A DNA stretch of 64,000 nt from Candidatus Campbellbacteria bacterium GW2011_OD1_34_28 (GTDB lineage Bacteria > Patescibacteriota > Minisyncoccia > Phycocordibacterales > UBA12079), in NCBI GenBank assembly GCA_001029775.1, contig CP011215.1, forward strand, positions 618,303 through 682,302. Direction: 5' to 3'. The translations under genes were made by a program, and so were the position numbers. How positions within the stretch are numbered: position 1 is the stretch's first letter; every line of letters starts with the position of its first letter. This document shows, piece by piece, positions 1-64,000 of this stretch. The notes under the pieces were generated by a model, which had not been told where the DNA came from, ran no database searches, and saw only the letters and a program-made list of their open reading frames with translations.

Positions 1-8
1 TAGTACAT
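1..8 (-). CDS. 5' end of a gene running off the left edge. The ATG is the reverse complement of positions 6-8, preceded on the minus strand by AAGGAGG (positions 14-20).
   Basis: Reverse complement of 1-25 reads cgaaagAAGGAGGttgctATGtac. This gives a strong SD with 5 nt spacing to the ATG. Only two codons lie inside the window. Confidence 0.3.
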
Positions 9-232
9 AGCAACCTCCTTCTTTCGTATGGTTTAAGCCGTCCTCCCAAGACGACCCTTTTCAAATTTTCTGTTGTAATTATAACAATAATTGTGGTAAA
101 TGTCAATACTAAATTAATAAATAAAAAAGCCTTTTTCATATAGTAACAAAGGGTTTTTGTTGCTTATTTTTAGAATATATGTAATTCTTCTGAAAGATAC
201 CCTTTTAATAAAAATCAGACGAGGAAAACCTA

Positions 233-472
233 ATGCGAGAAAAAAAAATAGTGATTAATCCATTTTTCTACCCCCAAGATGATGCAGAAACAAAACAAAT
301 ACTTGATGAAATAGAAAATATTATTAAAAAATTGGACGAAAGAAAAAGAGAGATCAAAGAAACATGTCCTCATACGAAGAAAATCGATGGACATCTGGGA
401 ATTTTGGGCGAACCGCCTAATCTTGAATTTGGTCCCATATGTGCAAAGTGTAGAAATATTCTTGTCGATTAA
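233..472 (+). CDS. Small hypothetical protein (79 aa) with a C-terminal CPH...CAKC zinc-ribbon-like motif.
   Basis: ATG-initiated ORF followed directly by a strong hairpin terminator at 481-517. No recognisable family. Confidence 0.45.
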   Translation: MREKKIVINPFFYPQDDAETKQILDEIENIIKKLDERKREIKETCPHTKKIDGHLGILGEPPNLEFGPICAKCRNILVD

Positions 473-480
473 CTAACACA

Positions 481-517
481 GCCCGTCGTAGCACAAAAGC
501 TACGACGGGCTGTTTTT
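481..517. terminator. Rho-independent terminator. Shared by the convergent ORF 233-472 and leuS, so bidirectional.
   Basis: Stem GCCCGTCGTAGC, loop ACAAAA, stem GCTACGACGGGC, then TGTTTTTT. A perfect 12-bp stem with an A-run before and a T-run after. Confidence 0.8.
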
Positions 518-547
518 TCTAAAAACTAACAACTAAAAACTATTAAC

Positions 548-3004
548 TTATATAACAATATTCACCAATTTGTTCTTTACATAAATAACCTTTTTTGGTT
601 CATTCCCCGCCATCCATTTTTTAGACGCTTCTTGTTCCATTGCTAGTTTTTTCACATCATCATCACTTGTCCCCTCTTCTACCTGTATCTCTGCTCTTAC
701 TTTTCCGTTTATTTGAATCACAACTGTATAAGAAGTATCTTTCATCAAATTTTCGTCAAACTTTGGCCAAGGTTCGTTGTGAATAGAATTTGTATTTCCT
801 AAAATCTGCCAAAGTTCTTCTGTAATATGTGGAGCAAATGGAGAAAGAATTTTCAAAAAACTTTCATAATCTTGTCGTGCAATCTCTTCTTCCTTTTCCA
901 TATCATTAATCAATATCATCATTGCACTGACAGCGGTATTATATTTTAGATTATCAATATCATTTGAAACTTTTTTAATCGTCTTGTGCAACAAATTTTG
1001 GATTTTGTTTTCTACTTTCAACTCTCCACCTTTCACTTTCGAACTAAGTCTCCACATTTTCTCCAAAAATCTATACACCCCGACAATGTTGTCTTCGTTC
1101 CACATCACTTCATCTTCTAGAGGTGCGGCAAAAAGCATGTAAGTTCTAACAGAATCAGCCCCGAATCTGTTTACCATATCATTTGGATTGATAACATTTC
1201 CTTTTGATTTAGACATCTTTTTCCCTTGCCCATCCAATACCATTCCCTGATGACGCAATCTTTGAAATGGTTCATCAAAATTTACCAAACCGATTTTATT
1301 CATTGCTTTTACAAAAAATCTTGCAAACAACAAGTGCATATATGTGTGTTCTGCCCCTCCAATATACAAATCTACCGGTAACCATTTTTTGCGAGTTTCT
1401 GAGCAAAACTCTTTTTCATTATGAGGGTCGGGGTATCTCAAAAAATACCAAGAAGAATCCACAAAAGTATCCATAGTATCGTATTCAGGCACCCAACCTT
1501 CACCAAAAATTTTTTCTGTCCTTTCTTTCAGTTCTTTTGATTTTGCGAGAGGAGAGATCCCTGTTGGAACAAAATCTACATCCGCAGGCAAAGTCCATGG
1601 CAGATTTTCTTCGGGAACCAAGTGAGCTTCCCCATCTGGAGAATAAACAACAGGAATCGGACAACCCCAATATCTTTGACGAGAAATAGACCAATCACGC
1701 AGACGGTAATTAGTTGTCATTTTTCCTCCAACAAATTTTGTAATCTCTTTCTTTGCTTCTATATTATACATATCGGTAAATTTGCCAGAATTTACCAAAT
1801 AACCAGATTCCGAAAAACATTTTTTACCACTTCTCACATCACCGATAAACTCTAAAACCCCTTTTTGTTCAGAATGTTTAATTAAAGGATCACGGTTTTC
1901 AACAATCATTGGGCTTACAACTGGTTCTATTTTTAAATTATATTTCTTCGCAAACTCCAAATCCCTTTCATCATGCGCCGGCACCGCCATAATTGCACCT
2001 GTTCCATATCCACCCAAAACATAATCCGCAATAAAAACAGGGATTTCTTCTTGTGTTGCAGGATTAATAGCAAAAATTCCTTCCAGTTTTACACCGGTTT
2101 TTTCTTTCGCCTCGATTCTGTCCATCTCCGTTTTATTTTTTGCTCTCTCTATATAATTTTTAACCTCACCTAAATTCTGAATTCTATTTTCTAAATTCTC
2201 AATTATTGGATGTTCCGGAGCAAGCACCATATAAGTCGCACCAAACAAAGTATCAGGCCTTGTCGTAAACACCTTAATTTTAAGTTCTGAATTCTGAATT
2301 CTAAATTCTATTTCTGCTCCTTCACTTTTTCCGATCCAGTTAACCTGATTCTTTTTCGTATGTTCAGGCCAGTCTATCTTTTCCAAACCTGTAATCAAAT
2401 CATCTGCAAAATCAGTAATTTTGAAAAACCACCCGGGGACTTCTTTCTGAATAATCTCTGCTCCACATCTCTCACACTTGCCATCCACTACTTGTTCATT
2501 GGCAATAACAGTTTGGCAAGAAGAACACCAATTTGTCTTTGATGTTTTTTTGTAAACCAAATCGTTTTTATAAAATTGACTGAATATCCATTGAGTCCAT
2601 TTGTAATATTTTGGATCACTCGTCACTGCTTTTTCATCAAAATCATAAGCAAGACCCAACATTTTCATTTGACCAATATAAGTATTGATATTTTTTTCTG
2701 TTGTTTCAGCAGGATGAACTTTTGTCTTGATGGCATAATTTTCCGCAGGCAAACCAAAGGCATCAAAACCTTGTGGGTGCAAAACATTAAATCCCTGCAT
2801 CTTTTTGAAACGATAATAAACATCGCTCGCGGTATAACTTTCGGTATGTCCCATATGCAAACCGTCTCCTGATGGATAAGGGAACATATCCAAAATATAA
2901 TATTTTGGTTTTGAAGTATCGTCTTTATCTATTTTAAAAGCCCCTGTTTCCAACCAGTGCTTTTGCCATTTAGATTCAATATCTTTGTGATTATATTTCT
3001 CCAT
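548..3004 (-). CDS. leuS: Leucyl-tRNA synthetase (818 aa).
   Basis: HMGH(TESY) class I HIGH-type motif near the N-terminus, a KMSKSKGN motif, the CP1 editing region, and the typical bacterial LeuRS length and layout. Confidence 0.95.
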   Translation of the reverse strand: MEKYNHKDIESKWQKHWLETGAFKIDKDDTSKPKYYILDMFPYPSGDGLHMGHTESYTASDVYYRFKKMQGFNVLHPQGFDAFGLPAENYAIKTKVHPAETTEKNINTYIGQMKMLGLAYDFDEKAVTSDPKYYKWTQWIFSQFYKNDLVYKKTSKTNWCSSCQTVIANEQVVDGKCERCGAEIIQKEVPGWFFKITDFADDLITGLEKIDWPEHTKKNQVNWIGKSEGAEIEFRIQNSELKIKVFTTRPDTLFGATYMVLAPEHPIIENLENRIQNLGEVKNYIERAKNKTEMDRIEAKEKTGVKLEGIFAINPATQEEIPVFIADYVLGGYGTGAIMAVPAHDERDLEFAKKYNLKIEPVVSPMIVENRDPLIKHSEQKGVLEFIGDVRSGKKCFSESGYLVNSGKFTDMYNIEAKKEITKFVGGKMTTNYRLRDWSISRQRYWGCPIPVVYSPDGEAHLVPEENLPWTLPADVDFVPTGISPLAKSKELKERTEKIFGEGWVPEYDTMDTFVDSSWYFLRYPDPHNEKEFCSETRKKWLPVDLYIGGAEHTYMHLLFARFFVKAMNKIGLVNFDEPFQRLRHQGMVLDGQGKKMSKSKGNVINPNDMVNRFGADSVRTYMLFAAPLEDEVMWNEDNIVGVYRFLEKMWRLSSKVKGGELKVENKIQNLLHKTIKKVSNDIDNLKYNTAVSAMMILINDMEKEEEIARQDYESFLKILSPFAPHITEELWQILGNTNSIHNEPWPKFDENLMKDTSYTVVIQINGKVRAEIQVEEGTSDDDVKKLAMEQEASKKWMAGNEPKKVIYVKNKLVNIVI

Positions 3005-3042
3005 AATGTTCCCATTTTATCATAAAAATTTATAAGACTCAC

Positions 3043-3083
3043 ACCTATCCCAAAATTTTAACGACCGTTAAAATTTTAGGATA
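3043..3083. repeat. Palindromic repeat, family member 1: CCTATCCCAAAATTTTAACG-AC-CGTTAAAATTTTAGGATAG.
   Basis: Near-perfect 19-bp arms. Lies in the 5' region of leuS and 3' of the PaaX-like gene. Further copies at 3751, 27817, 28733, 31379 and 44725. Confidence 0.85.
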
Positions 3084-3116
3084 GTTGCGATACTTTATAA
3101 TACTTTGTTATCTTTT

Positions 3117-3146
3117 GCGATTTCATGCGATTTCATGCGATTTCAT
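3117..3146. repeat. Tandem decamer repeat (GCGATTTCAT) x3.
   Basis: Three exact consecutive copies read directly from the sequence. Confidence 0.9.
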
Positions 3147-3166
3147 GTTTTATTTTATAACCAATT

Positions 3167-3727
3167 TCACTTCAAACCAAATACCTCTTTTAACCATTTT
3201 TCATTTTCAATTCGATTAACCTCCATATACAAAACATCGCTATCAATAAAAATTTTTGTCTTCAACAAAAAAATCAATTCTTCGCATTCATAAGGAAAAA
3301 CCCAAACGCTGTTCTGCAATTTAACAAAACCAAGTCTATTTAAATTGGATCTGAGCAAATCCCTAAGACCTCTCTTTTTTTCTTCAACATCAAAAATTAT
3401 CACCCTCCATTTTTTGTCCCATTTTTTTGGTTTTTCTATTTTTAAATCTCCCAATTCATATCTTCCAATCAATTCATCGCCTTTTTTGGTAAGTTTAATA
3501 AATTCAGAATCACCTTTTCTAACTTTTTCTAGCATACCCTTTCTCAACAAATTCTTGATTGACTCATTCATATTATATTTTTCCTTAACCCATCTTTTTT
3601 TATTTGGGGAAAATTGTTTAATGACTTGAAGAGCATTGGGAGCCACGATAGCAACACCAATTAATCCGGCTGTCGCTACGGTCGTTAAAATAATTTTTTG
3701 AATATTTATATTTTTTGAATCGTCCAT
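3167..3727 (-). CDS. PaaX-like transcriptional regulator: N-terminal TM helix, winged HTH (..LTKKGDELI..), and a WDKKW...FDV...LQNSVWVFPYEC core with the Cas2/VapD-type fold.
   Basis: Resembles E. coli PaaX (WDGKWLLLLSE...; yRLTekG wing). The core matches the Cas2 beta1-alpha1-beta2 signature (hhhFDV...R..L...G.rvQNSV[FW].c). The gene is flanked on both sides by 40-45 bp palindromes. Confidence 0.6.
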   Translation of the reverse strand: MDDSKNINIQKIILTTVATAGLIGVAIVAPNALQVIKQFSPNKKRWVKEKYNMNESIKNLLRKGMLEKVRKGDSEFIKLTKKGDELIGRYELGDLKIEKPKKWDKKWRVIIFDVEEKKRGLRDLLRSNLNRLGFVKLQNSVWVFPYECEELIFLLKTKIFIDSDVLYMEVNRIENEKWLKEVFGLK

Positions 3728-3750
3728 TCATATATTTATAGCATAAATCT

Positions 3751-3795
3751 CACCTATCCCGAAATTTTAACGGTCGTTAAAATTTTGGGATAGGT
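3751..3795. repeat. Palindromic repeat, family member 2: CACCTATCCCGAAATTTTAACG-GT-CGTTAAAATTTTGGGATAGGTG.
   Basis: 22-bp arms with one mismatch. Lies immediately upstream of the PaaX-like gene start. Confidence 0.85.
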
Positions 3796-3930
3796 GACGG
3801 TTTATATGTTTTTTATATTTCATATTTTATATTTTGTATTTTGTATTCTATATTTTTGTAATTCAAAGTTTTCTAATTCAATTCAAAAATTTAAAGCCTG
3901 AGTATCAATTAATTCATTCTTTAAAATTTA

Positions 3931-3964
3931 AAAAGCCCCGATTGAGGTCGGGGCTTTTGTTTTG
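3931..3964. terminator. Rho-independent terminator downstream of ORF 3970-4377 (-).
   Basis: AAAAGCCCCGA ttgagg TCGGGGCTTTTG. GC stem with flanking A- and T-runs. Confidence 0.75.
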
Positions 3965-3969
3965 ATAAC

Positions 3970-4377
3970 TTATGCCGTTGCTGGTGTCACAACAGGCTCA
4001 CTGTTAATTTTTGAAGGGTCATCTTCTTTTATGGCCGTAATAATTTTATTGACATATAAAATCATGACTTCCCTGTCTGGATTATATTTACAAGACTCGT
4101 AGTACAATTCCCAAAAAATAAATTTTGTTTTACCCACAACAAAATTATTGCAAATTCCTTTTTGAAAAAGCGGACATTCCTCACACCTAAAATTTGAGAT
4201 ATTTTTCACATCAAATTCAATACAATAACCACATTCACCTTTCAACCGAGGAGTAGTCCCGACCTGCAAAAAATCATCCATCATAGTTTGTTTAATCTCA
4301 AGCCATTTTTTTAATGAATTATTCCACCTTTCAGGCCATTCTTTTGAATAGACATGTTGCGGTAAATTTTTCGACAT
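3970..4377 (-). CDS. Cys-rich hypothetical protein (135 aa).
   Basis: ORF with its own terminator. CGYC...CEEC...C motifs suggest metal binding. No recognisable family. Confidence 0.5.
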   Translation of the reverse strand: MSKNLPQHVYSKEWPERWNNSLKKWLEIKQTMMDDFLQVGTTPRLKGECGYCIEFDVKNISNFRCEECPLFQKGICNNFVVGKTKFIFWELYYESCKYNPDREVMILYVNKIITAIKEDDPSKINSEPVVTPATA

Positions 4378-4456
4378 TTCTCTCTCCTTACAAAAAGATT
4401 GTCATTTAAAATTCGTCTCTATTTTGAATATTACAATATTTGAATAAAAAAGTAAA

Positions 4457-4490
4457 CAAAAATCGCCAAAGGCGATTTTTGTTTTTCTTT
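4457..4490. terminator. Hairpin terminator.
   Basis: AAAAATCGCC aaag GGCGATTTTTG followed by a T-run. Confidence 0.65.
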
Positions 4491-4506
4491 ACAAACTTTA
4501 AGAACT

Positions 4507-4522
4507 TGCCTGCCGGCAGGCA
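4507..4522. repeat. GC-rich perfect palindrome TGCCTGCCGGCAGGCA.
   Basis: 16-bp perfect palindrome in an AT-rich background. The same core occurs at 25049-25068, and a related hairpin at 7212-7232. Confidence 0.8.
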
Positions 4523-4549
4523 GGCTTTATAAACTTTATAAACTCTTTT

Positions 4550-5101
4550 CTATTTGAATTTTCTTATACCTAGATAAACGAGTACTGCCAACGCAAGACC
4601 CAATATTCCAACTTGCAAAAATTCACTTGCAAACTGCCAATATCTAATTGAAGCAACTATGAATGCAAGAACTCCACCTAGTGGGAATGCTACTGAAACG
4701 ATAGGCTGAGTTGCCATCACAAATCCAATTACAATAGAGATTACACCCAGACCAATCAGAGTCATAAAAACATTTCTTTCATAACCCTCTTTCGCTGTTT
4801 GATACTCTTGATTACATGTGAAGTATAAATCACAATATCCTGGATTTATAACCTCTCCATTTTCGTCAAAAACAGGAATTGGCTTTTCTGGAGAATCACG
4901 GTAAATATTTTCATTCCACTGACCTCCCTGCTCCAAACACATTTCTCTTGTGTCTATTTTTTCTACTACTTGTTTATCTTGGCAAAACTCTTCGTACTTA
5001 GGTTCGCTATAAACAACTTTCATAGCATAGGCAAAGAATAGATTAAGAACAACAATTATTCCTAAAATCAATGCCCATTTTAAAACTTTATTTTCAATCA
5101 T
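4550..5101 (-). CDS. Hypothetical membrane protein (183 aa): N-terminal TM helix, Cys-containing extracytoplasmic domain, two C-terminal TM helices.
   Basis: Hydrophobic segments read from the translation. No recognised family. Confidence 0.5.
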   Translation of the reverse strand: MIENKVLKWALILGIIVVLNLFFAYAMKVVYSEPKYEEFCQDKQVVEKIDTREMCLEQGGQWNENIYRDSPEKPIPVFDENGEVINPGYCDLYFTCNQEYQTAKEGYERNVFMTLIGLGVISIVIGFVMATQPIVSVAFPLGGVLAFIVASIRYWQFASEFLQVGILGLALAVLVYLGIRKFK

Positions 5102-5240
5102 ATATTAATAAATAAGTTAACAAGCTATCAGCCGACAACTGACAACTACTTCTAATAGTTAAATTATAGCAATTTATAAGGTTTGTAGCCAACAGAGTGG
5201 GGTGTCTCGAAAGAAAAGCAGTTTCTGCAAATAGGGGTTT

Positions 5241-5268
5241 TATTTTAAATAAAAAACCGGTAACTTGC
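5241..5268 (-). terminator. Hairpin terminator downstream of ORF 5325-5861.
   Basis: CCGGTAAC ttgc GTTACCGG with an A-run on the plus strand, which is a T-run on the minus strand. Confidence 0.65.
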
Positions 5269-5324
5269 GTTACCGGTGAAGGAATTGTCTTAAAATTTGT
5301 TAATCGAAGGTTTGTTGTCTTTGA

Positions 5325-5861
5325 TTATTGGCGATTTTGACCGAAACCACCCAAAGTAATAAAACGATGTTTTTCCGAGACCAAATTATCATCATATGGA
5401 TGAATTTGTTTAAATATCTCCCCTTTTGTGAAAAAATAAAGATTTCCATCTTCAATAAAAGCTGCCATTGGAAATTCAAATGAAAGAAATTTAAACCCCT
5501 CGCAAAATCTATCGAAGTCTTTTTTTGAAATACAAATACCCAAGGACCATATTGCCTGATCCCTCAACAAACATTTTGCTTCCCTGACGGTCATCTCTTC
5601 CCTGACTTTCTCCCCGTCAGCAGAATTCTTATACAACTGTGTTATCCAAAAATCACCAAGACGATGACAATCTGCATTAAATGATCGACTCAATTGTTCA
5701 AAAACAGAATTGATTCTTTCGATAAAAAATCTCTTGTTTCCAAGAATTCGATTTGCCATTTCGAATGTCAAATGTTTAGTCGGAATGGCGTTAACCATTG
5801 TTGAAATAAGATCTTTCAACTGCCCAAGTGTTGCCGGTCGGACTGTATCATGTTCTCCCAT
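5325..5861 (-). CDS. Hypothetical protein (178 aa).
   Basis: ATG-initiated ORF with a downstream terminator. No recognisable motifs. Confidence 0.5.
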   Translation of the reverse strand: MGEHDTVRPATLGQLKDLISTMVNAIPTKHLTFEMANRILGNKRFFIERINSVFEQLSRSFNADCHRLGDFWITQLYKNSADGEKVREEMTVREAKCLLRDQAIWSLGICISKKDFDRFCEGFKFLSFEFPMAAFIEDGNLYFFTKGEIFKQIHPYDDNLVSEKHRFITLGGFGQNRQ

Positions 5862-5964
5862 GATCTGTTCCTCTCCTTTTAACGATTAATAAAGGACTAC
5901 CAATTTATTAGAAATATAAACTAAAGATATGAATTTAACAACCCCTTCTAACCATTTCTGATTT

Positions 5965-6085
5965 AATCAAAAATTGGATGAAGTTCGAGGAAACAAAAGA
6001 AAAAGCCCCGAGGCGTATGTTTATTACGACGAGGGGCTTTTTCTTGCAGTTGACGAAGAAATTCGTCAATTTTGGATTAAATCTT
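5965..6085. repeat. Conserved ~120-bp two-hairpin element, copy A. Overlaps the ychF stop codon.
   Basis: About 80% identical to 33600-33725. Contains AAAAAGCCCC-N23-GGGGCTTTTT and GACGAAGAAATTCGTC hairpins. The ORF 5978-6184 predicted over it is probably spurious. Confidence 0.8.
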
Positions 6086-7171
6086 GAATTCAATAACATC
6101 TCCATCCTTCACAATATAAGTCTTCCCTTCTGTTCTTATCAAACCTTTTTCACGAGCACTTGCAATAGAACCAGACGCAATTAAATCTCTCCAATTAATT
6201 ACATCGGCTTTGATAAATTTATCTTTAAAATCTGTGTGAATAGCAGTCCCCGCCATTGGCGCTGTCCAGTTTCTTTTGATTGTCCAAGCACGACTTTCGT
6301 CTTCTCCGGTCGTAAAGTATGTAATCAGATCAAGCAATTCGTAACCTGCTCTAATCAATCCATCAATATCGTCTGCTGATCCCCCCAAGTGTTGTTTAAA
6401 TTCTTGTTTGTCATCAATAGAAAAATCTTTTAATTCGTGTTCTACTTCTGCATCCACAGTTACCCATTTTGAGTTTGTCTCTTCAAAAAATTTAATCAAT
6501 CTGTCATACCTATCGTCTTCCATTTCGTCCAAATTGTTTCCGCCAGATTTTTTATTCAAAACATAAAGAATTGGTTTCATTGTCAAAAGATGCACTTGCT
6601 TTGCTGTCTTCATTTCCTCTTCATCCAAATCAACAGAAGAAGCAAGTTTTCCATCGTTTAGCACTGTCTCTATTTTCTTTAGTACTTCTTTTTCTTTTAT
6701 CGCTACCTTATCTCCTCTTTTTACTTCCTTTTCTAAATTGCCCAATCTCTTTGTAACAGTTTGAGAGTCCGCCATTATCAATTCTAAATTTATCACCTCG
6801 ATATCGTCTAGCGGATCAATCTTTCCTTCAACGTGAATTATTTTATCATCTTCAAAAATTCGGACCATTTCGGCGATTGCATCTACCTCTCTGATATTTG
6901 CCAGAAACTTGTTGCCCAAACCTTCTCCTGCGTGAGCGCCTTTCACAAGGCCGGCAATATCTACGAATTCAATCGCAGCCGGAATTGTTTTTTGAGAATT
7001 TGAAAACGCGGTCAATTCTTCCAGTCTTTCATCAGGCACAGCAACAACACCCACAGAAGGGTCTATGGTACAAAATGGATAGTTCGCTGCTTCAACAGAT
7101 TTCTTTGTCAAAGCATTAAACAGTGTAGATTTTCCAACATTGGGCAAGCCAACGATTCCGATTGATAACAT
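6077..7171 (-). CDS. ychF: Ribosome-binding ATPase YchF (Obg-family GTPase with a C-terminal TGS domain), 364 aa.
   Basis: GLPNVGKST P-loop at residues 9-16, the YchF-specific architecture, length equivalent to E. coli YchF, and a C-terminal TGS-like ...YIVKDGDVIEFKI. Confidence 0.92.
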   Translation of the reverse strand: MLSIGIVGLPNVGKSTLFNALTKKSVEAANYPFCTIDPSVGVVAVPDERLEELTAFSNSQKTIPAAIEFVDIAGLVKGAHAGEGLGNKFLANIREVDAIAEMVRIFEDDKIIHVEGKIDPLDDIEVINLELIMADSQTVTKRLGNLEKEVKRGDKVAIKEKEVLKKIETVLNDGKLASSVDLDEEEMKTAKQVHLLTMKPILYVLNKKSGGNNLDEMEDDRYDRLIKFFEETNSKWVTVDAEVEHELKDFSIDDKQEFKQHLGGSADDIDGLIRAGYELLDLITYFTTGEDESRAWTIKRNWTAPMAGTAIHTDFKDKFIKADVINWRDLIASGSIASAREKGLIRTEGKTYIVKDGDVIEFKI

Positions 7172-7211
7172 AAGCTTAGTTTTTAGTCATTAGTTTTTAG
7201 TTTTTAGAAAA

Positions 7212-7232
7212 ACCTACCAGCACAGGCAGGTT
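7212..7232. repeat. GC-rich hairpin ACCTACC agcaca GGCAGGT, 45 nt upstream of the ychF start.
   Basis: Related to the CCTGCC...GGCAGG palindromes at 4507 and 25049. Confidence 0.55.
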
Positions 7233-7352
7233 TATGAATGATAACTTTTTTAGCAAAAGAATTCAATCATTATTTGCATTTGCAAATTTGTTTATGTATT
7301 ATCTGGCAAGAGATTTGATCTAAGTATAATAAACAAAGTTTAAGGAGGAGAA

Positions 7353-7670
7353 ATGAGTAGAAAACGAGATATAGATCTTAATGGCGGAAAACTTTTGAAA
7401 AAAGGTCCCTATATAGCTTCTGCAAAAATATTTGAAGACACAGACAATTTGGCACTCTGCATAAACATAATCAACGAGGAAACAAGAAAAGTTACAATAT
7501 CTAAATGGTTTAATATAGAAACTCTTAATCTTGATGATAAAAAAGAAGATTGGCTAGCGCTAATGATTGCCCTATCTATGTTAAGCTCAGCAAAAGCAGG
7601 ACGAGAAGAAAAAGCAGAAGAAGTCAGAAATAGCTGGAAAGAATTGATGTCCGTTCTTGAAATTTGCTGA
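7353..7670 (+). CDS. Hypothetical protein (105 aa).
   Basis: Strong SD (AGGAGG at 7343-7348) 5 nt before the ATG. Terminator at 7688-7722. Confidence 0.55.
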   Translation: MSRKRDIDLNGGKLLKKGPYIASAKIFEDTDNLALCINIINEETRKVTISKWFNIETLNLDDKKEDWLALMIALSMLSSAKAGREEKAEEVRNSWKELMSVLEIC

Positions 7671-7687
7671 GAGATCTAATTCTCCAA

Positions 7688-7722
7688 ACAAAATCCCGCG
7701 GGTAACCGCGGGATTTTATTAT
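7688..7722. terminator. Bidirectional rho-independent terminator.
   Basis: AAATCCCGCGG gtaa CCGCGGGATTT with flanking A- and T-runs, placed between convergent ORFs. Confidence 0.75.
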
Positions 7723-7946
7723 CCTAAAATATTTTTTAACTCTGATTGGTATTTTCCCATAACTTCCATTGTTGCGGACATTTGATCTTTTCCACCTTTC
7801 ATTTTTTCTTGCACCTCTGTGGCTATCTTTTGAAACAATTCTGGATTTTCTTCTATTATTTTAAATATTTTTTCTTGTTCAGCCTCGGGAACACCTTTCA
7901 TTTGAGACTTTAACATTTTTCGCATTAACATTCCTTTTAGTGACAT
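7719..7946 (-). CDS. Small hypothetical protein (75 aa), Lys/Glu/Met-rich.
   Basis: ORF only. Its stop codon overlaps the terminator hairpin. Confidence 0.4.
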   Translation of the reverse strand: MSLKGMLMRKMLKSQMKGVPEAEQEKIFKIIEENPELFQKIATEVQEKMKGGKDQMSATMEVMGKYQSELKNILG

Positions 7947-8058
7947 AATTTCTAGTTTATAGTTTTTAGTCCTTAGTTTTTAGAAACGAAGAAACAAACT
8001 ATTTTATTTAAATTAATTTAATAAGCTTCAACAATAATATCACAAGATGACAAAAATT

Positions 8059-8085
8059 AAAAAAGTCGCCGAAGCGACTTTTGTG
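8059..8085 (-). terminator. Terminator with a cUUCGg tetraloop on the minus strand. Nearly identical to the hairpin at 14307-14334.
   Basis: Minus strand reads GTCGC-TTCG-GCGAC followed by TTTTTT. It lies immediately 3' of ORF 8088-9254 and matches the 14307 copy at 23 of 24 positions. Confidence 0.75.
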
Positions 8086-8087
8086 CA

Positions 8088-9254
8088 TTAATCAGTATTC
8101 CAAACTTTAAAAAATAAATATACCAAAATAAAGATTATCAAAAGAATGACCAACCAAATCCACCAAGGACTGTCTGAAAAGAAACCACCTGCCATAGCAA
8201 CATTTTTTAAATTGTCAGAAGCAGAAAAAGAACTCGTTGAAACGGTAGTGGTAGTACTTGTGACTTGTCCATTATTATCTTTATCATTTAAAATAAGAGT
8301 CCCCCCATCGGTCAATTTCATAACTAAATCCAAATCGTTGTCTGATAAACCTTCGTGAAAACCAGAATATCCTGAAAAATATCTTTCTTCCTCTGCACCC
8401 AATTTTTGATTGATTTCTTCTTCGGTCAACATTTTAAAACTATGTTCTATTCCAACTGTTGCAGGTGAAGCATGAGAAACGGCTCTATAATAATAAGTTT
8501 TTCCAGCCTCCAGATCAGCCAACAAAACCGAGTGATTCAAAACTTTTACCAAATCCTCGCTCGTGCCATAAGGATATCCATAATTAGGAAGTGATAAATC
8601 TAGAGAATAATTTTGTCCCTCCTCTCTGTAAATTACTTGACTCGTAGAGAGATAACTTGTGTTCCATTGAATTACCACGGAATCAAGATTTAACAAAATA
8701 CTTGTTTCATTCTTTATGGTCAAACCGCGTGGTGCACTTCCTCCTCCCCCACCAGCGCCAGAATTTACAAACACTCCTCCCTGAAAACCAATCAATAGAT
8801 CAAAAGTTGAGGAAAGTGATTGATATTCGTTCTCTTTTTCAGGAAGGAATGTAACAATAAAATCGTATTCGGCACTAGATCCATTATTTAAATTACCCAA
8901 ATTAATTTCGTCGCCATTCAAAAAATCCTCCAAAGAACCATTGAACAATTCGTTGTCCTCTCTTTTAATAATTAAATTTATGGCCTCTGACAAACAAGGT
9001 GTTTTATCGCAAGAGTTTGAATTAATTGCGGAAACAACAACAGTTTGAGATTTGCCAAGAGTATTTGTAACTTTTATATATTTTGTAACAGACTCACCTG
9101 GAATAAAATTTATTTCAGAAAAGAGCGGTGTACTTTCAAACTCTACGTCTAAACCATTTTCGGCATAAACAATATTACTAGTACCAAAAAACAAAGCAAT
9201 GAAGAAAATTATTATATTCAATTTTATTTTTAAAACTTTCATATTATTCTTCAT
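8088..9254 (-). CDS. Secreted, C-terminally membrane-anchored protein (388 aa) with a Gly-rich linker. Last gene of the TasA/SipW-like operon.
   Basis: N-terminal signal peptide, a GAGGGGGS linker, a Ser/Thr-rich stalk, and a C-terminal TM helix (WWIWLVILLIIFILVYLFF). Confidence 0.6.
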   Translation of the reverse strand: MKNNMKVLKIKLNIIIFFIALFFGTSNIVYAENGLDVEFESTPLFSEINFIPGESVTKYIKVTNTLGKSQTVVVSAINSNSCDKTPCLSEAINLIIKREDNELFNGSLEDFLNGDEINLGNLNNGSSAEYDFIVTFLPEKENEYQSLSSTFDLLIGFQGGVFVNSGAGGGGGSAPRGLTIKNETSILLNLDSVVIQWNTSYLSTSQVIYREEGQNYSLDLSLPNYGYPYGTSEDLVKVLNHSVLLADLEAGKTYYYRAVSHASPATVGIEHSFKMLTEEEINQKLGAEEERYFSGYSGFHEGLSDNDLDLVMKLTDGGTLILNDKDNNGQVTSTTTTVSTSSFSASDNLKNVAMAGGFFSDSPWWIWLVILLIIFILVYLFFKVWNTD

Positions 9255-10617
9255 TATTATTTAAATCTTCTTCATCTTCAGAATTAACAGGAATAATATC
9301 CTCTTGTTTAATAAGTACAACATCGTCACCCAACAAAAGAACAGGGTCAGTTTCGGTTACTTCCTCTTTCTTTTCATTTATTTCTTTTTGTTTAGACTCA
9401 AGTTCGGGTTCGGGTTCTGGTTCAACCTCTACTACTATAGGTTCTTCAACAAAAACATCTTTCTTATTTTCTTCCGAAACATCTTCTTCAAGATTATTTG
9501 CGACAAATTGAATATTCTCAATGACAACATTGTGTGGATTTGTTCCCGGATTTGGACCAACTGGTGTTGACCCATCATAAGTATCCATCCAATCATCCGC
9601 CGTGTTAGTATCAATTCCTTTTTCTTTTCTTGAAATCGAATGTCCCAAAATCACGGCTGAGACAGACGGATTGAAAGCGGTAATATTGTCACCCCAACTA
9701 ACTGAATCAATCAAATTATTTTCATCATCATAAAGCATAAGGACATCACCATTATCATCCAGACCGTCGTCAAACATTTTTGTTCCACCCAAAGCAATCT
9801 TGAAAGCATTGTCTGGAATATCTGGCCAATATGCCCAAGTAGAAGCATTTGCGGCAATCACAACAAACTGGTGTGATTCTATTATGTAATTTTGATTTAT
9901 TAGTTCACTATTATCTTCATTGTTTAAATACCATTTCTTAATATTAACTTCGTGATCACAAACATTATAAAGCTCTATCCACTCATCGTTTGGATTGTTT
10001 TCAAAACCATTTGCACCTTCTCTAATTCCTGGGTAATAATAAACCTCGTTAATCTTTATACAAGATTCTGGTACAGGTTCAGGAGTTAATTCATCAATAA
10101 ATACCGTATTAGAAACATCTTCTTCATCACTAAAACCTCCCACGCCATACTCGGGAAAATCTTCTTGCCACCCCTGATAGACAAAATTGAAATCGCAATA
10201 ACCATAAGAATTTTCTCTTGCTTCTAATTGAAATTGCCAAATCCCCAAACTAGTTGTTGCATAAGAAAAATCATTTATATAACCATTGTAAACTTGGACA
10301 CCGTTTAAATTAGCCACCAAAATTAAATTTTCACACAGACGATTCCTGTCACCAAATTCTGGTAAAATCTTGTATTTAAAATCTAAACTACCTTCATTTT
10401 TTATTTCTATACTGGTGCTGGCAGAACTTAACATATTAGAGTTTTCAAAACCATTTCCAATTAAAACAAAATCCAGAGATGCGACAGAAAAATTGATTTT
10501 GGAAGACTCTACATCACTGTGATAAGCATAAACTTTAACCGCAACAAAAGAAAAGGAAATCTGAATAATCAAAGACAAAACTGTGTAACTTATTATTTTT
10601 TTAGTTAAAGTTTTCAT
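9244..10617 (-). CDS. Secreted lamin-tail-domain (LTD) protein with an acidic low-complexity C-terminus (457 aa).
   Basis: INEVYYYP...NDEWIELYN...VNIKKWYL matches the LTD signature. Signal peptide present. The C-terminus is EPEPEPE/EEK-rich. Confidence 0.6.
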   Translation of the reverse strand: MKTLTKKIISYTVLSLIIQISFSFVAVKVYAYHSDVESSKINFSVASLDFVLIGNGFENSNMLSSASTSIEIKNEGSLDFKYKILPEFGDRNRLCENLILVANLNGVQVYNGYINDFSYATTSLGIWQFQLEARENSYGYCDFNFVYQGWQEDFPEYGVGGFSDEEDVSNTVFIDELTPEPVPESCIKINEVYYYPGIREGANGFENNPNDEWIELYNVCDHEVNIKKWYLNNEDNSELINQNYIIESHQFVVIAANASTWAYWPDIPDNAFKIALGGTKMFDDGLDDNGDVLMLYDDENNLIDSVSWGDNITAFNPSVSAVILGHSISRKEKGIDTNTADDWMDTYDGSTPVGPNPGTNPHNVVIENIQFVANNLEEDVSEENKKDVFVEEPIVVEVEPEPEPELESKQKEINEKKEEVTETDPVLLLGDDVVLIKQEDIIPVNSEDEEDLNNNEE

Positions 10618-10626
10618 AAATATTTT

Positions 10627-11142
10627 TTATGTATTACTCTTTTTTGTTTTTTTTATCTCTTTCCATATTTTTTTGGATTCATCATAAACAATTATTACGC
10701 CTGGGATTATAATCAAAATTGCGAAACCAAAAGGTTTTCTTGCTTCTTGAACAACATAACCAGCATAAGGTAAACTAAACAAAACTTTTCCAATTACATC
10801 TTCTTTCGGGACATCTTTTGGGTCTTTGTCATCGTTGGCGTCTCCTTTTGTTATGTAATAATAATCCCCTTCTATCACTTTTATATCTACAATCCTGTGG
10901 GTGATAGGGGTCTCACTTTTATAAACATCACCAAAAGTTATAACATCACCTACCTGATAATCATCACTCGGTTTTATTACAGCTACACTTCCCGTCTTTA
11001 TTGCCGGCTCCATTGATCCAGACTGTACAACTCTTAATTCATAGTTACCTGTTATGGGGAAAATTGATGCAATCATGAGAACAGCCATTAAAAATATCGC
11101 GAAGACAACTATGTAATAAATGATTTTAATTAACTTATTCAT
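10627..11142 (-). CDS. sipW: Type I signal peptidase of the SipW/Sec11 (S26B) type (171 aa).
   Basis: N-terminal TM helix, the SGSMEP catalytic Ser motif, and ITHRIV (His). It sits directly downstream of two SipW-cognate-signal proteins. Confidence 0.8.
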   Translation of the reverse strand: MNKLIKIIYYIVVFAIFLMAVLMIASIFPITGNYELRVVQSGSMEPAIKTGSVAVIKPSDDYQVGDVITFGDVYKSETPITHRIVDIKVIEGDYYYITKGDANDDKDPKDVPKEDVIGKVLFSLPYAGYVVQEARKPFGFAILIIIPGVIIVYDESKKIWKEIKKTKKSNT

Positions 11143-11266
11143 ATCTTTGTAACGGACTTTGTTAAAGCCTTTATTGACCGCCCGAACTTACCTCACAGTT
11201 CAAGCGGTCTAAAAAGTTTCAAACTTTTTAAAAGAGAATCGAAATTAGAAATTAGTGTTTCTAGTA

Positions 11267-12568
11267 CTAATCTAGTTCCTCTTCGTCTAGGTTGATATTT
11301 TCACAAGAGAAGTTCTCATTGTTTCTTACTTGTTCCGCGTAAGCAGTCAGACTTGCTTCAAGCGAATCTGATTGCGCGTCATCAAGCATTCCACTTCCAT
11401 CACAATTAATTTCTCCTGTTGTGTGATTTACTTGGATATCTCCGGCACACCAAGCAAAGCCTACATATCCTGTTGGGCCACCTCCCGCAAGTGACATCTG
11501 AATAACTTCTGTTTGGATATTTCCCTCATACAGACTATCCTCTGTATTAGGTTCATAAACGCCATCGCCGTCATCTTCCCAAGCAAAAATATTGATGTAA
11601 TCGGAAAGCTCCCCTAAACCTGCAGGATTTCCGCTGGTAAGGGTATCTCCTACACTTTCTTCTGTTTCAAGAAGCTCATTTTCTTCATCATTCATGTCAT
11701 GTATTATCAAACATGCGTAAGCATCATTTGAATTGACATGTAAAGAAATTAGGTTTGTTCCCCAATCAGATGGTTTTACATCCCCAAAATTGAAGAATTT
11801 TTGTGATCCGTCAAGATCAGTTTCTCTCCAAAGTTGACAAGCTTTTTTGAATTCACTATTTGCGTCACAGTCTTCTGCATCGCGAGTAACAGTGAGGTAG
11901 TAAAGCAAGCCTCCTGGATTATTAAGTGGGGTGTTGTATGCAGGATTAGTTTGGGTTAAATTAGTTACAACAAATGTAAGTGTGTTTTCACCCGGTACAA
12001 CCTGCGCCAAGAATGACGCTTCTGATACAGGGTCAAGTGTTGTATATTGAGCACTTCCCGAACCAGCTGAAATGGATACTCCGTTTAGGAATAATTCATA
12101 TTGGTTATCAGCTGCAACATCCATCACTAAATCAACACTAACAGCATCACCCCACCAATCGAATTCATGTTCAAAGGTGTAAGTAACATTGCCATCTGTA
12201 CCATCATCACCAACTAAAGTAGCTGGAGAAGCCCAAATCCATTGTGCTGTTGGATGGGTTGTCCAATACTGGAGAGTAATGGGTGTATCAATTACGATAG
12301 GAGCTTGAAATGGAAATACTGTAATTTCTGTATTAACACCAGAAACAACATCTGCTCCACCATCGCCACTGAAAAGTACCAGTGAGCATGATTCACAGTC
12401 ATCGCCATTATAAGTTTGTGCCAAATGATCTACTTTGAGGTCAATAGATCCGGCAGTGAATATGTTTCCTGCCGAGGTTTCTGTGTCATTGAAGAAAGCA
12501 TAAGTTCCTCCAATAATCACCGCCCCGGCCAAAACAATCGTGCCTAGGCTAAAAATTATTTTTTTCAT
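11267..12568 (-). CDS. TasA/camelysin-like secreted protein with a SipW-cognate class signal peptide, paralog 2 (433 aa).
   Basis: N-terminal ...GGTYAFFNDTETSAGNIFTAGSIDL is the classic SipW-cognate motif (AFFxDTETS..N.FtaG.lDL). Shares the KFFNFxDxKPxDxGxNxISLHV and C-terminal Y.EQ.RNN.F.C blocks with ORF 12596-13753. Confidence 0.75.
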   Translation of the reverse strand: MKKIIFSLGTIVLAGAVIIGGTYAFFNDTETSAGNIFTAGSIDLKVDHLAQTYNGDDCESCSLVLFSGDGGADVVSGVNTEITVFPFQAPIVIDTPITLQYWTTHPTAQWIWASPATLVGDDGTDGNVTYTFEHEFDWWGDAVSVDLVMDVAADNQYELFLNGVSISAGSGSAQYTTLDPVSEASFLAQVVPGENTLTFVVTNLTQTNPAYNTPLNNPGGLLYYLTVTRDAEDCDANSEFKKACQLWRETDLDGSQKFFNFGDVKPSDWGTNLISLHVNSNDAYACLIIHDMNDEENELLETEESVGDTLTSGNPAGLGELSDYINIFAWEDDGDGVYEPNTEDSLYEGNIQTEVIQMSLAGGGPTGYVGFAWCAGDIQVNHTTGEINCDGSGMLDDAQSDSLEASLTAYAEQVRNNENFSCENINLDEEELD

Positions 12569-12595
12569 GTTTTTAAGTTAGCTTTAGTCTGATAA

Positions 12596-13753
12596 TTACA
12601 GATCTGAATCTGTGTATGTTATGAGATTTAACTCAAACAAAGATTCTATTCCCACTGGCCATGTGGTTACGCTATTAGTTCCTGAGTTATATTCTGATGA
12701 TTTTATTACCCAGATTTTTGCACCTCCTGGATAATTAGCATCGGCTGAATCAGGAAGATTCATTCCCAAATTTACATCTCCTGAAACACTGGCATCACCA
12801 CTGCCGTCAGTTGTCAGTGTTCCGATTAATGCGCCTGGATTATTTCCTGGCCATCCATCAGCATAATAGATGATACTGTATTGAGTTGAAGCAACTAAAC
12901 CAGATACATCTAATGTGTAGTTAAATGTTGGGTGAGACGAAATGAAAGTTAATTCTCCTTCAACCCCATCATCTAGATAAGGATCCCATGTACCATCAAT
13001 ATCTTTGTTTTCTAATTTAAGAACAGTTCTCACTGGTTCTTGATTGTTTATACTTCCACAGACAAATTCATCATTGTTTCTTGCTTGTTCAACATAGAAA
13101 CTAATGTCACCTGTCATACTATCTGTTTGGATTTCGTTTCCAACTGATGCTGGAACACTCCATGAAACACCAATGTATGTAGTAGATGCTCCTGTCAATG
13201 GACCTGTTGCTGTTGTTGAGTCATAGATAGACAAAACACCATTGGCAGGATTACCTGATGTCAATGTTTGTTCACTTCCGTTTTGAATATTGTCGCCTGC
13301 AACCCCACCGCCTGCGCCATTATCTCTCCAGACGTTCCAAACCATAACACTTGATAGTTCACCATCGTTTACGCCAGTAGTTAAATCTACTGAAGCTTCT
13401 GGTTCTGTTTGACCGTTTTCAAGATCAGTCAAATTGGAAACTTCTGCACAAACCCAAGCGTCATTATTGATAACATGCAAACTGATGGTATTCTCTCCAG
13501 AATCCCCTGGTTTTATGTCATCAAAATTAAAGAACTTATCCGATGTTGGGATTAGATCTTTTTCTGCCCAAGTTGCGGCTTCAACATCCTCTCCATTATA
13601 GGTAGCAGTGCTATCTATTCTTAGATCGATTGCCCCAGCCGTAAAGGTGTTTCCTGTAGACGTTTCAGTGTCACTAAAGAAAGCGCCTGTAGCTCCAATA
13701 ATTATCGCTGCTGCTGCGACAATTGTCGAAGCACTAATGATTATTTTTTTCAT
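12596..13753 (-). CDS. TasA/camelysin-like secreted protein with a SipW-cognate class signal peptide, paralog 1 (385 aa).
   Basis: N-terminal ...GATGAFFSDTETSTGNTFTAGAIDL. Paralog of ORF 11267-12568. Confidence 0.75.
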   Translation of the reverse strand: MKKIIISASTIVAAAAIIIGATGAFFSDTETSTGNTFTAGAIDLRIDSTATYNGEDVEAATWAEKDLIPTSDKFFNFDDIKPGDSGENTISLHVINNDAWVCAEVSNLTDLENGQTEPEASVDLTTGVNDGELSSVMVWNVWRDNGAGGGVAGDNIQNGSEQTLTSGNPANGVLSIYDSTTATGPLTGASTTYIGVSWSVPASVGNEIQTDSMTGDISFYVEQARNNDEFVCGSINNQEPVRTVLKLENKDIDGTWDPYLDDGVEGELTFISSHPTFNYTLDVSGLVASTQYSIIYYADGWPGNNPGALIGTLTTDGSGDASVSGDVNLGMNLPDSADANYPGGAKIWVIKSSEYNSGTNSVTTWPVGIESLFELNLITYTDSDL

Positions 13754-13989
13754 AATTTTAATAAATTAAATTAGTTTATAAGTTTATATTTATTTGCCAT
13801 TTATATTAAATATAAAAAATGTCTTATTTTACTTTTTGTCTTTAGTTGTTTTTTATTTATTTTTTTATTTACATAGTTTTTTAAAAAAAATTAAGATTGA
13901 TAATTCTCGACCTTTCTTATTACAGACAATAAATATGTAAGTTTTTATTGAATGCAAAAAAGACTCTTTTAAAGAGCTTCTAGAATTAC

Positions 13990-14085
13990 TGAGGTAGATT
14001 GCCGAGGTAGAATTACCAAAAGCGTGCCAGCGTGGAATGAGGTAGAGAGTGAGAGGTAGAGTGCTTGAGGTAGAGTGACTGAGTA
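13990..14085. repeat. Five direct copies of GAGGTAGA (iteron-like) within about 90 bp.
   Basis: ctGAGGTAGAttgccGAGGTAGAatt...atGAGGTAGAgagtgaGAGGTAGAgtgcttGAGGTAGAgtgactGAGTAGAta. Confidence 0.8.
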
Positions 14086-14212
14086 GATATTTTTTTAATT
14101 AACCTAATATCAATTATATAGATATATACCTGTATATGTCAACTTTAAAAATGTATATTTTTTGTAATCAAAAAAACCTTATTTAAAAGCTTTTTTAGGC
14201 TTATACAAAAAG

Positions 14213-14524
14213 TTATCCACAGTTTTTAAACTTGAGTTATCCACAGTTTAAAAACTGTGGATAACTTAAAAAACGTCGTTGAATTTAAATTATTTTTAGA
14301 AAAATGAAAAAAGCCGCCGAAGCGACTTTTTTCAATGTAGATATTAATCCGAAAATTAATATCTACATTGTATCCACAGATCCGAAAATCTACGGATACA
14401 ATGTAGATATAAAACCGAAATTTTATATCTACAGCGTACTTACTAGTCCGAAGATTAGTAAGTACATTTCTATCTTAACCAATTGAGATAATTTGTCAAT
14501 ACTTTTTCGATTAACTGTGGATAA
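14213..14524. promoter_or_regulatory. Cluster of DnaA boxes (TTATCCACA). Perfect 9-mers at 14213-14221 (+), 14237-14245 (+), 14256-14264 (-) and 14516-14524 (-). One 8/9 box (gTATCCACA) at 14370-14378.
   Basis: Boxes 2 and 3 form a perfect palindrome AGTTATCCACAGTTTaaAAACTGTGGATAACT. Four perfect copies of a single 9-mer within 312 bp is far above chance in 64 kb. Confidence 0.7.
14307..14466. repeat. Array of five tandem hairpins with a conserved CCGAA(A/G) loop (UUCG-type loop on the minus strand) and variable stems.
   Basis: H0 GCCGC-cgaa-GCGAC; H1 ATGTAGATATTAAT-ccgaaa-ATTAATATCTACAT; H2 TATCCACAGAT-ccgaaa-ATCTACGGATA; H3 TGTAGATATAAAA-ccgaaa-TTTTATATCTACA; H4 TACTTACTAG-tccgaag-ATTAGTAAGTA. 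Confidence 0.8.
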
Positions 14525-14556
14525 CTTGGAAACAATTAATTTAAAAGGTTGGCTTA

Positions 14557-14910
14557 TTATTCTTCCTCTTTAAGTTTAGCTGCAGCTTCTGGCGTTGATA
14601 CCGTTTTACTGATCAGAAATAAACGGACAATTGCATAAGCGATTATCCAATACACCAGCATTGCCAAAAGAGTTGTCCACTCAAAGACGCTACCCTCTAG
14701 AGTTGTCTGTGGGAATACTGCAAGAAAAGGAGCAGTAAATGGCCGTGTAATACCGTAGATAAAACTTGTGAATCCAGCTACAGGATTTGCCCCCATAAAT
14801 TTGAGTGCAAAACGGAACGCAAGCAATATTTCAAGAAGAGAAAGAACATACCACACAATTTGTGTGCCTTTAAATAAAGGTTTCGTAGTGGGAGAATTAT
14901 ATGAGTCCAT
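14557..14910 (-). CDS. Small integral membrane protein, possibly YggT/Ycf19 family (117 aa).
   Basis: Three or four predicted TM segments. Weak similarity to YggT. Low confidence on family. Confidence 0.4.
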   Translation of the reverse strand: MDSYNSPTTKPLFKGTQIVWYVLSLLEILLAFRFALKFMGANPVAGFTSFIYGITRPFTAPFLAVFPQTTLEGSVFEWTTLLAMLVYWIIAYAIVRLFLISKTVSTPEAAAKLKEEE

Positions 14911-15194
14911 AATTTTGAATGTTAAATGTTAATAAAATATATTTTTAATTAAATTATTAATTATTGTTAGTCTTCAAATATCGACCTTTTTAAAAATTGA
15001 TAGTTAAAAAATTTTTTCCCAAAATTAAGTGCTGTTCGAGCCGATATTCTTATCCGTTTCTTTGGTGTTTTTTAATTTAAGGATTTTAGTTTTAAATTTT
15101 TGACAAATTTCTTGTTATCGAAAATGGAGAGGTGTATTAGAGCTACTTTAAGAATACCACCGCAAAATCTAAAAGTCACGGAGTTTAAAAACTG

Positions 15195-15610
15195 AGAGAG
15201 GAATCGGTCACGAGTCACTAAATATATTTAGTGCTCGCGATATTGTTCTGTGGATTATAAGAGAGGAATCGTCCCGCGGTTACTAAGTAAATTTTTCGCA
15301 AGCTCAAATTTACTAAGTACCGCTGGACGCGACTCAAAATTATGCTCCCAGCATAATTTTTCCGTCGTTCGATTCCTCTTTGGTCCTACAAAATCAAAAG
15401 CCCCGATGTTTTCACATCGGGACTTAAGATTTTGTGGAGAGGAATCGGCTCCCAGTTCTAAACAAAAATATGGACCAGAGAGGAATCGGTCACGAGTCAC
15501 TAAGTCTTTTGTTCATTCTTCGCTTCGCTACGAACTCCAAAAGCCTAAGTGCTCGCGACCCCGGCTCGTCTGTTTTGCTTCGCAAAACATGACTCCGCCT
15601 TTCGATTCCT
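15195..15610. repeat. Multiple partial copies of the tRNA-Ala 3' end (T-arm plus acceptor, core GAGAGGAATCG), in both orientations.
   Basis: Copies at about 15195, 15259, 15436 and 15471 share up to 19 nt with the tRNA 3' end. Inverted copies (TTCGATTCCTC) lie at about 15368 and 15597. Associated motifs GTCACGAGTCAC and TAGTGCTCGCGA each occur twice. Confidence 0.8.
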
Positions 15611-15654
15611 CACGAAAGCAAAGCAGTTTGCTTTCTTCTGGCACAGCAACACAA

Positions 15655-15688
15655 AATAAAACACCATCTAAAAAAGATGGTGTTTTAT
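15655..15688 (-). terminator. Terminator immediately 3' of tRNA-Ala.
   Basis: AAAACACCATC taaaaaa GATGGTGTTTT. Confidence 0.7.
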
Positions 15689-15698
15689 TTTGGTTGTG

Positions 15699-15772
15699 TG
15701 GACCAGAGAGGAATCGAACCCCCGGCCTCCTCAGTGCAAGTGAGGCGCTCTAGCCAACTGAGCTACTGGCCC
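15699..15772 (-). tRNA. tRNA-Ala (anticodon UGC), 74 nt, CCA not encoded.
   Basis: Cloverleaf deduced manually. Acceptor GGGCCAG/CUGGUCC with the G3:U70 Ala identity pair. D-arm GCTC-AGTTGGCTA-GAGC. Anticodon arm CCTCA-CTTGCAC-TGAGG. T-arm GGGGG-TTCGATT-CCTCT. Confidence 0.85.
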
Positions 15773-15868
15773 ATACTATTTAAGAATTTTCTTCATTGAA
15801 TAAACTCAATACACAGTATTTTATAACAAAGATGTCTATAAATCAATATCAAATTTATTTATAATTTT

Positions 15869-16963
15869 TTATATAATTTTTGTTACCAATTCAACACTAT
15901 CAACCTTCTTTATTTCAAACTTTATCTTTCCCAATACCTGTCCTTTGTTATTTTTTACATAAACTCTCCATTTACCATCTATAGCATTATTCATAAGAGA
16001 ATACCCCCGATATCCTTTATCTCGCCCGCCTTTTATGGCATAACTAACTTCATTCAAAGTGACCCATTCCCCTATTTTCTCGTCGTATCTTTGCCAGATA
16101 TGGGTGATCTCTGTATTTAAGTCAGTTGGAGCAAACACAGAGGCATAAACATACACAGGGCTGTTGTTATTCATCTTATTGAATTCATTTTTCCAGTCAC
16201 GGTATGCGTCTTTCAAAAAATTAAATTTTTCTTCTCGCACCAAATAATTTCCGTCTGATGTTTTTTCAACATAATGATAGACTTCTAATTGTTTCAAAGA
16301 TAAAGGAACAGGAGGAATAATATTTGTAAAATACATTAAATTAAAGCCCAAAAAAATCAAAAAAATATCCCTCGTCAATTTTTTTTCTCTTTTCAAACCC
16401 AGATGCGAAATATATTTGAAAAAGAAAAACATCAAAGCATAAATAACAACCAAACTAATAACACCGCTCAATAAAAATATTCCGCTACCAATCTTTTTTA
16501 AAACAACAGGAACAAAGAAAATCAAATATGAAAAAATTGCGACAAAAAGAACCTTTATCTGAAAATTGAAGTCATTATAATATTTTCTAAATCTTTCGTT
16601 TCCTATAAAAAAACCATATATAACAAGCAAAAAAATCCAACTGGAAGCAAGAGAAGCACTCTTGGTATAAAATATCACATACCCACTAAACAAACCTCCA
16701 AAAGCAAACTGAGTTAAAAGAAGCAAAAAACTTTTCCATTTGTTTTCAATATTTCTTGCTTGAAATAGATTTATCAAAATAATGCTCGCCGTTGCAATAA
16801 ACAAATAACCGAGCAATATAACATTGTCAAAAACTCTATCAATTCTGGTCAATGTCAGATTGTCAAAAATCAGACCGCCAATGAAAAAAGCCGGTACCAA
16901 ATACCTCTCATTCTTTTCTGCCCAACTTCTAACAGTTAAAATTTTTGCTTTTATAGCTTTCAT
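15869..16963 (-). CDS. Polytopic membrane protein with a C-terminal soluble beta-rich domain, possibly DUF2914-like (364 aa).
   Basis: About six TM helices. The C-terminal ...ITHIWQRY...GGRDKGYRGYS...GKWRVYV... pattern is recalled from DUF2914. Family assignment is tentative. Confidence 0.5.
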   Translation of the reverse strand: MKAIKAKILTVRSWAEKNERYLVPAFFIGGLIFDNLTLTRIDRVFDNVILLGYLFIATASIILINLFQARNIENKWKSFLLLLTQFAFGGLFSGYVIFYTKSASLASSWIFLLVIYGFFIGNERFRKYYNDFNFQIKVLFVAIFSYLIFFVPVVLKKIGSGIFLLSGVISLVVIYALMFFFFKYISHLGLKREKKLTRDIFLIFLGFNLMYFTNIIPPVPLSLKQLEVYHYVEKTSDGNYLVREEKFNFLKDAYRDWKNEFNKMNNNSPVYVYASVFAPTDLNTEITHIWQRYDEKIGEWVTLNEVSYAIKGGRDKGYRGYSLMNNAIDGKWRVYVKNNKGQVLGKIKFEIKKVDSVELVTKII

Positions 16964-17076
16964 AATTATTTATAATATTAACATAAAGGGCTTTCTTTGA
17001 CACCGAGTTACAATATATGTATATTTACATCAGAATAATTCATCTAAAAAGAGCAATTCAACAGAGAGGATTACAA

Positions 17077-17664
17077 ATGGATAACGAAGAAAACACCTTA
17101 ACAACAAAAGTATTTATTTCCATCGGGACGATAATGGAAGAAACCAAAAAGGTTATTAAAGCAACAGAGAAAAAAGTTCTTGCAAAACAAAAAATAATAG
17201 AAAAAATCATCGCAGACTATAATAAAATTAGAATCGAAAAAATGGCTGAAATGTTGTCGAAAAGCATAGATGACAAATGCGACAAATGCGGACAAACTCT
17301 TGACCCCAATAAAATATTTCTCTTTCAATCCGGATATGACTATAACGAACACTCTTGGAGACCAACACAAATATTGAGGGTGTGTAGAGATTGTTCTATT
17401 TTTTTGGAAGCACGCAACGGGACATGGACCAAATGCGATTGCGGCCCGGAAGGGAGACAGACAATTTTTATTGCCAAATTAATAACCAGCACAGACCTTT
17501 TAAAAGAAGGTACCGTAAATGATCAAAGAGAGGAAATGGTCATGACATACCTTGCAGGAAAAAATATTCCCCCAGAATTTATTATAGAAAAAGAAAATGA
17601 ATATATTACCGGAATCTTTTTTGTAAGTCCCGATGGAAAAATTAACAAAATTGAAGCGCTCTAA
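17077..17664 (+). CDS. Hypothetical protein with zinc-ribbon-like CDKCGQ...CRDC...CDC motifs. The track ORF starts at 17017.
   Basis: Internal ATG at 17077 is preceded by AGAGAGG. Terminator at 17669-17716. Confidence 0.5.
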   Translation: MDNEENTLTTKVFISIGTIMEETKKVIKATEKKVLAKQKIIEKIIADYNKIRIEKMAEMLSKSIDDKCDKCGQTLDPNKIFLFQSGYDYNEHSWRPTQILRVCRDCSIFLEARNGTWTKCDCGPEGRQTIFIAKLITSTDLLKEGTVNDQREEMVMTYLAGKNIPPEFIIEKENEYITGIFFVSPDGKINKIEAL

Positions 17665-17668
17665 ATTC

Positions 17669-17716
17669 CAGCTCGTTTGAATCACTTACACAGGTGGTCC
17701 AAACGAGCTGTTTTTA
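17669..17716 (+). terminator. Rho-independent terminator.
   Basis: CAGCTCGTTTG...CAAACGAGCTG, an 11-bp stem, followed by TTTTT. Confidence 0.75.
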
Positions 17717-17743
17717 TTTTATAAATAATGTAAGATAAGTCTC

Positions 17744-18457
17744 ATGGAAGAAATACAATATCCAATCAGAATAAACCGCTATCTTTTTTTAAAAGGTTTT
17801 TGCAGTCGTCGAGAAGCGGACCGTTTGATTGAAAAAGGTCAAATAAAAATAAACGGAAAAACTGCTTTAATTGGCCAAAAAATAGATGAAAAAGATAAGG
17901 TGGAAATAAGCAAAAAAGTAGAACAAATCGCTGAGAATCGTGTTTATTTAGCATTTAACAAACCCCGTGGTATCGTAACTCACGACCCACAAGAAGGCCA
18001 AGAAAGTATCGAGGATGTCTTGAAATATCCGAAAAAGGTTTTTCCATTAGGAAGGTTGGATAAAGAATCTGATGGGCTAATCCTCCTAACCAATGATGGT
18101 AGAATAACCAACGCTCTTTTAAATCCAGAAGAAAACCACGAGAAAGAATATCTTGTTGAGGTAAATCACAGATTGTCCATTGATGCGATAAAAAAAATAG
18201 AAGGAGGAGTAATTATTGATAAATACAGGACCAAACCTGCAAAAATAAAAAAAGTTTCTCCCCGAGAATTTCATATCATATTAACCGAAGGCAAGAAACA
18301 CCAGATCAGGAGAATGTGTTCTGCATTAAATCTTGATGTCGTAAGCTTGAAAAGAATACGAGTAATGAGCATAAAACTTGGAAATCTAAAACCTGGTCAA
18401 TACAGAGAGCTAAAAGGAGTAGAGCTGAAAAAGTTTTTGTCAGATTTGAAATTTTAA
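17744..18457 (+). CDS. rluB: rRNA pseudouridine synthase, RsuA/RluB family (237 aa).
   Basis: N-terminal S4 domain (RINRYLFLKGFCSRREADRLI). NKPRGIVTH and LGRLDKESDGLILLTNDG catalytic-Asp motifs. Confidence 0.85.
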   Translation: MEEIQYPIRINRYLFLKGFCSRREADRLIEKGQIKINGKTALIGQKIDEKDKVEISKKVEQIAENRVYLAFNKPRGIVTHDPQEGQESIEDVLKYPKKVFPLGRLDKESDGLILLTNDGRITNALLNPEENHEKEYLVEVNHRLSIDAIKKIEGGVIIDKYRTKPAKIKKVSPREFHIILTEGKKHQIRRMCSALNLDVVSLKRIRVMSIKLGNLKPGQYRELKGVELKKFLSDLKF

Positions 18458-18468
18458 AGATTTAATTA

Positions 18469-18499
18469 TAAAAATACAGGGACCGAGTCCCTGTATTTT
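18469..18499. terminator. Bidirectional terminator between rluB (+) and parB (-).
   Basis: AAAATACAGGGAC cga GTCCCTGTATTTT. Confidence 0.75.
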
Positions 18500-18503
18500 A
18501 GTT

Positions 18504-19607
18504 TTAAATCGTAAAATCTTTTATTGAGTATAAATCGGATTCATCTTCTTTTGGCTGTTGATCTGGAACACTCTCCGCCATAACATCGTCTTTGTCCCAA
18601 TCTGTCTCCTCTATCATTGTCTTTTCTTCTTGTGTCGGAATCATTGCTTCTTCTTCTGTGGCAATATTTTCTGCAACAACATTTTCCGCAACAACATCCA
18701 AATCATTACCTTCGGGAACTGTCTCAACAATTCCATTTGTCTTTATATAATTGTCCAACATTTCATAAGGATTTTTCTTTTCATTTGAGTGAACAAGTTC
18801 TAGAATCTTTCTCAAATCTTCATTAGAAAAGAAATCTATTGTCAATTTGCCTCCGACTTCCCTTCTCTCAATTTGTACTCTTGTGCCCAAAGATTCTGAC
18901 AATTGTCCCTCCAATTCTACCATCTCTGGATCAGGGGGAAGATATCTTTTTCTGATTTTGTCATGAGCAATTTTTCTTGCGATTGCTTCTGCATCACGAA
19001 CTGTCAATTTTTTAAAGACAATTTCTTTAAACAAAGTATCTTGTTCTTCCGGTCTATCTTTCAACATCAGAATTGGTCTAGCGTGTCCTTCGGTAATCTG
19101 TCCTGCAGAAATTGCTTTTTGCATTTCATCTGGAAGTGTCAAAAGTCTTAAACTGTTTGAAACATATTCCCTACTTTTTCCTACTTTTTTTGCAACTTCA
19201 TTGTGCTTAAAACCAAATTCTTCTGTTAGTCTATGGAAAGCCAACGCTCTGTCGATCGGGTTAAGATCTTCTCTCTGCAAGTTTTCAATAATTGCCAATT
19301 CAAGTTTTGCTCCTTCGTCTTGATCTCCTTCTCTAATGATTACTGGCACTTGTGACAAACCCGCCAATTTTGATGCTCGCAATCTTCTTTCTCCTGCGAT
19401 CAATTCGTATTCTGCCATCAAACCGCCGTCTGGTTTTTGTATTTCATACCGTGTTACAACGAGAGGTTGAAGCACCCCATACTGACGGATTGAATCCGCC
19501 AAAAGTTTAAGCTTATCCTCGCTAAATTCTTTTCTTGGCTGATATGGATTTGGTTTTATTTTTTCTACTTCAATCCAAAAGATTGAATCATTTTGAAATT
19601 TTGACAT
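18504..19607 (-). CDS. parB: Chromosome partitioning protein ParB/Spo0J with an acidic C-terminal extension (367 aa).
   Basis: ParB box GERRLRASKLAGL, an HTH, and an N-terminal ...KIKPNPYQPR.... No parA lies adjacent. Confidence 0.9.
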   Translation of the reverse strand: MSKFQNDSIFWIEVEKIKPNPYQPRKEFSEDKLKLLADSIRQYGVLQPLVVTRYEIQKPDGGLMAEYELIAGERRLRASKLAGLSQVPVIIREGDQDEGAKLELAIIENLQREDLNPIDRALAFHRLTEEFGFKHNEVAKKVGKSREYVSNSLRLLTLPDEMQKAISAGQITEGHARPILMLKDRPEEQDTLFKEIVFKKLTVRDAEAIARKIAHDKIRKRYLPPDPEMVELEGQLSESLGTRVQIERREVGGKLTIDFFSNEDLRKILELVHSNEKKNPYEMLDNYIKTNGIVETVPEGNDLDVVAENVVAENIATEEEAMIPTQEEKTMIEETDWDKDDVMAESVPDQQPKEDESDLYSIKDFTI

Positions 19608-19758
19608 GAGATTATTTTAACATAAAAATTTTTCATTACCCAAAATTTTTGGTAAATAATTGTGGAGATATGGTGGAAAACCAAAGAATTGATTTTTTGG
19701 AAGAATTTAGTTATTATATCCTTACTTAAATTTTAAATTGTACTTTTAATTTTTTAAT

Positions 19759-19843
19759 GCCGAGGTGGTGGAATTGGTATACACGCACGACTCAAAATCG
19801 TGTCTCGCAAGGGATGGGAGTTCGACTCTCCCCCTCGGCACCA
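19759..19843 (+). tRNA. tRNA-Leu (anticodon CAA), type II with a long variable arm. CCA encoded.
   Basis: Acceptor GCCGAGG/CCTCGGC. Anticodon arm CACGA-CTCAAAA-TCGTG. Variable stem-loop TCTC-gcaa-GGGA. T-arm GGGAG-TTCGACT-CTCCC, ending ACCA. Confidence 0.85.
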
Positions 19844-19892
19844 CAATCAATCATAATTTAGCGTGAGCACGACTCGCTGCTAGTCAAATTTG

Positions 19893-19937
19893 CGTGTCTC
19901 GCAAGGGATGGGAGTTCGACTCTCCCCCTCGGCACCA
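19893..19937 (+). pseudogene. Tandem duplicate of the 3' 45 nt of tRNA-Leu (variable arm, T-arm, acceptor and CCA). It lacks a matching 5' half.
   Basis: CGTGTCTCGCAAGGGATGGGAGTTCGACTCTCCCCCTCGGCACCA is identical to the 3' portion of the upstream tRNA. No GCCGAGG acceptor 5' strand precedes it. Confidence 0.8.
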
Positions 19938-19946
19938 AAAATAAAA

Positions 19947-19987
19947 AACTGCAATATTCGTGAGTATGAATATTGCGGTTTTTTGTT
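19947..19987 (+). terminator. Terminator after the tRNA-Leu locus.
   Basis: CTGCAATATTC gtgagtatg GAATATTGCGG followed by TTTTTTG. Confidence 0.7.
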
Positions 19988-20108
19988 TTTGGTGCACATT
20001 TTTGTTTTGTATAATCGCTTCAAATTTTTAGTAAAGACAATGACTTCGCAACAAAAACCACCGGATCCTCACGCGGTGATTTTTGATTATCTTTCACTAG
20101 CCAATTAT

Positions 20109-20888
20109 TTATTGTGCTGTACGGAAAGAAGCAGGAGTGGTTATGCTCACATTTTTTGATGAGTCAAACACCACAATCAAATAGTAATATGTTGTATTTG
20201 ATGTGAGGTTATTGATGTTTACCGTGTGAGTAACACGGGCAAGACCATCATATTGAGCCAATGTTCCAGTTACTATAGGTTCTCCTGAGAAAACTCCAGT
20301 TGCATCAAATATATTACTTATTCTAATAGGTGATGTACTGTAATATACTTTTCCCATAGAAGCTTCACTTGCTGTCCAAGTAACGGATGCTCCATCATTA
20401 TCAGTAGTTACATTTATACTTTTTATTGTAGGAGCATAAACATCCCCACCAACATTTCCACCACCTCCAAGTCTTGCATTAATAGCAGCTTGTGTTAGTG
20501 GACCAACACGACCATAACCAGTTGTCGCTGGTGTTCCTTGGGAAACGATTCCCACCGATGTTTGAAATCTTTCTACTGCTGCTTTGGTAAGTTGACCAAA
20601 GTATCCAGTAACCAAACCTTCAGGATAGATACTCACATCTGTAGCGAGATATGTCTGAAGTTCAGTGACTTCCGAACCACGGTCACCAAGGTCCAACTGA
20701 CTAGTGATGACAGCATAGGCACTTTGAACGCCAAAGACCAACAAAGCAAGCATGGTCATCATTGTCACACCAAAGAGAAAACCTATGCGTGGTATATTCT
20801 TTTGTAAATTTATTATTTTGTTCATGTTATTTTTGTTTAGATTAATAATAGAGATTGTTAAGTTAAAATGTTTTACATGATCGACCAT
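20109..20888 (-). CDS. Secreted protein with a peptidoglycan-binding domain (PG_binding_1) and a C-terminal Ig/FN3-like beta domain. An internal ATG at 20825 is possible.
   Basis: Signal/anchor helix. DLGDRGSEVTELQTYL...DGYFGQLTKAAVERFQ matches the PGBD consensus. Confidence 0.65.
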   Translation of the reverse strand: MVDHVKHFNLTISIINLNKNNMNKIINLQKNIPRIGFLFGVTMMTMLALLVFGVQSAYAVITSQLDLGDRGSEVTELQTYLATDVSIYPEGLVTGYFGQLTKAAVERFQTSVGIVSQGTPATTGYGRVGPLTQAAINARLGGGGNVGGDVYAPTIKSINVTTDNDGASVTWTASEASMGKVYYSTSPIRISNIFDATGVFSGEPIVTGTLAQYDGLARVTHTVNINNLTSNTTYYYLIVVFDSSKNVSITTPASFRTAQ

Positions 20889-20998
20889 TCATGTTTGTAA
20901 TCTCTCTACCTATAGTGCCGTTTCAAATGCACTTTCATTACAAACTTCATTACAGTTTTCATTACAAACATCTTTTGGGCCAAATTTTAAACAGTTTT

Positions 20999-21670
20999 TT
21001 AACGACTTATTTCCGGTTCGTCTACCTTTCTCTTTAAATTTTCTATATAAATTTCCAGCCTTTCTATTCTTTCCTCTGTTTCATCTTCAAATTGTTTTGT
21101 GTGAAGGGCAAGCATCTCAGCAACACTCATCATTTCTGTAACATCTTCTATGGCAAGAAGTATGATTGGAGGAAAAGAAGGATCCTCCTTCACATGAATT
21201 TGGCGAGCATTTAAAATCATGGACTTATGCCCAATAGAAGGAAAATCATGAGAAACTTCAAATCCCTTGAAAAAAGTATTTTTAGGCAAAATATCTTCAA
21301 GCAGTTTTCGTAAAGCTGGAATATTCCATTGGCCATTTCCCAACTCATATACAATTTTTTGTTCAGTGTCCCCGGCCTCTACTTGAAATACTCGGTAAAA
21401 AGATTCATTGGCTGCCATCACACGAAAATTTTTATCTAAAATTAAAACAGGTTCGTGTACAACATCGACTACAGTTTTAATATATGTCCAACTTTTTTCC
21501 CAAAAATGATCTACGAAATCAGCTCCGATAGTAGCAAATATTTGTCCTGCATTATTATTTTTTTTATTTTTCTCCATATACAATAACAGCCGAAAAAAAA
21601 AGAATATCATTACAAAAACTCGCTCTAAAATATATGGCATGTTATACTTAGGTATCAAATATTCACTCAT
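20999..21670 (-). CDS. PAS-domain protein with a C-terminal coiled coil. The true start is probably the internal ATG near 21577.
   Basis: The PAS core ...VVDVVHEPVLILDKNFRVMAANESFYRVF...WNIPALRKLLEDIL... is clear. The N-terminal 31 residues of the track ORF look non-coding. Confidence 0.6.
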   Translation of the reverse strand: MSEYLIPKYNMPYILERVFVMIFFFFRLLLYMEKNKKNNNAGQIFATIGADFVDHFWEKSWTYIKTVVDVVHEPVLILDKNFRVMAANESFYRVFQVEAGDTEQKIVYELGNGQWNIPALRKLLEDILPKNTFFKGFEVSHDFPSIGHKSMILNARQIHVKEDPSFPPIILLAIEDVTEMMSVAEMLALHTKQFEDETEERIERLEIYIENLKRKVDEPEISR

Positions 21671-21819
21671 TTGTAAGACACTGTTGTAATACTTTAGTAA
21701 TAAAGTATGAGATATTCAATCTCAAATTCCCTTTCAAAATATAAACTTTAAAAAAAATTCCAGTACCCTTTGTAATACTTGTGTAATAAAATAACCCCGG
21801 GTTCGGCTTATATAATATT

Positions 21820-22350
21820 ATGATTATGACACCGAAACAAAAGAATAAGCGGGATATAATATTGACCATGGCACACCGCAACTATGAAAAAGGTATGAGT
21901 TCGTACGCTTTCTTCAAAGTGCAGAATAGTGCGATGAGCAAGGATTTGGTTCAGGACACTTTCATAAAAACTTGGAAATATCTCGTTAGAAACGGAAAGA
22001 TTGATTTGATGAAACCATTTTTATACCACATTCTAAACCAATTGATCATTGATGAATATCGTAAAAAATATCGTAAGAATAAAACAACTTCCCTTGATGC
22101 TCTTATGGAAAAAGGATTTGAGCCAGGCTTTGATAATTCGGAACGCATGATAAATACTTTTGATGGCAAAGCTATCTTACTTTTAATTCAATATCTCCCA
22201 ACAAAATACGAAAAGGTCGTACGTATGCGATATGTTCAGAATCTCTCACTTAAAGAGATCTCCCTCATAACGGGGCAATCTAGAAATGCCGTCGCTGTGC
22301 AAGCATATCGGGGACTTGCGAAACTGAAAAAATTATATAATCACAAATAA
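21820..22350 (+). CDS. ECF-type RNA polymerase sigma-70 factor (176 aa).
   Basis: Sigma region 2 (DLVQDTFIKTWKYL) and region 4 HTH (LSLKEISLITGQSRNAVAVQAYRGLAKLK). Confidence 0.8.
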   Translation: MIMTPKQKNKRDIILTMAHRNYEKGMSSYAFFKVQNSAMSKDLVQDTFIKTWKYLVRNGKIDLMKPFLYHILNQLIIDEYRKKYRKNKTTSLDALMEKGFEPGFDNSERMINTFDGKAILLLIQYLPTKYEKVVRMRYVQNLSLKEISLITGQSRNAVAVQAYRGLAKLKKLYNHK

Positions 22351-22354
22351 AAAT

Positions 22355-22486
22355 ATGCTTTGGACAATAATAATCGTTTTGTTTATTCTATGGCTTCTCG
22401 GATTTAGTTTTAATGTAGGAGGTAATCTTATTCACACTTTACTTGTTATTGCGCTCATCGTCCTTATTGTTAACCTCTTATCTTAA
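22355..22486 (+). CDS. Small hydrophobic protein of the lmo0937 family (43 aa), MLWTIIIVLFILWLLGFSFNVGGNLIHTLLVIALIVLIVNLLS. Absent from the ORF track because it is under 60 aa.
   Basis: Read directly from the sequence. Near-textbook match to the lmo0937/DUF5670 family (MLWTII..LL..WLLGF...GG.LIH.LLVIA). Followed by a strong terminator. Confidence 0.6.
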   Translation: MLWTIIIVLFILWLLGFSFNVGGNLIHTLLVIALIVLIVNLLS

Positions 22487-22518
22487 ACATAACAAATCTA
22501 AAGAATGAACCAGAAACA

Positions 22519-22560
22519 AAAATGCCGAAATTTATGCGACCGCATAAATTTCGGCATTTT
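22519..22560. terminator. Bidirectional terminator with a long hairpin.
   Basis: AAATGCCGAAATTTATGCG acc GCATAAATTTCGGCATTT, an 18-bp stem. Confidence 0.8.
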
Positions 22561-22601
22561 TGCTTACTTATTACTTTAATCTTGCTACTTAATGCTAGCA
22601 G

Positions 22602-23303
22602 TTATGTAATAACTGATATGTGTTCCAATAACATTTTTACTGAAGGAGACCTATCGTTCAAAAAACTGCGACAATTCATAATCTCATTAAAAATAATTTG
22701 ATCTTTTTCTTTTACATTTTTAAAATCAATGTCTTCCCTCAACTGTTTTTCTAATTCATTTAAAAACCTGATTGCACCGCTTTTATCAGCTGGCTCTTTT
22801 TTCTTGCTATCACCAAAATAAATTTTTACCATTTCCAATCTCTCTGCCAGAGAAGACTTTATAAATTTCTTTGCAAACTTTTCTATCTCTATCTCGGAAT
22901 CACTTTCTGAATATGGTCGCACAAGCATCAGCCTTGATTTTAATGTTGGTAAAAGTATCTCGGACGAATTCATAATTATAAAAAAATGAGTATGAGGAGT
23001 AGGTTCTTCAAACATTTTCAAAAGAGAATTTTGTGCCTCTCTGGTAATAAAATTCATTTTAATCACAAAAAACTGTTTTCCCCCGTTAAAAGATTTTTTG
23101 GATTGTAATTCATTTATTTTTCTTCCGTCATCAATTCCAAAAGTCTCAAATTCTCCAAACCAAAAATCAGGATTATTTTTTGTAGAAAATTTTAAAACAT
23201 CTTCAAAAAGATTTATTATTTGAGCAACAATCTCCAAAGAATCGCTTTCTATCAAATAAGCGTGATGAAGGCTGTCTTTATGTTTAATTATTTCGCGTAA
23301 CAT
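22602..23303 (-). CDS. holB: DNA polymerase III delta-prime (HolB)-like clamp-loader subunit (233 aa).
   Basis: HHAYLI...; ...T.EAQNSLLKMFEEPTPHTHFFIIMNSSEILLPTLKSRLMLVR matches the delta-prime sensor/box motifs (LLKtLEEPp...fiL.t....lLpTIrSRC). Walker A is degenerate, as is usual for delta-prime. Confidence 0.6.
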   Translation of the reverse strand: MLREIIKHKDSLHHAYLIESDSLEIVAQIINLFEDVLKFSTKNNPDFWFGEFETFGIDDGRKINELQSKKSFNGGKQFFVIKMNFITREAQNSLLKMFEEPTPHTHFFIIMNSSEILLPTLKSRLMLVRPYSESDSEIEIEKFAKKFIKSSLAERLEMVKIYFGDSKKKEPADKSGAIRFLNELEKQLREDIDFKNVKEKDQIIFNEIMNCRSFLNDRSPSVKMLLEHISVIT

Positions 23304-23405
23304 TGATTAAAGTATAAGCGGATATGTTAAAAGTATAAAGCGTTGACAAACAATATTGGTTATAGTTAAATCATTTAAGAATAAAGAATTCTTTACACAA
23401 AAACA

Positions 23406-23732
23406 ATGCTGGAGGAGAAGATGAAAGAATACACATTTTATGCTTATGACAAAACAAAATATGTCATCCAATTAATTGATGGCAAAGCAATTATTGATCC
23501 ACCTTGTGGGGCTATGTTTGCTCTGGAAACAAATGTCACAGAAATAATTGCGGCTCCATCTGTTCAAGATCATAATGCCAACATATCTCCAAAAGACTTT
23601 GGGAACTATCTGGAATTTCTTGAACATGGAGATGGATCTTCTATAAATGTGAATATTAAAATTTATGAAGGAACTTTTTCTCTAACAATATTTCCAAATG
23701 GATTATTCTTTCCAAGCAGAAGAGAACTTTAA
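23406..23732 (+). CDS. Hypothetical protein (108 aa).
   Basis: SD GGAGGAG precedes the ATG. Terminator at 23765-23797. Confidence 0.5.
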   Translation: MLEEKMKEYTFYAYDKTKYVIQLIDGKAIIDPPCGAMFALETNVTEIIAAPSVQDHNANISPKDFGNYLEFLEHGDGSSINVNIKIYEGTFSLTIFPNGLFFPSRREL

Positions 23733-23764
23733 TATCTATTTTGTTTTCAAAAAAGATATACAAA

Positions 23765-23797
23765 AAGCACAGACTAAAAATCTGTGCTTTTTTTAAT
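23765..23797 (+). terminator. Rho-independent terminator.
   Basis: AAAAGCACAG actaaaaat CTGTGCTTTTTTT. Confidence 0.7.
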
Positions 23798-23969
23798 TAT
23801 AACTTTGAATTATGAAATTGGATTTTCTGGATCGCTTCGTTTCATTCGCGAAGACGAACAAGTCAGTTTCATTCGTGCTGTCAGCTGTAAGTTGTTGGCT
23901 ATTGGCTTCGTTATTCCACATCTTCCTGTTTCTCACAAAGGCTACAAAATATGCCAAATTTAGAATTAT

Positions 23970-24989
23970 TTATCTTTTTGAGATGACGGATTTCTTGTAG
24001 GTGTCTAAGTGTTCCAAAGCGATACCTGTTCCTTTAGCAACACAATAAAGAGGATCTTTTGCTAAAACTGCTTTAACACCTGTTTTTTGTTTTACCAATT
24101 CTGTTAGGTTTCTTAATTGAGAAGATCCTCCTGTCATAGTGATTCCTTGATCAATAATATCCGCAGACAATTCTGGTGGTGTATCGTGCAAAACATCTTT
24201 AATTGCTTTTATTATTTCATTTAATTCTTTTTGCAACCCCTTAACAATCTCGTTTGTTCCGATCTCAACAGACCTTGGAAGACCTGAAACAAAGTCTCTC
24301 CCTTTTACTTCAAATTTCAATTCTTCTTTTTCTTTTACCATAACCGCTGAACCAATTTTCATTTTTATATCCTCGGCTGTTTTGTCTCCAATTGAAAGAT
24401 TGTGAGTTTTTTTAACATAATCAACAATAGCATGATCCATTTTGTCTCCTGCACATTTTACAGAAGTAGAGGCAACTATACCTCCCAAAGAAATAACAGC
24501 GACATCGGTTGTTCCTCCTCCAATATCTACTACCATATTGCCGTTAGCTTCTTCAATCAAAATTCCTGCTCCAATTGCAGCCAGAATAGGCTCTTTTACA
24601 ACATAAGCCTTCCTCGCTCCTGCTTTCATCGCTGCTTCAATTACCGCTCTTCTTTCTGTAGAAGTAACACCAGCAGGTACAGATACCAAAACATCTGGCT
24701 TGAAAAAATTCCATTTTCCAAGAGCTTTTTCAATATAATAACGAAGCATTGCTTCTGTCACTCTATAATCGGCGATTACTCCGTTTCTCATAGGTCGATA
24801 TGCAATAATGTTGTCAGGAGTTTTTCCAATCATTCTTTTTGCCTCAAGCCCTACTGCCAAAATTTGATTATCCATTTCTGAAACAGCAACAACAGAAGGT
24901 TCATTCAAGATAACCCCTTTCCCTGGAACATAGACCAAAGTATTGGCTGTTCCTAAATCTATTCCTAATTTTTTTGTAAACATTCCCAT
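23970..24989 (-). CDS. mreB: Rod-shape determining actin homolog MreB (339 aa).
   Basis: GIDLGTANTLVYV phosphate-1 motif, a DIGGGTTDVAV phosphate-2-like motif, and MreB-specific length. Confidence 0.93.
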   Translation of the reverse strand: MGMFTKKLGIDLGTANTLVYVPGKGVILNEPSVVAVSEMDNQILAVGLEAKRMIGKTPDNIIAYRPMRNGVIADYRVTEAMLRYYIEKALGKWNFFKPDVLVSVPAGVTSTERRAVIEAAMKAGARKAYVVKEPILAAIGAGILIEEANGNMVVDIGGGTTDVAVISLGGIVASTSVKCAGDKMDHAIVDYVKKTHNLSIGDKTAEDIKMKIGSAVMVKEKEELKFEVKGRDFVSGLPRSVEIGTNEIVKGLQKELNEIIKAIKDVLHDTPPELSADIIDQGITMTGGSSQLRNLTELVKQKTGVKAVLAKDPLYCVAKGTGIALEHLDTYKKSVISKR

Positions 24990-25048
24990 AATAAAATTTT
25001 TATTCTAAAAATTTCAAATCCTAAATTCTAATACCTAAATCCTAAACA

Positions 25049-25068
25049 CCTGCCTGCCGGCAGGCAGG
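25049..25068. repeat. 20-bp perfect GC-rich palindrome CCTGCCTGCCGGCAGGCAGG, 60 nt upstream of the mreB start.
   Basis: Perfect palindrome. Shares a 16-nt core with the copy at 4507-4522. Confidence 0.85.
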
Positions 25069-25170
25069 AATTCAAATTTTTTAATTTTCCAATTTTCAAA
25101 ACTTTTTGTATTTTGAATTTTGGATTTTTTGAGTTTGTTTAGAATTTAGAGTTTAGTGCTTAGAATTTTT

Positions 25171-26469
25171 TTAACTTATTCTCTCTATTTTTACTCCTAT
25201 CTTTTGCAATCTTTCTTCTATCCTCTCATACCCTCTATCTATCAAGTACACATTATCTATGATTGACTCCCCTTTTGCAAGAATTCCAGCGATTATAAAT
25301 GCCAGCCCTGCTCTCAAATCTGGACTCTCTACCTCTCTCCCTCTGAAAGAAGTCGGGCCTTTTACAAGAGCTCTATGTGGATCAAGTAAAATAATATTTG
25401 CACCCATTCTATTTATATCTTCAACAAAGTTTAATCTCCCCTCAAAAATAGTTTCAAAAACCAAAGATTCACCTGTTGCTTGTGTTAAGAAAATCACCAT
25501 TGGAGCTTGTAAATCTGTTGGAAATCCGGGAAATTCTTTTGTCTTAAATCCAATACTTTTGAAATCTTTATTTTTTAATTTTGCATTTCCTTTTATTTTT
25601 ATACTGGTCTTTCCAATCTCCAAAGGTACACCAGCATCTTTCAATATTTCAATCAATATTTCAATATCGTTTGGATTACAATCTGTTATTTCCAAATTGT
25701 CCGCACACAAAGCCCCCATTATCAAAAAACTTCCTGCTTCTATTCGGTCAGGCATTGCTTTATAAATTTTCCCTTTTGATTTGAGAAGTCCTCCACCTAT
25801 TATCTCAATAGTGGATGTCCCCGCTCCTTTTATTTTTGCGCCACAAGAAATCAAAAAATCTGCCAAATTCTTTATTTCAGGCTCTATGGCACAATTTTTT
25901 AAAACCGTTTTACCTTTTGCCAAAACACCAGCCATTACAAATGTCTCTGTTGCTGTGACGCTTGGTGCTCTAAAAAATATTTCTGCTCCTTTCAATTTTT
26001 TTCCTGTTTTTACTTTTATATAGTATCTATCATTTTTGAATTCCATTTCTGCTCCCATTTTTTCAAATCCTTCTACAAAAAAATCTATTGGCCTTGCTCC
26101 AATAACACAACCTCCTGGAACAGGAAAAGAAACTTCGCCAAATCTAGACAAAATAGGTCCCGTCAAAACAATAGAAGCCCTTATTCTCTCAGAAATTTCT
26201 CTATCCAATTCACAATATTTTATTTTTTTAGCATCAATAGAATAGATACCTTTATTTTTTTTAGAAACAACCACACCCATTTTCCCAAGTAATTCAGAGA
26301 GTCTTTTTACATCTTCAATATCAGGAATATTTTTCATTTCAATTCCGTCTTCAAACAAAACACTACTTGCCATCACTTTTAAAATCGCATTTTTAGCACC
26401 ATTTACTTTTATCTTTCCAGATAAAGTTTTTCTGCCACTTAATCCTTGAATTACAAATTTATCTTTCAT
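25171..26469 (-). CDS. murA: UDP-N-acetylglucosamine 1-carboxyvinyltransferase MurA (432 aa).
   Basis: KVNGAKNAILKVMAS. Active-site PVPGGCVIGARPID (Cys). Two-domain EPT fold, typical length. Confidence 0.93.
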   Translation of the reverse strand: MKDKFVIQGLSGRKTLSGKIKVNGAKNAILKVMASSVLFEDGIEMKNIPDIEDVKRLSELLGKMGVVVSKKNKGIYSIDAKKIKYCELDREISERIRASIVLTGPILSRFGEVSFPVPGGCVIGARPIDFFVEGFEKMGAEMEFKNDRYYIKVKTGKKLKGAEIFFRAPSVTATETFVMAGVLAKGKTVLKNCAIEPEIKNLADFLISCGAKIKGAGTSTIEIIGGGLLKSKGKIYKAMPDRIEAGSFLIMGALCADNLEITDCNPNDIEILIEILKDAGVPLEIGKTSIKIKGNAKLKNKDFKSIGFKTKEFPGFPTDLQAPMVIFLTQATGESLVFETIFEGRLNFVEDINRMGANIILLDPHRALVKGPTSFRGREVESPDLRAGLAFIIAGILAKGESIIDNVYLIDRGYERIEERLQKIGVKIERIS

Positions 26470-26536
26470 TCACATAATATTAAGCATTTTTTTGATTTTT
26501 TACAAATTTTGTCTTATCAACAGTACAAACAAAAAA

Positions 26537-26562
26537 ATGAACCCCGAAGGGTTCATTAATAT
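26537..26562. terminator. Hairpin terminator.
   Basis: AAAAAAATGAACCC cgaa GGGTTCATTAAT. Confidence 0.65.
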
Positions 26563-26566
26563 AAAT

Positions 26567-26920
26567 TTAAACAGCCATCCCAGGCCACCAACACATGTAT
26601 ATATCACCTCTGACAAACATGACTGAGGGCCTCTTGTGTAAAACATCACCAATTTTTTTTCTAATCTCCGGTCCTTTAACAGGATTCGAACACAAAGACA
26701 TGGTTCCGTGGGAGCCAAGACCCTTATGAAACTGAATGAAAAAATCACTCTTTTCTCCTTCACGGCAAAAGTGGTAATCGTGTCTATCACCGACTTTTAC
26801 TAAAGAACCTGTCTCACCATCATGAAGAAACGCGCGGTTAATTGTATTGAGCAATAAAGCTTGCTTGACACTCACATCTCCTGGGCCATTCCCAAAAGCA
26901 ACTGTTTTTAATTGTGACAT
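26567..26920 (-). CDS. Hypothetical protein (117 aa).
   Basis: ORF with a downstream terminator. No confident family. The overlapping ORF 26500-26790 in another frame is probably spurious. Confidence 0.45.
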   Translation of the reverse strand: MSQLKTVAFGNGPGDVSVKQALLLNTINRAFLHDGETGSLVKVGDRHDYHFCREGEKSDFFIQFHKGLGSHGTMSLCSNPVKGPEIRKKIGDVLHKRPSVMFVRGDIYMCWWPGMAV

Positions 26921-27051
26921 CTTTTATTTCTCCCGTAAAAAAATTAACATTAAAAAACATTTCCAAAAAAACATTACCACAAAACAAACCGTATACGCAA
27001 GTCTTAGGGACTTTATAGACTTTACAGACTTTCTGCCTTAAACTTGTTTAT

Positions 27052-27789
27052 ATGTATTTGATCACAGCTATTTCAATATATAGAAATAAATTTCAAACAC
27101 CCTCTCTATTTTTTTCTTCTCAAAATTTTGATATTGGCTCTGTTGTTTTTGTATCAATAGACAAAAAAAATAAACCAGCCTTGGTGATAGAAACAGACGA
27201 TTTAAACAAAAACAAATCTCTTATTCGCAGAAGTAAAATAAAAATAGGAAAAATTAATCAAAAAGAAGAGTGTCGTTTGATAAATAAAGATTTGATTGAA
27301 TTCACAAAACTTGGTTCTCAAAAAACAAACCTTAAAATTGAAGAGGTTTTTCAAAAAATAACGCCAACAAAAATCGTCAAAAATTTGAACAATTTTGATT
27401 TTAAAAAAGAAAACAAAGAGACAATAAAATTCTTTGAAAAATTAACACGCGAGGATATAAAGAAAAAAATTGTAAAAAAGAAAATTGTAACAGAAAAAAG
27501 AGGTAACGATGGCGAAATAAAAACAATCGGTTCTTTCTTGTCAGAAACAAAACAAGTTAAAAAAAGCCTTCATTCTGAAAAACATTACCTTGTTAATGAA
27601 ATCAGAAATTATTTTGGAGAAACTGCTAAAAATGGCAAAGGATCTTTCAGTTTTTATTTAGGCTTTTTTAAAAGAATTCCTGAGAAAAAAATATACGAAT
27701 TTTGGTCAGAGGTAAAACAAAGTAGAAAATCTATCAAAGATCAACAAAAATTGTTTTGGTGGAAAATAGGACAATATTTAAAACAATAA
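27052..27789 (+). CDS. Lys-rich hypothetical protein (245 aa).
   Basis: ORF only. Highly basic (KK/KI repeats). Confidence 0.45.
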   Translation: MYLITAISIYRNKFQTPSLFFSSQNFDIGSVVFVSIDKKNKPALVIETDDLNKNKSLIRRSKIKIGKINQKEECRLINKDLIEFTKLGSQKTNLKIEEVFQKITPTKIVKNLNNFDFKKENKETIKFFEKLTREDIKKKIVKKKIVTEKRGNDGEIKTIGSFLSETKQVKKSLHSEKHYLVNEIRNYFGETAKNGKGSFSFYLGFFKRIPEKKIYEFWSEVKQSRKSIKDQQKLFWWKIGQYLKQ

Positions 27790-27816
27790 TAGTTTTATAT
27801 ATATAAAAACAATCTT

Positions 27817-27859
27817 AAAATTCTGACGACCGTTAAAATTTTGAGATAGTTTTTCTATT
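27817..27859. repeat. Palindromic repeat, family member 3 (degenerate): ...CTTAAAATTCTGACG-AC-CGTTAAAATTTTGAGATAG....
   Basis: Shares the ACGACCGTTAAAATTTTG(A/G)GATAG arm with members 1 and 2. The flanks match the reverse complement of member 4. Confidence 0.75.
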
Positions 27860-27898
27860 TACGCACGGCCCGACCGTATATGAATATTGATTTTAAAA

Positions 27899-27926
27899 AA
27901 GCCCGCGTAGGCGGGCTTTTTGGTTC
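27899..27926. terminator. Bidirectional terminator.
   Basis: AAAAAAGCCCGC gta GGCGGGCTTTTTGG. Confidence 0.75.
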
Positions 27927-27932
27927 AGAAAT

Positions 27933-28721
27933 CTAGGCGGTTTTTATATTTTCCTCCGCCGTATCTTCGGAATTGAGTCTTTTTATTTCTTCAAAAATTG
28001 CTTTTGCATTTTGTTCAATAAAATGACGACGATTTTGAATCAAAGTGTTAAAAAGATCAACACGATTTTCTTTTAAATAAAAACGCTCATCAGTGTCTCC
28101 TAAATTCTCAAAAGACAAAGCCGGGAAACAATGAAAACAAATAAAAGTATGGTCCCACAACATTTTTGAGTAAAGACCGAGCAGGTCATAATATTTATTG
28201 ATTTGGTAATTATTGTTTAATACGAGATTTAACCCATTCAAATCCTTCTTTAACTCATCAATGTCAATATTTAAACGCGATCCGCAAAAATTGCTGATAT
28301 CAATTATCAGTTGAGGTCTATATTTGGGGGTAATCACTTCCGGCAAATCTTCGGCCAAATACAAAACTATATTATTTCTTACTCGTTCCAAACTGGACTT
28401 ATGAAAGTGGTTTGCCTTTTCCACCATTTTAATTAAATGATCCTCGAAAAGCCTTCTCTGACAAAACTCTTCAAAGATCAATGCGAAAATAAAACTTGGG
28501 ATGAGAGACATCACAAGAAATAAATGTACGCTATCAGAATTAAGGTTCTCCTCCCCTGTTAAATGGTGAAGAATGAGTAAAGTAATTAGTCCAAAAATAC
28601 AAGAAAGTAAAAACCAATTCCAACAAAATCTTTTAATATTCACAAGACCTCCATTTATAAGTTTAAAAGACCAAAACCAATTTCCTTTTGTAATACTGCA
28701 AAAAATGAGGTTAAAAGTCAA
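27933..28721 (-). CDS. Two-TM membrane protein with a cytoplasmic domain (262 aa). Paralog of ORF 28832-29539. TTG start in the track.
   Basis: N-terminal TM hairpin. The C-terminus (...YLKENRVDLFNTLIQNRRHFIEQ...EEIKRL) aligns with YLFKENILPFKLNFFFQQLREIRNYFEE...EIQRL of the neighbouring gene. Flanked by palindrome members 3 and 4. Confidence 0.5.
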   Translation of the reverse strand: MTFNLIFCSITKGNWFWSFKLINGGLVNIKRFCWNWFLLSCIFGLITLLILHHLTGEENLNSDSVHLFLVMSLIPSFIFALIFEEFCQRRLFEDHLIKMVEKANHFHKSSLERVRNNIVLYLAEDLPEVITPKYRPQLIIDISNFCGSRLNIDIDELKKDLNGLNLVLNNNYQINKYYDLLGLYSKMLWDHTFICFHCFPALSFENLGDTDERFYLKENRVDLFNTLIQNRRHFIEQNAKAIFEEIKRLNSEDTAEENIKTA

Positions 28722-28732
28722 GAAAAATAAAA

Positions 28733-28775
28733 CTATCCTAAAATTTTAACGACCGTCAGAAGTTTAAGATTGTTT
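28733..28775. repeat. Palindromic repeat, family member 4: CTATCCTAAAATTTTAACG-AC-CGTCAGAAGTTTAAGATTG.
   Basis: The left arm is identical in type to members 1 and 2. Lies in the promoter region of ORF 27933-28721. Confidence 0.75.
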
Positions 28776-28791
28776 CTATATTTAAAACAAT

Positions 28792-28834
28792 AACAGCCGA
28801 AGATTTCGCACACGAAACCTTCGGCTGTTTTTTA
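28792..28834 (-). terminator. Terminator downstream of ORF 28832-29539.
   Basis: ACAGCCGAAG atttcgcacacgaaac CTTCGGCTGT followed by TTTTTT. Confidence 0.7.
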
Positions 28835-29539
28835 TTCTTGATCCTCAAGTTCAAGCTTCTCAAGACGCTGAATTTCTTTTTTCAACTCGTCTTGTTTTTC
28901 TTCAAAATAATTTCTTATTTCTCTCAGTTGCTGAAAGAAAAAATTAAGTTTGAAAGGAAGAATATTTTCTTTAAATAAATAAGCGCTAGATAGCCCTCCT
29001 TCCACCAATTTAAACTCTGGAAAATATCCACATTTAGCGGGGTAATTTAAAGACTGAGTTATATCCAAAAAAATACCCAAAAGTTTGTCATATCCTCCGT
29101 CATGTTCACCAAACCGTAAAGAAGAACGAAGTTGAATAACACATCCAGAAAGAAATTGTGCCGTGCAATCTTCACTTAGTAAAGACGAGTCAATTTTTTC
29201 TTTTTTTGAACCAATCACCAACACCCAAGCGGGGTGTCGTAAAATATTTTTTGATCTGGAGAGATACTCAAAAACAAGACTCATTGCAGTTACGACGTTG
29301 TTTTTGTATAACTCGTTAATTTCCTTTATCTCTGTGATTATATATTTTTCGTATGCCCTCTTTTCGGAAAAAACCTGCCAAACGAGTGACAAAAGTAGCC
29401 CAAAAAAAGAAGACAAAGAAAGTATAAACAAAGATCCCTTACCACTCAAAGCTGAATCTTGTGTAACAAAAGTTTTTAAAAGACACAAAAAAGCTAATAA
29501 CAAAATAAAAAAGAAAACGGAACGGACAAAAATCATCAT
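28832..29539 (-). CDS. Two-TM membrane protein with a cytoplasmic domain (235 aa). Paralog of ORF 27933-28721.
   Basis: See the paralog alignment under ORF 27933-28721. N-terminal TM hairpin. Confidence 0.5.
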   Translation of the reverse strand: MMIFVRSVFFFILLLAFLCLLKTFVTQDSALSGKGSLFILSLSSFFGLLLSLVWQVFSEKRAYEKYIITEIKEINELYKNNVVTAMSLVFEYLSRSKNILRHPAWVLVIGSKKEKIDSSLLSEDCTAQFLSGCVIQLRSSLRFGEHDGGYDKLLGIFLDITQSLNYPAKCGYFPEFKLVEGGLSSAYLFKENILPFKLNFFFQQLREIRNYFEEKQDELKKEIQRLEKLELEDQE

Positions 29540-29633
29540 AATGTTACTCCTTTGTTAAATTTATGTTTGTGTAGAACAAATATCTGAAGCTAATATCCCA
29601 CAAAGACACCTAAAAAGTCAAGGAAAATATAAA

Positions 29634-29672
29634 ACAACCCAATTGAGACATCCGACGTCTCAATTGGGTTGT
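29634..29672. terminator. Strong hairpin terminator.
   Basis: AACCCAATTGAGAC atccgac GTCTCAATTGGGTT, a 14-bp stem, followed by GTTTTTATTTT. Confidence 0.8.
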
Positions 29673-29679
29673 TTTTATT

Positions 29680-29979
29680 TTAAAGATTCAAAAGATCCAA
29701 GGGGTCAATTTCATCCCAGTTTTCCAATATAATAATTCCATCAGAGCCGACAGAACGAACAAGAGCTTTTATGCCGTCCCCCAAATTAATTTCTTCTCCT
29801 TTTTTAATCTTCTTATCAAAAATAATATCAAACCTTTTTGATCTTTTTTCTTTATCAATCTGTTCTTTGGCAATATTTTCAACATTGGCATAATGCCATT
29901 CTCGGGCAAAATTGGCCCTTTGCGCCTTTACTGCAGCGTGTGAACCACCCTGTCTTTTCATATTTGCTCCCTTTGACAA
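29680..29979 (-). CDS. Hypothetical protein (99 aa).
   Basis: ORF only. Basic N-terminus. Confidence 0.45.
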   Translation of the reverse strand: MSKGANMKRQGGSHAAVKAQRANFAREWHYANVENIAKEQIDKEKRSKRFDIIFDKKIKKGEEINLGDGIKALVRSVGSDGIIILENWDEIDPLDLLNL

Positions 29980-30054
29980 AGTTAAACAAAAAAAGAATCT
30001 AAAAGAAAGATTAACACATAGAATAAATTAAGAAAAGCCATCAATCTTTCTGGG

Positions 30055-30110
30055 TTGCTTCTTACACCCTACACCTTACACCTTTCTCCTTATACCTTAT
30101 TCCTTCTTAT
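30055..30110. repeat. Low-complexity (TAAGG/GTGTAAG)n-type element overlapping the tgt stop codon. Inverted copy of 33481-33530.
   Basis: Reverse complement reads ATAAGAAGGAATAAGGTATAAGGAGAAAGGTGTAAGGTGTAGGGTGTAAG. It shares TAAGGTATAAGGA and AAGGTGTAAGG with the fmt 3' element. TAA occurs in all three frames. Confidence 0.8.
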
Positions 30111-31305
30111 ATCTTTTCAAAAAATCTTTTTTAAGCTCGTCAAAATTTTCGTCCATTATAGATTGACGAATGTCTTGAACCAGTTTGTTTATAAAGTACA
30201 AATTATGAATTGTTGCTAGAGTACTACCCAACATCTCTTTTGCTCTAAACAAGTGAGACAAATAACTTTTTGTATAATTTTTGCAGGTATAACATCCACA
30301 GTCTTTTTCAATAGGCGAAAAATCGTCCTTGAATTTTGCATTCAAAATATTTATTTTTCCGTCCTTGGTATGCAAAGAACCGTTTCGAGCCATTCGTGTT
30401 GGAGCAACACAATCAAACAAATCTATTCCATTTTCTACCCCACCAAACAAATCTTCTGGCTCACCTATTCCCAACAAATGTCGGGGCTTCCCTTCTGGCA
30501 ATATTTTATTTACCCAACCAACAGCAGTATTCATATCTTCTTTGTTAAAAGATCCACCAATCCCAAATCCATCAAAATCCATTTTCGATATCACCTCGGC
30601 ACTTTCTTTTCTTAAATCCTCAAATCGTCCTCCTTGTACAATTCCAAAAAGAGAAATTTTATCTTCTATATTAAGTTTTTTATGTTCATCCAAACTTCTT
30701 TCCGCCCAACGATGTGTCCTGTCCATTGCTTCTCTTTGATAATCATAATCTGCATTTGGCGAAGTGCATTCATCAAATGCAAAAATCATATCTGCTCCGA
30801 TATTGTGTTGAATCTGAATTGATTTTTCAGGAGTAAATTTATGAAGACTACCATCTATATGTGATTTAAAAGTAACACCGTCCTCGTCTATCTTTGCCAA
30901 TGAACAACCCTCGCCATCACTCATCTCTCCACATCTATTCACAATATCTTTTTTGTCTGCTGATGCAATTTTGCTAACTCCGCTACCAAACGCCACACCA
31001 AGCGAAAAAGCCTGAAAACCACCCGAGTCTGTCATCGTCGGTCCAAACCAATTCATCATTTTGTGCAAACCGCCAGCATTTTTAACAATTTCATCCCCTG
31101 GTTGCAAATACAAATGATAGGTATTAGCAAGCACCACCTGTGCGCCCAAATCTTTTACCTGCTCCATCGTCAAAGCCTTCACAGTTGCTTTTGTTCCCAC
31201 CGTAACAAACGACGGCGTCAAAATTTTCCCATGAGGAGTTTCTAAAACACCGGCTCGTGCCAATGTTCCTTCCATCTTCTTTTCGATGTTAAATTTTATA
31301 GACAT
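30097..31305 (-). CDS. tgt: Queuine tRNA-ribosyltransferase (tRNA-guanine transglycosylase), 402 aa. The track ORF starts at 31425.
   Basis: MSIKFNIEKKMEGTLARAGVLETPHGKILTPSFVTVGT start typical of Tgt. Zn site CGCYTC...H. Catalytic Asp region. The upstream 40 codons of the track ORF overlap the promoter palindrome. Confidence 0.9.
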   Translation of the reverse strand: MSIKFNIEKKMEGTLARAGVLETPHGKILTPSFVTVGTKATVKALTMEQVKDLGAQVVLANTYHLYLQPGDEIVKNAGGLHKMMNWFGPTMTDSGGFQAFSLGVAFGSGVSKIASADKKDIVNRCGEMSDGEGCSLAKIDEDGVTFKSHIDGSLHKFTPEKSIQIQHNIGADMIFAFDECTSPNADYDYQREAMDRTHRWAERSLDEHKKLNIEDKISLFGIVQGGRFEDLRKESAEVISKMDFDGFGIGGSFNKEDMNTAVGWVNKILPEGKPRHLLGIGEPEDLFGGVENGIDLFDCVAPTRMARNGSLHTKDGKINILNAKFKDDFSPIEKDCGCYTCKNYTKSYLSHLFRAKEMLGSTLATIHNLYFINKLVQDIRQSIMDENFDELKKDFLKRYKKE

Positions 31306-31378
31306 AATGAAACAGTATAAAGTCTGGAAAGTCGAAAGTCCATAAAAATTGTTTACCAAAAAACTCACGAGGTCTGAA

Positions 31379-31416
31379 ATGTGCAAAGTTTTGACGACCG
31401 TCAAAACTTTGCACAT
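31379..31416. repeat. Palindrome, family member 5: ATGTGCAAAGTTTTGACG-AC-CGTCAAAACTTTGCACAT (perfect 18-bp arms), in the tgt/def divergent intergenic region.
   Basis: Perfect palindrome sharing the (G/A)ACGACCGT(C/T) centre with members 1-4. Confidence 0.85.
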
Positions 31417-31499
31417 TTTAAACACCTCTTAATACCTAGTGTATTCAAATATTAAATACCCGCTTGCACAGGCAAGCTTGCTACTTTATACTAAATTCA

Positions 31500-32003
31500 A
31501 TGTTAGAGATATTGCAAAAAGGCAATCCTATACTAAATAAGAAGGCGTCGGAGATAAAACCCGATGATATTTCGTCTACCCAAATTCAAGATTTGATAAA
31601 AGAAATGAAAGAGATATTGAGCAAAAAAAATGATGGGGCCGCTTTGGCAGCACCTCAAATCGGAAAATCTGTTCGTCTTTTTATAATCGCTGAAAATGTT
31701 TTCACCGAGGAAGAATCCAACATGGTTTTTATTAATCCAAAAATAATTGAACAATCGGAAGAAAAAGAATGGATGGAAGAAGGATGTCTCAGTGTGAAAG
31801 GAATATACGGAAAAGTAAACCGTTCAACATCTTGTACAATCAGAGCTTATGATTTGCAGGGAGAAATTTTTACTCAAAAAGGACACGGCTTAATCTCTCA
31901 GATTTTTCAACACGAAGTGGATCACCTAAACGGAATATTGTTTACAGAAAAAGCGAAAGACTTGTTCCAAGTAGATGACGAAAACCAAAACAAAAAACTG
32001 TAA
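31500..32003 (+). CDS. def: Peptide deformylase (168 aa). The track ORF starts at 31464 with TTG.
   Basis: All three PDF motifs are present: GAALAAPQIG, EGCLSV and HEVDHLNG. Confidence 0.9.
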   Translation: MLEILQKGNPILNKKASEIKPDDISSTQIQDLIKEMKEILSKKNDGAALAAPQIGKSVRLFIIAENVFTEEESNMVFINPKIIEQSEEKEWMEEGCLSVKGIYGKVNRSTSCTIRAYDLQGEIFTQKGHGLISQIFQHEVDHLNGILFTEKAKDLFQVDDENQNKKL

Positions 32004-32086
32004 AATTTAGAAATTTTACAGTTTTTTGTTTTGGTAATTTAAATTATCAAACTATTCAAGTATTCAATTGAATATGAGAAATATAA

Positions 32087-32112
32087 AAGCCGTCTTCATC
32101 AGACGGCTTTTT
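32087..32112. terminator. Terminator downstream of def.
   Basis: AAAAGCCGTCT tcatc AGACGGCTTTTTC. Overlaps the 3' end of the doubtful ORF 32099-32386. Confidence 0.75.
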
Positions 32113-32330
32113 CTTCACAAATTGTGGGTGCTTCCAAAATTCTGCGTATTTCAACAAGAAAATGAGAGGCTAATAAAATAAAAAATATAGAAAGACCTCT
32201 AGAACAGACTACATCTGCCAAAAATAAAAATAAGATAAACAGACAAAGTAAAACAAAAAAATCACTCGTGTTATCTTCAACGATAACGACTTTCCCATCT
32301 CTGATGTATATTTTTTCTCTCATTTTTTCC

Positions 32331-32555
32331 TCACAGTCCTGGATCAAGCTTGGTATGGATCTCGGCGCAAACATCTGCAAAATCAACGGTCATTTCGCCA
32401 GCAACTCTCAAACGTTCGTCATAAATTTCTCTCAGATGTGTAGTGGATTTTTCAAAAGATTCTTCACTGGCAAAGGTTGTTTCCAAATAGGCCTTTTTCA
32501 TAATTTCTAAAAATTCACTGAAAGAAATTTTTCTCTCTTTGGCTAAACTGTGCAT
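32331..32555 (-). CDS. Small hypothetical protein (74 aa).
   Basis: ORF only, immediately upstream of fmt on the opposite strand. It overlaps the doubtful ORF 32099-32386 in another frame. One of the two may be real. Confidence 0.3.
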   Translation of the reverse strand: MHSLAKERKISFSEFLEIMKKAYLETTFASEESFEKSTTHLREIYDERLRVAGEMTVDFADVCAEIHTKLDPGL

Positions 32556-32628
32556 CTTCCCCCCTTTCTTGTTGTTAATAAAACAATGATCTATAATGAA
32601 TATAATCTTAAATAAAAATTAAATCAAT

Positions 32629-33489
32629 ATGGTGAATTTAAAGATAGCGTTTTTTGGGACACCAGAATTTTCTGCAAGAATTTTGGATAAAATGAAAGAG
32701 GGAGAATTTTCTCCATCTTTAATAATTGCAACACCCGACAAACCAAAAGGAAGGAATCTTGTTATGACACCGCCCTCAACAAAAATATGGGCAGAACAAA
32801 ATAATATTGATGTCCTACAGCCAACAAAACTAAAAGCTCCTGAATTTTTAGACGAATTAAAAAAGACCGACTGGGATTTATTTGTCGTTGCTTCGTACGG
32901 TAAAATAATTCCTCAAGATGTTTTGGATATTCCCAAATACGGAACAATAAATATCCACCCTTCTTTGTTGCCTCGTCTTCGAGGGGCTTCTCCAATGCAG
33001 TCCGCGATTTTAAAAGAGAACGAAACAGGAATGACAATAATGCTAATGGATGCTGATATGGATCACGGTCCTATACTGAAACAAGAAAAATTGGATATCA
33101 AAAAATGGCCTCCAAAAATTAATGAACTGGAGGACATGATGGTAGAAGTCGGAGGAAGACTTTTAAACGAAGTTATACCACTATGGATAAGTGGAAAAAT
33201 AAAACCAAAAGAACAAGATCATAACAAAGCAACATATATTGATAAGATAAACAAAGAAGAAGCTCTAATAAATTTTGATGATGATCCTTTTTGGAATTAT
33301 AGAAAAATACAAGCCTTGCAAAATTATAAACCTTATTTTTTTACAGAAAGAAATGACAAAAAAATAAGAATAATAATCAAAGAAGCAAAATTTGAAGATG
33401 GAGAGTTGATAATTATGAAAGTATTGCCGGAAGGAAAAAAAGAAATGGATTATCAAGATTTTTTGAGAGGAAGTAACAATAAGGTGTAA
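32629..33489 (+). CDS. fmt: Methionyl-tRNA formyltransferase (286 aa).
   Basis: IAFFGTPEFSARIL N-terminus. HPSLLPRLRGASPMQSAIL (the SLLP formyltransferase motif). A C-terminal OB-like domain is present but short. Confidence 0.9.
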   Translation: MVNLKIAFFGTPEFSARILDKMKEGEFSPSLIIATPDKPKGRNLVMTPPSTKIWAEQNNIDVLQPTKLKAPEFLDELKKTDWDLFVVASYGKIIPQDVLDIPKYGTINIHPSLLPRLRGASPMQSAILKENETGMTIMLMDADMDHGPILKQEKLDIKKWPPKINELEDMMVEVGGRLLNEVIPLWISGKIKPKEQDHNKATYIDKINKEEALINFDDDPFWNYRKIQALQNYKPYFFTERNDKKIRIIIKEAKFEDGELIIMKVLPEGKKEMDYQDFLRGSNNKV

Positions 33490-33530
33490 GGAGTAAGGTA
33501 TAAGGAATAAGGGGTAAGTAATAAGAAAAG
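33481..33530. repeat. Low-complexity (TAAGG)n-type element overlapping the fmt stop codon.
   Basis: AAGGTGTAAGGAGTAAGGTATAAGGAATAAGGGGTAAGTAATAAG. Inverted counterpart at 30055-30110. Confidence 0.8.
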
Positions 33531-33599
33531 AAACGAGAAAAGAGGGAAATTTGCGAAGCAAATTTCCCTCTTTTTCAGCCACTTACTTCGATTCAAAAA

Positions 33600-33725
33600 T
33601 AAACCCAAATTTGAATGAAGTTTGAGGAAGTAAAAGAAAAAGCCCTGAGGCGTATATACCATACGATGAAGGGCTTTTTCTTGAAACTGACGAAAAAATT
33701 CGTCAAATTTGGATTATTTAAGAGT
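33600..33725. repeat. Conserved ~120-bp two-hairpin element, copy B. Overlaps the cyclophilin gene stop codon.
   Basis: About 80% identical to 5965-6085 (ATGAAGTTYGAGGAA...AAAAAGCCC-N-GGGCTTTTTCTTG...GACGAAAAAATTCGTCAAATTTGGATTA). ORF 33615-33935 over it is probably spurious. Confidence 0.8.
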
Positions 33726-34349
33726 GATTTTGTTTATAACGATATCCACCAAAGGCTGATTATTTATCGGATTGGTTGGAGATTCACTAATCATTTTTGC
33801 AACGTCCATCCCCTTTTTTACTTTTCCAAAAACGGTATGTGCATTATCCAAATGTCTATTGTCCACGACATTTATAAAAAATTGGCTTCCGTTTGTATTT
33901 GGTCCTGCATTTGCCATTGCGATTGTTCCTGCTAAATGAAAATTGTTTGCATGTATTTCATCTTCAAAAGTATATCCGGGTCCACCTGTTCCCCACTGAT
34001 TTTTCTTCGTATCGTCTTTTGACAATGGATCCCCTCCCTGAATCATAAATTGCGGAATAACTCGATGAAATTTTGTTCCATTATAAAAACCATTTTCAGC
34101 CAATTTTATAAAATTGTTTACAGTCAAAGGAGCATCTTCTTGAAAAAACTCTATTTCAATAACTCCCAAATTTGTATCTATTATTACCCCAGAAACAGAA
34201 TTGTTAACCGCAGAAACTGCTCTAGCTGTAAAATCCCCCTCTTTTTTTATAGACTCACTCATAACATTAAAAAGAAAAACTACTATTAATGAAACACCGA
34301 CGATAGCTGAATATGCTACCCACGAATTTATTTTCTCGTTTGCAATCAT
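33714..34349 (-). CDS. ppiB: Cyclophilin-type peptidyl-prolyl cis-trans isomerase with an N-terminal membrane anchor (211 aa).
   Basis: FHRVIPQFMIQGGDP and GTIAMANAGPNTNGSQFFI cyclophilin signatures. Confidence 0.88.
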   Translation of the reverse strand: MIANEKINSWVAYSAIVGVSLIVVFLFNVMSESIKKEGDFTARAVSAVNNSVSGVIIDTNLGVIEIEFFQEDAPLTVNNFIKLAENGFYNGTKFHRVIPQFMIQGGDPLSKDDTKKNQWGTGGPGYTFEDEIHANNFHLAGTIAMANAGPNTNGSQFFINVVDNRHLDNAHTVFGKVKKGMDVAKMISESPTNPINNQPLVDIVINKITLK

Positions 34350-34364
34350 AATTATTTATTAAAA

Positions 34365-34730
34365 TTAAAACTTCTTGAAACCTCTAAGCAAATCTTTCGC
34401 TTTTGACGCTCCTCTTTTAAAAATGCTTCTTTTTTTATCTTTGTAAGAAATTATTTTTCTTTCTACCGCTTCTTTCACATCATCAATCGCAACATACATA
34501 TCGGCATTTTCTGCAACAGCACCAAAATTTTTTCCAGCTGTATGCAAACTTACTTCCGCTTTAAACATATCTCCTGCCCTACCTGTTTCTTTGCTCACTC
34601 TGGCATTACATTCAACGCTCTCGTCACTTTGATCAATATATTTATCCAACACGTTCAATTTTTCTCTAAAATGTTGATCAATGGCTGGAGTCACCTCCAT
34701 ATTGATACCTTGTATTTTTAAATTTCTCAT
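34365..34730 (-). CDS. hpf: Ribosome hibernation promoting factor / RaiA family (121 aa).
   Basis: MNLKIQGINMEVTPAI...AENADMYVAIDDVKEAVERKI matches the HPF/YfiA consensus (..eDmYaAID...dkleRQl). Confidence 0.85.
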   Translation of the reverse strand: MRNLKIQGINMEVTPAIDQHFREKLNVLDKYIDQSDESVECNARVSKETGRAGDMFKAEVSLHTAGKNFGAVAENADMYVAIDDVKEAVERKIISYKDKKRSIFKRGASKAKDLLRGFKKF

Positions 34731-34757
34731 GAGTCTATTATATTAATTAATAATTTT

Positions 34758-34982
34758 TTAATCAATGTTAATACTCAGCAGTTTTGAAGGTGATTGGTGT
34801 CCATTAATGATTTTTACTTTTCCCTCAACAACTCCAAAATGACGAGCCACAAGTTCTATTATTTTTTTGTTTGCCATATTCATTTCCGCTTTCTCTTTTA
34901 CTTTTATTTCAAAACGGTTTTCAGAAGTTTGGACAACCTCTTCTCTTTTTGATTTAGGATATGCTTTTACTTTTATATACAT
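34758..34982 (-). CDS. DUF167/YggU-family protein (74 aa).
   Basis: IKVKAYPKSKREEV...NMANKKIIELVARHFGV...VKIINGHQSPSKLLSI resembles the UPF0235 YggU pattern. Confidence 0.6.
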   Translation of the reverse strand: MYIKVKAYPKSKREEVVQTSENRFEIKVKEKAEMNMANKKIIELVARHFGVVEGKVKIINGHQSPSKLLSINID

Positions 34983-34994
34983 ATATAAATAAAA

Positions 34995-35339
34995 CTATAT
35001 TTGAGTTGCGTATTTTCTTTTGTCTGTTTTTTCTGCCCATTCATAAAAAGCACTAAAAATGGCAATATAAACAGCAACGACAAGAAAAGAAAACAAAACA
35101 GTAAAAAAACCATTTCCGTTTCCAAAAGATGATTCAAGCTCTGCTACAAATTGCATTACATTTGCAGATATGTCTGGAAAAAATATAGCAACAGGCATAA
35201 ACAAGAAAACAGCAACACTAATAAAAGGTTCGGCATAGCTATAATCAATAGGAACAATGAGCATTGCCGAAACACCGTAAATGAGGAGGAACATTAAAAT
35301 GATTATGGCGACTTTAAAGATATATAGTATTTCACTCAT
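34995..35339 (-). CDS. Small membrane protein (114 aa), three TM segments.
   Basis: Hydrophobic ORF. No family assigned. Confidence 0.45.
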   Translation of the reverse strand: MSEILYIFKVAIIILMFLLIYGVSAMLIVPIDYSYAEPFISVAVFLFMPVAIFFPDISANVMQFVAELESSFGNGNGFFTVLFSFLVVAVYIAIFSAFYEWAEKTDKRKYATQI

Positions 35340-35440
35340 ACAAATATTATACCACCAAAAAACCCGAATTAAACATTTTACTTTTTCAAAATTTTTGTTA
35401 ATATTGTATCTGTTAAGTTAATACAGGACTTAATAACATT

Positions 35441-35460
35441 CCGCGGTAGCTCAGTTGGCT
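35441..35460 (+). repeat. Duplicate of the first 19-20 nt of tRNA-Asn (TCCGCGGTAGCTCAGTTGG), followed by a non-tRNA sequence.
   Basis: Identical to 35625-35643. No cloverleaf can be formed downstream. Confidence 0.75.
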
Positions 35461-35624
35461 AAAAAGCGTTTAAGCTTTTTAGGTGGTTTCGAGCGAAGCG
35501 AGAAAATTGTCCAAGTCGAGTTTACGAGACAGGACAATAAATGGAAGAGCGATCCTTTGAATACAGTCGTTCGCGATTTGTGCTAAAGATCATGTCTTCT
35601 AATTGTAGTTTTGAAAATAAATAT

Positions 35625-35697
<73 letters not shown>

Positions 35698-35744
35698 CAA
35701 AAACGATTAAGTCCCAATATGCAATATTGGGGCTTTTTCGTTTT

Positions 35745-35930
35745 CTTTCGCGGCAGGACTCGAACCGAGCGAAGTATGAAGGAGCGACTGAAAGGAGCGA
35801 CGAACACGAGCGAGCGGGGGTCGAGAGTTCTTAGTGAAATTGAGTCCCGAAGGGCAAAAATTTCACTTAGAACTGGCGACCAAGTCCTGCCCGCTCTGAA
35901 CTAAAAACCGGCGACCGAGTCCTACCCACA
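35745..35930. repeat. Degenerate partial copies of the tRNA-Asn 3' half. An inverted copy CGCGGCAGGACTCGAACC lies at about 35745-35770. Direct fragments GTCCTGCCCGC and GAGTCCTACCC lie at about 35878-35925.
   Basis: Matches the tRNA T-arm/acceptor sequence on both strands. ORFs 35541-35834, 35583-35807 and 35719-35904 over this region are judged spurious. Confidence 0.7.
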
Positions 35931-35990
35931 AAACAAAATACAAACAAAAAATCCCCAACATCATTGGGGATTTTTAAATAAAATTTAGAT

Positions 35991-36317
35991 TTAGAAATGT
36001 TTTGCCAAATGCTTCCACCCAGCTTTTACTTCTTTACTCAAATCCTTAACTTCTTCTTCTGTCATCTTCTTTGCTTTCCCATATTTTACAACGGACTCCT
36101 CCATAAATTTTTTAAAATCTTCCTCGGTCATTTTCTTAACTTTCTTAATTTTAGGAGATACTGATTTATAAAAATCTGCGATATGCTTTTTAACATCTTT
36201 TTGTACCTCTTTCCCCTTTTTTGAAGTAATGAATAATCCAGCAGCAACACCTAGAACGGCCCCTGCTAAAGCTCCTTCCATTACTTTTTTTGTTCCGCTA
36301 ACTTTTTTATTTGACAT
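35991..36317 (-). CDS. YtxH-like small protein (108 aa).
   Basis: N-terminal ...GALAGAVLGVAAGLFITSKKGKE... resembles the YtxH/DUF948-associated family. Lys/Glu-rich. Confidence 0.45.
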   Translation of the reverse strand: MSNKKVSGTKKVMEGALAGAVLGVAAGLFITSKKGKEVQKDVKKHIADFYKSVSPKIKKVKKMTEEDFKKFMEESVVKYGKAKKMTEEEVKDLSKEVKAGWKHLAKHF

Positions 36318-36346
36318 ATTTTTATTTTTTTTAATTTATTAAATAA

Positions 36347-36625
36347 TTATTTTTTAGACTTTTTCTTGTTTTTTACAGATTCTTCTTTTTTCTTGAAAAA
36401 AAATGAAAGGATCGGCAATGTAGCTAAAGTCTTTAAAACATACTCTAAATTATCAGACAAATCTTCTGACATCTCTTCTATATTTTCAGATATCTTATCT
36501 AAAGATCTGGCAACTTTAATTAAGTGGTAAAAAATAATAATTGTCAGAACGCCTAATATAATTACTGCAAAAGACACAGAAAGATAAAATAATATTTGTG
36601 AAAAAATTAAAATGTTTATTACCAT
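36347..36625 (-). CDS. DUF948-like small membrane protein (92 aa).
   Basis: N-terminal TM helix followed by a charged helix. Adjacent to a YtxH-like gene, which is a common pairing. Confidence 0.45.
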   Translation of the reverse strand: MVINILIFSQILFYLSVSFAVIILGVLTIIIFYHLIKVARSLDKISENIEEMSEDLSDNLEYVLKTLATLPILSFFFKKKEESVKNKKKSKK

Positions 36626-36748
36626 AGAATAATTTTAGCACGAAATATTATGAAAAAATATAGCCCCTTTACAGCACAAATATAAAAATGTATATTTCGG
36701 GCAGAAACGGTAGTTAAAATCAACAAAAAATATGGGAGGAACAAATAA

Positions 36749-37099
36749 ATGAAGGCAAAACTTGACGGAACACCCGTTAAATTTGATCAACCATTTCTCT
36801 GTTTAAGAACGACAACGAAAAATGTTGGCTGTGTTGGTGATATGTACATTGATGTTGGAGGAAAAGTAAAACTCTACATCGATAATAAAAATAAACCCAC
36901 ATCCAAACTTATAGAGCTTTGCAAGCTTCTTGCTTCCAGAGGTCACAAAGTAACACATTTTGGAACATATGAGGGATCAGCTGGTCCTAACTACATTTTA
37001 AAATGTGGGGCATTGTTTACCCGCTGGGGAAAATTTGAAACAGGCGAAGGAAAAGAAATTAAAAAATTTAAAACTCCAGAGTATTTAAGACATTGGTAA
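36749..37099 (+). CDS. Hypothetical protein (116 aa).
   Basis: SD GGGAGG 8 nt before the ATG. Confidence 0.5.
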   Translation: MKAKLDGTPVKFDQPFLCLRTTTKNVGCVGDMYIDVGGKVKLYIDNKNKPTSKLIELCKLLASRGHKVTHFGTYEGSAGPNYILKCGALFTRWGKFETGEGKEIKKFKTPEYLRHW

Positions 37100-37380
37100 T
37101 AATACCGAAACAAGGAGGCCAAACAGTGTCAGATCAATCGTTGCAATATTGGAGAAAAAAACAAGCAGCTAACGACAACAACCCCAACAAAATACTCCTC
37201 TTGTTTGATATGAGAACAGCACACGCTCTTTTTGAACACAGCCTCAATGCCGAGACAGCTTCAAAAATGACAGACAAAGAGTTGCTGTCTCTAAAAAATA
37301 TTGGACCCACGGCTGTAAAATCTATCAGGAAAGCAATGAGAACCGCGCAAAAAGACAAAGGCGAAAAATTCTCTGTTTAA
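37093..37380 (+). CDS. Small protein with a C-terminal helix-hairpin-helix resembling the RpoA-CTD fold (95 aa).
   Basis: ...ELLSLKNIGPTAVKSIRKAM.... Confidence 0.4.
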   Translation: MVIIPKQGGQTVSDQSLQYWRKKQAANDNNPNKILLLFDMRTAHALFEHSLNAETASKMTDKELLSLKNIGPTAVKSIRKAMRTAQKDKGEKFSV

Positions 37381-37452
37381 ATTATTTATCTAAATACCCC
37401 AAATAATAGTTCGAAAAACCGAGATCAGATAATAAGAAAAACAGCTGATTTT

Positions 37453-37480
37453 CAAAACCACCCCTACGGGTGGTTTTTTG
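37453..37480 (+). terminator. Rho-independent terminator.
   Basis: AAAACCACCC ctac GGGTGGTTTTTTG. Confidence 0.75.
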
Positions 37481-37559
37481 TTTCCTACTTGGTAACTTAT
37501 TGTTACAATATTTATATTAAAGACTTAAAAAGTTTAAGATAAGTATTTTTTTATAAAAT

Positions 37560-37802
37560 ATGAAAAAACCAACAATCACAGGACAAATAAACATAAAAAT
37601 ATTTGAATTGCTTGAACAACATTCAGATGGTTTACGTTGGTCAGAACTTATATTAAAAATTAAAAAATCAAATCCCAATCTTCACCCAAAGACAATCAAT
37701 GGATGTATTTGGAAACTTGTTCAAAAATTTCCTGACAAAGTCTACAAACCATCTAAAGGAGTTTTTCGTTTATTAAAATATAAAAACACCAAAACAAATT
37801 AA
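37560..37802 (+). CDS. Small winged-helix protein (80 aa).
   Basis: Pattern ...IFELLEQHSDGLRWSELI...INGCIWKLV... suggests a wHTH. No family assigned. Confidence 0.4.
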   Translation: MKKPTITGQINIKIFELLEQHSDGLRWSELILKIKKSNPNLHPKTINGCIWKLVQKFPDKVYKPSKGVFRLLKYKNTKTN

Positions 37803-37895
37803 TTTTTTGATACCCCTTTACACACCCCTTTAAATATATTATTCTTCAAAAAGAAATTTGATCAAAAAAGACAAAAATAACGAGGAGACTCTCAA

Positions 37896-38216
37896 ATGCC
37901 AAAACATGATCTATTTTTGTTGGTTGATTACGATGTAATAAAAAGCAAGGCTTGTTTTTCAACGAATATACAACAAGAAAAAGTCGCTGATGTTATCGTA
38001 AATTTTCTTCGAACACAAATCGGAGCAGGAAAAGACACCTCAGAAGCGAATATTCTTGATTTGTACGAGGTCGATCTTTTGTTAGACCTATCTACCGATA
38101 CATTTTCAGTATCATCAAATTGCGGAAATCTTGGTTTAAGAGACGGTATATTACATCACCTCTTCACAAAACTGAGAATTACAGAAATAAATCATGGTCA
38201 GCAACCCTCTTTCTGA
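37896..38216 (+). CDS. Hypothetical protein (106 aa).
   Basis: SD GAGGAG before the ATG. Terminator at 38198-38230 overlaps the stop region. Confidence 0.5.
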   Translation: MPKHDLFLLVDYDVIKSKACFSTNIQQEKVADVIVNFLRTQIGAGKDTSEANILDLYEVDLLLDLSTDTFSVSSNCGNLGLRDGILHHLFTKLRITEINHGQQPSF

Positions 38217-38230
38217 GGGTTGCTTTTTTC
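38198..38230 (+). terminator. Rho-independent terminator.
   Basis: AGCAACCCTC tttctg AGGGTTGCTTTTTTC. Confidence 0.7.
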
Positions 38231-38322
38231 TCTATCAAACGCTTTACAATAATTTCTAATTTATATATAGTCTTTACTAGATAAAATGTCCTTAATATAA
38301 ACGTACAAAAAAGGTAAAACTA

Positions 38323-38904
38323 ATGTCCGATGACAAAAAAGAATTTTGTGAAAAACACCCCTATTTTAATCCTTTTGAATCAGATTGGAACAATGCAAGC
38401 AAAGAATGTAGTAAATGTTGTGGCTTGCATTATGGTGCAAAAAAAATTGGCTATTATTCTGGAGAATGCTCGCTGAAACAATATGATGTCAATAATGCGA
38501 GATTAAAAATTGGACCAATGAGCCTTGAACAATTTGGACATATACGTTTTTCATTGGGATTTGACTATCATATGAGTGATGGACCCTCATGGAACGCTGA
38601 TAGCGAAACAAGAACAATTTACTTTAAAGAAGAACTCCATGAATCTCAAATTAAAGAATTCCAAAAGAAGTGGGGTTGCAAAATAAGTAAAATTGATTGG
38701 TCTCTTCCCAAGGTTTCTTTCGTTGATGCAGAAAAAAAAGAAGGAGAAGTAACAGTCTTTGTCACAATTGGAGAAAACAATATTACCTCGTCTTGCACGT
38801 TAAAAAATGGAATGACGGCAATTGAAATATTTCGCGAATTGGATAAATTAAAATTTTTAGATATCCCGAATGACTCAATCCAAGAAAACGAAATCAAACA
38901 ATAG
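38323..38904 (+). CDS. Hypothetical protein with an N-terminal Cys-cluster (193 aa).
   Basis: CEKH...CSKCCGLHYG...C motifs. Terminator at 38909-38938. Confidence 0.5.
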   Translation: MSDDKKEFCEKHPYFNPFESDWNNASKECSKCCGLHYGAKKIGYYSGECSLKQYDVNNARLKIGPMSLEQFGHIRFSLGFDYHMSDGPSWNADSETRTIYFKEELHESQIKEFQKKWGCKISKIDWSLPKVSFVDAEKKEGEVTVFVTIGENNITSSCTLKNGMTAIEIFRELDKLKFLDIPNDSIQENEIKQ

Positions 38905-38908
38905 ATTC

Positions 38909-38938
38909 AAAGCCACCCGTTCGGGTGGTTTTTTGTTT
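38909..38938 (+). terminator. Rho-independent terminator.
   Basis: AAGCCACCC gttc GGGTGGTTTTTTG. Confidence 0.75.
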
Positions 38939-38989
38939 TCGCATTTCACTTTCCTTTTAAAACCTTGTTATAAAGAGTATATTATAGAT

Positions 38990-39943
38990 ATGACAGTAGA
39001 AAGAAAATATCACAACAGAATAGTTGTTAGCTTGTCTGGAGTGCTTATATTACTCCTCGCGTTTATTGGCTTTGTCCTTTTCAAGCCAGGTATTTTCGGC
39101 GATTGGGGTATTTCTCTTATGGAAAGTCGTATAGCCAATTTAGCTTCAACATATTTGGGCTTAACAGAAAATCAATTTCTTAGTGAAGAACAATCAATCA
39201 CAATAATCAGGTCTAGAAGTGGAGGCGAAAAAGAAGAAATAATTCTTCCAATTAAAAAACCTCTCTTTGAATATATAGAAGTAGTTGATGGTTGCGATAT
39301 CCATTTTGAAGGAGAATGTCTAAATATGCGTTCCGGACCAAGCGAAGAATATCCAGTAGTCAGTAAACTTCGCAATGGCATCGTATTAAAAATAAATGGA
39401 AAAGTAGAATACGAAGGAGGGGTTTGGTACAAAGTAGTCTTTGACGAATGGCTTCGTTATTCCGACAGATTGAATGGAGACTTGTATGTAAATGCCGATT
39501 ATGTAAAAGTTCTTCTTGATGAAGGAATAAAAACTGTAGAAGACAACGAACATTCCACCACAACGACAAAAAAAATTATTGTTAATAGGACGACTCAAAC
39601 ACTTTCTGCTTATGAAGGAGAAAAATTGTTTATGGAAGAATTAATATCTACTGGTTTAGAGTTAAGTCCGACTCCTCGTGGAGAATTTCTAATTTTCAGA
39701 AAAACACCAAGCAGGTATATGCAAGGACCAATTGCTGGGTTAGCAGGCAGTGATTATTATGATTTGCCCGGAGTTCCTTGGAATCTTTATTTTACACACG
39801 GAGGAGCTGTAATTCATGGAGCATATTGGCATGATAGTTTTGGTTCGGAATACTCACATGGTTGTGTAAATATGCCACCAGATAAAGCAAGAGAGCTCTA
39901 TAATTGGGCGGAAATAGGCACACATGTGGTTGTAACTGATTAA
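38990..39943 (+). CDS. L,D-transpeptidase (YkuD domain) with an N-terminal anchor and a bacterial SH3 domain. The track ORF starts at 38870.
   Basis: C-terminal ...HGGAVIHGAYWHDSFGSEYSHGCVNM... (YkuD catalytic His and SHGC motifs). Mid-region SH3b-like (MRSGPSEEYPVVSKLRNGIVLKINGKVEYEGGVWYKV). Confidence 0.8.
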   Translation: MTVERKYHNRIVVSLSGVLILLLAFIGFVLFKPGIFGDWGISLMESRIANLASTYLGLTENQFLSEEQSITIIRSRSGGEKEEIILPIKKPLFEYIEVVDGCDIHFEGECLNMRSGPSEEYPVVSKLRNGIVLKINGKVEYEGGVWYKVVFDEWLRYSDRLNGDLYVNADYVKVLLDEGIKTVEDNEHSTTTTKKIIVNRTTQTLSAYEGEKLFMEELISTGLELSPTPRGEFLIFRKTPSRYMQGPIAGLAGSDYYDLPGVPWNLYFTHGGAVIHGAYWHDSFGSEYSHGCVNMPPDKARELYNWAEIGTHVVVTD

Positions 39944-40104
39944 TAAAGGAACAAATACAAAACATCCGCACTGGGATTGTTGCAATCGCAACAATTGTGG
40001 TATGGGTGTTTTTTCATTAAAAACTTGTAATAAAACCTCTCATTTATCACACAACAAATCTAACAAAAAGTACATTGTTTTGCCCTTCAACATAGTATAC
40101 AATT

Positions 40105-40938
40105 TTGAGTAATTTGAAACACAGAAACACAATTTTCATAACGACGTGTGTGACAATTTTTCTAGCAGTACTGATCAACTCTGTGCCTATTATTTTTTCT
40201 CCAAAAAAATCTATTGAGAAATCTTACTCTTCCCTACCACAATTTCAATCACAAATAAAACAAAATTTTTCAACTTTTGAAAATGATTTAACTCTCTTTA
40301 CAACAATCCCCCCTAATAAGAATGTGGACATTCCTAAAAAAGATAAGATAACTACAACGGTCACCACTCGTGAAAATGAAAACACCTCTAAAGAAGTTAA
40401 AGTAATTGAAACAATCACTCCCGATAAAGAAGAAACAGAAAATTCTTTTTTTGATGTTCCTTTTTTCTCACAATTTAAAGATATTAGTTCTTCAAACTGG
40501 CAAAAGGTAGGGTGTGGAATCGCGAGTCTGGGGATGATTATTAATTATTATGAACCAAAAGAAATTTCTGTTAATGCACTTCTCAATGAAGGTATAAATT
40601 CTGGAGCATACATAAATGACGCTGGATGGTCACATCAAGGTTTAGCAAATCTTGCAGATAAACACGGTCTTGTAGGATCAACTTATGACTTTTCGGCATC
40701 AAGTATGGAAGTAGCTTTTGCCAAATTTGAAAACTCCCTAAAAGAAGGACCTGTTATTGCTTCGGTTCACTATACATTTGATCCTTCAAACCCAATTCCC
40801 CATCTGGCAGTAATCAATGGAATAGAAGGAGATACTTTGCACTATAGTGATCCCGCAGAAGGACAAGGAACAATATCTGTAGAAAAATTTAAACGAGCAT
40901 GGAAGAAAAGATATATTAAAATAAGACCGAGTGTCTAA
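40105..40938 (+). CDS. Membrane-anchored peptidase C39-like (YvpB-like) cysteine peptidase-domain protein (277 aa).
   Basis: DVPFFSQF...WQKVGCGIASLGMIINYY matches the C39_2 catalytic-Cys region. A downstream His-containing ...IPHLAVINGIEGD... is present. Confidence 0.65.
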   Translation: MSNLKHRNTIFITTCVTIFLAVLINSVPIIFSPKKSIEKSYSSLPQFQSQIKQNFSTFENDLTLFTTIPPNKNVDIPKKDKITTTVTTRENENTSKEVKVIETITPDKEETENSFFDVPFFSQFKDISSSNWQKVGCGIASLGMIINYYEPKEISVNALLNEGINSGAYINDAGWSHQGLANLADKHGLVGSTYDFSASSMEVAFAKFENSLKEGPVIASVHYTFDPSNPIPHLAVINGIEGDTLHYSDPAEGQGTISVEKFKRAWKKRYIKIRPSV

Positions 40939-40947
40939 ATAACAAAA

Positions 40948-40980
40948 GAAAAATCGTCTTTGAAAGACGATTTTTCTTTT
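40948..40980 (+). terminator. Rho-independent terminator.
   Basis: GAAAAATCGTCTT tgaa AGACGATTTTTC followed by TTTTG. Confidence 0.75.
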
Positions 40981-41034
40981 GTCTTTACGACTTATGCTAT
41001 AATTTTATTATAGTAATTAATCTTAAAAAAATTT

Positions 41035-41949
41035 ATGAAAAACCTTATAATAATATTAGTCGTCATAATTTTACTAGGGGTTGGAGCATATTTTATGTTT
41101 CCAAATTTATTTTCAACAGTTATTTCTATAGATAATAAAAACGAAAATAACGATAATATAGCAACTTCAACAGACGATGACACATCAACACTCACAGATC
41201 AAAATGAAGTGGAATCAATTTTAGGAAAATCATATGGCGGAAGAGATATTCCTGTATATCAATTTGGTAATGGAGATACAAAAATATTATTTGTTGGAGG
41301 AGTCCATGGAGGCTATGCATGGAACACATCTCTTCTTGCACAAGAAATGATTTCTTATTTAAAAGAGAGTCCAGAAATAATTCCGAAAAATGTGACAGTG
41401 ACGATTGTGCCCATATTAAATCCGGATGGTTTAGATAAAATAATAAAACAACCTTCTTTATCCAGTCTTTCAAACAACCCTCCTCAATTGGCTAACACAA
41501 TAGAAGGAAGATTTAATGGAAACAATGTAGACCTAAATAGAAATTTTGATTGCGATTGGAAAGCAAATGCTACTTGGCAAAACAGAACAGTCAGCGGAGG
41601 AGACGAAGTATTTTCTGAACCAGAAAGTCAGGCAATCAAAAATTATATAGAAAGAGAAAACCCCACAGCAGTGGTTGTTTGGTATAGTGCAGCAGGAGGA
41701 GTATTTTCTTCAAGTTGTCATAATGGGATTTTAGAAGAAACAAGAAAACTAACAAATACGTATGGTAAAGCATCTGGCTATCCTACATACGATGAATTTG
41801 TTTCTTATGAGGTAACAGGAGATATGGTAAATTGGCTAGCAAAAGAAGGTATTCCAGCAATTAGCGTCCTTCTTACTAACCACAACGATATTGAATGGAC
41901 AAAAAACAAAGCTGGAATAGAAGCAATACTTAATTACTACGCTGAATAA
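41035..41949 (+). CDS. M14-family zinc carboxypeptidase-like protein, secreted (304 aa).
   Basis: ...FVGGVHGGYAWNTS...ILNPDG...NNVDLNRNF... (the VDLNRNF hallmark of M14). Confidence 0.7.
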   Translation: MKNLIIILVVIILLGVGAYFMFPNLFSTVISIDNKNENNDNIATSTDDDTSTLTDQNEVESILGKSYGGRDIPVYQFGNGDTKILFVGGVHGGYAWNTSLLAQEMISYLKESPEIIPKNVTVTIVPILNPDGLDKIIKQPSLSSLSNNPPQLANTIEGRFNGNNVDLNRNFDCDWKANATWQNRTVSGGDEVFSEPESQAIKNYIERENPTAVVVWYSAAGGVFSSSCHNGILEETRKLTNTYGKASGYPTYDEFVSYEVTGDMVNWLAKEGIPAISVLLTNHNDIEWTKNKAGIEAILNYYAE

Positions 41950-42806
41950 TGAAAAAATTTTTTATAGGTAGAGCCATTGGTTTTATTGTAGTTATTGTCG
42001 TATTCATTATCGGATATTTTATTTTAGATTTTTTTAAAAATGATGAAATAGTAGAAAAAATAATTTCTTCTACAAAGACTATAATCGGGCAATCGGTTGA
42101 AAAAAGAAATATTGAGGCTTATACATTTGGTGACGGAGAAAAACATCTTTTGTTTGTTGGAGGAATTCACGGAGGATATGAGTGGAATAGTGTACTTTTG
42201 GCATACCAACTAATTGACTATCTAGAAATAAATAAGGAAATAATCCCCAAAGATATAACTGTCACAGTGATTGCATCAGCCAATCCAGACGGAATATTTG
42301 AGGTGACAAATAAAAACGGACGCTTTTATCTTTCCGATCTTTCGTCGGGTGATAAGTCTCTTGCCAGATTTAATGCAAACGATGTTGATCTGAACAGAAA
42401 TTTTGATTGCAAATGGCAATCAGAAAGCACGTGGAGGGGCAATCCTGTTAGTGCTGGCACGAGTGTTTTTTCAGAACCAGAAGCACAGACGATTAGAGAT
42501 TTTGTTTTAGAAAATAAACCAGTAGCAGTTGTATTTTTTCACAGCCAATCTAACGCTGTTTACGCATCAGAATGTGAAGACGGAATCCTTTCAGAAACTC
42601 TTGATATTATGAATATTTATTCAGATGCCTCGGGTTATCCAGCGATTGATACTTTTGACGCTTATGAGATAACGGGTGATGCAGAAGGGTGGCTAGCTTC
42701 TATCAAGATTCCAGCAATTACAGTCGAGCTGTCTACTCACGAAACAATTGAATGGGACAAAAACCTCGCAGGAGTTAAAGCCTTGTTTGAATATTATAGT
42801 AATTAA
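41949..42806 (+). CDS. M14-family zinc carboxypeptidase-like protein, tandem paralog (285 aa).
   Basis: ...FVGGIHGGYEWNSV...ANPDG...NDVDLNRNFDCKW.... Aligns along its whole length with ORF 41035-41949. Confidence 0.7.
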   Translation: MKKFFIGRAIGFIVVIVVFIIGYFILDFFKNDEIVEKIISSTKTIIGQSVEKRNIEAYTFGDGEKHLLFVGGIHGGYEWNSVLLAYQLIDYLEINKEIIPKDITVTVIASANPDGIFEVTNKNGRFYLSDLSSGDKSLARFNANDVDLNRNFDCKWQSESTWRGNPVSAGTSVFSEPEAQTIRDFVLENKPVAVVFFHSQSNAVYASECEDGILSETLDIMNIYSDASGYPAIDTFDAYEITGDAEGWLASIKIPAITVELSTHETIEWDKNLAGVKALFEYYSN

Positions 42807-42820
42807 ACAACACACCACAA

Positions 42821-42851
42821 AAAACCGCCCACTAGATGTGGGCGGTTTTTG
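42821..42851. terminator. Bidirectional terminator.
   Basis: AAAACCGCCCAC tagat GTGGGCGGTTTTTG. Confidence 0.8.
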
Positions 42852-42872
42852 TGTAAAACACTATTTAATATT

Positions 42873-43562
42873 TTACTTCTTTTTCTTTTTTGTTACTGTC
42901 TTTTTTGTTGCAACCTTTTTTGCAATTACTTTTTTAGCTACAACTGGTTTTTTAGGAGCGGTCTTTTTTGCCTTGGTTGTTTTCTCTGTTTTAACTGTTG
43001 GTTTATCCATTGTTTTTACCAACACTTTTTTAAGAGCAGTGATATCAATTTCTTTTTTAGGAGCTCTTTCAAATTTTTTGTATTTAGGAGCGTCTGTTGA
43101 AAATTCTGATTCCTCTGTCTTTCCAGCATTTTGATCAAGATTTAAAACCTTCAAAATTTTATCCAATTTTGTATTCAACATTTCAAACTGAGATTTGTAA
43201 TTTTGAGTATCTTTAGATGAATCATTTTGAAAAGGTTTTCTGTCCTCAAAACGAGGTCTTGAATCTCTTCTACCAAAGTCTCTATTTCCACCGTCTCTGG
43301 AACCTTGAAAAGAATCACCTTTTTTTGATTTGAAACAATCGCTACAAAGGACAGGTTTTCCCGCTGTTGGACGAAAAGGAACTTCACAATTCTTTTTACA
43401 TTCGTCACAAATTGCTTTGTGCATTTCTACATTTCCTCTATCTCCTCTATCTCTTCCGCCTCCAAAGCTTCTTCCTCCTCTGTCTCCACCAAAACTTCTT
43501 CCGCTTCCGCCAAATTTCTTGCCACCTCCACCAAATTTTTTTCCTTTATCAAAATTATTCAT
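42873..43562 (-). CDS. Nucleic-acid-binding-like protein: N-terminal Gly/Arg-rich (RGG/FGG repeats), a central CxxC...CxxC zinc ribbon (CDECKKNCEVPFRPTAGKPVLCSDCF), and a C-terminal Lys/Ala-rich histone-H1-like tail (229 aa).
   Basis: Composition and motifs read from the translation. The C..C.....VPF.P....PV.C..CF ribbon is a recognisable small zinc-ribbon type. Confidence 0.6.
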   Translation of the reverse strand: MNNFDKGKKFGGGGKKFGGSGRSFGGDRGGRSFGGGRDRGDRGNVEMHKAICDECKKNCEVPFRPTAGKPVLCSDCFKSKKGDSFQGSRDGGNRDFGRRDSRPRFEDRKPFQNDSSKDTQNYKSQFEMLNTKLDKILKVLNLDQNAGKTEESEFSTDAPKYKKFERAPKKEIDITALKKVLVKTMDKPTVKTEKTTKAKKTAPKKPVVAKKVIAKKVATKKTVTKKKKK

Positions 43563-43673
43563 ATGATTTATGTTAATATTATCAGGTAAGTCTATGCTTT
43601 TTATTCATTAAAAGCAATGATATTGAACAGCTATTACAAACAAATCAATTTATTGTTAAAATTAACCCTATGA

Positions 43674-43776
43674 ATCCCGTTAGAAATTTTTATTCACGCG
43701 GGAACATAAATAAAATAAAAGTGCTAAAATTATTTTAAAGTTAAACTATTATCAATATTAAAATTTCTAACGGGAT
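43674..43776. promoter_or_regulatory. Perfect 17-bp inverted repeat (ATCCCGTTAGAAATTTT ... AAAATTTCTAACGGGAT) bracketing 69 bp immediately upstream of, and overlapping, the vanY-like start codon.
   Basis: Arms at 43674-43690 and 43760-43776. The ATG of ORF 43775 lies within the right arm. Confidence 0.7.
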
Positions 43777-44710
43777 GAAAGAAAAAATTGTAAATTTCCT
43801 TAATCAAAAGATCTCACACATAGTCGTCGTCAGCTTGTTATTTTTTGTAACAATCCCCGCAGTTGCTTTTGGTTTTTGGTATGGATATAAAAGCGTTACA
43901 GAATTATCTGAACAAATAAATTCTCTCTCAAAAAATATAGAACAAATAAAAACAGAACTTTCCTCTACAACTGTCGCTTTTGAAGATAACATCAGCAGAA
44001 CACAAGAATCATTAAGCAAAGAAATTTCAAGAGAAAAAGAAAATCTTGAATCAAAATTATCAAATGTTCAAGCAGAAGTTGGCTCTGTTTCTGGTACTGT
44101 GAATACTTTGGAAAAATTGAGTAAAACAGATCCTGAACTTTTGCAAAAGTATTCAAAAGTATTTTTCCTAAGCGAACATTATGCTCCATCTCGTTTAGCC
44201 GAAATACCCAATGAATACAAATATTCTGAAAATAAAACTCATTTATTTTATGAGAGTGCCTACCCTTATTTAAAAAATATGCTAAAGACAGCAAAAACAG
44301 CCGGTGTAGAAATATATGTGTATTCCGCCTATCGTTCTTTTGACACACAGGAGGCTCTCAAAGGACAATACACGATTACATACGGATCTGGAACAGCCAA
44401 TCAATTTTCCGCAGATCAAGGATACTCGGAACATCAAATAGGAACCACGGTTGATTTGATAACAACAGGACTGGGGGGTTCATTATCAGGATTTGATAAC
44501 ACAAAAGCTTACACTTGGCTTTTGCAAAATGCATACAAATTTGGATTTGTTCTTTCTTATCCAAAAGGAAACAGCTATTACATCTATGAACCTTGGCACT
44601 GGAGATTTGTCGGAGTTGAATTGGCAACTTATTTAAAAAATAATAATAAATATTTTTACGATTTAAGCCAAAGAGAGATTGACGAATATTTGGTTTCTAT
44701 TTTTGATTAA
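43775..44710 (+). CDS. D-alanyl-D-alanine carboxypeptidase, VanY/M15B family, with an N-terminal anchor and coiled-coil (311 aa).
   Basis: ...YSAYRSFDTQ...SEHQIGTTVDL...EPWHWRFVG... matches the VanY zinc-ligand motifs (SxHxxGxAxD, EPWHxRYVG). Confidence 0.8.
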   Translation: MKEKIVNFLNQKISHIVVVSLLFFVTIPAVAFGFWYGYKSVTELSEQINSLSKNIEQIKTELSSTTVAFEDNISRTQESLSKEISREKENLESKLSNVQAEVGSVSGTVNTLEKLSKTDPELLQKYSKVFFLSEHYAPSRLAEIPNEYKYSENKTHLFYESAYPYLKNMLKTAKTAGVEIYVYSAYRSFDTQEALKGQYTITYGSGTANQFSADQGYSEHQIGTTVDLITTGLGGSLSGFDNTKAYTWLLQNAYKFGFVLSYPKGNSYYIYEPWHWRFVGVELATYLKNNNKYFYDLSQREIDEYLVSIFD

Positions 44711-44724
44711 CTTTACAAAAACTT

Positions 44725-44764
44725 AATGTGTATAAAAAGAACGACCGTACTTTTTATACACATT
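44725..44764. terminator. Palindrome AATGTGTATAAAAAGAACG-AC-CGTACTTTTTATACACATT between convergent vanY-like and uvrC genes. Family member 6 by its ACGACCGT centre.
   Basis: 19-bp arms with one A.A mismatch. Contains the same AACGACCGT core as the palindrome family. Confidence 0.7.
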
Positions 44765-44780
44765 TTATTTTATATAAAAT

Positions 44781-45998
44781 TTATATAAATTCTTTTCTTC
44801 GTTTTTGTTTGTGAAATTTGATAGCAAAACGATGTGCTTCACTATTTGCAAGCAAAATATCTCTTTCATTTTTACTTATTATTTCAGAGTTACCTAAAAA
44901 GCCTCTTGCTCTGTGGTGTTCGTCTTTTGTCACCGCAACAACCGATATTTTATATCCAAAATCTGACAAAACTTTTTCAGCAATATTTTTTTGTGCCTTT
45001 CCACCGTCAACAATTATTATTTTTGGCATTCTCCATTCATCGTGTGCAAATCTTCTTTCCAATATTTCTTTTAATGCTCCCGTATCTCCACCCCCAACAC
45101 TACGAATATTAAATTTTTTGTATTCAGATGTTTTTATCATTCCCCCTTCAATGACTGTCATCACCCCTACCCTGTTTTTTTCCGACATATGAGCAATATC
45201 GTACGCTTCTATCCTGTTTCCTTCAGAGATATTCTGTTCTTTTAATAAAGCGATATCTTGAATATGTGACAAAGCAAAAATCTGTCTCTTTGTCTTGTCT
45301 GCTTTTTCAAATTCTTGTTTTTTAACAAAATCTTTCATATCTTTTTCCAATTTTTTCAAAAGAGATTCTTTTTTGCCCTCAAAAAACATTTTTATACTTC
45401 TGACAGTCTTGTTATAATCGCTTTTCAAAACGACAGAAAAATCAGGAGATAATCCCAATTCTACATTTAAACCAGACTTTATCTTTTTTTTATTTAGGTC
45501 TCGGGGACCTAAGTCTTTTTCACCACGAAATGGAAAAATCTTTCTGACTATTTTCAATGCCTCTTTTAGTTGTAGTGCATAAGGAAAAGGTCCAAACTGA
45601 TATTTGATATCAAAGCCCAAATTTTCTTTGTGTTGTAAATCGTGTTCACGAACCAAAATTATACGAGGATATTCTTCGTTCGTTATTACGACATGATTGT
45701 AGCTCTTGTTATCTTTACCAATTGTATTAGCAGAAGGATTGTGTTTTTTAATCAAATTGGCTTCCAAAATCAACGCTTCTAAAACGGAATCGGTTTCTTT
45801 CCAATCTATATCATCTACCAACTCCATCATTTTTGTTATCTTTGGCCCCCTTCTCAAAACAAGATCATCACCAAAATAACTCTTTATTCTATCGTGCAAA
45901 GAAGTTGCTTTTCCGATATACAAGACGGACTTGTTTTTTTTGAATAGGTAAACACCTGGAGAATCAGGCATTTTTTTAAGCTTTTGAGATAAATTCAT
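44781..45998 (-). CDS. uvrC: Excinuclease ABC subunit C-like (short form, 405 aa).
   Basis: N-terminal GIY-YIG (PGVYLFKKNKSVLYIGKATSLHDRIKSYF). Central UvrC region. C-terminal RNase H-like endonuclease region. Appears to lack the long HhH tail of canonical UvrC, which is about 600 aa. Confidence 0.75.
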   Translation of the reverse strand: MNLSQKLKKMPDSPGVYLFKKNKSVLYIGKATSLHDRIKSYFGDDLVLRRGPKITKMMELVDDIDWKETDSVLEALILEANLIKKHNPSANTIGKDNKSYNHVVITNEEYPRIILVREHDLQHKENLGFDIKYQFGPFPYALQLKEALKIVRKIFPFRGEKDLGPRDLNKKKIKSGLNVELGLSPDFSVVLKSDYNKTVRSIKMFFEGKKESLLKKLEKDMKDFVKKQEFEKADKTKRQIFALSHIQDIALLKEQNISEGNRIEAYDIAHMSEKNRVGVMTVIEGGMIKTSEYKKFNIRSVGGGDTGALKEILERRFAHDEWRMPKIIIVDGGKAQKNIAEKVLSDFGYKISVVAVTKDEHHRARGFLGNSEIISKNERDILLANSEAHRFAIKFHKQKRRKEFI

Positions 45999-46135
45999 AT
46001 TTTAAATTCCAAATTACAAGCACCAAACCACAAACAATATTCAAATTCTAATAACCAAAATTCAAAACTATTTAGTATTTGATGTTTATTATTTAATTTT
46101 TGTTTGTAATTTGTTATTTGTAATTTGTGATTTTG

Positions 46136-48757
46136 CTACTTCAGATATCTTTTCAGATAATCACCAGTATAAGACCCTTCGGTCTCTGCCACTTCTTCCG
46201 GTGTTCCTTTTGCAACCATTTTTCCTCCGCCAATACCACCATCTGGTCCGATATCTATAATATAATCCGAAGATTTTATTAAATCCATATTGTGCTCAAT
46301 CACAACAACAGTGTTGCCTCGGTCCACCAATTTTTGCAATATTTCTATCAGTTTTTTTACATCATCATAATGCAGACCGATTGTTGGTTCGTCCAAAAGA
46401 TAAATAGTTTTTTGAGTGATTGGGCGATACAATTCGGAAGAGATTTTTACTCTCTGAGACTCTCCTCCCGATAATGTAGATGCAGGTTGTCCCAATTCTA
46501 AATATCCAAGTCCTACATCCATCAATGTTTTCAACCTATCATAAATTGCTGGAATATCCTCAAAAAATTGTAACGCTTCTTCTACTGTCATAGACAAAAC
46601 ATCGTGTATATTTTTACCTTTGTATTTTATTTCCAAAGTTTCTTTGGTAAATCTTTTTCCATTACATACATCACAATTTACATGAACCGTCGGTAAAAAG
46701 TGCATCTCTACAGCGATTTCTCCCTTTCCTTCACACGCTTCACAACGACCACCTTTCACATTGAAAGAAAATCTGTTAGCCTTCCAACCTCTTGCTCGCG
46801 CCTCGCTAGTATAAGCAAAAAGATCTCGGATATGCGTAAAAGTACCCGTGTATGTTGCAGGATTTGAACGACTGGTTCTGCCGATTGAAGACTGATCAAT
46901 CAAGATCACACGACTCAAATATTCTGTACCAGTAAATTTTGCACAATTAAAAACAGAAGCAGAACGATACTTTCTATCAAATCTTGCCTGCAAATTTTTA
47001 TGTAATATTTCATACATAAAACTGGATTTTCCAGAACCAGAAACACCTGTGATTGTCACAAATTTTCCCAAAGGCACTTCTGCCTTCATATTTTTTATAT
47101 TAAATACTTTTCCTCCTTCTATTTTTAGAGAACCCTTGTCACTCGTCCTTCTTTTTTCTGGCAATTCTATTTTCTTTTCTTCTCGCAAATATGCCAAAGT
47201 ATTTGAACCAGAATCGTTATATTTTGCCTTTAACAAATCATCTAAGTATCCAGAAACTATTACTTCTCCTCCGTGCACACCCGCCCCTGGACCGATATCA
47301 ACAAGATAGTCGGCAGAAAAAATAGTATCCTCGTCGTGTTCTACAACAATAATAGTATTGCCCAAATCTTTCAATCTCAACAATGTCTTTATCAATCTGT
47401 CGTTGTCTTTAGAATGAAGTCCTATTGTCGGTTCGTCCAAAACATACAAAGCACCAACAAGCCCAGAACCAAGCTGACTTGCTAGACGAATTCTTTGAGC
47501 TTCTCCACCAGACAAAGTATTGGCGCGTCTATCCAATGTTAAATATTCAATACCAACATTTATCATAAAACTTAATCTCTCCAAAATCTCTCGCACCACT
47601 ACTTCTGAGATTTCTTTTTCTTTTTCGCTCATTTTTACATTTTCAAAAAAATCTTTTGCGTCTGAAACAGAAAGAGCTGTCAATTCTACTATATTTTTTT
47701 TACCCCATTTTTCGCTAGTCAAAAAAATATTCAAAGCCTCTGGTCGCAAACGAGCACCATTACACACAGGGCAAGATTCTTTCACCCAAAAATCTGCAGT
47801 TCCTAAACCGTTACATTCTGGACATGCTCCATAAGGCGAATTGAAAGAAAAAAGTCTTGGCTCTATTTCAGGATATGAATATCCGTCAAAAGGACAAGAA
47901 AATTTTGTAGAAAGTAACAATTCTTCTTTGTCTGAGAAAACATTTTTTACAAGACCGTTTGATTCTATTACTGCTTTTTCAATAGCGTCACGCAATCTCT
48001 CCAATGTCGCTTTTTTAAGTGATTCTTTGATCCCAATCAAATCTTCTTTTTTATCATATTCAAAATCAGATAAATCAATACTATCAATCACAATACTGAT
48101 ATCGTGTTTTTTTGTTTTAGTTAATTCTATTTTTTCTCGCAAACTATATTTTTTGCCATCTATTACAACACTTGTATATCCTTTACCTAAATAATCATAC
48201 AGCAACTGGTAATACTCGCCTTTTCTACCTCGGACAACTGGTGCTAAAATATCCAATTTTTTTGTTCCCTCTTTAGATTTTTCTTTTATTTTTTTCAAAA
48301 TAAATTTTTGAATTTCTTCGTTAGAAAGTTTTTCTATTTTTCTTCCGCATTCCAGACAATATGGGTGACCAACACGCGCATACAAAATACGCAAATAATC
48401 ATAAATTTCTGTGATGGTCGCTACGGTTGAACGAGGGTTGTTGGAACGAGATTTTTGATCAATAGAAATTGCAGGAGAAAGTCCGATAATTTCGTCTACA
48501 TCCGGTTTTTGCATTTGAGAAATAAATTGTCTGGCATAAGCGGAAAGCGATTCAATATATTTTCTCTGACCCTCGGCAAAAATAGTATCAAAAACGAGAG
48601 AAGATTTTCCGGAACCAGAAAGACCCGTAACCGCGACCATTTTGTTTCTAGGCATTTTTACGGTGATGTTTTTGAGGTTATGTGTCCTTGCTCCTCGCAC
48701 CTCAATCCAATCGTGTGGGTTAACCCCGCTATTCTTTTTTTCTTTTTCTTTTGACAT
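46136..48757 (-). CDS. uvrA: Excinuclease ABC subunit A (873 aa).
   Basis: Two ABC ATPase modules ([10 protein letters not shown]; GVSGSGKSS). Zn-finger CxxC clusters. LSGGE signature motifs. Confidence 0.95.
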
Positions 48758-48991
48758 AGTTTTTTAAAAAGCTAACAGCTAATAGCCGATAGCTTATAGC
48801 AACAACGAACGAATTTTTGCGAAGCAAAAATTCGTCTCCACCTAAACGCTACACGCTAAACCCTATACCCTTATCATTTCCTCAGAAATGATAAAACTCC
48901 CCCTGAAGAGGATTACTTCTATATAGTAATTGAATAGAAAACCAAAAGCAACGATTTGGGGTTTATTTAATTTTTATTTCTTACTGGGGTT

Positions 48992-51031
48992 TTATTTTCT
49001 CTTTAACGGTTTTAGTTTTTTATTTTCTTGTGTTTTATTAGACATTTTTTCCAATTCTCTAATCTCATCTCTCAAAATAGCTGCTGTTTCAAAATCCAAA
49101 ATTTTTACAGCCGAATCCATTTGTCTTTTCTTTTCTATAACAAATCTCTTTGGATTTTTTTTCATCAATTCCAAATCCACTGCCAAAAGATTTCCAACGA
49201 TCTTTTCATGTTCACTACGCATCTGATCGGCGATGCTAGTGATTTTTTTACTAATTGTTTTTGGAGTAATGCCGTGTTTTTCATTGTACGCTATTTGGAT
49301 TTTTCTACGACGATCTGTTTCTTCAATCGCTTTTTGCATTGATTTAGTAACGTGGTCCGCATACAAAATCACTCGCCCATCCACATTTCTGGCAGCTCGT
49401 CCGATTGTTTGAATAAGAGAAGTTGCAGAGCGCAAAAAACCTTCCTTGTCTGCATCCAATATTCCAATCATAACAACCTCTGGCATATCAAGACCTTCTC
49501 GGAGCAAATTGACCCCAACCAAAATATCATATTTTCCTTTTCTAAAATCAGTAATTATATCTATTCTTTCAACTGTTCCAATATCGCTGTGTATATAAAC
49601 AGATTTAATTCCTCTCTCGTCCAAATATTCTGATAAGTCTTCTGCCATCTTTTTGGTCAATGTAGTTGCCAAAACACGCCCACCTTTTGCAATGGTTTTT
49701 TCCGCTTCGGCAATAAAATCTTGTACCTGCCCACCATGATCTTTTACCTGCTGAATTGGTTTTACAACAATCTGTGGGTCAACAAGACCTGTCGGACGAA
49801 TAATTTGTTCTGCAATATTTGTTGAATGTTCCATTTCATAAATCCCCGGAGTAGCGGATGTATAAACCACCTGTCCAATTTTCTTTTCAAATTCTTCAAA
49901 TGTTAGAGGTCTATTGTCCTTTGCACTTGGCAATCTAAAACCATATTCCACCAAAGTATTTTTTCGTGATCTGTCCCCTGCATACATGCCACCGATTTGT
50001 GGCACCGCTACGTGAGATTCGTCTATCACAGTCAAAAAATCTTCTGGAAAATAATCTAACAATGTGTAAGGTGGTTCACCTTCTTTTCTTTCGTCAAAAT
50101 ATCTGGAATAATTTTCTATTCCACTCACATAACCAATCTCTTTCATCAAAGCGATGTCGTATTTTGTACGCCTTTTTATTCTGTCCGCTTCCAACAATTT
50201 TCCCTCTTTCTCAAATTTTTTTAATTGTTTTTCCAAATCTTTTTCTATTTGTTTCAAGGCCTTTTCTTTTTTCTCTGGATTGGTAATAAAGTGTTTTGCA
50301 GGAAACAAAAAGTATAAATCTTTTTCTTCTAAAATAATTTGTGAAACGGGATCTATTTTTTGAATAGAATCTATCACGCCCCCTTCTATTTGAATACGAT
50401 AATTTTGCTTTTCATTAACGGGCATTATTTCTATTGCATTTCCGATCACACGAAACTTACCTGGTTCCAAATCGGCATTGGTTCTTTCAAAGAAAAGCGC
50501 TATCAAATCTCTGATAAATTTTCCTTGATTTATTTTTTCTCCCTTTTTTATTTTTAAATGAATTTTTTCATACTCTGTTGGGTTTCCCAGACCATAAATA
50601 CAAGAAACGGTTGCCACAACAATAACATCTTTTCTTGTCAGCAAAGATTGGGTCGTCGCATGTCGCAACCTCTCTACTTCGGCATTTATACTCGCCTCTT
50701 TTTCTATATATGTATCCGAAACAGCAACATAAGCTTCGGGCTGATAATAGTCGTAATAAGAAACAAAATAATGTACAGCATTTTCCGGAAAAAATTCTTT
50801 ATATTCTTGCGCCAATTGAGCAGCGAGGGTTTTGTTGTGGGTGATAACCAAAGTCGGTTTGTTTATTTTTGAAATCATATTGGCAACTGTAAAAGTCTTT
50901 CCTGATCCCGTGACACCCAAAAGAGTCTGGTGTCTCTCACCTTTTTTAAGACCTTTCATCAGAGATTCTATCGCCTGCTCTTGATCGCCTGCTGGTTTAT
51001 ATTCTGAATGTAATTTAAAATCAACTTTCAT
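48992..51031 (-). CDS. uvrB: Excinuclease ABC subunit B (about 679 aa). The track ORF starts at 51079.
   Basis: Helicase motifs (GVTGSGKT, DESH). Beta-hairpin region. C-terminal UVR domain (ILRDEIRELEK). Confidence 0.95.
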   Translation of the reverse strand: MKVDFKLHSEYKPAGDQEQAIESLMKGLKKGERHQTLLGVTGSGKTFTVANMISKINKPTLVITHNKTLAAQLAQEYKEFFPENAVHYFVSYYDYYQPEAYVAVSDTYIEKEASINAEVERLRHATTQSLLTRKDVIVVATVSCIYGLGNPTEYEKIHLKIKKGEKINQGKFIRDLIALFFERTNADLEPGKFRVIGNAIEIMPVNEKQNYRIQIEGGVIDSIQKIDPVSQIILEEKDLYFLFPAKHFITNPEKKEKALKQIEKDLEKQLKKFEKEGKLLEADRIKRRTKYDIALMKEIGYVSGIENYSRYFDERKEGEPPYTLLDYFPEDFLTVIDESHVAVPQIGGMYAGDRSRKNTLVEYGFRLPSAKDNRPLTFEEFEKKIGQVVYTSATPGIYEMEHSTNIAEQIIRPTGLVDPQIVVKPIQQVKDHGGQVQDFIAEAEKTIAKGGRVLATTLTKKMAEDLSEYLDERGIKSVYIHSDIGTVERIDIITDFRKGKYDILVGVNLLREGLDMPEVVMIGILDADKEGFLRSATSLIQTIGRAARNVDGRVILYADHVTKSMQKAIEETDRRRKIQIAYNEKHGITPKTISKKITSIADQMRSEHEKIVGNLLAVDLELMKKNPKRFVIEKKRQMDSAVKILDFETAAILRDEIRELEKMSNKTQENKKLKPLKRK

Positions 51032-51119
51032 AACAACACTATATAACAAGAGACAAAATGATGCTATATATTTAAACATTGGACAAAAACAAAAAAATAC
51101 TCTAGTCTAAATATAGAGC

Positions 51120-51407
51120 ATGGCTGTGATAGCCCCAAATTTCTTGGAGGGAGCAATAACCAACGATCAGAGGAACTGGAGGTCCCTCAATCAAACAGAG
51201 ACAAAAACAAACTCTCTCAAAAAAATTCAAGAGGACACGAAAATGCCCAGCAAAGACGACGACATCACCTACAGTGACAATCTTGCACCCCCCTTCTCCA
51301 CCCTCGTCGGTGTTGAGAGTGGAAGAAGAGCCGAGGACGAAGACGGTAACCGTGGTTACGGCAAAACCGACGAAGAAGCCCGGGAAGACCTCGAGCGCCG
51401 CAAGTAA
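51120..51407 (+). CDS. Small acidic protein. The 54-aa form MPSKDDD...GYGKTDEEAREDLERRK starts at ATG 51243 after SD AGAGGA. The 95-aa track ORF has no SD. Markedly GC-rich compared with its surroundings.
   Basis: The coding segment 51243-51407 is about 55% GC by eye against roughly 33% for the window. Strong SD and terminator. No family recognised. Confidence 0.4.
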   Translation: MAVIAPNFLEGAITNDQRNWRSLNQTETKTNSLKKIQEDTKMPSKDDDITYSDNLAPPFSTLVGVESGRRAEDEDGNRGYGKTDEEAREDLERRK

Positions 51408-51443
51408 TCTGAAATCCTACATGCGCTGATTAGCGCGAACCAA

Positions 51444-51476
51444 AAAAACCGGAGCATCACGCTCCGGTTTTATTAT
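51444..51476. terminator. Bidirectional terminator.
   Basis: AAAAACCGGAGC atca CGCTCCGGTTTTATT. Confidence 0.8.
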
Positions 51477-51491
51477 TTTCCTATTTTTTAT

Positions 51492-52031
51492 TTAATCATC
51501 CTCAAACTCGTCTTCACCTCCATTATTTATCGGTTGAGAAGTTGGCAATACGTTTGTATCTATCGTATTTGTTGTGCCTGTATTTTGACCAGAAACAGAT
51601 TTTATTTGAAAATCTCCTACATAATAATTTTTCAATATATCATAAGCAGTACCCGAATGTTTATGTCCACCAAGAATACCTGCAAAAAGATCTGTTGCTT
51701 CTTTTCCGCAACTGCTGACCAAGGTTTGTGTTCCACCCGGGTGAGCTGTCATATACGAAGTAATATTGTAAACCTTTCCGTCGACGACCATCCAACAATC
51801 ACTTTGCTTATTGTGTTGCGCAACAACAGAAGCACCCAACAATTTATTATTAACACCAGCGCTATTATTGATGTTACCCTCTGCAATATTAGAACCATTA
51901 TTATCAACAATTTCTAATCCCTGATTCACACTGTTTGGTTTACTAAATTCATAAGCAGTAAGACCAGCCGATAATATCGCCGTAACTACAATTCCAAAAA
52001 TAAACAAAGTTACAATAAATGTATTTTTCAT
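51492..52031 (-). CDS. Membrane-anchored cytochrome b5-like heme-binding domain protein. The track ORF starts at 52082.
   Basis: ...HNKQSDCWMVVDGKVYNITSYMTAHPGG... (the cyt-b5 HPGG motif). N-terminal TM. A start at 52031 removes the overlap with the upstream FRE gene. Confidence 0.65.
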   Translation of the reverse strand: MKNTFIVTLFIFGIVVTAILSAGLTAYEFSKPNSVNQGLEIVDNNGSNIAEGNINNSAGVNNKLLGASVVAQHNKQSDCWMVVDGKVYNITSYMTAHPGGTQTLVSSCGKEATDLFAGILGGHKHSGTAYDILKNYYVGDFQIKSVSGQNTGTTNTIDTNVLPTSQPINNGGEDEFEDD

Positions 52032-52035
52032 GTTT

Positions 52036-53352
52036 TTATAATAGCTTAAATTCTTCCGTATGGATAGAATTTTTCTTAACACCTAATAAAACAAACTGTT
52101 TTTTGAGATTATTCATCATATTAAAAGGTCCACACATAAAAATATCTGTCTCTTCCAAATTTCCAACAGCATTGTTGATCACACCCGCATTTAAATGACC
52201 ACTTTCATCCGATGTATACAAATTTATTTTAATATTTTTAAGTTCTTTTTCTATGGCTAAAATCTCATCCACAAAAACTTTTTCATCGGCACTTTTGGTT
52301 GTGTAATAAAAATCTATTTTTAGACCATCGTGTTTATTCACTTTTAAATCTCTTAACATACTCAAAAACGGAGTTACACCAATACCGCCCGCAATCCAAA
52401 TCTGTTTTTTGTATTTACTTTTTAAATATGAAAATTCTCCAAAAGGACCTTCTATTTTTGCAATAATTCCTGTCTTTAAATTTTTTAATTCAGATGTCCA
52501 ATCACCAAGCGCTTTTATTGTAAGACGCAATTTATCATCATGTGGAGCCGAACTGATTGTAAATGGATGATATTCGTTGGAAACGTTTGCTCCTTCAAAT
52601 TTGATAAAAATAAACTGTCCAGCAGTAAATTGTATTTTTTTGTCCCTCGGGTTCATTATTATTTCTACAACATCTTTACCAAAAATATTCAAAGACTCAA
52701 CAATGTAAGTGATTTTTTTTGTCATAAAATTTCCAAGAATTGAACGCTGAAGATAAACTAGAATAGCAATGGCAGAAAATCCCAATATATAAACTCTCAG
52801 AAAAATATCTTGCGAAACATCACTCGGTGTCAAAAAAGTATGTAATGCTCCCAAGAAAAAAGCCGTTCCCAAAAATTTGTGAGCAAATTTTAAATTTGGA
52901 TATTTCCATTTTGCAAAAAAAGTTACAATCAAAATTGTTATCATTAGCAAAAGTGAAAAAATACCGAAATTAATTGTCCAATTTGAACTTGGTATTAAAA
53001 ACTTTGCCGAGGTAATAACAGAAATAGGAATAAGTTTTATGGCCAAAAGCAACGGATGTATTGCAAGAAAAACAAAAGATATCACACCCAATTTGTGGTG
53101 AATATTATAAACCTTGTCCAAACCTCCAAAATAATTTTCCAGAAAATGCAAACGGGCGCTTAGAATCAATGTAATAGCAAAAAGAATAATGCCTAAAAGG
53201 CCTGTTATTTGTCCAAAGCTAGTGAATATAGAGAAAAAATCTACAAATCTAGAATCAAGTGGTTTCATTATAATCCACAAAATCAACGGAATAATCGCGA
53301 TAAAAAATATAAAAACAATCCCCAGCCTATTTTTTAACCTGTGTGCTGACAT
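52036..53352 (-). CDS. Ferric-reductase/NADPH-oxidase (FRE/NOX) family oxidoreductase: ferric_reduct 6-TM heme domain plus FAD- and NAD-binding domains (438 aa).
   Basis: The TM domain has paired His (HKLGVISFVFLAIH...). HPFTISS (FAD). GGIGVTPF (NAD(P)H). C-terminal ...CGPFNMM.... Confidence 0.8.
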   Translation of the reverse strand: MSAHRLKNRLGIVFIFFIAIIPLILWIIMKPLDSRFVDFFSIFTSFGQITGLLGIILFAITLILSARLHFLENYFGGLDKVYNIHHKLGVISFVFLAIHPLLLAIKLIPISVITSAKFLIPSSNWTINFGIFSLLLMITILIVTFFAKWKYPNLKFAHKFLGTAFFLGALHTFLTPSDVSQDIFLRVYILGFSAIAILVYLQRSILGNFMTKKITYIVESLNIFGKDVVEIIMNPRDKKIQFTAGQFIFIKFEGANVSNEYHPFTISSAPHDDKLRLTIKALGDWTSELKNLKTGIIAKIEGPFGEFSYLKSKYKKQIWIAGGIGVTPFLSMLRDLKVNKHDGLKIDFYYTTKSADEKVFVDEILAIEKELKNIKINLYTSDESGHLNAGVINNAVGNLEETDIFMCGPFNMMNNLKKQFVLLGVKKNSIHTEEFKLL

Positions 53353-53424
53353 GACATAATTATAGCAAAAGAAAAAAACAGCGCTATTAACAAGACAAAT
53401 ATTTTATGTGTTAAAATAAAAGGC

Positions 53425-54402
53425 ATGGAAAATATTTTTATATTTATATTTGCGATGTTTATGGTTATCAAAGGAGCAACGATGGCAACCAAGTATTCTG
53501 CTCAATTGGCAAACAATTTTCATCTTTCAAAATATACTATCGGTTTTATCATAATTTCTTGTATCTCGATTTTACCAGAAACATTTATCGCTATAAATTC
53601 TGCTCTTACAGGTATTCCCTCTTTTGGCTTAGGGACTTTATTTGGAGGAAACATCGCCGACTTAACAATAGTCTTTGCTGTTGTTATTTTGCTTGCTGGA
53701 AGAGAGGTAAAGGTTGAAAGCAAAATAATTAAAAATCACAAAGTTTATCCTTTCTTTCTTATGTTGCCACTTGTATTGGGATTTGATGGTTTTCTCTCTC
53801 GTTTAGAAGGTATTGCACTTATTATCGCTGGTGGAGTTTTTTATTATCTTGCTTTTAAAGATGGAAATGAAATAAATCAAAATCTAAAAAACGGGAAAGA
53901 TAAATATAAAAATTTTTTGATGTTGTTATTTAGTATGGCCGTATTATTGATTGGATCACATTTTACTGTGACATCTGCTGTCACATTAGCAAATTCGTTT
54001 GGAATAAACCCGATACTAATAGGGATGTTTATTGTCGGACTTGGAACAACATTGCCAGAATTATTTTTTGCACTTAAATCTATTAAAAAAGATGATGACT
54101 CTTTGGCGATCGGGGATATTTTAGGGACTGTTATGGCCGACGCAACAATCGTGGTGGGTATTCTTGCTTTGATAAATCCATTTTCTTTTCCGCGAGAAAT
54201 TATTTTTATTACCGGATTATTTATGGTAATGGCATCTTTTATATTATTTGGCTTTATGAATTCGGGACAAAAAATTTCAAAAAGAGAAAGCTTTTTATTA
54301 TTCTTATTCTGGATTTTTTTTGTCCTCGTCGAATTTTTTGCAAGTCAAAGCACAGAAATATTAAATAATACTCGAGAATTAGCATTGAATATATTTAATT
54401 AA
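53425..54402 (+). CDS. Ca2+/Na+ antiporter (CaCA/YrbG-like) membrane protein (325 aa).
   Basis: Two alpha-repeat-like segments (...SILPETFIAINSALTG..., ...GLGTTLPELFFALKS...). About 10 TM helices. Confidence 0.65.
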   Translation: MENIFIFIFAMFMVIKGATMATKYSAQLANNFHLSKYTIGFIIISCISILPETFIAINSALTGIPSFGLGTLFGGNIADLTIVFAVVILLAGREVKVESKIIKNHKVYPFFLMLPLVLGFDGFLSRLEGIALIIAGGVFYYLAFKDGNEINQNLKNGKDKYKNFLMLLFSMAVLLIGSHFTVTSAVTLANSFGINPILIGMFIVGLGTTLPELFFALKSIKKDDDSLAIGDILGTVMADATIVVGILALINPFSFPREIIFITGLFMVMASFILFGFMNSGQKISKRESFLLFLFWIFFVLVEFFASQSTEILNNTRELALNIFN

Positions 54403-54470
54403 GTATAATTTTTGTACAAAAAAATCGATATACTATTTATAGATAATCAAAACCTCCGACAGTGTCCATT

Positions 54471-55922
54471 TTATTTTCCTAAATCCAAAGTCTCGTCAAT
54501 GCGGATTTGTTTTACAAATTCTGGAACGTGACTTACCAAAACCATTGCTCCTTCATATTTGTCTAGTGCCTCAGCAATCACAGGAAGATGCCTAAAGTTG
54601 ATATGATTTGTTGGCTCATCAAGAATTAACAAAGTTGGTTTTAACAAAACCAATTGAGCAAATGCAACCAAACCTTTTTGACCTTCTGACAAATTTCCTA
54701 TTTTCGTATAAATAATATCTTTGTTAATTAAGAACCCCGAAGCCGTAGAGCGGAGATCTTCTTCAATATGTTTTTCCATCACCGAAGCCAAAGAATCATA
54801 AACAGTATCTTCAAAATTTAGTGTTGAAAAATCTTGTCTATAATAACCAACTCTCACTCCTTCGGTAATCACAGCTCCGTTAGCATCGTTGTTTGCCAAC
54901 GACTCTAACAAGGTGCTCTTTCCAATTCCATTGGGGCCTGAAAGAAGTAGGTGTTGTTTTTTCTTTAACGAAATTTCTGCTTTTTTCGTTACTTTTTTAT
55001 GGTTTTTAAAAATATCAAAAGAAGAAATATTTAAGATTTCACCAGTAACATTTGTTTGAACAGGAATAGTAAACGGACGAATAGTTTTATCTTCTCGCCT
55101 TACATCTATCTTTTCCTCCTCCATTTCTTCTACTTCGTCTCTCATCTTCTTTGCCAGCAATCTCATTCTACCTCCTTTCATTGCAAAGAAATTGGCTTTA
55201 TCTTTATTTTCCTGAATTTTTTTAGCCAACTGTGCATTCTTTCTGTTTTCTTTTTCAATTTGAACAGTAATCTGTTTTACCACATCAAAATAGTTTCCTA
55301 CATATTGTTCAATTTTTAATGTATAAAGGTTCAAATACAAAACACCGTCTGTAAAAGAATTTAAAAAATCGGCATCGTGCGAAATAACAATACATGTTTT
55401 TTGATAATCCAAAATAAACTTTGTTAAATGTTCTACCCCGCTTTTATCCAAATTGTTTGTTGGTTCATCCAAAAGCAAAATATCTGGATCTTGAATAAGT
55501 GCAGACGCCAAAAGCAATCGTGCTTGTTGACCGCCAGAAAAAGATTTGATTATTCTATCGTGTGGAGCTTGCAGATTTACCACTTCTAAAACATTATCTA
55601 TTTTTGGATCAATATCATAAACTTTTTCTTTGAAACATTTTTGAAAAAATTCTCGCACGGTTAAATCCATTTGATCTCTGGGAATAACTTGTTTTGAAAC
55701 AGCAATAGTCGCTCGTGGGTCAACATTAACGGCTCCACTTTCTGATTTAAATTCTCCTGTAATCAATTTCAAAATAGTGCTCTTCCCCGCACCGTTTTGT
55801 CCCATCAAAGTAATTTTGGAACCTCGTCGCACAGAAAAATCTACCTCATTTAAAATAGGTTTGTTATAGCCATAATTAAATGACACTTTATTAAATCTGA
55901 TTACCGCTCCGTTGTTTAACAT
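54471..55922 (-). CDS. ABC-F type ATPase with two ABC domains and no TM domain (483 aa).
   Basis: Two Walker A sites (GQNGAGKST; GPNGIGKST). Two signature motifs (LSGGQQ, LSEGQK). A charged linker lies between the domains. Confidence 0.8.
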   Translation of the reverse strand: MLNNGAVIRFNKVSFNYGYNKPILNEVDFSVRRGSKITLMGQNGAGKSTILKLITGEFKSESGAVNVDPRATIAVSKQVIPRDQMDLTVREFFQKCFKEKVYDIDPKIDNVLEVVNLQAPHDRIIKSFSGGQQARLLLASALIQDPDILLLDEPTNNLDKSGVEHLTKFILDYQKTCIVISHDADFLNSFTDGVLYLNLYTLKIEQYVGNYFDVVKQITVQIEKENRKNAQLAKKIQENKDKANFFAMKGGRMRLLAKKMRDEVEEMEEEKIDVRREDKTIRPFTIPVQTNVTGEILNISSFDIFKNHKKVTKKAEISLKKKQHLLLSGPNGIGKSTLLESLANNDANGAVITEGVRVGYYRQDFSTLNFEDTVYDSLASVMEKHIEEDLRSTASGFLINKDIIYTKIGNLSEGQKGLVAFAQLVLLKPTLLILDEPTNHINFRHLPVIAEALDKYEGAMVLVSHVPEFVKQIRIDETLDLGK

Positions 55923-56108
55923 AATGTTCTCTATACTAACAAAAATATGAATAAAAGCTATAATCTAATTATCCATTGAATATAAAAAAAATTAATGTAA
56001 AATATGGGTTAATCAGACTAAAAGATTTTTCAAAGACATTTTGATGAAATAGTGGTTTTGATAAAAAAAACTTAATTAAAAATTAATAAAATAAATATAA
56101 ACAAAATT

Positions 56109-56231
56109 ATGGCAAAAAGAGAAACAGGTGTAGGAAAAGGAAGAGTATCTCGCTCAAAAAAGACAGCAAAAAGATTGACTATAAAAAGAGAGATGCTGGC
56201 TGCAAAAAAGACAAAGAAAAAGAGTAAATAA
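56109..56231 (+). CDS. Possible very basic 40-aa peptide, MAKRETGVGKGRVSRSKKTAKRLTIKREMLAAKKTKKKSK.
   Basis: ATG ORF read from the sequence, followed directly by a strong terminator. No SD and no family match. Could be non-coding. Confidence 0.3.
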   Translation: MAKRETGVGKGRVSRSKKTAKRLTIKREMLAAKKTKKKSK

Positions 56232-56244
56232 ATTTTTCAAAACA

Positions 56245-56272
56245 AAAATCACCCATTGGGGTGATTTTTGTT
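56245..56272. terminator. Bidirectional terminator.
   Basis: AAAAATCACCC attg GGGTGATTTTTG. Confidence 0.8.
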
Positions 56273-56339
56273 TTGAAACGGAAAATATGCAAAGCAAATT
56301 TTCCGTCTAAATTCTAAATTCTCTTTTCTAAATTCTCAT

Positions 56340-58118
56340 TTATTTTCTCTTATTCTTTGATCTCTCTGTTTCGGTCAAATGTTTCTTTCTCAAACGAACG
56401 CTCTTGGGAGTAATTTCTAGATATTCATCGTTCGCCATTACTTCAAGACCCGATTCAATAGAAATCTTTTTAGGTGGTATCAAAACAATGTTTTCATCAG
56501 ATCCAGCTGCTCTCATATTAGTCAATTGTTTTCCTTTTGTTGGATTTACCACCATCTCTTCGCCCTTTGAAGTATTCCCAACAACCATACCTTCATAAAT
56601 TTCTGTGTTTGCTTCTATATACAATTCCCCTCTCTCCTGTAGATTGTACAAAGAAAAACCAAGAGCCTTTCCTGTCGCCATCGATATCATTGAGCCAGTT
56701 GCCCTCTTTGCAATCTCTCCTGCGTATTCCTTGAAGCCAATCACACGACTAGAAATGATCCCCTCACCTTTTGTATCCACGATAAATTGTCCACGATAAC
56801 CCAAAAGACCTCTAGTTGGAATCTCAAAAATCAAACGAGTTGTATTTTCATGCTGTCTCATTGAAATAAGAATTCCTCTTCTCTTTCCCAGTTTTTCTAT
56901 TACAACTCCCTGGGCTTCATTTGGGACATCAACGGTCACTTCTTCGTAAGGTTCCAATTTCACTCCATCTTTTTCTTTTATAATAATGTGTGGTTGGGAT
57001 ACTTGAAGCTCGTAACCTTCTCTTCTCATATTTTCAAGCAAAACAGCAATGTGCAATTCTCCACGACCTGCTACTTTGTAATTTCCTTCTGAAAAATCTA
57101 CTTCCAAACCTACGTTTATTTCCAATTCTCTTTCCAATCTCTCTCGGATCTGTCGGCCTGTAACAAATTTTCCTTCTCTTCCTGCAAACGGAGAATTGTT
57201 TACCAAAAAATCCAAAGTGATTGTTGGTTCATCTACTTTGATAGCAGGCATTGGTTCTATATTCTCATCTGTTGTTATTGTCTCTCCAATAAAAACATCA
57301 GGAAGCCCAGCAAGCATAACAATATCGCCCGCAGTTACTTCTTTTGCTTCTTCACGAGACATTCCTTTAAATGTAAAGATTTTTGTTATCTTTCCTTTTC
57401 TTGTCTCTCCTGTGTGTTTTTTTACAAAAATATTTTCTCCGTCTTTTAAAACTCCGTCATAAATTCTGCAAATAGCCAATCGCCCAAGAAAATTGTCATA
57501 TCCCAAATTAAATACCTGTGCCTTTAAAGGAGCATTTGTATTTGAAGGTGCAGGAGAAACTTCTTCCAAAATAGTCTCTAACAAAGGAGTTAGATCTTTT
57601 GATTCATCTTCCAAATTTTTCTTTGCAATACCATCACGGCCAATTGCATAAACAGTTGTAAAATTTAGTTGTTCGTCGTTTGCTCCCAATTCCATAAACA
57701 ACTCAAAAACATCTTCACCTGCTTGTTGAGGATTCGCTGCTGGTTTGTCTATTTTATTTAAAACAACAATTGGTTTTAGACCCAATTCCAAAGATTTTTT
57801 CAAAACGAAACGAGTTTGTGGCATCGGGCCTTCTTGAGCATCCACAATCAAAAGAACCGAGTCAATGGAACGAAGCACGCGTTCTACTTCTGATCCAAAA
57901 TCGGCGTGTCCAGGAGTATCCACAATATTTATCTTTGTTCCTTTATAAATAAGAGACGTGTTTTTAGCATAAATAGTAATACCTCTTTCCTGTTCTATCT
58001 TGTCGGTATCCATACTCATTCCGTCAGCAAACATACCCGTCTGACGCATAATGGCATCCGTTATAGCTGTTTTTCCATGGTCCACATGGGCAATGATTGC
58101 GATGTTTCTAATTTCCAT
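56340..58118 (-). CDS. typA: Translational GTPase TypA/BipA (592 aa).
   Basis: [20 protein letters not shown]1 motif. EF-G-like domains. The C-terminal ...[20 protein letters not shown] matches the TypA tail and is unlike LepA. Confidence 0.88.
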
Positions 58119-58456
58119 ATCTTTTATAGGCTTTGATCCTTAAATTATTCAAATAAAAAAAGACGCCAAGCGACTTTGATGCAAAGATAATACATTAAAA
58201 TCTGAAAAGAATCAATAGAAAAGACAAGGCCATTTCTTAAAGAGGTTGACAAAATGCCTAAACTATAATACTCTTGCACGATAAGTTATATCTCATCGTA
58301 TCCATATATTTTTCTTGTTGGAACCAAAGAGATCCTAGTCGACTTATTTGGTTAGCAAGAAACATCTCAAGATACTTAATTTTTGTGATAAATGCGAAAA
58401 CAAAAATAGGGCATCGAACCCTATATCTTTTAATTTAAAGACTAGCAGGAAAAAAT

Positions 58457-59686
58457 ATGTTTAGAAAAAGAAATGTCCAGAGAAAAAGCTCTGGCAATAG
58501 TTCAAGTGCAAATAAAAATTTTAGAGGACAAGGAAAACGATTTAGTAAACCAAGTCGTTCTAGAAAATCTCGTTCAGGACAAAGCCAATTTAGTGATGTA
58601 TCAAAATTCATCAACAAGGCCGTTCCAGAAAAAAATGTAAAACCTTACACACCAAAAAACTCTTTTGCTGATTTTTTGATTGACGAAAATTTGAAAAGAA
58701 ATATTTTGAAAACAGGTTACAAACACCCAACACCAATTCAAGACCAAGCTATCCCCCACGTTTTAAATGGTTCTGATATTGTAGGAATAGCAAACACAGG
58801 AACTGGAAAAACCGCAGCTTTTATTATTCCTCTTTTGGACAAAGTAATCCGAAATAGAAAACAAAATATAATAATAATTGCTCCAACAAGAGAATTAGCA
58901 ATCCAAATCAATCAAGAATTGGTAAAATTTGCTTTTGGATTAAAAATATTTTCTGTATGTGCGGTAGGAGGAATGCCTATTTTCAGACAAATAAGTGATT
59001 TGCGTAGAAATTATAATTTTATAATCGGAACTCCAGGTAGAGTAAAGGATCTAGTTGATAGAGGTCATATACCATTGGAACAATTCCAAACAATTGTGCT
59101 AGACGAATCAGATCGTATGCTTGATATGGGATTTATCAATGATATGCGTTTTTTGATGTCAGCAATGCCTGAAAATCACCAGACTCTTTTCTTCTCTGCA
59201 ACATTGTCTGATGATATCAAAAATATCATTAACAATTTCTTGACAGACCCTATAAGTATTTCTGTTCGAGTAAATGATACCGCCAGCAGTATAGACCAAG
59301 ATGTTGTCTATGTAAAAAATGAGGTTAAATTGGATCTCTTGCACGATTTGTTGATCCAACCAGAATTTAACAAAGTTTTGATTTTTGGAAAAACAAAACT
59401 TGGAGTAGAAAAATTGTCCGAGCGTCTTTCTGGTCGTGGATTAAAAGTAAAATCAATTCACGGAAACAAAAATCACACACAACGCCAACATGCGTTAAAA
59501 TTGTTTAAAGAAAATACGGTAAACATTTTGGTGGCGACAGATGTAGCTGCTCGTGGACTGGATATCCCAAATATCAGTCACGTTATCAACTACGAACTCC
59601 CTTCTACTTATGAGGACTATATCCACCGTATCGGCCGTACTGGTCGTGGTGGAAAAGCAGGAAAAGCTTTGACTTTTATTGGGTAA
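58457..59686 (+). CDS. DEAD-box ATP-dependent RNA helicase with a basic N-terminal extension. Motif II is DESD (409 aa).
   Basis: Q-motif region. AxTGTGKT Walker A (ANTGTGKT). PTRELA. VLDESD. SAT. HRIGRTGRGG. Confidence 0.88.
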   Translation: MFRKRNVQRKSSGNSSSANKNFRGQGKRFSKPSRSRKSRSGQSQFSDVSKFINKAVPEKNVKPYTPKNSFADFLIDENLKRNILKTGYKHPTPIQDQAIPHVLNGSDIVGIANTGTGKTAAFIIPLLDKVIRNRKQNIIIIAPTRELAIQINQELVKFAFGLKIFSVCAVGGMPIFRQISDLRRNYNFIIGTPGRVKDLVDRGHIPLEQFQTIVLDESDRMLDMGFINDMRFLMSAMPENHQTLFFSATLSDDIKNIINNFLTDPISISVRVNDTASSIDQDVVYVKNEVKLDLLHDLLIQPEFNKVLIFGKTKLGVEKLSERLSGRGLKVKSIHGNKNHTQRQHALKLFKENTVNILVATDVAARGLDIPNISHVINYELPSTYEDYIHRIGRTGRGGKAGKALTFIG

Positions 59687-59834
59687 ATCTTTGATCAAAA
59701 TTCTCCTATACATAATACATTTGATGTGATATGATTACATCAATCAAATCGTAGCTGTAGGAGAATTATGTCGGGTTTTATCAAACAGTCTTTTGTATTT
59801 GACCAGTTTATTAAAATTAATTTCTCTTATAGAA

Positions 59835-60032
59835 ATGAATACAGGAAAAATCGTTCGTTTAAACAATGGTTTTGGATTCATAACTCGTGAGGGTGAAGAA
59901 AAAGATCTTTTCTTCCACGCAAACGAATTAAAGAATGTACAATTCAACGAACTTAGAGAAGGAGATGAACTTTCTTTCGATTTAGCTGAAGGTCCAAAAG
60001 GACTTAACGCTGTAAACGTAAACAGAGTTTAA
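59835..60032 (+). CDS. cspA: Cold-shock protein, CspA family (65 aa). The track ORF starts at 59793.
   Basis: MNTGKIVRLNNGFGFIT (RNP1-like). LFFHANEL (RNP2-like). Confidence 0.85.
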   Translation: MNTGKIVRLNNGFGFITREGEEKDLFFHANELKNVQFNELREGDELSFDLAEGPKGLNAVNVNRV

Positions 60033-60042
60033 ATCTTTTAGA

Positions 60043-60076
60043 AAAATGCAGAGGCTTCCGCCTCTGCATTTTTTGT
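60043..60076 (+). terminator. Rho-independent terminator.
   Basis: AAAATGCAGAGGC ttcc GCCTCTGCATTTTTTG. Confidence 0.8.
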
Positions 60077-60112
60077 TTCCACTTTTGAGACAATTTCTGT
60101 TAGAATATTGTT

Positions 60113-61087
60113 ATGAATACGCACAAACTCGTTCAAATAATAATATTGGTTATTGTTATTGGAATAAATTTCTCTTCTGTTTTAATTTATCTAAAAAGTA
60201 CACAGGTCTCACAAAAAAAAGATTCTCCAGATATTTCTGCAACAGCAACAACAACAGACAACAAAATACAAAACACGGATTCCGAAGATCTGCCTAGCCA
60301 ACAGACAGCAACAAAAACACAGGATAGTAAAACCGATACAACGATACCTCAAAAGAAAGATGTGACGCCTATTTTGGAACCAAAAGAAATTATTCTTCCA
60401 CCAATTAAGGGACCGGCGACAGGAACCAAATCCCCTCTCACAGAAAATGGAATCATCGAAGAAACAAACCTCCGAAGACAACAAAATGGACTTCCTCCAC
60501 TTTCTATCAGTCTAAAGTTGAGCAATTCTGCCGAAAACAAAGTGAACGATATGTTCGTCAAGCAATATTTTGAACATCAATCTCCCACAGGCGAAGGTCC
60601 GAGTGATTTAGCAAATGCAGTGGGCTATGACTATTTATTGGTCGGCGAAAATCTGGCTCTCGGAAATTATGAGAGTGACAAAATATTGGTTGATGCGTGG
60701 ATGAATTCTCCTGGACACAGAGAAAATATTTTAAATCCAAAATACAAAGAAATTGGAGTTGCAATAAGATTTGGCACATACGATGGTTCACAAGTTTGGA
60801 TGGCTGTTCAAGAATTTGGAAGACCTGCATCAGACTGTCCTATTCCTGACGAAATACTAGAAACTAAAATAAATGACGATAAAGATATTGCCACTGAATT
60901 AAAAAATCAAATAACTGTTCTTTACGAAGAAATCAATGCGATGTCACCTAAAAGCGGAGAAACTTACAACGAAAAAGTGAGTGTTTATAATACATTGATA
61001 ATACAATATAATGCTCTCGTCGAAGCTCTCAAAACAATGATTATAAATTATAATGCTCAAGTAGAAGCTTATAGAAGCTGTATATAG
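60113..61087 (+). CDS. Secreted CAP/SCP (YkwD-like) domain protein with an N-terminal anchor and a Thr/Gln-rich linker (324 aa).
   Basis: ...GENLALGNYESDKILVDAWMNSPGHRENILNPKYKEIGVAI... matches the CAP domain core. Confidence 0.7.
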   Translation: MNTHKLVQIIILVIVIGINFSSVLIYLKSTQVSQKKDSPDISATATTTDNKIQNTDSEDLPSQQTATKTQDSKTDTTIPQKKDVTPILEPKEIILPPIKGPATGTKSPLTENGIIEETNLRRQQNGLPPLSISLKLSNSAENKVNDMFVKQYFEHQSPTGEGPSDLANAVGYDYLLVGENLALGNYESDKILVDAWMNSPGHRENILNPKYKEIGVAIRFGTYDGSQVWMAVQEFGRPASDCPIPDEILETKINDDKDIATELKNQITVLYEEINAMSPKSGETYNEKVSVYNTLIIQYNALVEALKTMIINYNAQVEAYRSCI

Positions 61088-61099
61088 TATAATAAATAT

Positions 61100-61741
61100 A
61101 TGTCTAATAAATTAACAACAATAATAATTTTAGGAATTGCTATTTTATCTTTCGGGATAGGAGTGTTTTTTTACCCATCTCTGCCACAAACAGTAGCATC
61201 GCATTGGAACTCGCAAGGAATGGTAGACGGTTATATGTCAAAATTTTGGGGAACTTTTCTAACACCAATAATCTTACTATTTATGTACGGAATATATTTT
61301 ATTATCCCTAAAATAGACCCTCTCAAAAACAACATTGCTGGTTTTAGAAAACAATATAATATTTTGATTGCACTAATTTCTGTTTTTCTTTTTTATATTT
61401 TTATCCTTACACTGGCATGGAATCTCGGAAAAGAATTTAATATGAACAATTTTATATTGCCAGCTATGGGTGTGTTTATTTTTTACATGGGACATATATT
61501 AAAATATGCTAAAAGAAACTGGTTTGTCGGAATAAGAACACCATGGACACTATCTAGTGATTATGTCTGGAACAGAACTCATAAAATAGGTGGTTTACTA
61601 TTTAAAATAATTGGTATAATAACCCTATTGGGGATGTTAGTTCCTAACTATGGATTTTATCTAACGATATTTTCTATAATAGGTTCTGTCATCTTCCTGT
61701 TTGTATTTTCGTACATTCTTTATCAAAAACAAAATAATTAA
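61100..61741 (+). CDS. SdpI/YhfL-family (DUF1648 + SdpI) membrane protein (213 aa).
   Basis: ...NWFVGIRTPWTLSSDYVWNRTHKIGG... is the SdpI signature. Six TM helices. Confidence 0.65.
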   Translation: MSNKLTTIIILGIAILSFGIGVFFYPSLPQTVASHWNSQGMVDGYMSKFWGTFLTPIILLFMYGIYFIIPKIDPLKNNIAGFRKQYNILIALISVFLFYIFILTLAWNLGKEFNMNNFILPAMGVFIFYMGHILKYAKRNWFVGIRTPWTLSSDYVWNRTHKIGGLLFKIIGIITLLGMLVPNYGFYLTIFSIIGSVIFLFVFSYILYQKQNN

Positions 61742-61751
61742 AATTTAAAAT

Positions 61752-62162
61752 ATGGAAATAAAATTTATGTGGGCACCCAATATGTCCGTAAACGACGAAA
61801 TTATTGATGCTCAACACAAAGAGCTTTTAAATCAAATAAATACTCTCCTTGATGTCGTCTTTAATGAAAAAGATATTTCTATCATAAAAGAAACTGTTGA
61901 TTTTCTAGAAAAATATATTCACGGACATTTGGAATACGAAGAAGAATATATGGAGAGACATCTCTACCCCGAGTTATCACACCACAAAGAGATCCACGAT
62001 AAATTTAACCAAAGATACACCGAATTTAAAAAAAGCTTGGAAATATCGGGTCCAACTAAAGAGATGTTTTCTGAAGTAGAAACTTTCTTAGGAAATTGGT
62101 GGATTCACCATATTGGTCACGAAGACAGAAAATATGCTGAATTTATAAAAGAAAATGAATAA
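61752..62162 (+). CDS. Hemerythrin-like (HHE cation-binding) protein (136 aa).
   Basis: The His/Glu ligand pattern H...H..E...H...H....H...D is spread over four helices (DAQHKEL; HLEYEE; HHKEIHDKF; WWIHHIGHEDRKY). Confidence 0.75.
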   Translation: MEIKFMWAPNMSVNDEIIDAQHKELLNQINTLLDVVFNEKDISIIKETVDFLEKYIHGHLEYEEEYMERHLYPELSHHKEIHDKFNQRYTEFKKSLEISGPTKEMFSEVETFLGNWWIHHIGHEDRKYAEFIKENE

Positions 62163-62164
62163 AA

Positions 62165-62195
62165 AATTGTCCGTCATCATGACGGACTTTTTTTA
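62165..62195 (+). terminator. Rho-independent terminator.
   Basis: GTCCGTC atcat GACGGAC followed by TTTTTTT. Confidence 0.7.
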
Positions 62196-62298
62196 AAAAC
62201 GCCAACTATTTATAAAATATTACAATTAAATCCACGGACTTAACCCTTAATTTAAAAACCTTTGAATTTAAAATGGTTTTTATGATATTATTGTTTTT

Positions 62299-64000
62299 AT
62301 GACTACAAATGAAAAATTTTTAAAACCTTACGAGCCAAAAGAAGTGGAAGAAAAAATTTATAAAACCTGGGAAGAAAGTGGGTTTTTTAATCCTGACAAT
62401 TTGCCAGGCGAAAGAACAGAACAATTTTCTATTGTTCTTCCCCCTCCCAATGTGACAGGAAAATTGCACATTGGACACGCCAATATGCTTGCTATCGAAG
62501 ATACAATTGTACGCTTTCAGAGAATGTTAGGTAAAAAAACATTGTGGCTTCCAGGAACGGATCACGCTGCTATTGCTACTCAGACAAAGGTAGAAAAACT
62601 TTTGGCAAAAGACGGGATAAAAAAGCACGACTTGGGTCGTGACGAATTTTTAAAGAAAGTAAACGAATTTGCTCTTGATTCGCAAAACACAATTATCTCA
62701 CAAACAAAAAGAATGGGGTCGTCTTTGGACTGGTCTCGTTTGGCTTTTACACTGGACGAGCAAAGAAATTTGGCTGTAAAGACTGCTTTCAAAAAAATGT
62801 ATGATGATGGTTTAATTTATAGAGGAGAAAAAGTGGTCAACTGGGATCCAAAAGGTCAGACAGTTATCTCTGATGATGAAATTGTCTACGAAGAAAGAAC
62901 TGCTGTTTTTTATACCTTTAAATATTCTGCCGATTTCCCTATCGCGATTTCTACAACTAGACCTGAAACAAAAGTCGGCGATACTGCTGTTGCAGTTAAT
63001 CCAGACGATGAAAGATACAAAAAATATATTGGACAAACTTTTGAAATTGCAGATTTTTGTGGAACACCTCTTTCTATAAAAATAATTGCTGACTATTCTG
63101 TAGACAAAGAATTTGGAACAGGTGCGTTGGGAGTTACTCCTGCCCACTCAAAAATAGATGAAATGATGGCTATCAAAAACAATCTACCAATGAAAAAAGT
63201 CATCAACGAATACGCTAAAATTGAAAATGCGGGTGATATTTTGAATGGCAAAAAAGTTGGTGAGGCAAAAGAAATTATCGTTAATTGGCTTAAAGAAAAC
63301 AATTTGATGATAGAAGAAGAAGAAACACAACAAAATGTTTCAACTGCTGAGAGAACAGGCGCAGTCATAGAACCATTACCAAAACTACAGTGGTTTATTG
63401 ATGTGAATAAAAAATTTAAACTTCCCCACTCTAATCTAAAAGGTATCAAAGCGGGCGATGAAGTTAGTTTGAAAGATTTGATGAAATATGCAGTTGAGTC
63501 TAGCGAAATACAAATACTTCCAGACAGATTTAACAAAATTTATTATCACTGGATTGAAAACCTTCGTGATTGGTGTATATCAAGACAAATTTGGTATGGA
63601 CATCGCATACCAGTATGGTATGCGAGTGACAAGTTACAAGTAACAAGTAACAAGAAAGACGAGATTTATGTTGGAGTTGATGCCCCAGAAGGAGACGATT
63701 GGATCCAGGATTCAGACACGCTAGACACTTGGTTTTCTTCAGGTCTTTGGACATTTTCTACTTTGGGTTGGCCAAATGAAACGAATGATTTAAAACTTTA
63801 TCACCCAACCGACTTGTTGGAAACAGGACACGATATTTTATTTTTCTGGGTAGCTAGAATGATTTTGATGACGACATATCTGACAGGAGAAATACCTTTT
63901 AAAACTGTTTATCTGCACGGGCTTGTTCGTGATGAAAAAAATAGAAAGTTTTCAAAGTCTCTTGGCAACGCGATAGACCCCTTGGATATAATAGAAAAAT
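62299..64000 (+). CDS. valS: Valyl-tRNA synthetase, N-terminal roughly 567 codons. It continues beyond the window.
   Basis: PPPNVTGKLHIGHA (HIGH). Editing-domain region. KFSKSLGN (a KMSKS variant) near the window end. Reverse-strand ORFs 62580-63754 are spurious. Confidence 0.92.
   Translation, partial: MTTNEKFLKPYEPKEVEEKIYKTWEESGFFNPDNLPGERTEQFSIVLPPPNVTGKLHIGHANMLAIEDTIVRFQRMLGKKTLWLPGTDHAAIATQTKVEKLLAKDGIKKHDLGRDEFLKKVNEFALDSQNTIISQTKRMGSSLDWSRLAFTLDEQRNLAVKTAFKKMYDDGLIYRGEKVVNWDPKGQTVISDDEIVYEERTAVFYTFKYSADFPIAISTTRPETKVGDTAVAVNPDDERYKKYIGQTFEIADFCGTPLSIKIIADYSVDKEFGTGALGVTPAHSKIDEMMAIKNNLPMKKVINEYAKIENAGDILNGKKVGEAKEIIVNWLKENNLMIEEEETQQNVSTAERTGAVIEPLPKLQWFIDVNKKFKLPHSNLKGIKAGDEVSLKDLMKYAVESSEIQILPDRFNKIYYHWIENLRDWCISRQIWYGHRIPVWYASDKLQVTSNKKDEIYVGVDAPEGDDWIQDSDTLDTWFSSGLWTFSTLGWPNETNDLKLYHPTDLLETGHDILFFWVARMILMTTYLTGEIPFKTVYLHGLVRDEKNRKFSKSLGNAIDPLDIIEK

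Follow-up and report, generated by a model that had tools for sequence, protein, structure and literature searches.

A cluster of DnaA boxes near parB in a Campbellbacteria genome: a putative transcription-control region rather than the chromosomal origin

In the genome of Candidatus Campbellbacteria bacterium GW2011_OD1_34_28, four perfect DnaA boxes lie in an 803-bp spacer about 4 kb from parB. We are confident that this box cluster is not the chromosomal origin of replication. Judging from sequence comparison, the 0.8-kb spacer is probably a transcription-control region with non-origin DnaA boxes, at which binding of DnaA and use of two adjacent promoters are predicted, and it may also titrate DnaA. 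The original prediction had left three roles open (a chromosomal origin, a plasmid-like or secondary origin, or a DnaA-regulated or DnaA-titrating control region for the adjacent fibre operon), and the comparative data favour the last of these.

The spacer and its DnaA boxes

The window, which is the whole stretch of 64,000 nucleotides that was analysed, has a G+C content of 34%. It matches contig LBQN01000002.1 of GCA_000990865.1, a metagenome-assembled genome from groundwater, and its DNA recurs in other assemblies. To the left of the spacer lies a fibre operon encoding two camelysin/TasA-like proteins, a SipW-like signal peptidase, an LTD-domain protein and an FN3-like protein, followed by ychF (about 7 kb from the boxes) and leuS. 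To the right, beyond yggT, we found tRNA-Ala, a DUF2914 gene, an rluB-like gene and parB. The relatives of ParB all belong to the Paceibacterota (Parcubacteria/OD1, Campbellbacteria-like), and the parB neighbourhoods of 65 of them were compared (±10 kb each, about 1.1 Mb in total). Among the related loci, L001-L003 and L069 are from the same species, L004 is from a sister species (ParB 97% identical), L070 and L071 are 93%-identity relatives, and L073 carries a first fibre gene that is 79% identical to that of the window. The features discussed below are the following:

8082-8061, minus strand: fibre-operon terminator with a UUCG loop, nearly the same sequence as the small-RNA terminator
8088-13753, minus strand: fibre operon, first gene at 12596-13753
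Between the first fibre-operon gene and yggT: spacer of 803 bp containing the boxes, repeats and AT-rich block
13754-13989, minus strand: AT-rich remainder of the fibre-operon leader, 86% A+T over 13754-13930
13990-14093, minus strand: leader repeats, six copies of (C)TCTACCTC (GAGGTAGA on the plus strand; the CTCTACCTC repeats)
14113-14142, minus strand: predicted sigma-70-type fibre-operon promoter (TTGACA, 18 nt, TATAAT; 12/12 consensus match)
14210-14267: three-box cluster, with boxes 1-3 at 14213-14221 (+), 14237-14245 (+) and 14256-14264 (-)
14300-14466, minus strand: structured small RNA of about 165 nt, four UUCG-capped hairpins and a terminator
14465-14436, 14433-14402, 14401-14368 and 14367-14336, minus strand: adjoining hairpins 1-4, each with a UUCG loop
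14334-14305, minus strand: intrinsic terminator of the small RNA, C(UUCG)G loop
14472-14499, minus strand: predicted sigma-70-type small-RNA promoter (TTGACA, 16 nt, TAAGAT)
14513-14527, minus strand: DnaA box 4, TTATCCACA at 14524-14516 inside the shared 15-mer AAGTTATCCACAGTT
14557-14910, minus strand: yggT, the right boundary of the spacer
15772-15698, minus strand: tRNA-Ala, right of yggT
18504-19607: parB, about 4 kb from the box cluster

Perfect copies of TTATCCACA start at 14213 (+), 14237 (+), 14256 (-) and 14516 (-), spanning 312 bp, and the 64 kb contain no other copy. Shuffled sequences held 0.64 copies per 64 kb on average and none of 100 shuffles reached four. The four perfect boxes of the original prediction are thus far above chance. 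All four boxes share 14-15 nt (AAGTTATCCACAGTT), indicating that they are duplicates of one unit; the units of the three-box cluster are 22-24-nt duplicates of the box-4 unit. Boxes 1 and 3 are joined by a 23-nt perfect inverted repeat (14210-14232 with 14245-14267, 12 nt apart), which is followed by TTTTTGT on the minus strand; with this T run, the repeat may also serve as a back-up terminator. The 32-bp perfect palindrome described before (14235-14266) turned out to be interrupted at its centre by a non-palindromic AA, with a perfect arm of 15 nt on each side. The three-box cluster is present in L001-L003 and L069, all of the same species, and absent from L004, L070 and L071; it is species-specific and probably arose recently. 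The locus of L004 has a single box.

An additional box matching at eight of nine positions had also been proposed. The sequence (GTATCCACA) is indeed found at 14370-14378, but it forms the 3′ arm of the third hairpin of the small RNA and reads GTATCCGCA in L070, so that it does not hold as a DnaA box.

Several observations were made in the surroundings of the spacer. The 3′ end of tRNA-Ala (CGATTCCTCTCT[GGTCCA]) has six or more copies, scattered and pointing either way, at 15190-15700 of the window, downstream of the gene on the minus strand; such copies are also present at 5760-6010 of L004. They resemble what would be left of att sites after repeated rounds of site-specific integration; no integrase was found near them. 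Relative to the window, tRNA-Ala is inverted in L004, L070 and L071. The fibre operon is flanked at both ends by near-identical UUCG terminators (AAAAGTCGCTTCGGCG[A/G]CTTTTTT) at 8061-8082 (-) and 14305-14334 (-). In L004, which is without the fibre operon, the small-RNA terminator is followed by the same small ORF of about 75 aa that lies at 7945-7720 (-) in the window (about 6554-6780 in L004), a layout consistent with deletion of the operon between the terminator repeats. The two TasA-like genes (11267-13753, -) have GC3 skews of -0.21 and -0.22, compared with about +0.25 in other minus-strand genes, which suggests an atypical composition or foreign origin of the operon. In L070 (4042-4744) and L071 (2613-3297), a PG_binding_1 plus FN3-like gene directly follows the conserved leader and the TasA-like genes come only afterwards; a protein with the same Pfam pair is encoded next to parB in the window (20109-20888, -).

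A structured small RNA and the fibre-operon leader

The earlier reading of the spacer missed a small structured RNA gene on the minus strand. This gene explains about 230 bp of sequence, and both the 8/9 box and one of the perfect boxes can be attributed to it. The minus-strand fold of this RNA has a free energy of -82.1 kcal/mol (z = -13). Across four sequences, all 272 pair cells hold standard pairs, and changes on one side of a stem yield G.U pairs that fit the minus strand only. Compensatory double changes were found in six pairs (L071 included), a number reached by none of 500 shuffles, which supports the hairpins. The possibility that the palindromes are double-stranded DNA operators was rejected because the stems in L071 change with compensation and the G.U pairs fit one strand.

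Box 4 sits 16 nt upstream of the -35 element of the predicted small-RNA promoter and is centred near -55. The homologous promoter hexamers are TTGACA/TAATAT in L070 and TTGACT/TAATAT in L071. In L004, L070 and L071 the arrangement of box, 16-17-nt gap and -35 element is kept while the sequence of the spacer between them diverges. Homology with L004 starts exactly at box 4 and stops just past the terminator, with different flanks on either side (no yggT, tRNA-Ala inverted). L070 contains the same module. In L071 the box has one mismatch, the gap is 17 nt and the promoter is similar; the hairpins number only two there, while the terminator is the same. The box stays linked to the small RNA despite the inverted tRNA-Ala and the variable presence of yggT among the relatives.

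A covariance model of the small RNA gave matches only in L004, L069, L070 and L071, which represent the same species and three close lineages. Weak matches in L061 and at L071:1589-1700 were rejected as unrelated hairpins or terminators. When the window was compared with Rfam, no family matched the hairpin RNA at the gathering or E-value threshold and only tRNAs passed. The best sub-threshold match was rsmX (28.6 bits against a gathering score of 56), and it mirrors the serial-hairpin shape only. Antisense pairing between the small RNA and the leader repeats (GUAGAU with AUCUAC) was also considered and rejected, as it comprises 5-8 nt inside stable stems and the motif is lost in L071. After the small-RNA terminator, a second conserved hairpin (AAAAATG[T/G]AAAAAGCCAGCGACATTTTTTC) was observed at 6380-6470 of L004, where it is duplicated, at 3600-3650 of L070 and at 2110-2150 of L071; in the window, its position is held by the three-box inverted repeat.

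The original prediction saw no credible ORF in the roughly 0.8 kb. An ORF of 60 codons does exist on the plus strand at 14304-14486, antisense to the small RNA, and is annotated as a gene in public assemblies (e.g. LBQN01000002.1), but its substitution pattern is non-coding. The ratio of synonymous to non-synonymous changes is 0:8 in L004 and 1:13 in L070, compared with 62:10 for parB. We therefore regard the ORF as spurious and evolving as non-coding sequence. Its four 11-residue repeats (xVDIxPKIxIY) arise only because the hairpin period is 33 nt. That the hairpin array is really a gene for a 60-aa repeat protein is very unlikely, even though none of the five sequences, that with two hairpins included, interrupts the reading frame, the period is divisible by three and the gene has been called in public assemblies. 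Besides the codon changes, minus-strand base pairs, G.U pairs included, survive every substitution, the first ten codons coincide with a bidirectional intrinsic terminator, and the ORF lacks an upstream Shine-Dalgarno sequence.

The second minus-strand unit is the fibre operon. Its predicted promoter lies between the boxes and the leader repeats, with a predicted transcription start near 14106. The TATAAT hexamer and a downstream AGGTT are kept in L070 and L071, and TTGACA is present in L073. Boxes 1-3 are located 71-127 bp upstream of this promoter, with their centres at about -110 to -155 relative to the predicted start. Both the repeats and an AT-rich tail fall within a predicted 5′ leader of about 350 nt. 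The five direct GAGGTAGA repeats noted before were recovered on the plus strand at 13991, 14004, 14039, 14053 and 14067, along with a degenerate sixth copy at 14081, and have a period of 14 nt; the whole window contains 10 copies, while 0.96 are expected. The extreme AT-richness reported for 13754-13930 also holds, and 13745-13894 (90% A+T) are the most AT-rich 150 bp of the window. Upstream of the homologous operons in L069, L070, L071 and L073, there are 3-5 copies of the leader motif in the corresponding position, and the conserved islands AAGGTCGA and AATGGCAAA of the leader recur. This conservation of repeats, -10 element and islands at homologous operons indicates that the repeats and the AT-rich block belong to the leader and not to an unwinding element.

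DnaA boxes were also found at homologous fibre operons elsewhere. The operon of L073 lies in a different gene context (hemerythrin, PrgI, GT2). Shortly ahead of its TTGACA and TCTACCTC repeats, a perfect tandem pair of boxes and two further boxes with one mismatch are found within 180 bp. In L083, two tandem one-mismatch boxes are located upstream of the homologous operon. The background rate of such boxes is 0.27 per kb. The flanks of the L073 boxes differ (GGTTATCCACAGG) and L070 keeps only the 11-mer AGTTATCCACA, so that the conserved core is the DnaA 9-mer. Across species, boxes thus accompany the predicted small-RNA promoter in L004, L070 and L071 and the fibre operon in L073 and L083. 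The conserved feature is the linkage of box and predicted promoter, not the chromosomal position.

Signatures of a replication origin

For the skew analysis, coding-strand skew was separated from replication skew in the window and a 10-kb rightward extension to 71.7 kb. Minus-strand genes have a coding-strand GC skew of +0.22 on both sides of 14.3 kb and a GC3 skew of +0.16 to the left and +0.25 to the right, while plus-strand genes show values of +0.065 and -0.09, respectively. Between 14.3 and 71.7 kb the minus and plus genes differ clearly (Mann-Whitney p = 1e-7), whereas minus genes left and right of the cluster do not (p = 0.53). Third codon positions are G-rich on the minus strand to either side of the cluster, which makes this the leading strand on both sides, and a fork passes through the site from the right. 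Neither the site itself nor the 57 kb to its right show a leading-strand switch. Moreover, the cumulative skew, proposed as a check in the original prediction, keeps falling through the site and has no minimum there in the window. Genes to the right of the cluster are mostly on the minus strand up to 31 kb.

In the basal unwinding module of bacterial origins, a DnaA box is followed by DnaA-trios within 0-16 nt (PMC8287927). When the boxes were scanned with up to one mismatch and in either polarity, none was followed by three or more trios within 16 nt. The AT-rich block is about 280 bp away from the nearest box, and the consensus promoter and the repeats lie in between. No dnaA, dnaN or parA was found among the ORFs of the window that were scanned, and tblastn with approximate query sequences of B. 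subtilis DnaA, DnaN and Soj gave no match in the window or at 68 further loci. The original prediction was thus right in placing parB 4 kb away in a window without dnaA or dnaN. The parB gene is solitary, with no parA/soj, dnaA or dnaN within 10 kb in this genome and in 65 Paceibacterota relatives, and in the RAAC4_OD1_1 record (693.5 kb) it lies mid-contig at about 363 kb. Clusters of perfect boxes were likewise lacking in the roughly 1.1 Mb around parB of the 65 relatives. With neither box clusters nor dnaA or dnaN at these loci, parB is no origin marker in this lineage.

We consider it extremely unlikely that the spacer is the chromosomal oriC, or half of a bipartite origin, in which DnaA on the boxes would unwind the AT-rich block. 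Four consensus boxes within 312 bp, the most AT-rich stretch of the window nearby, and parB and ychF at 4 and 7 kb would fit such an origin, and parB and ychF are often origin-proximal in other phyla. However, the leading strand does not switch out to 71.7 kb, trios are missing next to every box, and the 280 bp that split the boxes from the AT-rich block contain a promoter and conserved leader repeats. Nor are dnaA and dnaN found in the window or at the parB loci of the 65 relatives, and the cluster is missing in the sister species. Just as improbable is the idea that a plasmid-like element was acquired at a tRNA-Ala integration hot spot and that the spacer is its origin, either still active or a remnant. 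The combination of boxes, direct repeats and an AT-rich block resembles the layout of iteron plasmids, and the att-like copies of the tRNA-Ala 3′ end at 15190-15700 and the rearrangement of the region between close relatives would suit integration. Plasmid iterons are 17-22 bp long and in helical phase, though, whereas the repeats in the spacer are 8-nt cores with a period of 14 nt that are kept as a fibre-operon leader in four lineages. In addition, the scanned ORFs include no Rep, integrase or partition gene, and no similarity to the region was found among 72,556 plasmids or 50,697 phages. Viral contigs contained no exact match of two signature patterns from the region.

DnaA boxes as candidate regulatory sites

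In the reading that we favour, a transcription-control region with non-origin DnaA boxes, intergenic consensus boxes adjoin predicted promoters: box 4 lies 16 nt from a -35 element and boxes 1-3 lie 71-127 bp from the fibre promoter. DnaA would bind the consensus sites at both minus-strand units, and its level or nucleotide state would modulate the small-RNA and fibre promoters. Such modulation would couple the production of the small RNA and of the fibres to replication status, and the four high-affinity sites would sequester some DnaA as a side effect, as in the non-oriC clusters of B. subtilis. From the sequence we infer that DnaA binds and that the promoters are used, as well as how regulation is directed and the roles of the RNA and the leader repeats. 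Some points speak against this reading. Both promoters are consensus matches, and the three-box cluster occurs in one species only, where the perfect identity of its boxes could reflect recent duplication rather than selection. Its inverted repeat with the T run could be no more than a back-up terminator. The boxes in L073 and L083 lie between divergent genes and might serve the other gene instead. Furthermore, boxes at -110 to -155 are far upstream for simple repression.

Two other explanations concern the boxes themselves. If they were not DnaA sites, they might form a longer 14-15-nt site of another regulator or the arms of terminator or single-stranded DNA hairpins, such as a primosome-loading DnaA-box hairpin. 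The 14-15 nt common to the four copies exceed what DnaA needs, the region is dense in hairpins, and the 23-nt inverted repeat precedes a T run on the transcribed strand. We nevertheless think this unlikely, as the 11-mer of L070 and the flanks of the L073 boxes leave the DnaA 9-mer as the conserved core, and box 4 is located upstream of a promoter and outside the hairpins. Slightly less likely still is a dedicated element of the DnaA cycle like datA or DARS, which would titrate, inactivate or recharge DnaA and affect transcription incidentally. The three-box core, with one box opposite to the other two, has the layout of the DARS core (PMC5742627), every box is a perfect high-affinity consensus, and non-oriC clusters restrain initiation in B. 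subtilis (PMC3245932). Yet even the sister species lacks the cluster, a set of four boxes is small for titration, and conservation is seen in how boxes are linked to particular promoters.

Going beyond the preferred control-region reading, the UUCG hairpin-array RNA would represent a new class of DnaA-controlled regulatory RNA that, together with the boxes and the CTCTACCTC repeats, couples surface fibres, maybe serving host attachment, to the replication cycle of a CPR bacterium with a reduced genome. We put this forward as a speculative and rather unlikely extension.

These results remove a false origin call, as the box cluster and parB together would misplace oriC in this genome; in the 65 Paceibacterota relatives, parB is linked neither to dnaA nor to DnaA-box clusters. 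They also give an initial indication, open to testing, that DnaA may control a transcriptional regulon in the Candidate Phyla Radiation (CPR), with a lineage-restricted small RNA and TasA-like operons as candidate targets. CPR organisms are not yet genetically tractable, so that their regulation can be approached by few means, conserved cis-elements among them. To our knowledge, no DnaA regulon has been described for CPR.

Parts of the region recall known systems. The small RNA resembles CsrB/RsmX-type sRNAs in its short serial hairpins with an identical loop motif and a following terminator. It differs in having UUCG tetraloops instead of GGA and long abutting stems of 12-15 bp, and it was not recovered as a member of that family. 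The fibre operon is similar to tapA-sipW-tasA of B. subtilis, where camelysin/TasA-like subunits and a SipW-like peptidase are likewise encoded behind a long repeat-bearing regulatory region. The regulators of the B. subtilis operon are SinR, AbrB and others, not DnaA, and we know of no counterpart of the CTCTACCTC leader repeats.

With E. coli DARS1/DARS2 and datA, the spacer has in common a short non-coding cluster of DnaA boxes, a superficial likeness. The DARS core likewise has three boxes of which one is inverted, and E. coli datA adjoins a tRNA operon. The biochemical activities of these elements are ADP release and ATP hydrolysis. The cluster described here is not conserved in the sister species. 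The basal unwinding system of bacterial oriC consists of DnaA boxes, DnaA-trios and an AT-rich element (PMC8287927, PMC6669920). Consensus boxes and an AT-rich stretch within 0.8 kb are reminiscent of it, but there are no trios within 16 nt of the boxes, no skew switch and no linkage to dnaA, and the AT-rich block lies at a distance from the boxes and has the character of a conserved mRNA leader.

In B. subtilis, clusters of DnaA boxes outside oriC regulate neighbouring genes and collectively restrain initiation (PMC3245932); non-oriC clusters or DnaA-regulated promoters include those of sda, yydA, ywlC and dnaA (PMC3245932, PMC4447404). The spacer is like these clusters in that consensus boxes occupy intergenic promoter regions away from an unwinding site. 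In contrast to B. subtilis, the spacer has only four putative sites, which are without exception perfect and were probably duplicated recently. A hairpin small RNA and an operon for TasA-like fibres would be under their control, and the organism is a member of the Paceibacterota (CPR).

Follow-up and report, generated by a model that had tools for sequence, protein, structure and literature searches.

A chain of five abutting hairpins in the 64-kb stretch of DNA analyzed here (hereafter the window) appears, on balance, to form the body of a small RNA gene that stands alone, spans ~170 nt, and would be read from the minus strand. The structure is genuine and not a product of chance, and the unit to which it belongs has stayed together as a block among different neighboring genes. 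The substitutions that this unit tolerates fit pairing in minus-strand RNA. As far as its sequence tells, the array is an unannotated structured RNA-like element without an Rfam family, and its kind is that of the bacterial multi-hairpin small RNAs.

The five hairpins (H0 to H4, at 14305–14466) lie where the initial annotation of this DNA had placed them, in an 800-bp intergenic region with minus-strand genes on both sides. The flanking genes are yggT (YGGT family, 14557–14910, minus strand), which is upstream of the array on the minus strand, and a camelysin/TasA-like gene on the other side (12596–13753, minus strand). The host is a groundwater bacterium of the Parcubacteria, with a genome of 33% GC. 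The motif CCGAAR is conserved in the loops of all five hairpins, as annotated, and starts at 14317, 14349, 14382, 14415, and 14448, which gives spacings of 32, 33, 33, and 33 nt. Across the 64-kb window the same motif is found 56 times against 52 expected, i.e., without enrichment. The stems had been described as unrelated, and this part of the description does not stand: H1 and H3 are alike, and a frame is common to the units. All four units H1 to H4 have TGTA at the start and TACA at the end, and they can be parsed as TGTA + 9 + TTTCGG + 9 + TACA with a 1-nt linker, which accounts for the 33-nt period. Their cores are 32-nt units with single nucleotides as linkers between them. The pairwise likeness of the array units is 63–77%. 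H1 and H3 have CAATGTAGATAT in common (77% identity, 57-nt register) and, judged from their sequences, the two are paralogues. The initial annotation was correct in calling the array not CRISPR-like; the hairpins themselves are borne out, and what it omitted, the promoter-like site and the DnaA boxes in the flanks, is described below.

Four variants of the array were compared, that of the window and those of three loci that we call L212, L086, and L079; all belong to one narrow lineage, and the covariation comes mainly from L079. L212 is a near-identical variant and the sole locus obtained when metagenomes were scanned for the DnaA box combined with the promoter. L079, together with L080 and L082 (YggT 95% identical), has a modified array. 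Among the relatives traced via DUF2914 synteny, the array is found only in the 94%-identical L086, and relatives with a DUF2914 that is 64–66% identical have no array nearby. Neither an array nor a DnaA-box cluster is present at 77 yggT loci (one genome per species; YggT 44–82% identical), and three further relatives with 84–86% identical YggT are also without the array. When viral sequences were scanned for four TTCGG spaced 33 nt apart, more than 120 matches came up, none of which is a hairpin array (the smallest stem has 0–4 pairs in each), and the frame TTTCGG-N9-TACANTGTA-N9-TTTCGG had zero matches in the viral scan. BLAST searches against phages and plasmids returned trivial short matches or nothing. 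In conclusion, the array is confined to the closest relatives, within one narrow lineage.

The gene context of the array differs between these variants. In L079 and L212, yggT is directly upstream of it. L086 lacks yggT, the downstream 6-kb island, and the palindrome of three DnaA boxes that lies beyond the array; a tRNA-Ala adjoins the array there on the opposite strand and points away from it, and nothing co-oriented is directly upstream. The genes downstream of the array code for camelysin-like secreted proteins in the window and for a 75-aa protein in L086. Within L086, the DnaA box, the promoter, H4-H3-H2-H1, and H0 are all intact, and the homology between the window and L086 begins exactly at the DnaA-box block (14513–14527). 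From this context, the conserved unit is seen to start at the DnaA box and to end just past H0, independently of yggT.

The unit opens with a DnaA box on the minus strand (TTATCCACA, 14516–14524), an exact match to the consensus, enclosed in a conserved minus-strand 15-mer (AAGTTATCCACAGTT, 14513–14527) that is ~16 nt upstream of the −35 hexamer. This block is kept in the window, L212, L086, and L079. It is followed by a sigma-70-like promoter on the minus strand (TTGACA-16 nt-TAAGAT, 14472–14499; 10/12 hexamer positions), from which transcription is predicted to start near 14466. The match by itself is not significant and is no better than chance, as this AT-rich region holds 8 promoter-like sites against 7.9 expected. 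It is conservation that points to a promoter: in all variants the hexamers are TTGACA (TTTACA only in L079) and TAAGAT or TAACAT.

The first hairpin of the predicted RNA is H4 (UGUACUUACUAAUC-UUCG-GACUAGUAAGUACG, 14435–14466, minus strand), which has a C(UUCG)G tetraloop. It is kept in all four variants with 2–3 changes in 30 nt, and those of L086 and L212 result in U.G pairs or remove an A.C mismatch. H3 (UGUAGAUAUAAAA-UUUCGG-UUUUAUAUCUACA, 14402–14433, minus strand), the paralogue of H1, has an orthologue in L079 with another stem top and another loop (UUUA), and this single orthologous hairpin is the exception to the constancy of the loops. H2 (UGUAUCCGUAGAU-UUUCGG-AUCUGUGGAUACA, 14369–14400, minus strand) has two G.U pairs on that strand and two adjacent mismatches that are retained in three variants. 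Its plus-strand arm TGTATCCACAGAT is DnaA-box-like, with a near-box GTATCCACA at 14370–14378. L079 is short of one hairpin of the size of H2 (33 nt). H1 (CAAUGUAGAUAUUAAU-UUUCGG-AUUAAUAUCUACAUUG, 14333–14370, core 14336–14367, minus strand) has 16 perfect pairs, and the L079 hairpin at its position differs at 13/34 positions and still forms 13 pairs.

H0 (14305–14334; stem AAAAAAGCCGC/GCGACTTTTTT, plus-strand loop CGAA) is the predicted terminator hairpin. With its U-tract (14294–14334, minus strand) it reads GAAAAAAGUCGC-UUCG-GCGGCUUUUUUC and then AUUUUU, which would be an intrinsic terminator of bidirectional type and the 3′ end of the predicted RNA. It is the only one of the five hairpins that qualifies as an intrinsic terminator (13 pairs, UUCG loop, tail UUUUUUCAUUUUU), H1–H4 being without a U-tract on the minus strand. 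One compensatory change of G-C to A-U is found in H0, in both L086 and L079, and the U-tract terminator at the end of the array is conserved between the variants. H0 had been described as a near copy of another terminator, and it does resemble the one at 8055–8086, with ~33/37 positions alike.

Downstream of the terminator, and probably outside the RNA unit, there are three perfect DnaA boxes at 14210–14267 (14213, 14237, and 14256 on the minus strand), which are laid out as a 23-nt perfect inverted repeat. This three-box palindrome is present in the window, L212, and L079, and absent from L086; it travels with an island at 8.1–14.3 kb. All four perfect TTATCCACA boxes of the 64-kb window fall within 14213–14524.

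For the 186-nt stretch, the folding energy is −80.1 kcal/mol on the minus strand (z = −13.6) and −70.7 kcal/mol on the plus strand (z = −14.3), and 0/200 shuffles fold as well. Chains of at least three adjacent hairpins (with at least 10 pairs) were not found outside this locus family in ~700 kb of Patescibacteria DNA. The folds of the variants, minus versus plus strand, are −75.8/−66.4, −79.1/−62.1, −76.3/−52.9, and −57.5/−50.6 kcal/mol; the minus-strand fold is thus better in 4/4 variants, by 7–23 kcal/mol. Read on this strand, the loops take the form of tetraloops, either C(UUCG)G or U(UUCG)G.

The differences between variants also favor this strand. In the alignment, 97.6% of the cells are paired, and only 36–47% once the 3′ partners are slid by 1–3 columns. 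Seven pairs have changed on both sides and yet are still paired (six in H1 and one in H0), and the one-sided pair changes counted in the variant alignment are all G.U on the minus strand. Among the non-Watson–Crick stem positions, independent events on the minus strand are G.U in 7 cases versus A.C in 3, an excess that is suggestive and by itself not significant. Between the window and L086, 6/7 of the hairpin substitutions keep or restore pairing only in minus-strand RNA, and in the plus strand, or in a DNA cruciform, 4 of them would be A.C mismatches. Compensatory changes could be mimicked by DNA-level correction of quasi-palindromes. Recognition at the RNA level, on the minus strand, had been proposed from the conserved loops, and an RNA-level minus-strand feature is backed here by the folds, the G.U bias, and the terminator. 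A long alternative hairpin (H1 3′ arm + H2 + H3 5′ arm; 26 nt, 88% complementary) was considered and dropped, as it is not conserved in L079.

The promoter and the array differ between the window and L086 at 11/221 positions (5%), with 0/32 in H3, 1/32 in H2, and 1/34 in H1. Between the same two genomes, 20–25% of the third codon positions differ (91/365 in DUF2914, 72/365 in YchF, and 58/238 in RluA), and other intergenic regions differ at 26–38% and have indels. The contrast between promoter plus array and the third positions of DUF2914 is highly unlikely by chance (Fisher p = 5e-11). Hence, the unit evolves ~5 times more slowly than silent sites, a clear sign of purifying selection. The low divergence from L086 could instead result from a recent recombinational transfer in a rearrangement hotspot. 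In L079, which is at a similar silent-site distance (25/118 yggT third positions), the promoter block is still conserved, together with H4 and H0 (14/125, p = 0.04). Two lineages with 25% divergence at third positions have almost the same middle hairpins, and a third lineage at a similar distance has these hairpins replaced wholesale.

As a gene, the unit would be driven by the sigma-70-like promoter (14499–14472), which lies just downstream of the conserved DnaA box. An RNA started near 14466 would consist of three or four UUCG-capped hairpins with 13–16 pairs each and linkers of 0–2 nt, and its transcription would stop at the U-tract terminator of H0, near 14298. We infer that this promoter is used and that the box at 14513–14527 acts via DnaA, which could tie expression to replication status. 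The predicted RNA has unpaired stretches of at most ~2 nt. Because it is essentially without any single-stranded stretch, antisense action by seed pairing is unlikely. More likely, the RNA would serve an RNA-binding protein (e.g., of the RNase III type, or another hairpin-binding protein) as a scaffold or decoy that is double-stranded, stable, and multivalent, and the UUCG loops would be folding caps that force local stem folding rather than recognition motifs. Antisense targeting by the stems themselves was rejected, since the sole exact match of 13 nt (H3 arm, in a SipW-like gene at 10879) fits chance (rough estimate ~0.08). H3 is unchanged in L086, although L086 is without the SipW-like gene. 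In the genome of the window, yggT is without a terminator of its own, so the array is probably also the 3′ end of yggT; this would be a secondary consequence of read-through.

[quoted passage not shown] The architecture described here is unusual, as it is wholly double-stranded, with UUCG caps, an exact 33-nt spacing, and a DnaA box at the promoter. If transcribed, the array would be among the first candidate trans-acting small RNAs in CPR bacteria, and a possible link of DnaA to RNA-level regulation; its value is limited by its occurrence in a few very close relatives only.

The array might alternatively be a passive cluster of DNA palindromes, built by duplication of a terminator hairpin and by template-switch (quasi-palindrome) correction at a recombination hotspot, which only terminates or insulates transcription or protects the 3′ end of the upstream gene. 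Several features recall such an origin, since the near copy of H0 at 8055–8086 flanks a 6.2-kb island, degenerate inverted copies follow H0 in L079 and L086, H1 and H3 are paralogues, the number of middle units varies (three or four), the neighborhood is rich in tRNA-3′-end-like remnants (with a tRNA segment inverted in L086), and the family is limited to one narrow lineage. We nevertheless regard this as rather unlikely. Promoter and array have diverged five times less than silent sites and the remaining intergenic DNA, imperfect palindromes persist (the mismatches of H2, in three variants), and the new changes are mostly one-strand G.U, which DNA-level homogenization would erase. Moreover, H1–H4 have no U-tract and hence are not terminators themselves, and in L086 there is nothing co-oriented upstream of the array to terminate or to protect. 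The L086 locus also bears on the suggestion, made in the initial annotation, of a multi-hairpin 3′ UTR of the yggT-like gene, i.e., a structured 3′ UTR of whichever gene is upstream (yggT here) that would shield the mRNA from 3′ exonucleases and end at H0. As no terminator follows the stop codon of yggT (14557) ahead of the array, transcripts are expected to read through, and yggT is directly upstream in L079 and L212 too. However, the array is missing after yggT in the 77 species representatives and in the three relatives at 84–86% (80 other yggT loci), it persists in L086 without yggT, and the conserved block sets in with the DnaA box and promoter rather than with yggT when genomes are compared. 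The suggestion therefore fails for the family, and such a 3′ UTR is an improbable explanation of the array. A coding function is scarcely credible. The plus-strand ORF at 14304–14486, which is annotated as a gene in the deposited genome and is intact in L086, would encode a 60-aa protein with an 11-residue repeat (xxDxxPKIxxY), and its frame stays open as the 33-nt period is a multiple of three; but in L079 it has a stop after 12 codons, it has no homologue except itself among 5.8 billion proteins and no match in Pfam, and neither a ribosome-binding site nor a promoter is evident upstream. The periodicity of this ORF follows from the palindromes.

Improbable, too, and slightly more so than a 3′ UTR, is a role as a DnaA-bound DNA element (an oriC, a plasmid-like oriV, or a datA/DARS-like titration locus) in which the palindromes extrude as cruciforms or help unwinding. 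Four perfect TTATCCACA boxes and the near-box of H2 are found within 312 bp, a 120-bp stretch at 14090–14210 has 17% GC, six GAGGTAGA repeats adjoin, and parB is 4 kb away. Yet the GC skew of minus-strand genes is −0.220 on the left and −0.218 on the right of the site, i.e., without a switch, the genes on either side point the same way (minus strand), and dnaA, dnaN, or a rep gene were not found in the window. In addition, L086 keeps the array without the three-box palindrome (it has one exact box only) and without the island sequence that bears the AT-rich tract and the repeats, and the substitutions favor pairing in one RNA strand. An oriC proper was rejected: the box cluster and the AT-rich tract are there, but the skew switch, the divergent genes, and the conservation of the boxes are not. 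DnaA-box clusters outside oriC (the DBCs of B. subtilis, datA/DARS of E. coli) and DnaA-regulated promoters resemble this locus in having perfect boxes away from a skew switch, and the latter also in having one box just upstream of the promoter. The difference from such clusters is that only one box is conserved here together with the array, and we know of no DnaA-box cluster associated with a UUCG hairpin array. An orphan or degenerate TIGR-like guide RNA array, with units (edge, 9-nt spacer, loop, 9-nt spacer) cut to guides of ~33 nt for a Tas-type protein, is very doubtful. TIGR arrays, which are common in CPR bacteria, have alternating repeats of 8–12 nt, 9-nt spacers, 36-nt units (typically 5–15 of them), and a rho-independent terminator at the end (PMC12045711). 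The array is likewise from CPR bacteria and has tandem units of ~33–36 nt with short conserved and two 9-nt variable segments, as well as a terminator; its unit can be parsed as TACAnTGTA (9) + 9 + TTTCGG (6) + 9 = 33 nt, and the middle units vary in a cassette-like manner between close relatives. But it has only three or four units and no Tas gene, and its variable segments form a closed stem: the two 9-nt segments of a unit are mutually complementary (bar G.U pairs and one A.C in H4) and hence locked in the stem, whereas TIGR spacers are unpaired and aimed at opposite DNA strands (PMC12045711; bioRxiv 10.64898/2026.09.09.750476). The edge (TACAnTGTA) and the loop (TTTCGG) do not have in common the box D/box C motifs that TIGR requires (UG...CCA or covarying equivalents), a TIGR of the stem-loop type, which holds both spacers in its loop, would need larger loops, and a Nop-domain protein was not detected within 5 kb or in the window (Pfam, NCBIfam, PADLOC). 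The one neighbor without an assignment, a zinc-ribbon-like protein of 215 aa (17017–17664) that occurs in the window and L086 and not in L088, has a structure prediction of low confidence (pLDDT 47), which leaves a little room for a very divergent Tas. A bolder reading, which we hold as a long shot, is that of a modular RNA with a conserved frame (TGTA...UUUCGG...TACA, 33-nt period) and exchangeable self-complementary 9-nt cassettes, read by a protein; such an RNA might be a distant relative of TIGR, or its precursor, that lacks Tas, or else a replication-linked regulator of CPR bacteria made of double-stranded RNA and controlled by DnaA. This would fit the middle hairpins being kept in two lineages and swapped in a third.

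The preferred reading, that of a stand-alone small RNA, can be compared with known RNA and repeat families. Against Rfam (4227 families), only three tRNAs of the whole window reach the gathering threshold, and the models that score best at 13700–14700 are hairpin models of the miRNA type and rsmX (28.6 bits versus a gathering threshold of 56). A sponge RNA of the CsrB/RsmZ sort, which would offer its loops to a protein, is the other possibility that the initial annotation had raised. CsrB, RsmZ, and RsmX are likewise stand-alone series of hairpins with an intrinsic terminator at the end and a number of hairpins that varies between relatives, and they act by multivalent protein binding and not by antisense pairing, as is presumed here too. 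Unlike the array, the Csr/Rsm RNAs expose GGA in loops or linkers and need CsrA/RsmA. The array has closed UUCG tetraloops and no exposed GGA: the GGA within its UUCGGA spans the closing pair and the stem, the loops being closed by U.G or C-G. Its stems are also long (13–16 pairs) and perfect in comparison, without single-stranded linkers, and no match to CsrA was found among the scanned ORFs of the 64-kb window. In type III toxin–antitoxin systems, ToxI-like RNAs are near-identical direct repeats followed by the gene of a ToxN-type endoribonuclease; repeats of this sort are ruled out by the 63–77% likeness of the units and by the downstream genes (camelysin-like or 75-aa). REP/BIME elements and tandem terminator hairpins are similar to the array in forming intergenic clusters of palindromes of ~32–38 nt near the 3′ ends of genes, and REP/BIME can stabilize upstream transcripts and vary in copy number by local duplication, as the array may too. 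REPs are, however, dispersed and multicopy, with conserved stems and a RAYT transposase, whereas the array is single-copy in the window, with differing stems and conserved loops; no other copies of its arms beyond chance are found in the window, and no Y1 transposase among the scanned ORFs of the window. The array further differs from REP/BIME in having its own promoter-like site and substitutions that are biased to one-strand G.U.

A 6.2-kb island in the window is flanked by direct repeats of ~37 nt at 8050-8086 and 14299-14336, of which the second corresponds to the terminator hairpin that closes the array (H0) and the first to a near copy of it, alike at ~33 of 37 positions. The genes of the island are all on the minus strand, and code for two camelysin/TasA-like proteins, a SipW-like signal peptidase, a lamin-tail-domain protein, and a purple-acid-phosphatase-N protein. 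The island is absent from L086, a close relative that has kept the array. In that genome H0 occurs only once and the same 75-aa gene follows it, so recombination at this hairpin probably accounts for the gain or loss of the island.

The camelysin-like operon is preceded by a perfect TTGACA-18-TATAAT promoter (14142-14113, minus strand). Downstream of this promoter, within a leader of ~350 nt, there are six copies of GAGGTAGA (13991-14088), the final four spaced with a 14-nt period; on the mRNA strand the motif reads CUCUACCUC. Upstream of the island promoter, three perfect DnaA boxes at 14210-14267 form a 23-nt perfect inverted repeat. Within it, the inner palindrome at 14235-14266 is in its own right a 14-pair hairpin closed by a loop of 4 nt, equal in size to the units of the array. 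The three boxes are present in L079, a relative with a modified array, and in the near-identical variant L212, and are absent from L086. Within the SipW-like peptidase gene of the island, positions 10879-10891 are an exact 13-nt copy of an arm of the array hairpin H3 (TTTTATATCTACA), a match that is probably due to chance (rough estimate of ~0.08).

Copies of the tRNA-Ala 3′ end (CGATTCCTCTCTGGTCCA-like), at least four of them direct and two inverted, are found between 15195 and 15611, all within 500 nt of the tRNA-Ala gene itself (15698-15772). These copies look like relict attachment sites of integrating elements, and the ORFs predicted among them, e.g., 15250-15753, are probably spurious. 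The orientation of tRNA-Ala relative to DUF2914 is flipped in L086.

Two further proteins are encoded elsewhere in the window. The first (17017-17664) is a protein of 215 aa with Cys-rich, zinc-ribbon-like motifs and no family assignment, for which single-sequence structure prediction gives only a low-confidence model (pLDDT of 47). It is found in the array carriers (the window and L086) and is missing at the equivalent position in L088 and L091, two relatives that lack the array. The second (3167-3727, 186 aa) matches the PaaX central Cas2-like domain in Pfam (E = 2e-20), and NCBIfam and PADLOC both give weak Cas2 matches. No sign of a CRISPR array was noticed within the window.

Finally, GACC/GGTC loops are common to several long intergenic hairpins of the window (3052-3077, 3762-3785, 22517-22562, 31377-31418, and 44725-44764), two of which have near-identical stems (AAAATTTTAAC). 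These hairpins may constitute a distinct family of terminators or repeats.

What the first reader, a model, noticed from the sequence alone, without database searches (positions are those of the whole stretch)
15195..15772. tRNA-Ala(UGC) followed by at least six partial copies of its own 3' end in both orientations within 500 bp
On the tRNA strand, downstream of tRNA-Ala, the motif (CC)AGAGAGGAATCG occurs four times in tRNA orientation and twice inverted. The motif is the T-loop 3' half plus the acceptor 3' strand. The GTCACGAGTCAC and TAGTGCTCGCGA modules are also duplicated.

Repeated 3'-end duplicates are the footprint left by serial integration and excision of site-specific integrative elements at a tRNA attB, although no integrase remains in the window. 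They could also reflect tRNA-fragment-derived small RNAs.

The same pattern recurs at the Leu and Asn loci, so it appears to be genome-wide behaviour.
Basis: seen in the sequence. Interest (0 to 1): 0.6.

Follow-up and report, generated by a model that had tools for sequence, protein, structure and literature searches.

The report
Structured tRNA-tail repeat cassettes in Patescibacteria
The repeated tRNA-Ala tail fragments are real, but they are the two arms of a conserved, folded ~130-base module that sits behind many different tRNA genes in one group of ultra-small bacteria, varies in copy number, marks inserted gene cassettes, and matched nothing in Rfam or in my literature searches.

Summary
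The 11-mer of the tRNA-Ala 3' end occurs 7 times in 15196-15716, against 0.7 expected in the whole 64 kb. Four extra copies are direct and two are inverted.

The fragments are not loose scars. On the tRNA strand they form repeated cassettes: tRNA positions 57-73, a terminator hairpin, an L arm (the reverse complement of the tRNA tail), hairpin hp2, hairpin hp1, then an R arm (the next tail copy). The L and R arms close a three-way junction.

A covariance model finds more than 60 such units in Paceibacteria genomes and metagenomes. Nearly all lie 24-130 nt downstream of a tRNA, covering 16 amino-acid types, with arms that match that tRNA. Pairing is kept in 91% of cells, and 21 of 24 pairs show compensatory changes. 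The tRNA-sense strand folds better in 55 of 56 units. The DNA mini-hairpin motif GCGNAGC occurs 28 times on the sense strand and never on the antisense strand.

Units are patchy (about 24% of tRNAs), differ in copy number between near-identical populations, are better conserved than flanking genes, and bracket cargo genes. No recombinase was found and no Rfam family matches.

Best reading: non-autonomous integrative cassettes whose attachment site is a folded single strand. A structured RNA is not excluded.

The parts
15698..15772 (-). tRNA-Ala(UGC). Its positions 56/57-73 (window 15699-15716) are the sequence copied in every arm.
   Evidence: ARAGORN; Rfam tRNA 66.9 bits
15637..15707 (-). Long palindrome centred on terminator 1 (terminator hairpin 15652-15692). 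The tRNA acceptor 3' strand pairs with GTGCCAGA (15637-15644), the acceptor part of the L arm of cassette A.
   Evidence: Inverted repeat I1, 33-nt arms, 79% complementary; coordinates
15612..15636 (-). hp0, a small hairpin with a CTGC loop that splits the L arm of unit A between its acceptor part and its T-stem part.
   Evidence: Sequence and coordinates. The same arrangement occurs in L014 Trp, L040 Leu, L078 Leu and L084 His.
15471..15615 (-). Unit A. L arm 15601-15611, hp2 15563-15599, hp1 15488-15560, R arm 15471-15488 (18 of 18 nt identical to the tRNA tail, ending at the discriminator base).
   Evidence: Covariance-model hit 15475-15615, 104.6 bits. Three-way-junction fold of -63.5 kcal/mol, z = -5.6. 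91% identical to L014. Absent from L007.
15436..15462 (-). Remnant of an older cassette: the 3' half of an hp1 (TTTAGAACTGGGAGC, 15448-15462) followed by a truncated R arm (CGATTCCTCTCC, 15436-15447).
   Evidence: Homologous remnants occur in L014 and L007.
15388..15435 (-). Terminator 2, a long hairpin with a T-run on the tRNA strand. This terminator type also precedes units in L004, L011, L015 and L021.
   Evidence: Terminator scan; inverted repeat I2
15255..15386 (-). Unit B. Full-length L arm 15367-15386 (reverse complement of the tRNA tail, 1 mismatch), hp2 15330-15367, hp1 15271-15328, R arm 15260-15271 (12 nt).
   Evidence: Covariance-model hit 15258-15382, 116 bits. Fold of -55.4 kcal/mol, z = -7.5. 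Its counterpart in L007 shows two compensatory double changes in hp1.
15192..15240 (-). Truncated last unit: hp1 only (15207-15240), followed by an R arm (15195-15206).
   Evidence: A partial covariance-model hit to the equivalent piece is found in L004.
35709..35975 (+). The same module behind tRNA-Asn (35625-35698). Order: terminator 35709-35744, L arm 35750-35766, hp1 35819-35881, R arm 35882-35894, remnant 35908-35929, second terminator 35946-35975.
   Evidence: Covariance-model hit 35750-35894, 86 bits; fold z = -5.6; coordinates

Best explanation
The region is a head-to-tail array of small, non-autonomous integrative cassettes that live at the 3' end of tRNA genes in Paceibacteria (Patescibacteria).

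**What a cassette contains**
- A replacement tRNA tail, from T-loop position 56/57 to the discriminator base.
- Its own terminator hairpin.
- The reverse complement of that tail (the L arm).
- Two conserved hairpins, hp2 and hp1.

**How it is proposed to work**
- When the tRNA-sense strand is single-stranded, the L arm pairs with a tail copy. That copy can be the cassette's own or the next R arm.
- This pairing makes a duplex replica of the tRNA gene's T-arm and acceptor segment, held on a three-way junction.
- I propose that this folded structure is the attachment site used by a recombinase encoded elsewhere. The comparison is with integron attC sites and the folded attP of phage CTX.
- Each insertion restores the tRNA and pushes the previous tail downstream as an R arm. 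The array then decays by deletion and changes by unequal crossing-over and inversion between the repeats.

**Shown**
- The anatomy, the covarying structure and the strand bias.
- The association with tRNA genes.
- Patchiness, copy-number polymorphism, cargo genes, and higher conservation than the flanking genes.

**Inferred**
- That the folded form is DNA rather than RNA.
- That a site-specific recombinase acts on it.
- The order of insertion events.
For: **Anatomy and significance:**

**Family**
- The covariance model finds 53 units at E < 1e-5 and 12 more at E < 1e-3 in the other metagenome loci.
- They sit 24-130 nt downstream of a tRNA on the same strand.
- R arms are 12-21 nt identical to that tRNA's tail.

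**Structure**
- 90.8% of cells are paired, against 67% when shuffled and about 35% when the partner is slid.
- 21 of 24 pairs have compensatory changes, and 0 of 500 shuffles reach the observed score.

**Single-strand signature**
- The sense strand folds better in 55 of 56 units with RNA parameters and in 54 of 56 with DNA parameters.
- GCGNAGC occurs 28 times on the sense strand and 0 times on the antisense strand, with about 2 expected.
- GCGNAGC is the extraordinarily stable DNA mini-hairpin. Its RNA counterparts are much less stable (PMC13037366).

**Mobility**
- Unit A is absent from close relative L007.
- Unit A is 91% identical to L014, where the adjacent gene is 67% identical. Unit B is 86% identical to L004, where genes are 69-74% identical.
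- L014 and L133 are more than 99% identical yet differ by exactly one cassette at tRNA-Lys and at tRNA-Trp.
- Only 25 of 104 tRNAs carry a unit.

**Cargo**
- Fic, TrmB, NTPase, NT5C and unknown ORFs lie between a tRNA and a unit, or between units.

**Other**
- A terminator precedes nearly every unit, and there is no promoter-like spacer. This argues against a dedicated RNA gene.
- R arms copy the gene, not the mature tRNA: CCA appears only where the gene encodes it.
Against: - **No recombinase.** No recombinase, transposase or HUH nuclease was found in about 90% of the window. None appeared among 150 ORFs within 4 kb of units, although only the 25 commonest families were visible.
- **Arms always match the local tRNA.** The same hp2-hp1 core occurs at different tRNAs with both arms matching the local tRNA: L048 Ser and L066 Val, L070 Ala and window Asn, L007 Ala and L014 Trp. 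Simple integration of a cassette carrying its donor's tail does not explain this.
- **Simpler cause for copy-number changes.** These could come from unequal crossing-over alone.
- **Selection could explain the conservation.** High conservation could reflect purifying selection on a function rather than transfer.
- **RNA remains compatible.** The purine-rich internal loops (GGA/GAG) and the strand bias fit an RNA equally well.
- **No free element.** No excised circle or autonomous master element was seen. Two pattern scans of viral contigs gave only chance hits, and similarity searches of phage and plasmid records gave no match.
Confidence: 0.45

Rival explanations
1. A structured non-coding RNA made by read-through from the tRNA. 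The L and R arms form a 12-17 bp helix with the same 3' strand and discriminator base as the tRNA's acceptor/T-stem stack, carried on a three-way junction. The RNA would act as a mimic or decoy of the tRNA minihelix for tRNA-processing, tRNA-modifying or tRNA-cleaving enzymes, or would act on the tRNA tail through the complementary L arm.
For: - Strong covariation.
- Sense-strand bias, with 78 G-U pairs against 38.
- Conserved purine-rich internal loops, GGA/GAG in hp2 and GAG/GAA in hp1.
- The R arm ends at the discriminator base and is usually followed by a terminator, as a tRNA gene is.
- Tight, same-strand linkage to tRNAs of 16 types.
Against: - An intrinsic terminator lies between the tRNA and almost every unit. 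No promoter-like sequence fits in the 4-10 nt before the L arm.
- Only about 24% of tRNAs have a unit.
- Many copies are truncated.
- The enriched loop motif GCGNAGC is special in DNA, not in RNA.
- No Rfam family matches, even at E <= 10.
Confidence: 0.3
2. Plain decayed att-site scars. Ordinary integrase-carrying islands or prophages integrated repeatedly at tRNA-Ala and were lost. The hairpins are leftover arm-type binding regions of attP with no function of their own.
For: - Direct tail repeats start in the T-loop, the classical sublocation for tRNA att sites. Examples are Ms6 (PMC1762012) and tycheposon arrays of partial tRNAs (bioRxiv 10.1101/2020.12.28.424599).
- Copies become progressively more truncated with distance from the tRNA.
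Against: - Scars should not keep a covarying structure across 16 tRNA types and many genera.
- Scars should not include a matched inverted arm in nearly every unit.
- Scars should not be better conserved than the neighbouring genes.
- No integrase or integrase fragment lies next to any unit examined.
Confidence: 0.12
3. A REP/REPIN-like or IS200/IS605-type miniature palindromic element that moves as single-stranded DNA through a single-copy HUH transposase encoded elsewhere. It would insert next to the T-loop motif GTTC, so the R arm would simply be flanking target DNA.
For: - Imperfect hairpins with conserved bulges, strand bias and stable DNA mini-hairpin loops.
- No adjacent transposase, as with REPINs.
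- The insertion point is always after T-loop position 55/56.
Against: - Such elements do not carry a copy of the target and its reverse complement.
- Insertion into a T-loop would split the tRNA unless the element supplies the matching tail.
- Units are found only at tRNAs and are not dispersed through intergenic regions (none elsewhere in the 64 kb).
Confidence: 0.08

Closest known systems
tRNA-targeting genomic islands and their partial-tRNA arrays, such as Prochlorococcus tycheposons (bioRxiv 10.1101/2020.12.28.424599) and T-loop integrating phages such as Ms6 (PMC1762012)
   Same: - Direct repeats of the tRNA 3' part.
- Identity starts in the T-loop and runs to the tRNA end.
- The tRNA is restored after insertion.
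- Successive insertions push older repeats away from the tRNA.
- Accessory or defence-type cargo genes.
- Associated inversions and copy-number changes.
   Different: - No integrase lies in or near the elements.
- Most cassettes are only about 150-260 nt and carry no gene.
- Each carries an inverted copy of the tail plus two conserved hairpins that together form a covarying three-way junction.
- One module family serves 16 tRNA types.
Integron gene cassettes and their attC sites (from established knowledge)
   Same: - Arrays of small, promoterless cassettes.
- Each ends in an imperfect palindrome of about 60-140 nt.
- The structure of the palindrome is conserved but its sequence is not.
- Only one strand folds.
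- Bulged bases are present, and the recombinase is not inside the cassette.
   Different: - There is no RYYYAAC/GTTRRRY core.
- No IntI gene, attI site or Pc promoter was seen.
- The outer helix is a copy of the adjacent tRNA tail.
- The arrays sit at many tRNA genes rather than at one platform.
Folded single-stranded attP of phage CTX and other Xer-exploiting elements (from established knowledge: Val et al. 2005)
   Same: - Two inverted copies of the target sequence lie about 40-100 nt apart.
- They pair in single-stranded DNA to give a forked hairpin.
- That hairpin mimics the duplex chromosomal target.
- The recombinase is supplied by the host.
   Different: - The target here is a tRNA gene tail, not dif.
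- No phage genome is attached.
- Xer dependence is untested.
REP/REPIN elements mobilised by RAYT transposases, and G4-type single-strand initiation signals
   Same: - Short, strand-specific, hairpin-rich, non-coding repeats without their own enzyme.
- GCGNAGC-type mini-hairpins also occur in single-stranded DNA priming signals (PMC13037366).
   Different: - REPINs are dispersed and do not copy their target.
- Priming signals are not linked to tRNA genes.
- Neither has tRNA-specific arms.

Membership tests
tRNA-integrating site-specific-recombinase islands (att scars) | Direct repeats of the tRNA 3' segment that flank the inserted DNA, with identity starting in a tRNA loop and running to the tRNA 3' end | tested here: met
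   R arms start at tRNA position 55-57 and end at the discriminator base, with 12-21 nt identical.
tRNA-integrating site-specific-recombinase islands (att scars) | An integrase gene inside or next to the element | tested here: not met
   No recombinase Pfam family appears in the window annotation, in 10 cargo ORFs, or among the commonest families of 150 ORFs near units.
tRNA-integrating site-specific-recombinase islands (att scars) | Presence/absence polymorphism and cargo between the repeats in relatives | tested here: met
   Unit A is absent in L007. L014 and L133 differ by one cassette. Cargo is present in L084, L017, L040, L078 and L021.
Integron cassette / attC | An imperfect palindrome whose structure is conserved but whose sequence is not, functional on one strand | tested here: met
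   Covariation; sense-strand bias in 55 of 56 units.
Integron cassette / attC | R''/R' core sites RYYYAAC ... GTTRRRY | tested here: not met
   The ends of the unit are ..ATTCGAA(C) and (C)GAATCC.., taken from the T-loop. They do not fit the consensus.
Integron cassette / attC | An IntI integrase with attI and the Pc promoter at the head of the array | tested here: not met
   The head of every array is a tRNA gene, and no integrase is nearby. Whole genomes could not be inspected.
CTX-type folded attP (IMEX) | Inverted copies of the target that pair in single-stranded DNA to mimic the duplex target | tested here: inconclusive
   The geometry is present: the L arm pairs with a tail copy. That it acts as DNA is inferred only from GCGNAGC enrichment.
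CTX-type folded attP (IMEX) | The target is dif and the recombination is carried out by XerCD | tested here: not met
   The target sequence here is a tRNA tail, so the dif part of the feature is not met. The enzyme involved cannot be tested with these tools.
Known structured RNA families (Rfam 15) | A match to a curated covariance model | tested here: not met
   Only the three tRNAs reach the gathering score. At E <= 10 nothing meaningful covers the units.
REP/REPIN or IS200/IS605 miniature elements | Copies dispersed in intergenic regions, plus an HUH transposase gene in the genome | tested here: not met
   In 64 kb the hp1 motif occurs only at the tRNA-Ala and tRNA-Asn loci. No transposase was seen, but the rest of the genome was not examined.

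The most novel reading that the evidence does not exclude
Paceibacteria carry an undescribed cassette system that uses tRNA genes as platforms. The attachment site is a folded single strand that rebuilds a duplex copy of whichever tRNA tail it sits behind. The system is serviced by a recombinase that acts at the near-palindromic T-loop core (TTCGAA), so one enzyme could serve every tRNA. It would then be an integron-like gene-capture system built on tRNA genes, in bacteria with very small genomes.
Probability: 0.25. Interest if true: 0.85.

Novelty: new variant of a known kind. Interest (0 to 1): 0.68.

Why it matters
Patescibacteria have tiny genomes, and little is known about how they acquire genes. 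Here, about a quarter of the tRNA genes sampled carry a conserved folded module. That module marks where small gene cassettes come and goes: toxin-like Fic proteins, regulators, nucleotidases and secreted proteins.

If the module is a single-strand recombination site, it defines a new route of gene capture. It also points to a recombinase with an unusual, programmable-looking target, the tail of any tRNA gene. If the module is an RNA, it is a new class of tRNA mimic.

In either case the covariance model built here lets the family be mapped across genomes.

Tried and rejected
- **Known RNA family.** Rejected: Rfam at gathering score and at E <= 10 finds only tRNAs and chance hairpin matches.
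- **Protein-coding.** The 167-aa ORF at 15250-15753 runs through the tRNA and the hairpins and is spurious.
- **Phage att site.** Two motif scans of viral contigs gave nothing, or chance hits inside coding sequence. Searches against phage and plasmid records found no match.
- **Retro-copy of mature tRNA, or a primer-binding site of a retroelement.** Rejected: R arms lack CCA unless the gene encodes it, and no reverse transcriptase is nearby.
- **L arm as a copy of the tRNA 5' strand.** Rejected for most units. The L arm is the exact complement of the 3' strand, including the discriminator base, where the tRNA itself has G-U pairs.
- **Self-cleaving ribozyme cores** (hammerhead, twister and others). 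No motif and no Rfam signal.
- **Cargo island in the window bounded by a second tail copy.** The 6.3 kb absent from L007 has no tRNA fragment at its far end.
- **Metagenome pattern scan.** Only about a quarter of the hits were real units. The rest were chance matches in GC-rich DNA.
- **Literature.** Five full-text searches for a prior description of such a module found none. A sixth search located the tycheposon preprint used for comparison.

Full report
**1. The observation**

tRNA-Ala(UGC) lies on the minus strand at 15698-15772. The 11-mer GAGAGGAATCG is the plus-strand reading of the tRNA's T-loop 3' half plus T-stem 3' strand. Allowing one mismatch, it occurs seven times between 15196 and 15716:
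- once in the tRNA itself;
- four times in tRNA orientation;
- twice inverted.

The whole 64 kb has 8 hits against 0.73 expected, and none of 100 shuffles reached 8. The duplicated GTCACGAGTCAC and AGTGCTCGCGA modules are also there.

**2. Anatomy**

Read on the tRNA strand, the fragments are ordered parts of repeated units.

After the tRNA comes an intrinsic terminator (15652-15692). Its stem extends into a 33-nt palindrome that pairs the tRNA acceptor 3' strand with GTGCCAGA (15637-15644).

Unit A then follows:
- hp0, a small hairpin (15612-15636);
- an L arm that is the reverse complement of the tRNA's T-loop and T-stem (15601-15611);
- hp2 (15563-15599);
- hp1 (15488-15560);
- directly stacked on hp1, an R arm identical to tRNA positions 56-73 (15471-15488).

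Downstream of unit A lie:
- a remnant made of half an hp1 plus a truncated R arm (15436-15462);
- terminator 2 (15388-15435);
- unit B, with a full 20-nt L arm (15367-15386), hp2, hp1 and a 12-nt R arm (15260-15271);
- a last piece consisting only of hp1 and an R arm (15192-15240).

The L and R arms close a three-way junction. The units fold far better than shuffled sequence, with z from -5.6 to -8.7. So the "inverted" copies are the 5' strands of helices whose 3' strands are the "direct" copies.

The tRNA-Asn locus has the same module with Asn-specific arms (35750-35894) and a further remnant.

The tRNA-Leu locus is different. It has a direct copy from the anticodon stem to CCA, with a 17-nt insert in the anticodon loop (19867-19937).

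**3. Origin and relatives**

The window comes from contig DNLU01000003.1 of assembly GCA_003489565.1, a Patescibacteria genome.

Using the neighbouring DUF2914 protein I fetched a close relative (L002/L007, 94% identical protein), a 64% relative (L004), and 80 loci from species-representative Paceibacteria genomes. In these loci:
- 35 of 109 tRNAs have a partial copy of at least 12 nt within 1.5 kb;
- almost all of these copies run from tRNA position 52-57 to the 3' end;
- both direct and inverted copies occur.

Inspection shows the same architecture behind Ala, Leu, His, Cys, Trp, Lys, Ser, Val and Tyr tRNAs.

**4. A family defined by structure**

Fifteen units aligned with a consensus three-way junction. 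I built a covariance model from them. It found:
- 32 units at E below about 1e-4 in the genome loci;
- 26 at E <= 0.01 in the first 80 metagenome loci recovered by a tRNA-independent pattern, and 12 more at E <= 0.001 in the remaining 40.

Nearly all units lie 24-130 nt downstream of a tRNA, or of another unit, on the same strand. Their R arms are 12-21 nt identical to that tRNA's tail. Sixteen tRNA types are represented.

On 49 distinct sequences:
- 90.8% of pair cells are standard pairs, against 67% after shuffling and about 35% when the partner is slid;
- 21 of 24 pairs show changes on both sides;
- no shuffle out of 500 reaches the observed covariation score.

The alignment is fitted to the model, which inflates these numbers somewhat. 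The MAFFT-based alignment gave the same picture.

Conserved details are a GNC...GNC closing helix of hp2 whose middle pair covaries, a GGA/GAG internal loop in hp2, and bulges in hp1.

No Rfam 15 family matches. The literature searches found no prior description of such a module.

**5. Which strand, and DNA or RNA**

The tRNA-sense strand folds more stably than its complement in 55 of 56 units with RNA parameters, and in 54 of 56 with DNA parameters. The structure is therefore used in single-stranded form on the sense strand.

Two observations lean towards DNA:
- The heptamer GCGNAGC occurs 28 times on the sense strand of 47 units, never on the antisense strand, and about twice in shuffles. 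It forms an extraordinarily stable DNA mini-hairpin, and its RNA counterparts are considerably less stable (PMC13037366).
- Almost every unit is preceded by an intrinsic terminator, with only 4-10 nt before the L arm. No room is left for a promoter.

Neither observation is decisive. Read-through RNA remains possible.

**6. Evidence that the units come and go**

- **Gain or loss between close relatives.** L007, whose genes are about 89-92% identical in DNA, lacks unit A and terminator 1. It has unit B directly after its own terminator, and carries the whole tRNA plus unit segment in inverted orientation.
- **Higher conservation than flanking genes.** Window 15437-15773 (tRNA, terminator 1, unit A, remnant) is 91% identical over 338 nt to L014, a Campbellbacteria-labelled genome whose DUF2914 gene is only 67% identical. 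Unit B is 86% identical to L004, whose genes are 69-74% identical.
- **Copy-number difference within a population.** L014 and the metagenome contig L133 are more than 99% identical. They differ by exactly one extra cassette at tRNA-Lys (190-nt period) and one at tRNA-Trp (143-nt period).
- **Patchy distribution.** Only 25 of 104 tRNAs with enough downstream sequence carry a unit: 3 of 26 His, 1 of 12 Val, 0 of 12 Arg.
- **Cargo.**
  - In L084 a 370-aa ORF with no Pfam match lies between tRNA-His and a unit.
  - In L017 the cargo is an NT5C nucleotidase.
  - In L040 and L078 ORFs lie between successive units.
  - In L021 at least four Ala-type units span 6.5 kb with TrmB, Fic and NTPase genes between them.
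- **Shared cores at different tRNAs.** The same hp1 sequence is found at different tRNAs in different genomes: L048 Ser and L066 Val, L070 Ala and window Asn, L007 Ala and L014 Trp. In each case both arms match the local tRNA.

**7. What was not found**

- No integrase, transposase or HUH nuclease appears in the Pfam annotation of window positions about 5.9-64 kb. None appears in ten cargo ORFs, or among the families shared by 150 ORFs within 4 kb of units (where only the 25 commonest families are visible).
- Viral, phage and plasmid collections gave nothing.

**8. Interpretation**

The best-supported reading is an array of non-autonomous cassettes. Each consists of a replacement tail, a terminator, the L arm, hp2 and hp1. 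They are inserted at the T-loop of the cognate tRNA, so the tRNA stays intact and the previous tail is displaced as an R arm.

The tRNA-proximal position of the extra cassette A fits insertion next to the tRNA, as does the progressive truncation of distal copies.

The folded sense strand would present a duplex replica of the tRNA gene's tail on a three-way junction. By analogy with integron attC sites and the folded attP of phage CTX, I propose that this is the substrate of a recombinase encoded elsewhere. I put this reading at about 0.45.

The main rival is a structured RNA that mimics the acceptor/T-stem helix of the tRNA (about 0.3). It explains the covariation, the strand bias and the purine-rich loops equally well. 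It fits poorly with the preceding terminators, the patchiness and the GCGNAGC loops.

Plain decayed att scars (about 0.12) do not explain a covarying structure shared by 16 tRNA types.

A REPIN or IS200-type miniature element (about 0.08) does not explain arms that copy the target.

**9. Open problem**

No model I could formulate explains how one core acquires both a direct and an inverted arm matching each new tRNA.

The T-loop core TTCGAA is itself a palindrome. A recombinase with a symmetric crossover could therefore act in either orientation and on any tRNA. This is an idea, not a result.

In L021 the cargo boundaries lie in the acceptor strand (..CTGG | cargo | GGTCCA-terminator) rather than in the T-loop. 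More than one crossover point, or ordinary recombination between the repeats, may therefore be involved.

**10. Verdict**

- The serial-integration idea is partly right.
- The fragments belong to a conserved structured module that matched no Rfam family and turned up in none of my literature searches.

I rate it a new variant of a known kind (tRNA-targeted integrative DNA), with a real chance that it is an integron-like capture system built on tRNA genes.

Noticed in passing
window 14200-14560 (read on the minus strand): Several perfect DnaA-box sequences (TTATCCACA) lie between the yggT-like gene and the peptidase_M73 genes, including an inverted pair around 14210-14265. parB is at 18504-19607. 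This may be an origin-type or DnaA-regulated region.
   Followed up: no
window ~14310-14505 (minus strand): A promoter-like TTGACA/TAAGAT is followed by four consecutive hairpins, each capped by a UUCG loop, and then a terminator. It looks like a small structured RNA. It is 89% conserved in L002 6127-6414 and has no Rfam match.
   Followed up: partly
window ~7950-14270: About 6.3 kb is absent from close relative L002/L007, together with the yggT-like gene at 14557-14910. It encodes two TasA/peptidase_M73-like proteins, a SipW-like signal peptidase, an LTD-domain protein and other secreted proteins. No tRNA fragment marks its far end.
   Followed up: partly
window 19867-19937; L004 3510-3600 (minus strand); L002 1-200 (minus strand): There are pseudo-copies of tRNA-Leu(CAA) with a 16-17-nt insert in the anticodon loop (GACTC-GCTRYYAGT..TTTG-CGTG). 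In the window it is the 3' two-thirds, lying downstream of the tRNA. In two relatives it is the 5' two-thirds, lying upstream, with a hairpin in the D-loop and, in L002, in tandem. This is a different kind of tRNA-linked repeat.
   Followed up: partly
window 35440-35458 and the following ~165 nt: A 19-nt copy of the tRNA-Asn 5' end lies 185 nt upstream of the tRNA. It is followed by a hairpin and GAGCGAAGCGAG-type motifs, then a second short match (AGAGCGATC) to the D-stem region. 5' duplicates are rare in relatives (4 of 109 tRNAs).
   Followed up: no
L002/L007 5760-6120 versus window 15190-15830: The tRNA-Ala plus unit segment is inverted in the close relative with respect to the DUF2914 gene. 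Recombination between the inverted tail copies could produce this.
   Followed up: partly
L084 7590-7745; L040 1240-1345; L063 and the first unit of L040: A second subfamily of units has a different core (L arm-GAAGACCTT..AAGGT-GTACTGAAnCTGTAAGnTTC-R arm). The covariance model detects it poorly.
   Followed up: partly
L084 6291-7520: The cargo ORF between tRNA-His and its unit has no Pfam match but contains RGDIVH, an Rx4H motif of the HEPN type. It may be a defence or toxin gene.
   Followed up: no
ORFs near units in the 150-protein screen (alignment A3): Two ORFs within 4 kb of units match LAGLIDADG_2 homing endonucleases (best E = 9e-43). I did not check where they lie or whether they sit in rRNA or tRNA introns.
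   Followed up: no
window 15250-15753 (+): A 167-aa open reading frame spans the whole repeat region and part of the tRNA. It is an artefact of the purine-rich repeats and not a gene.
   Followed up: yes
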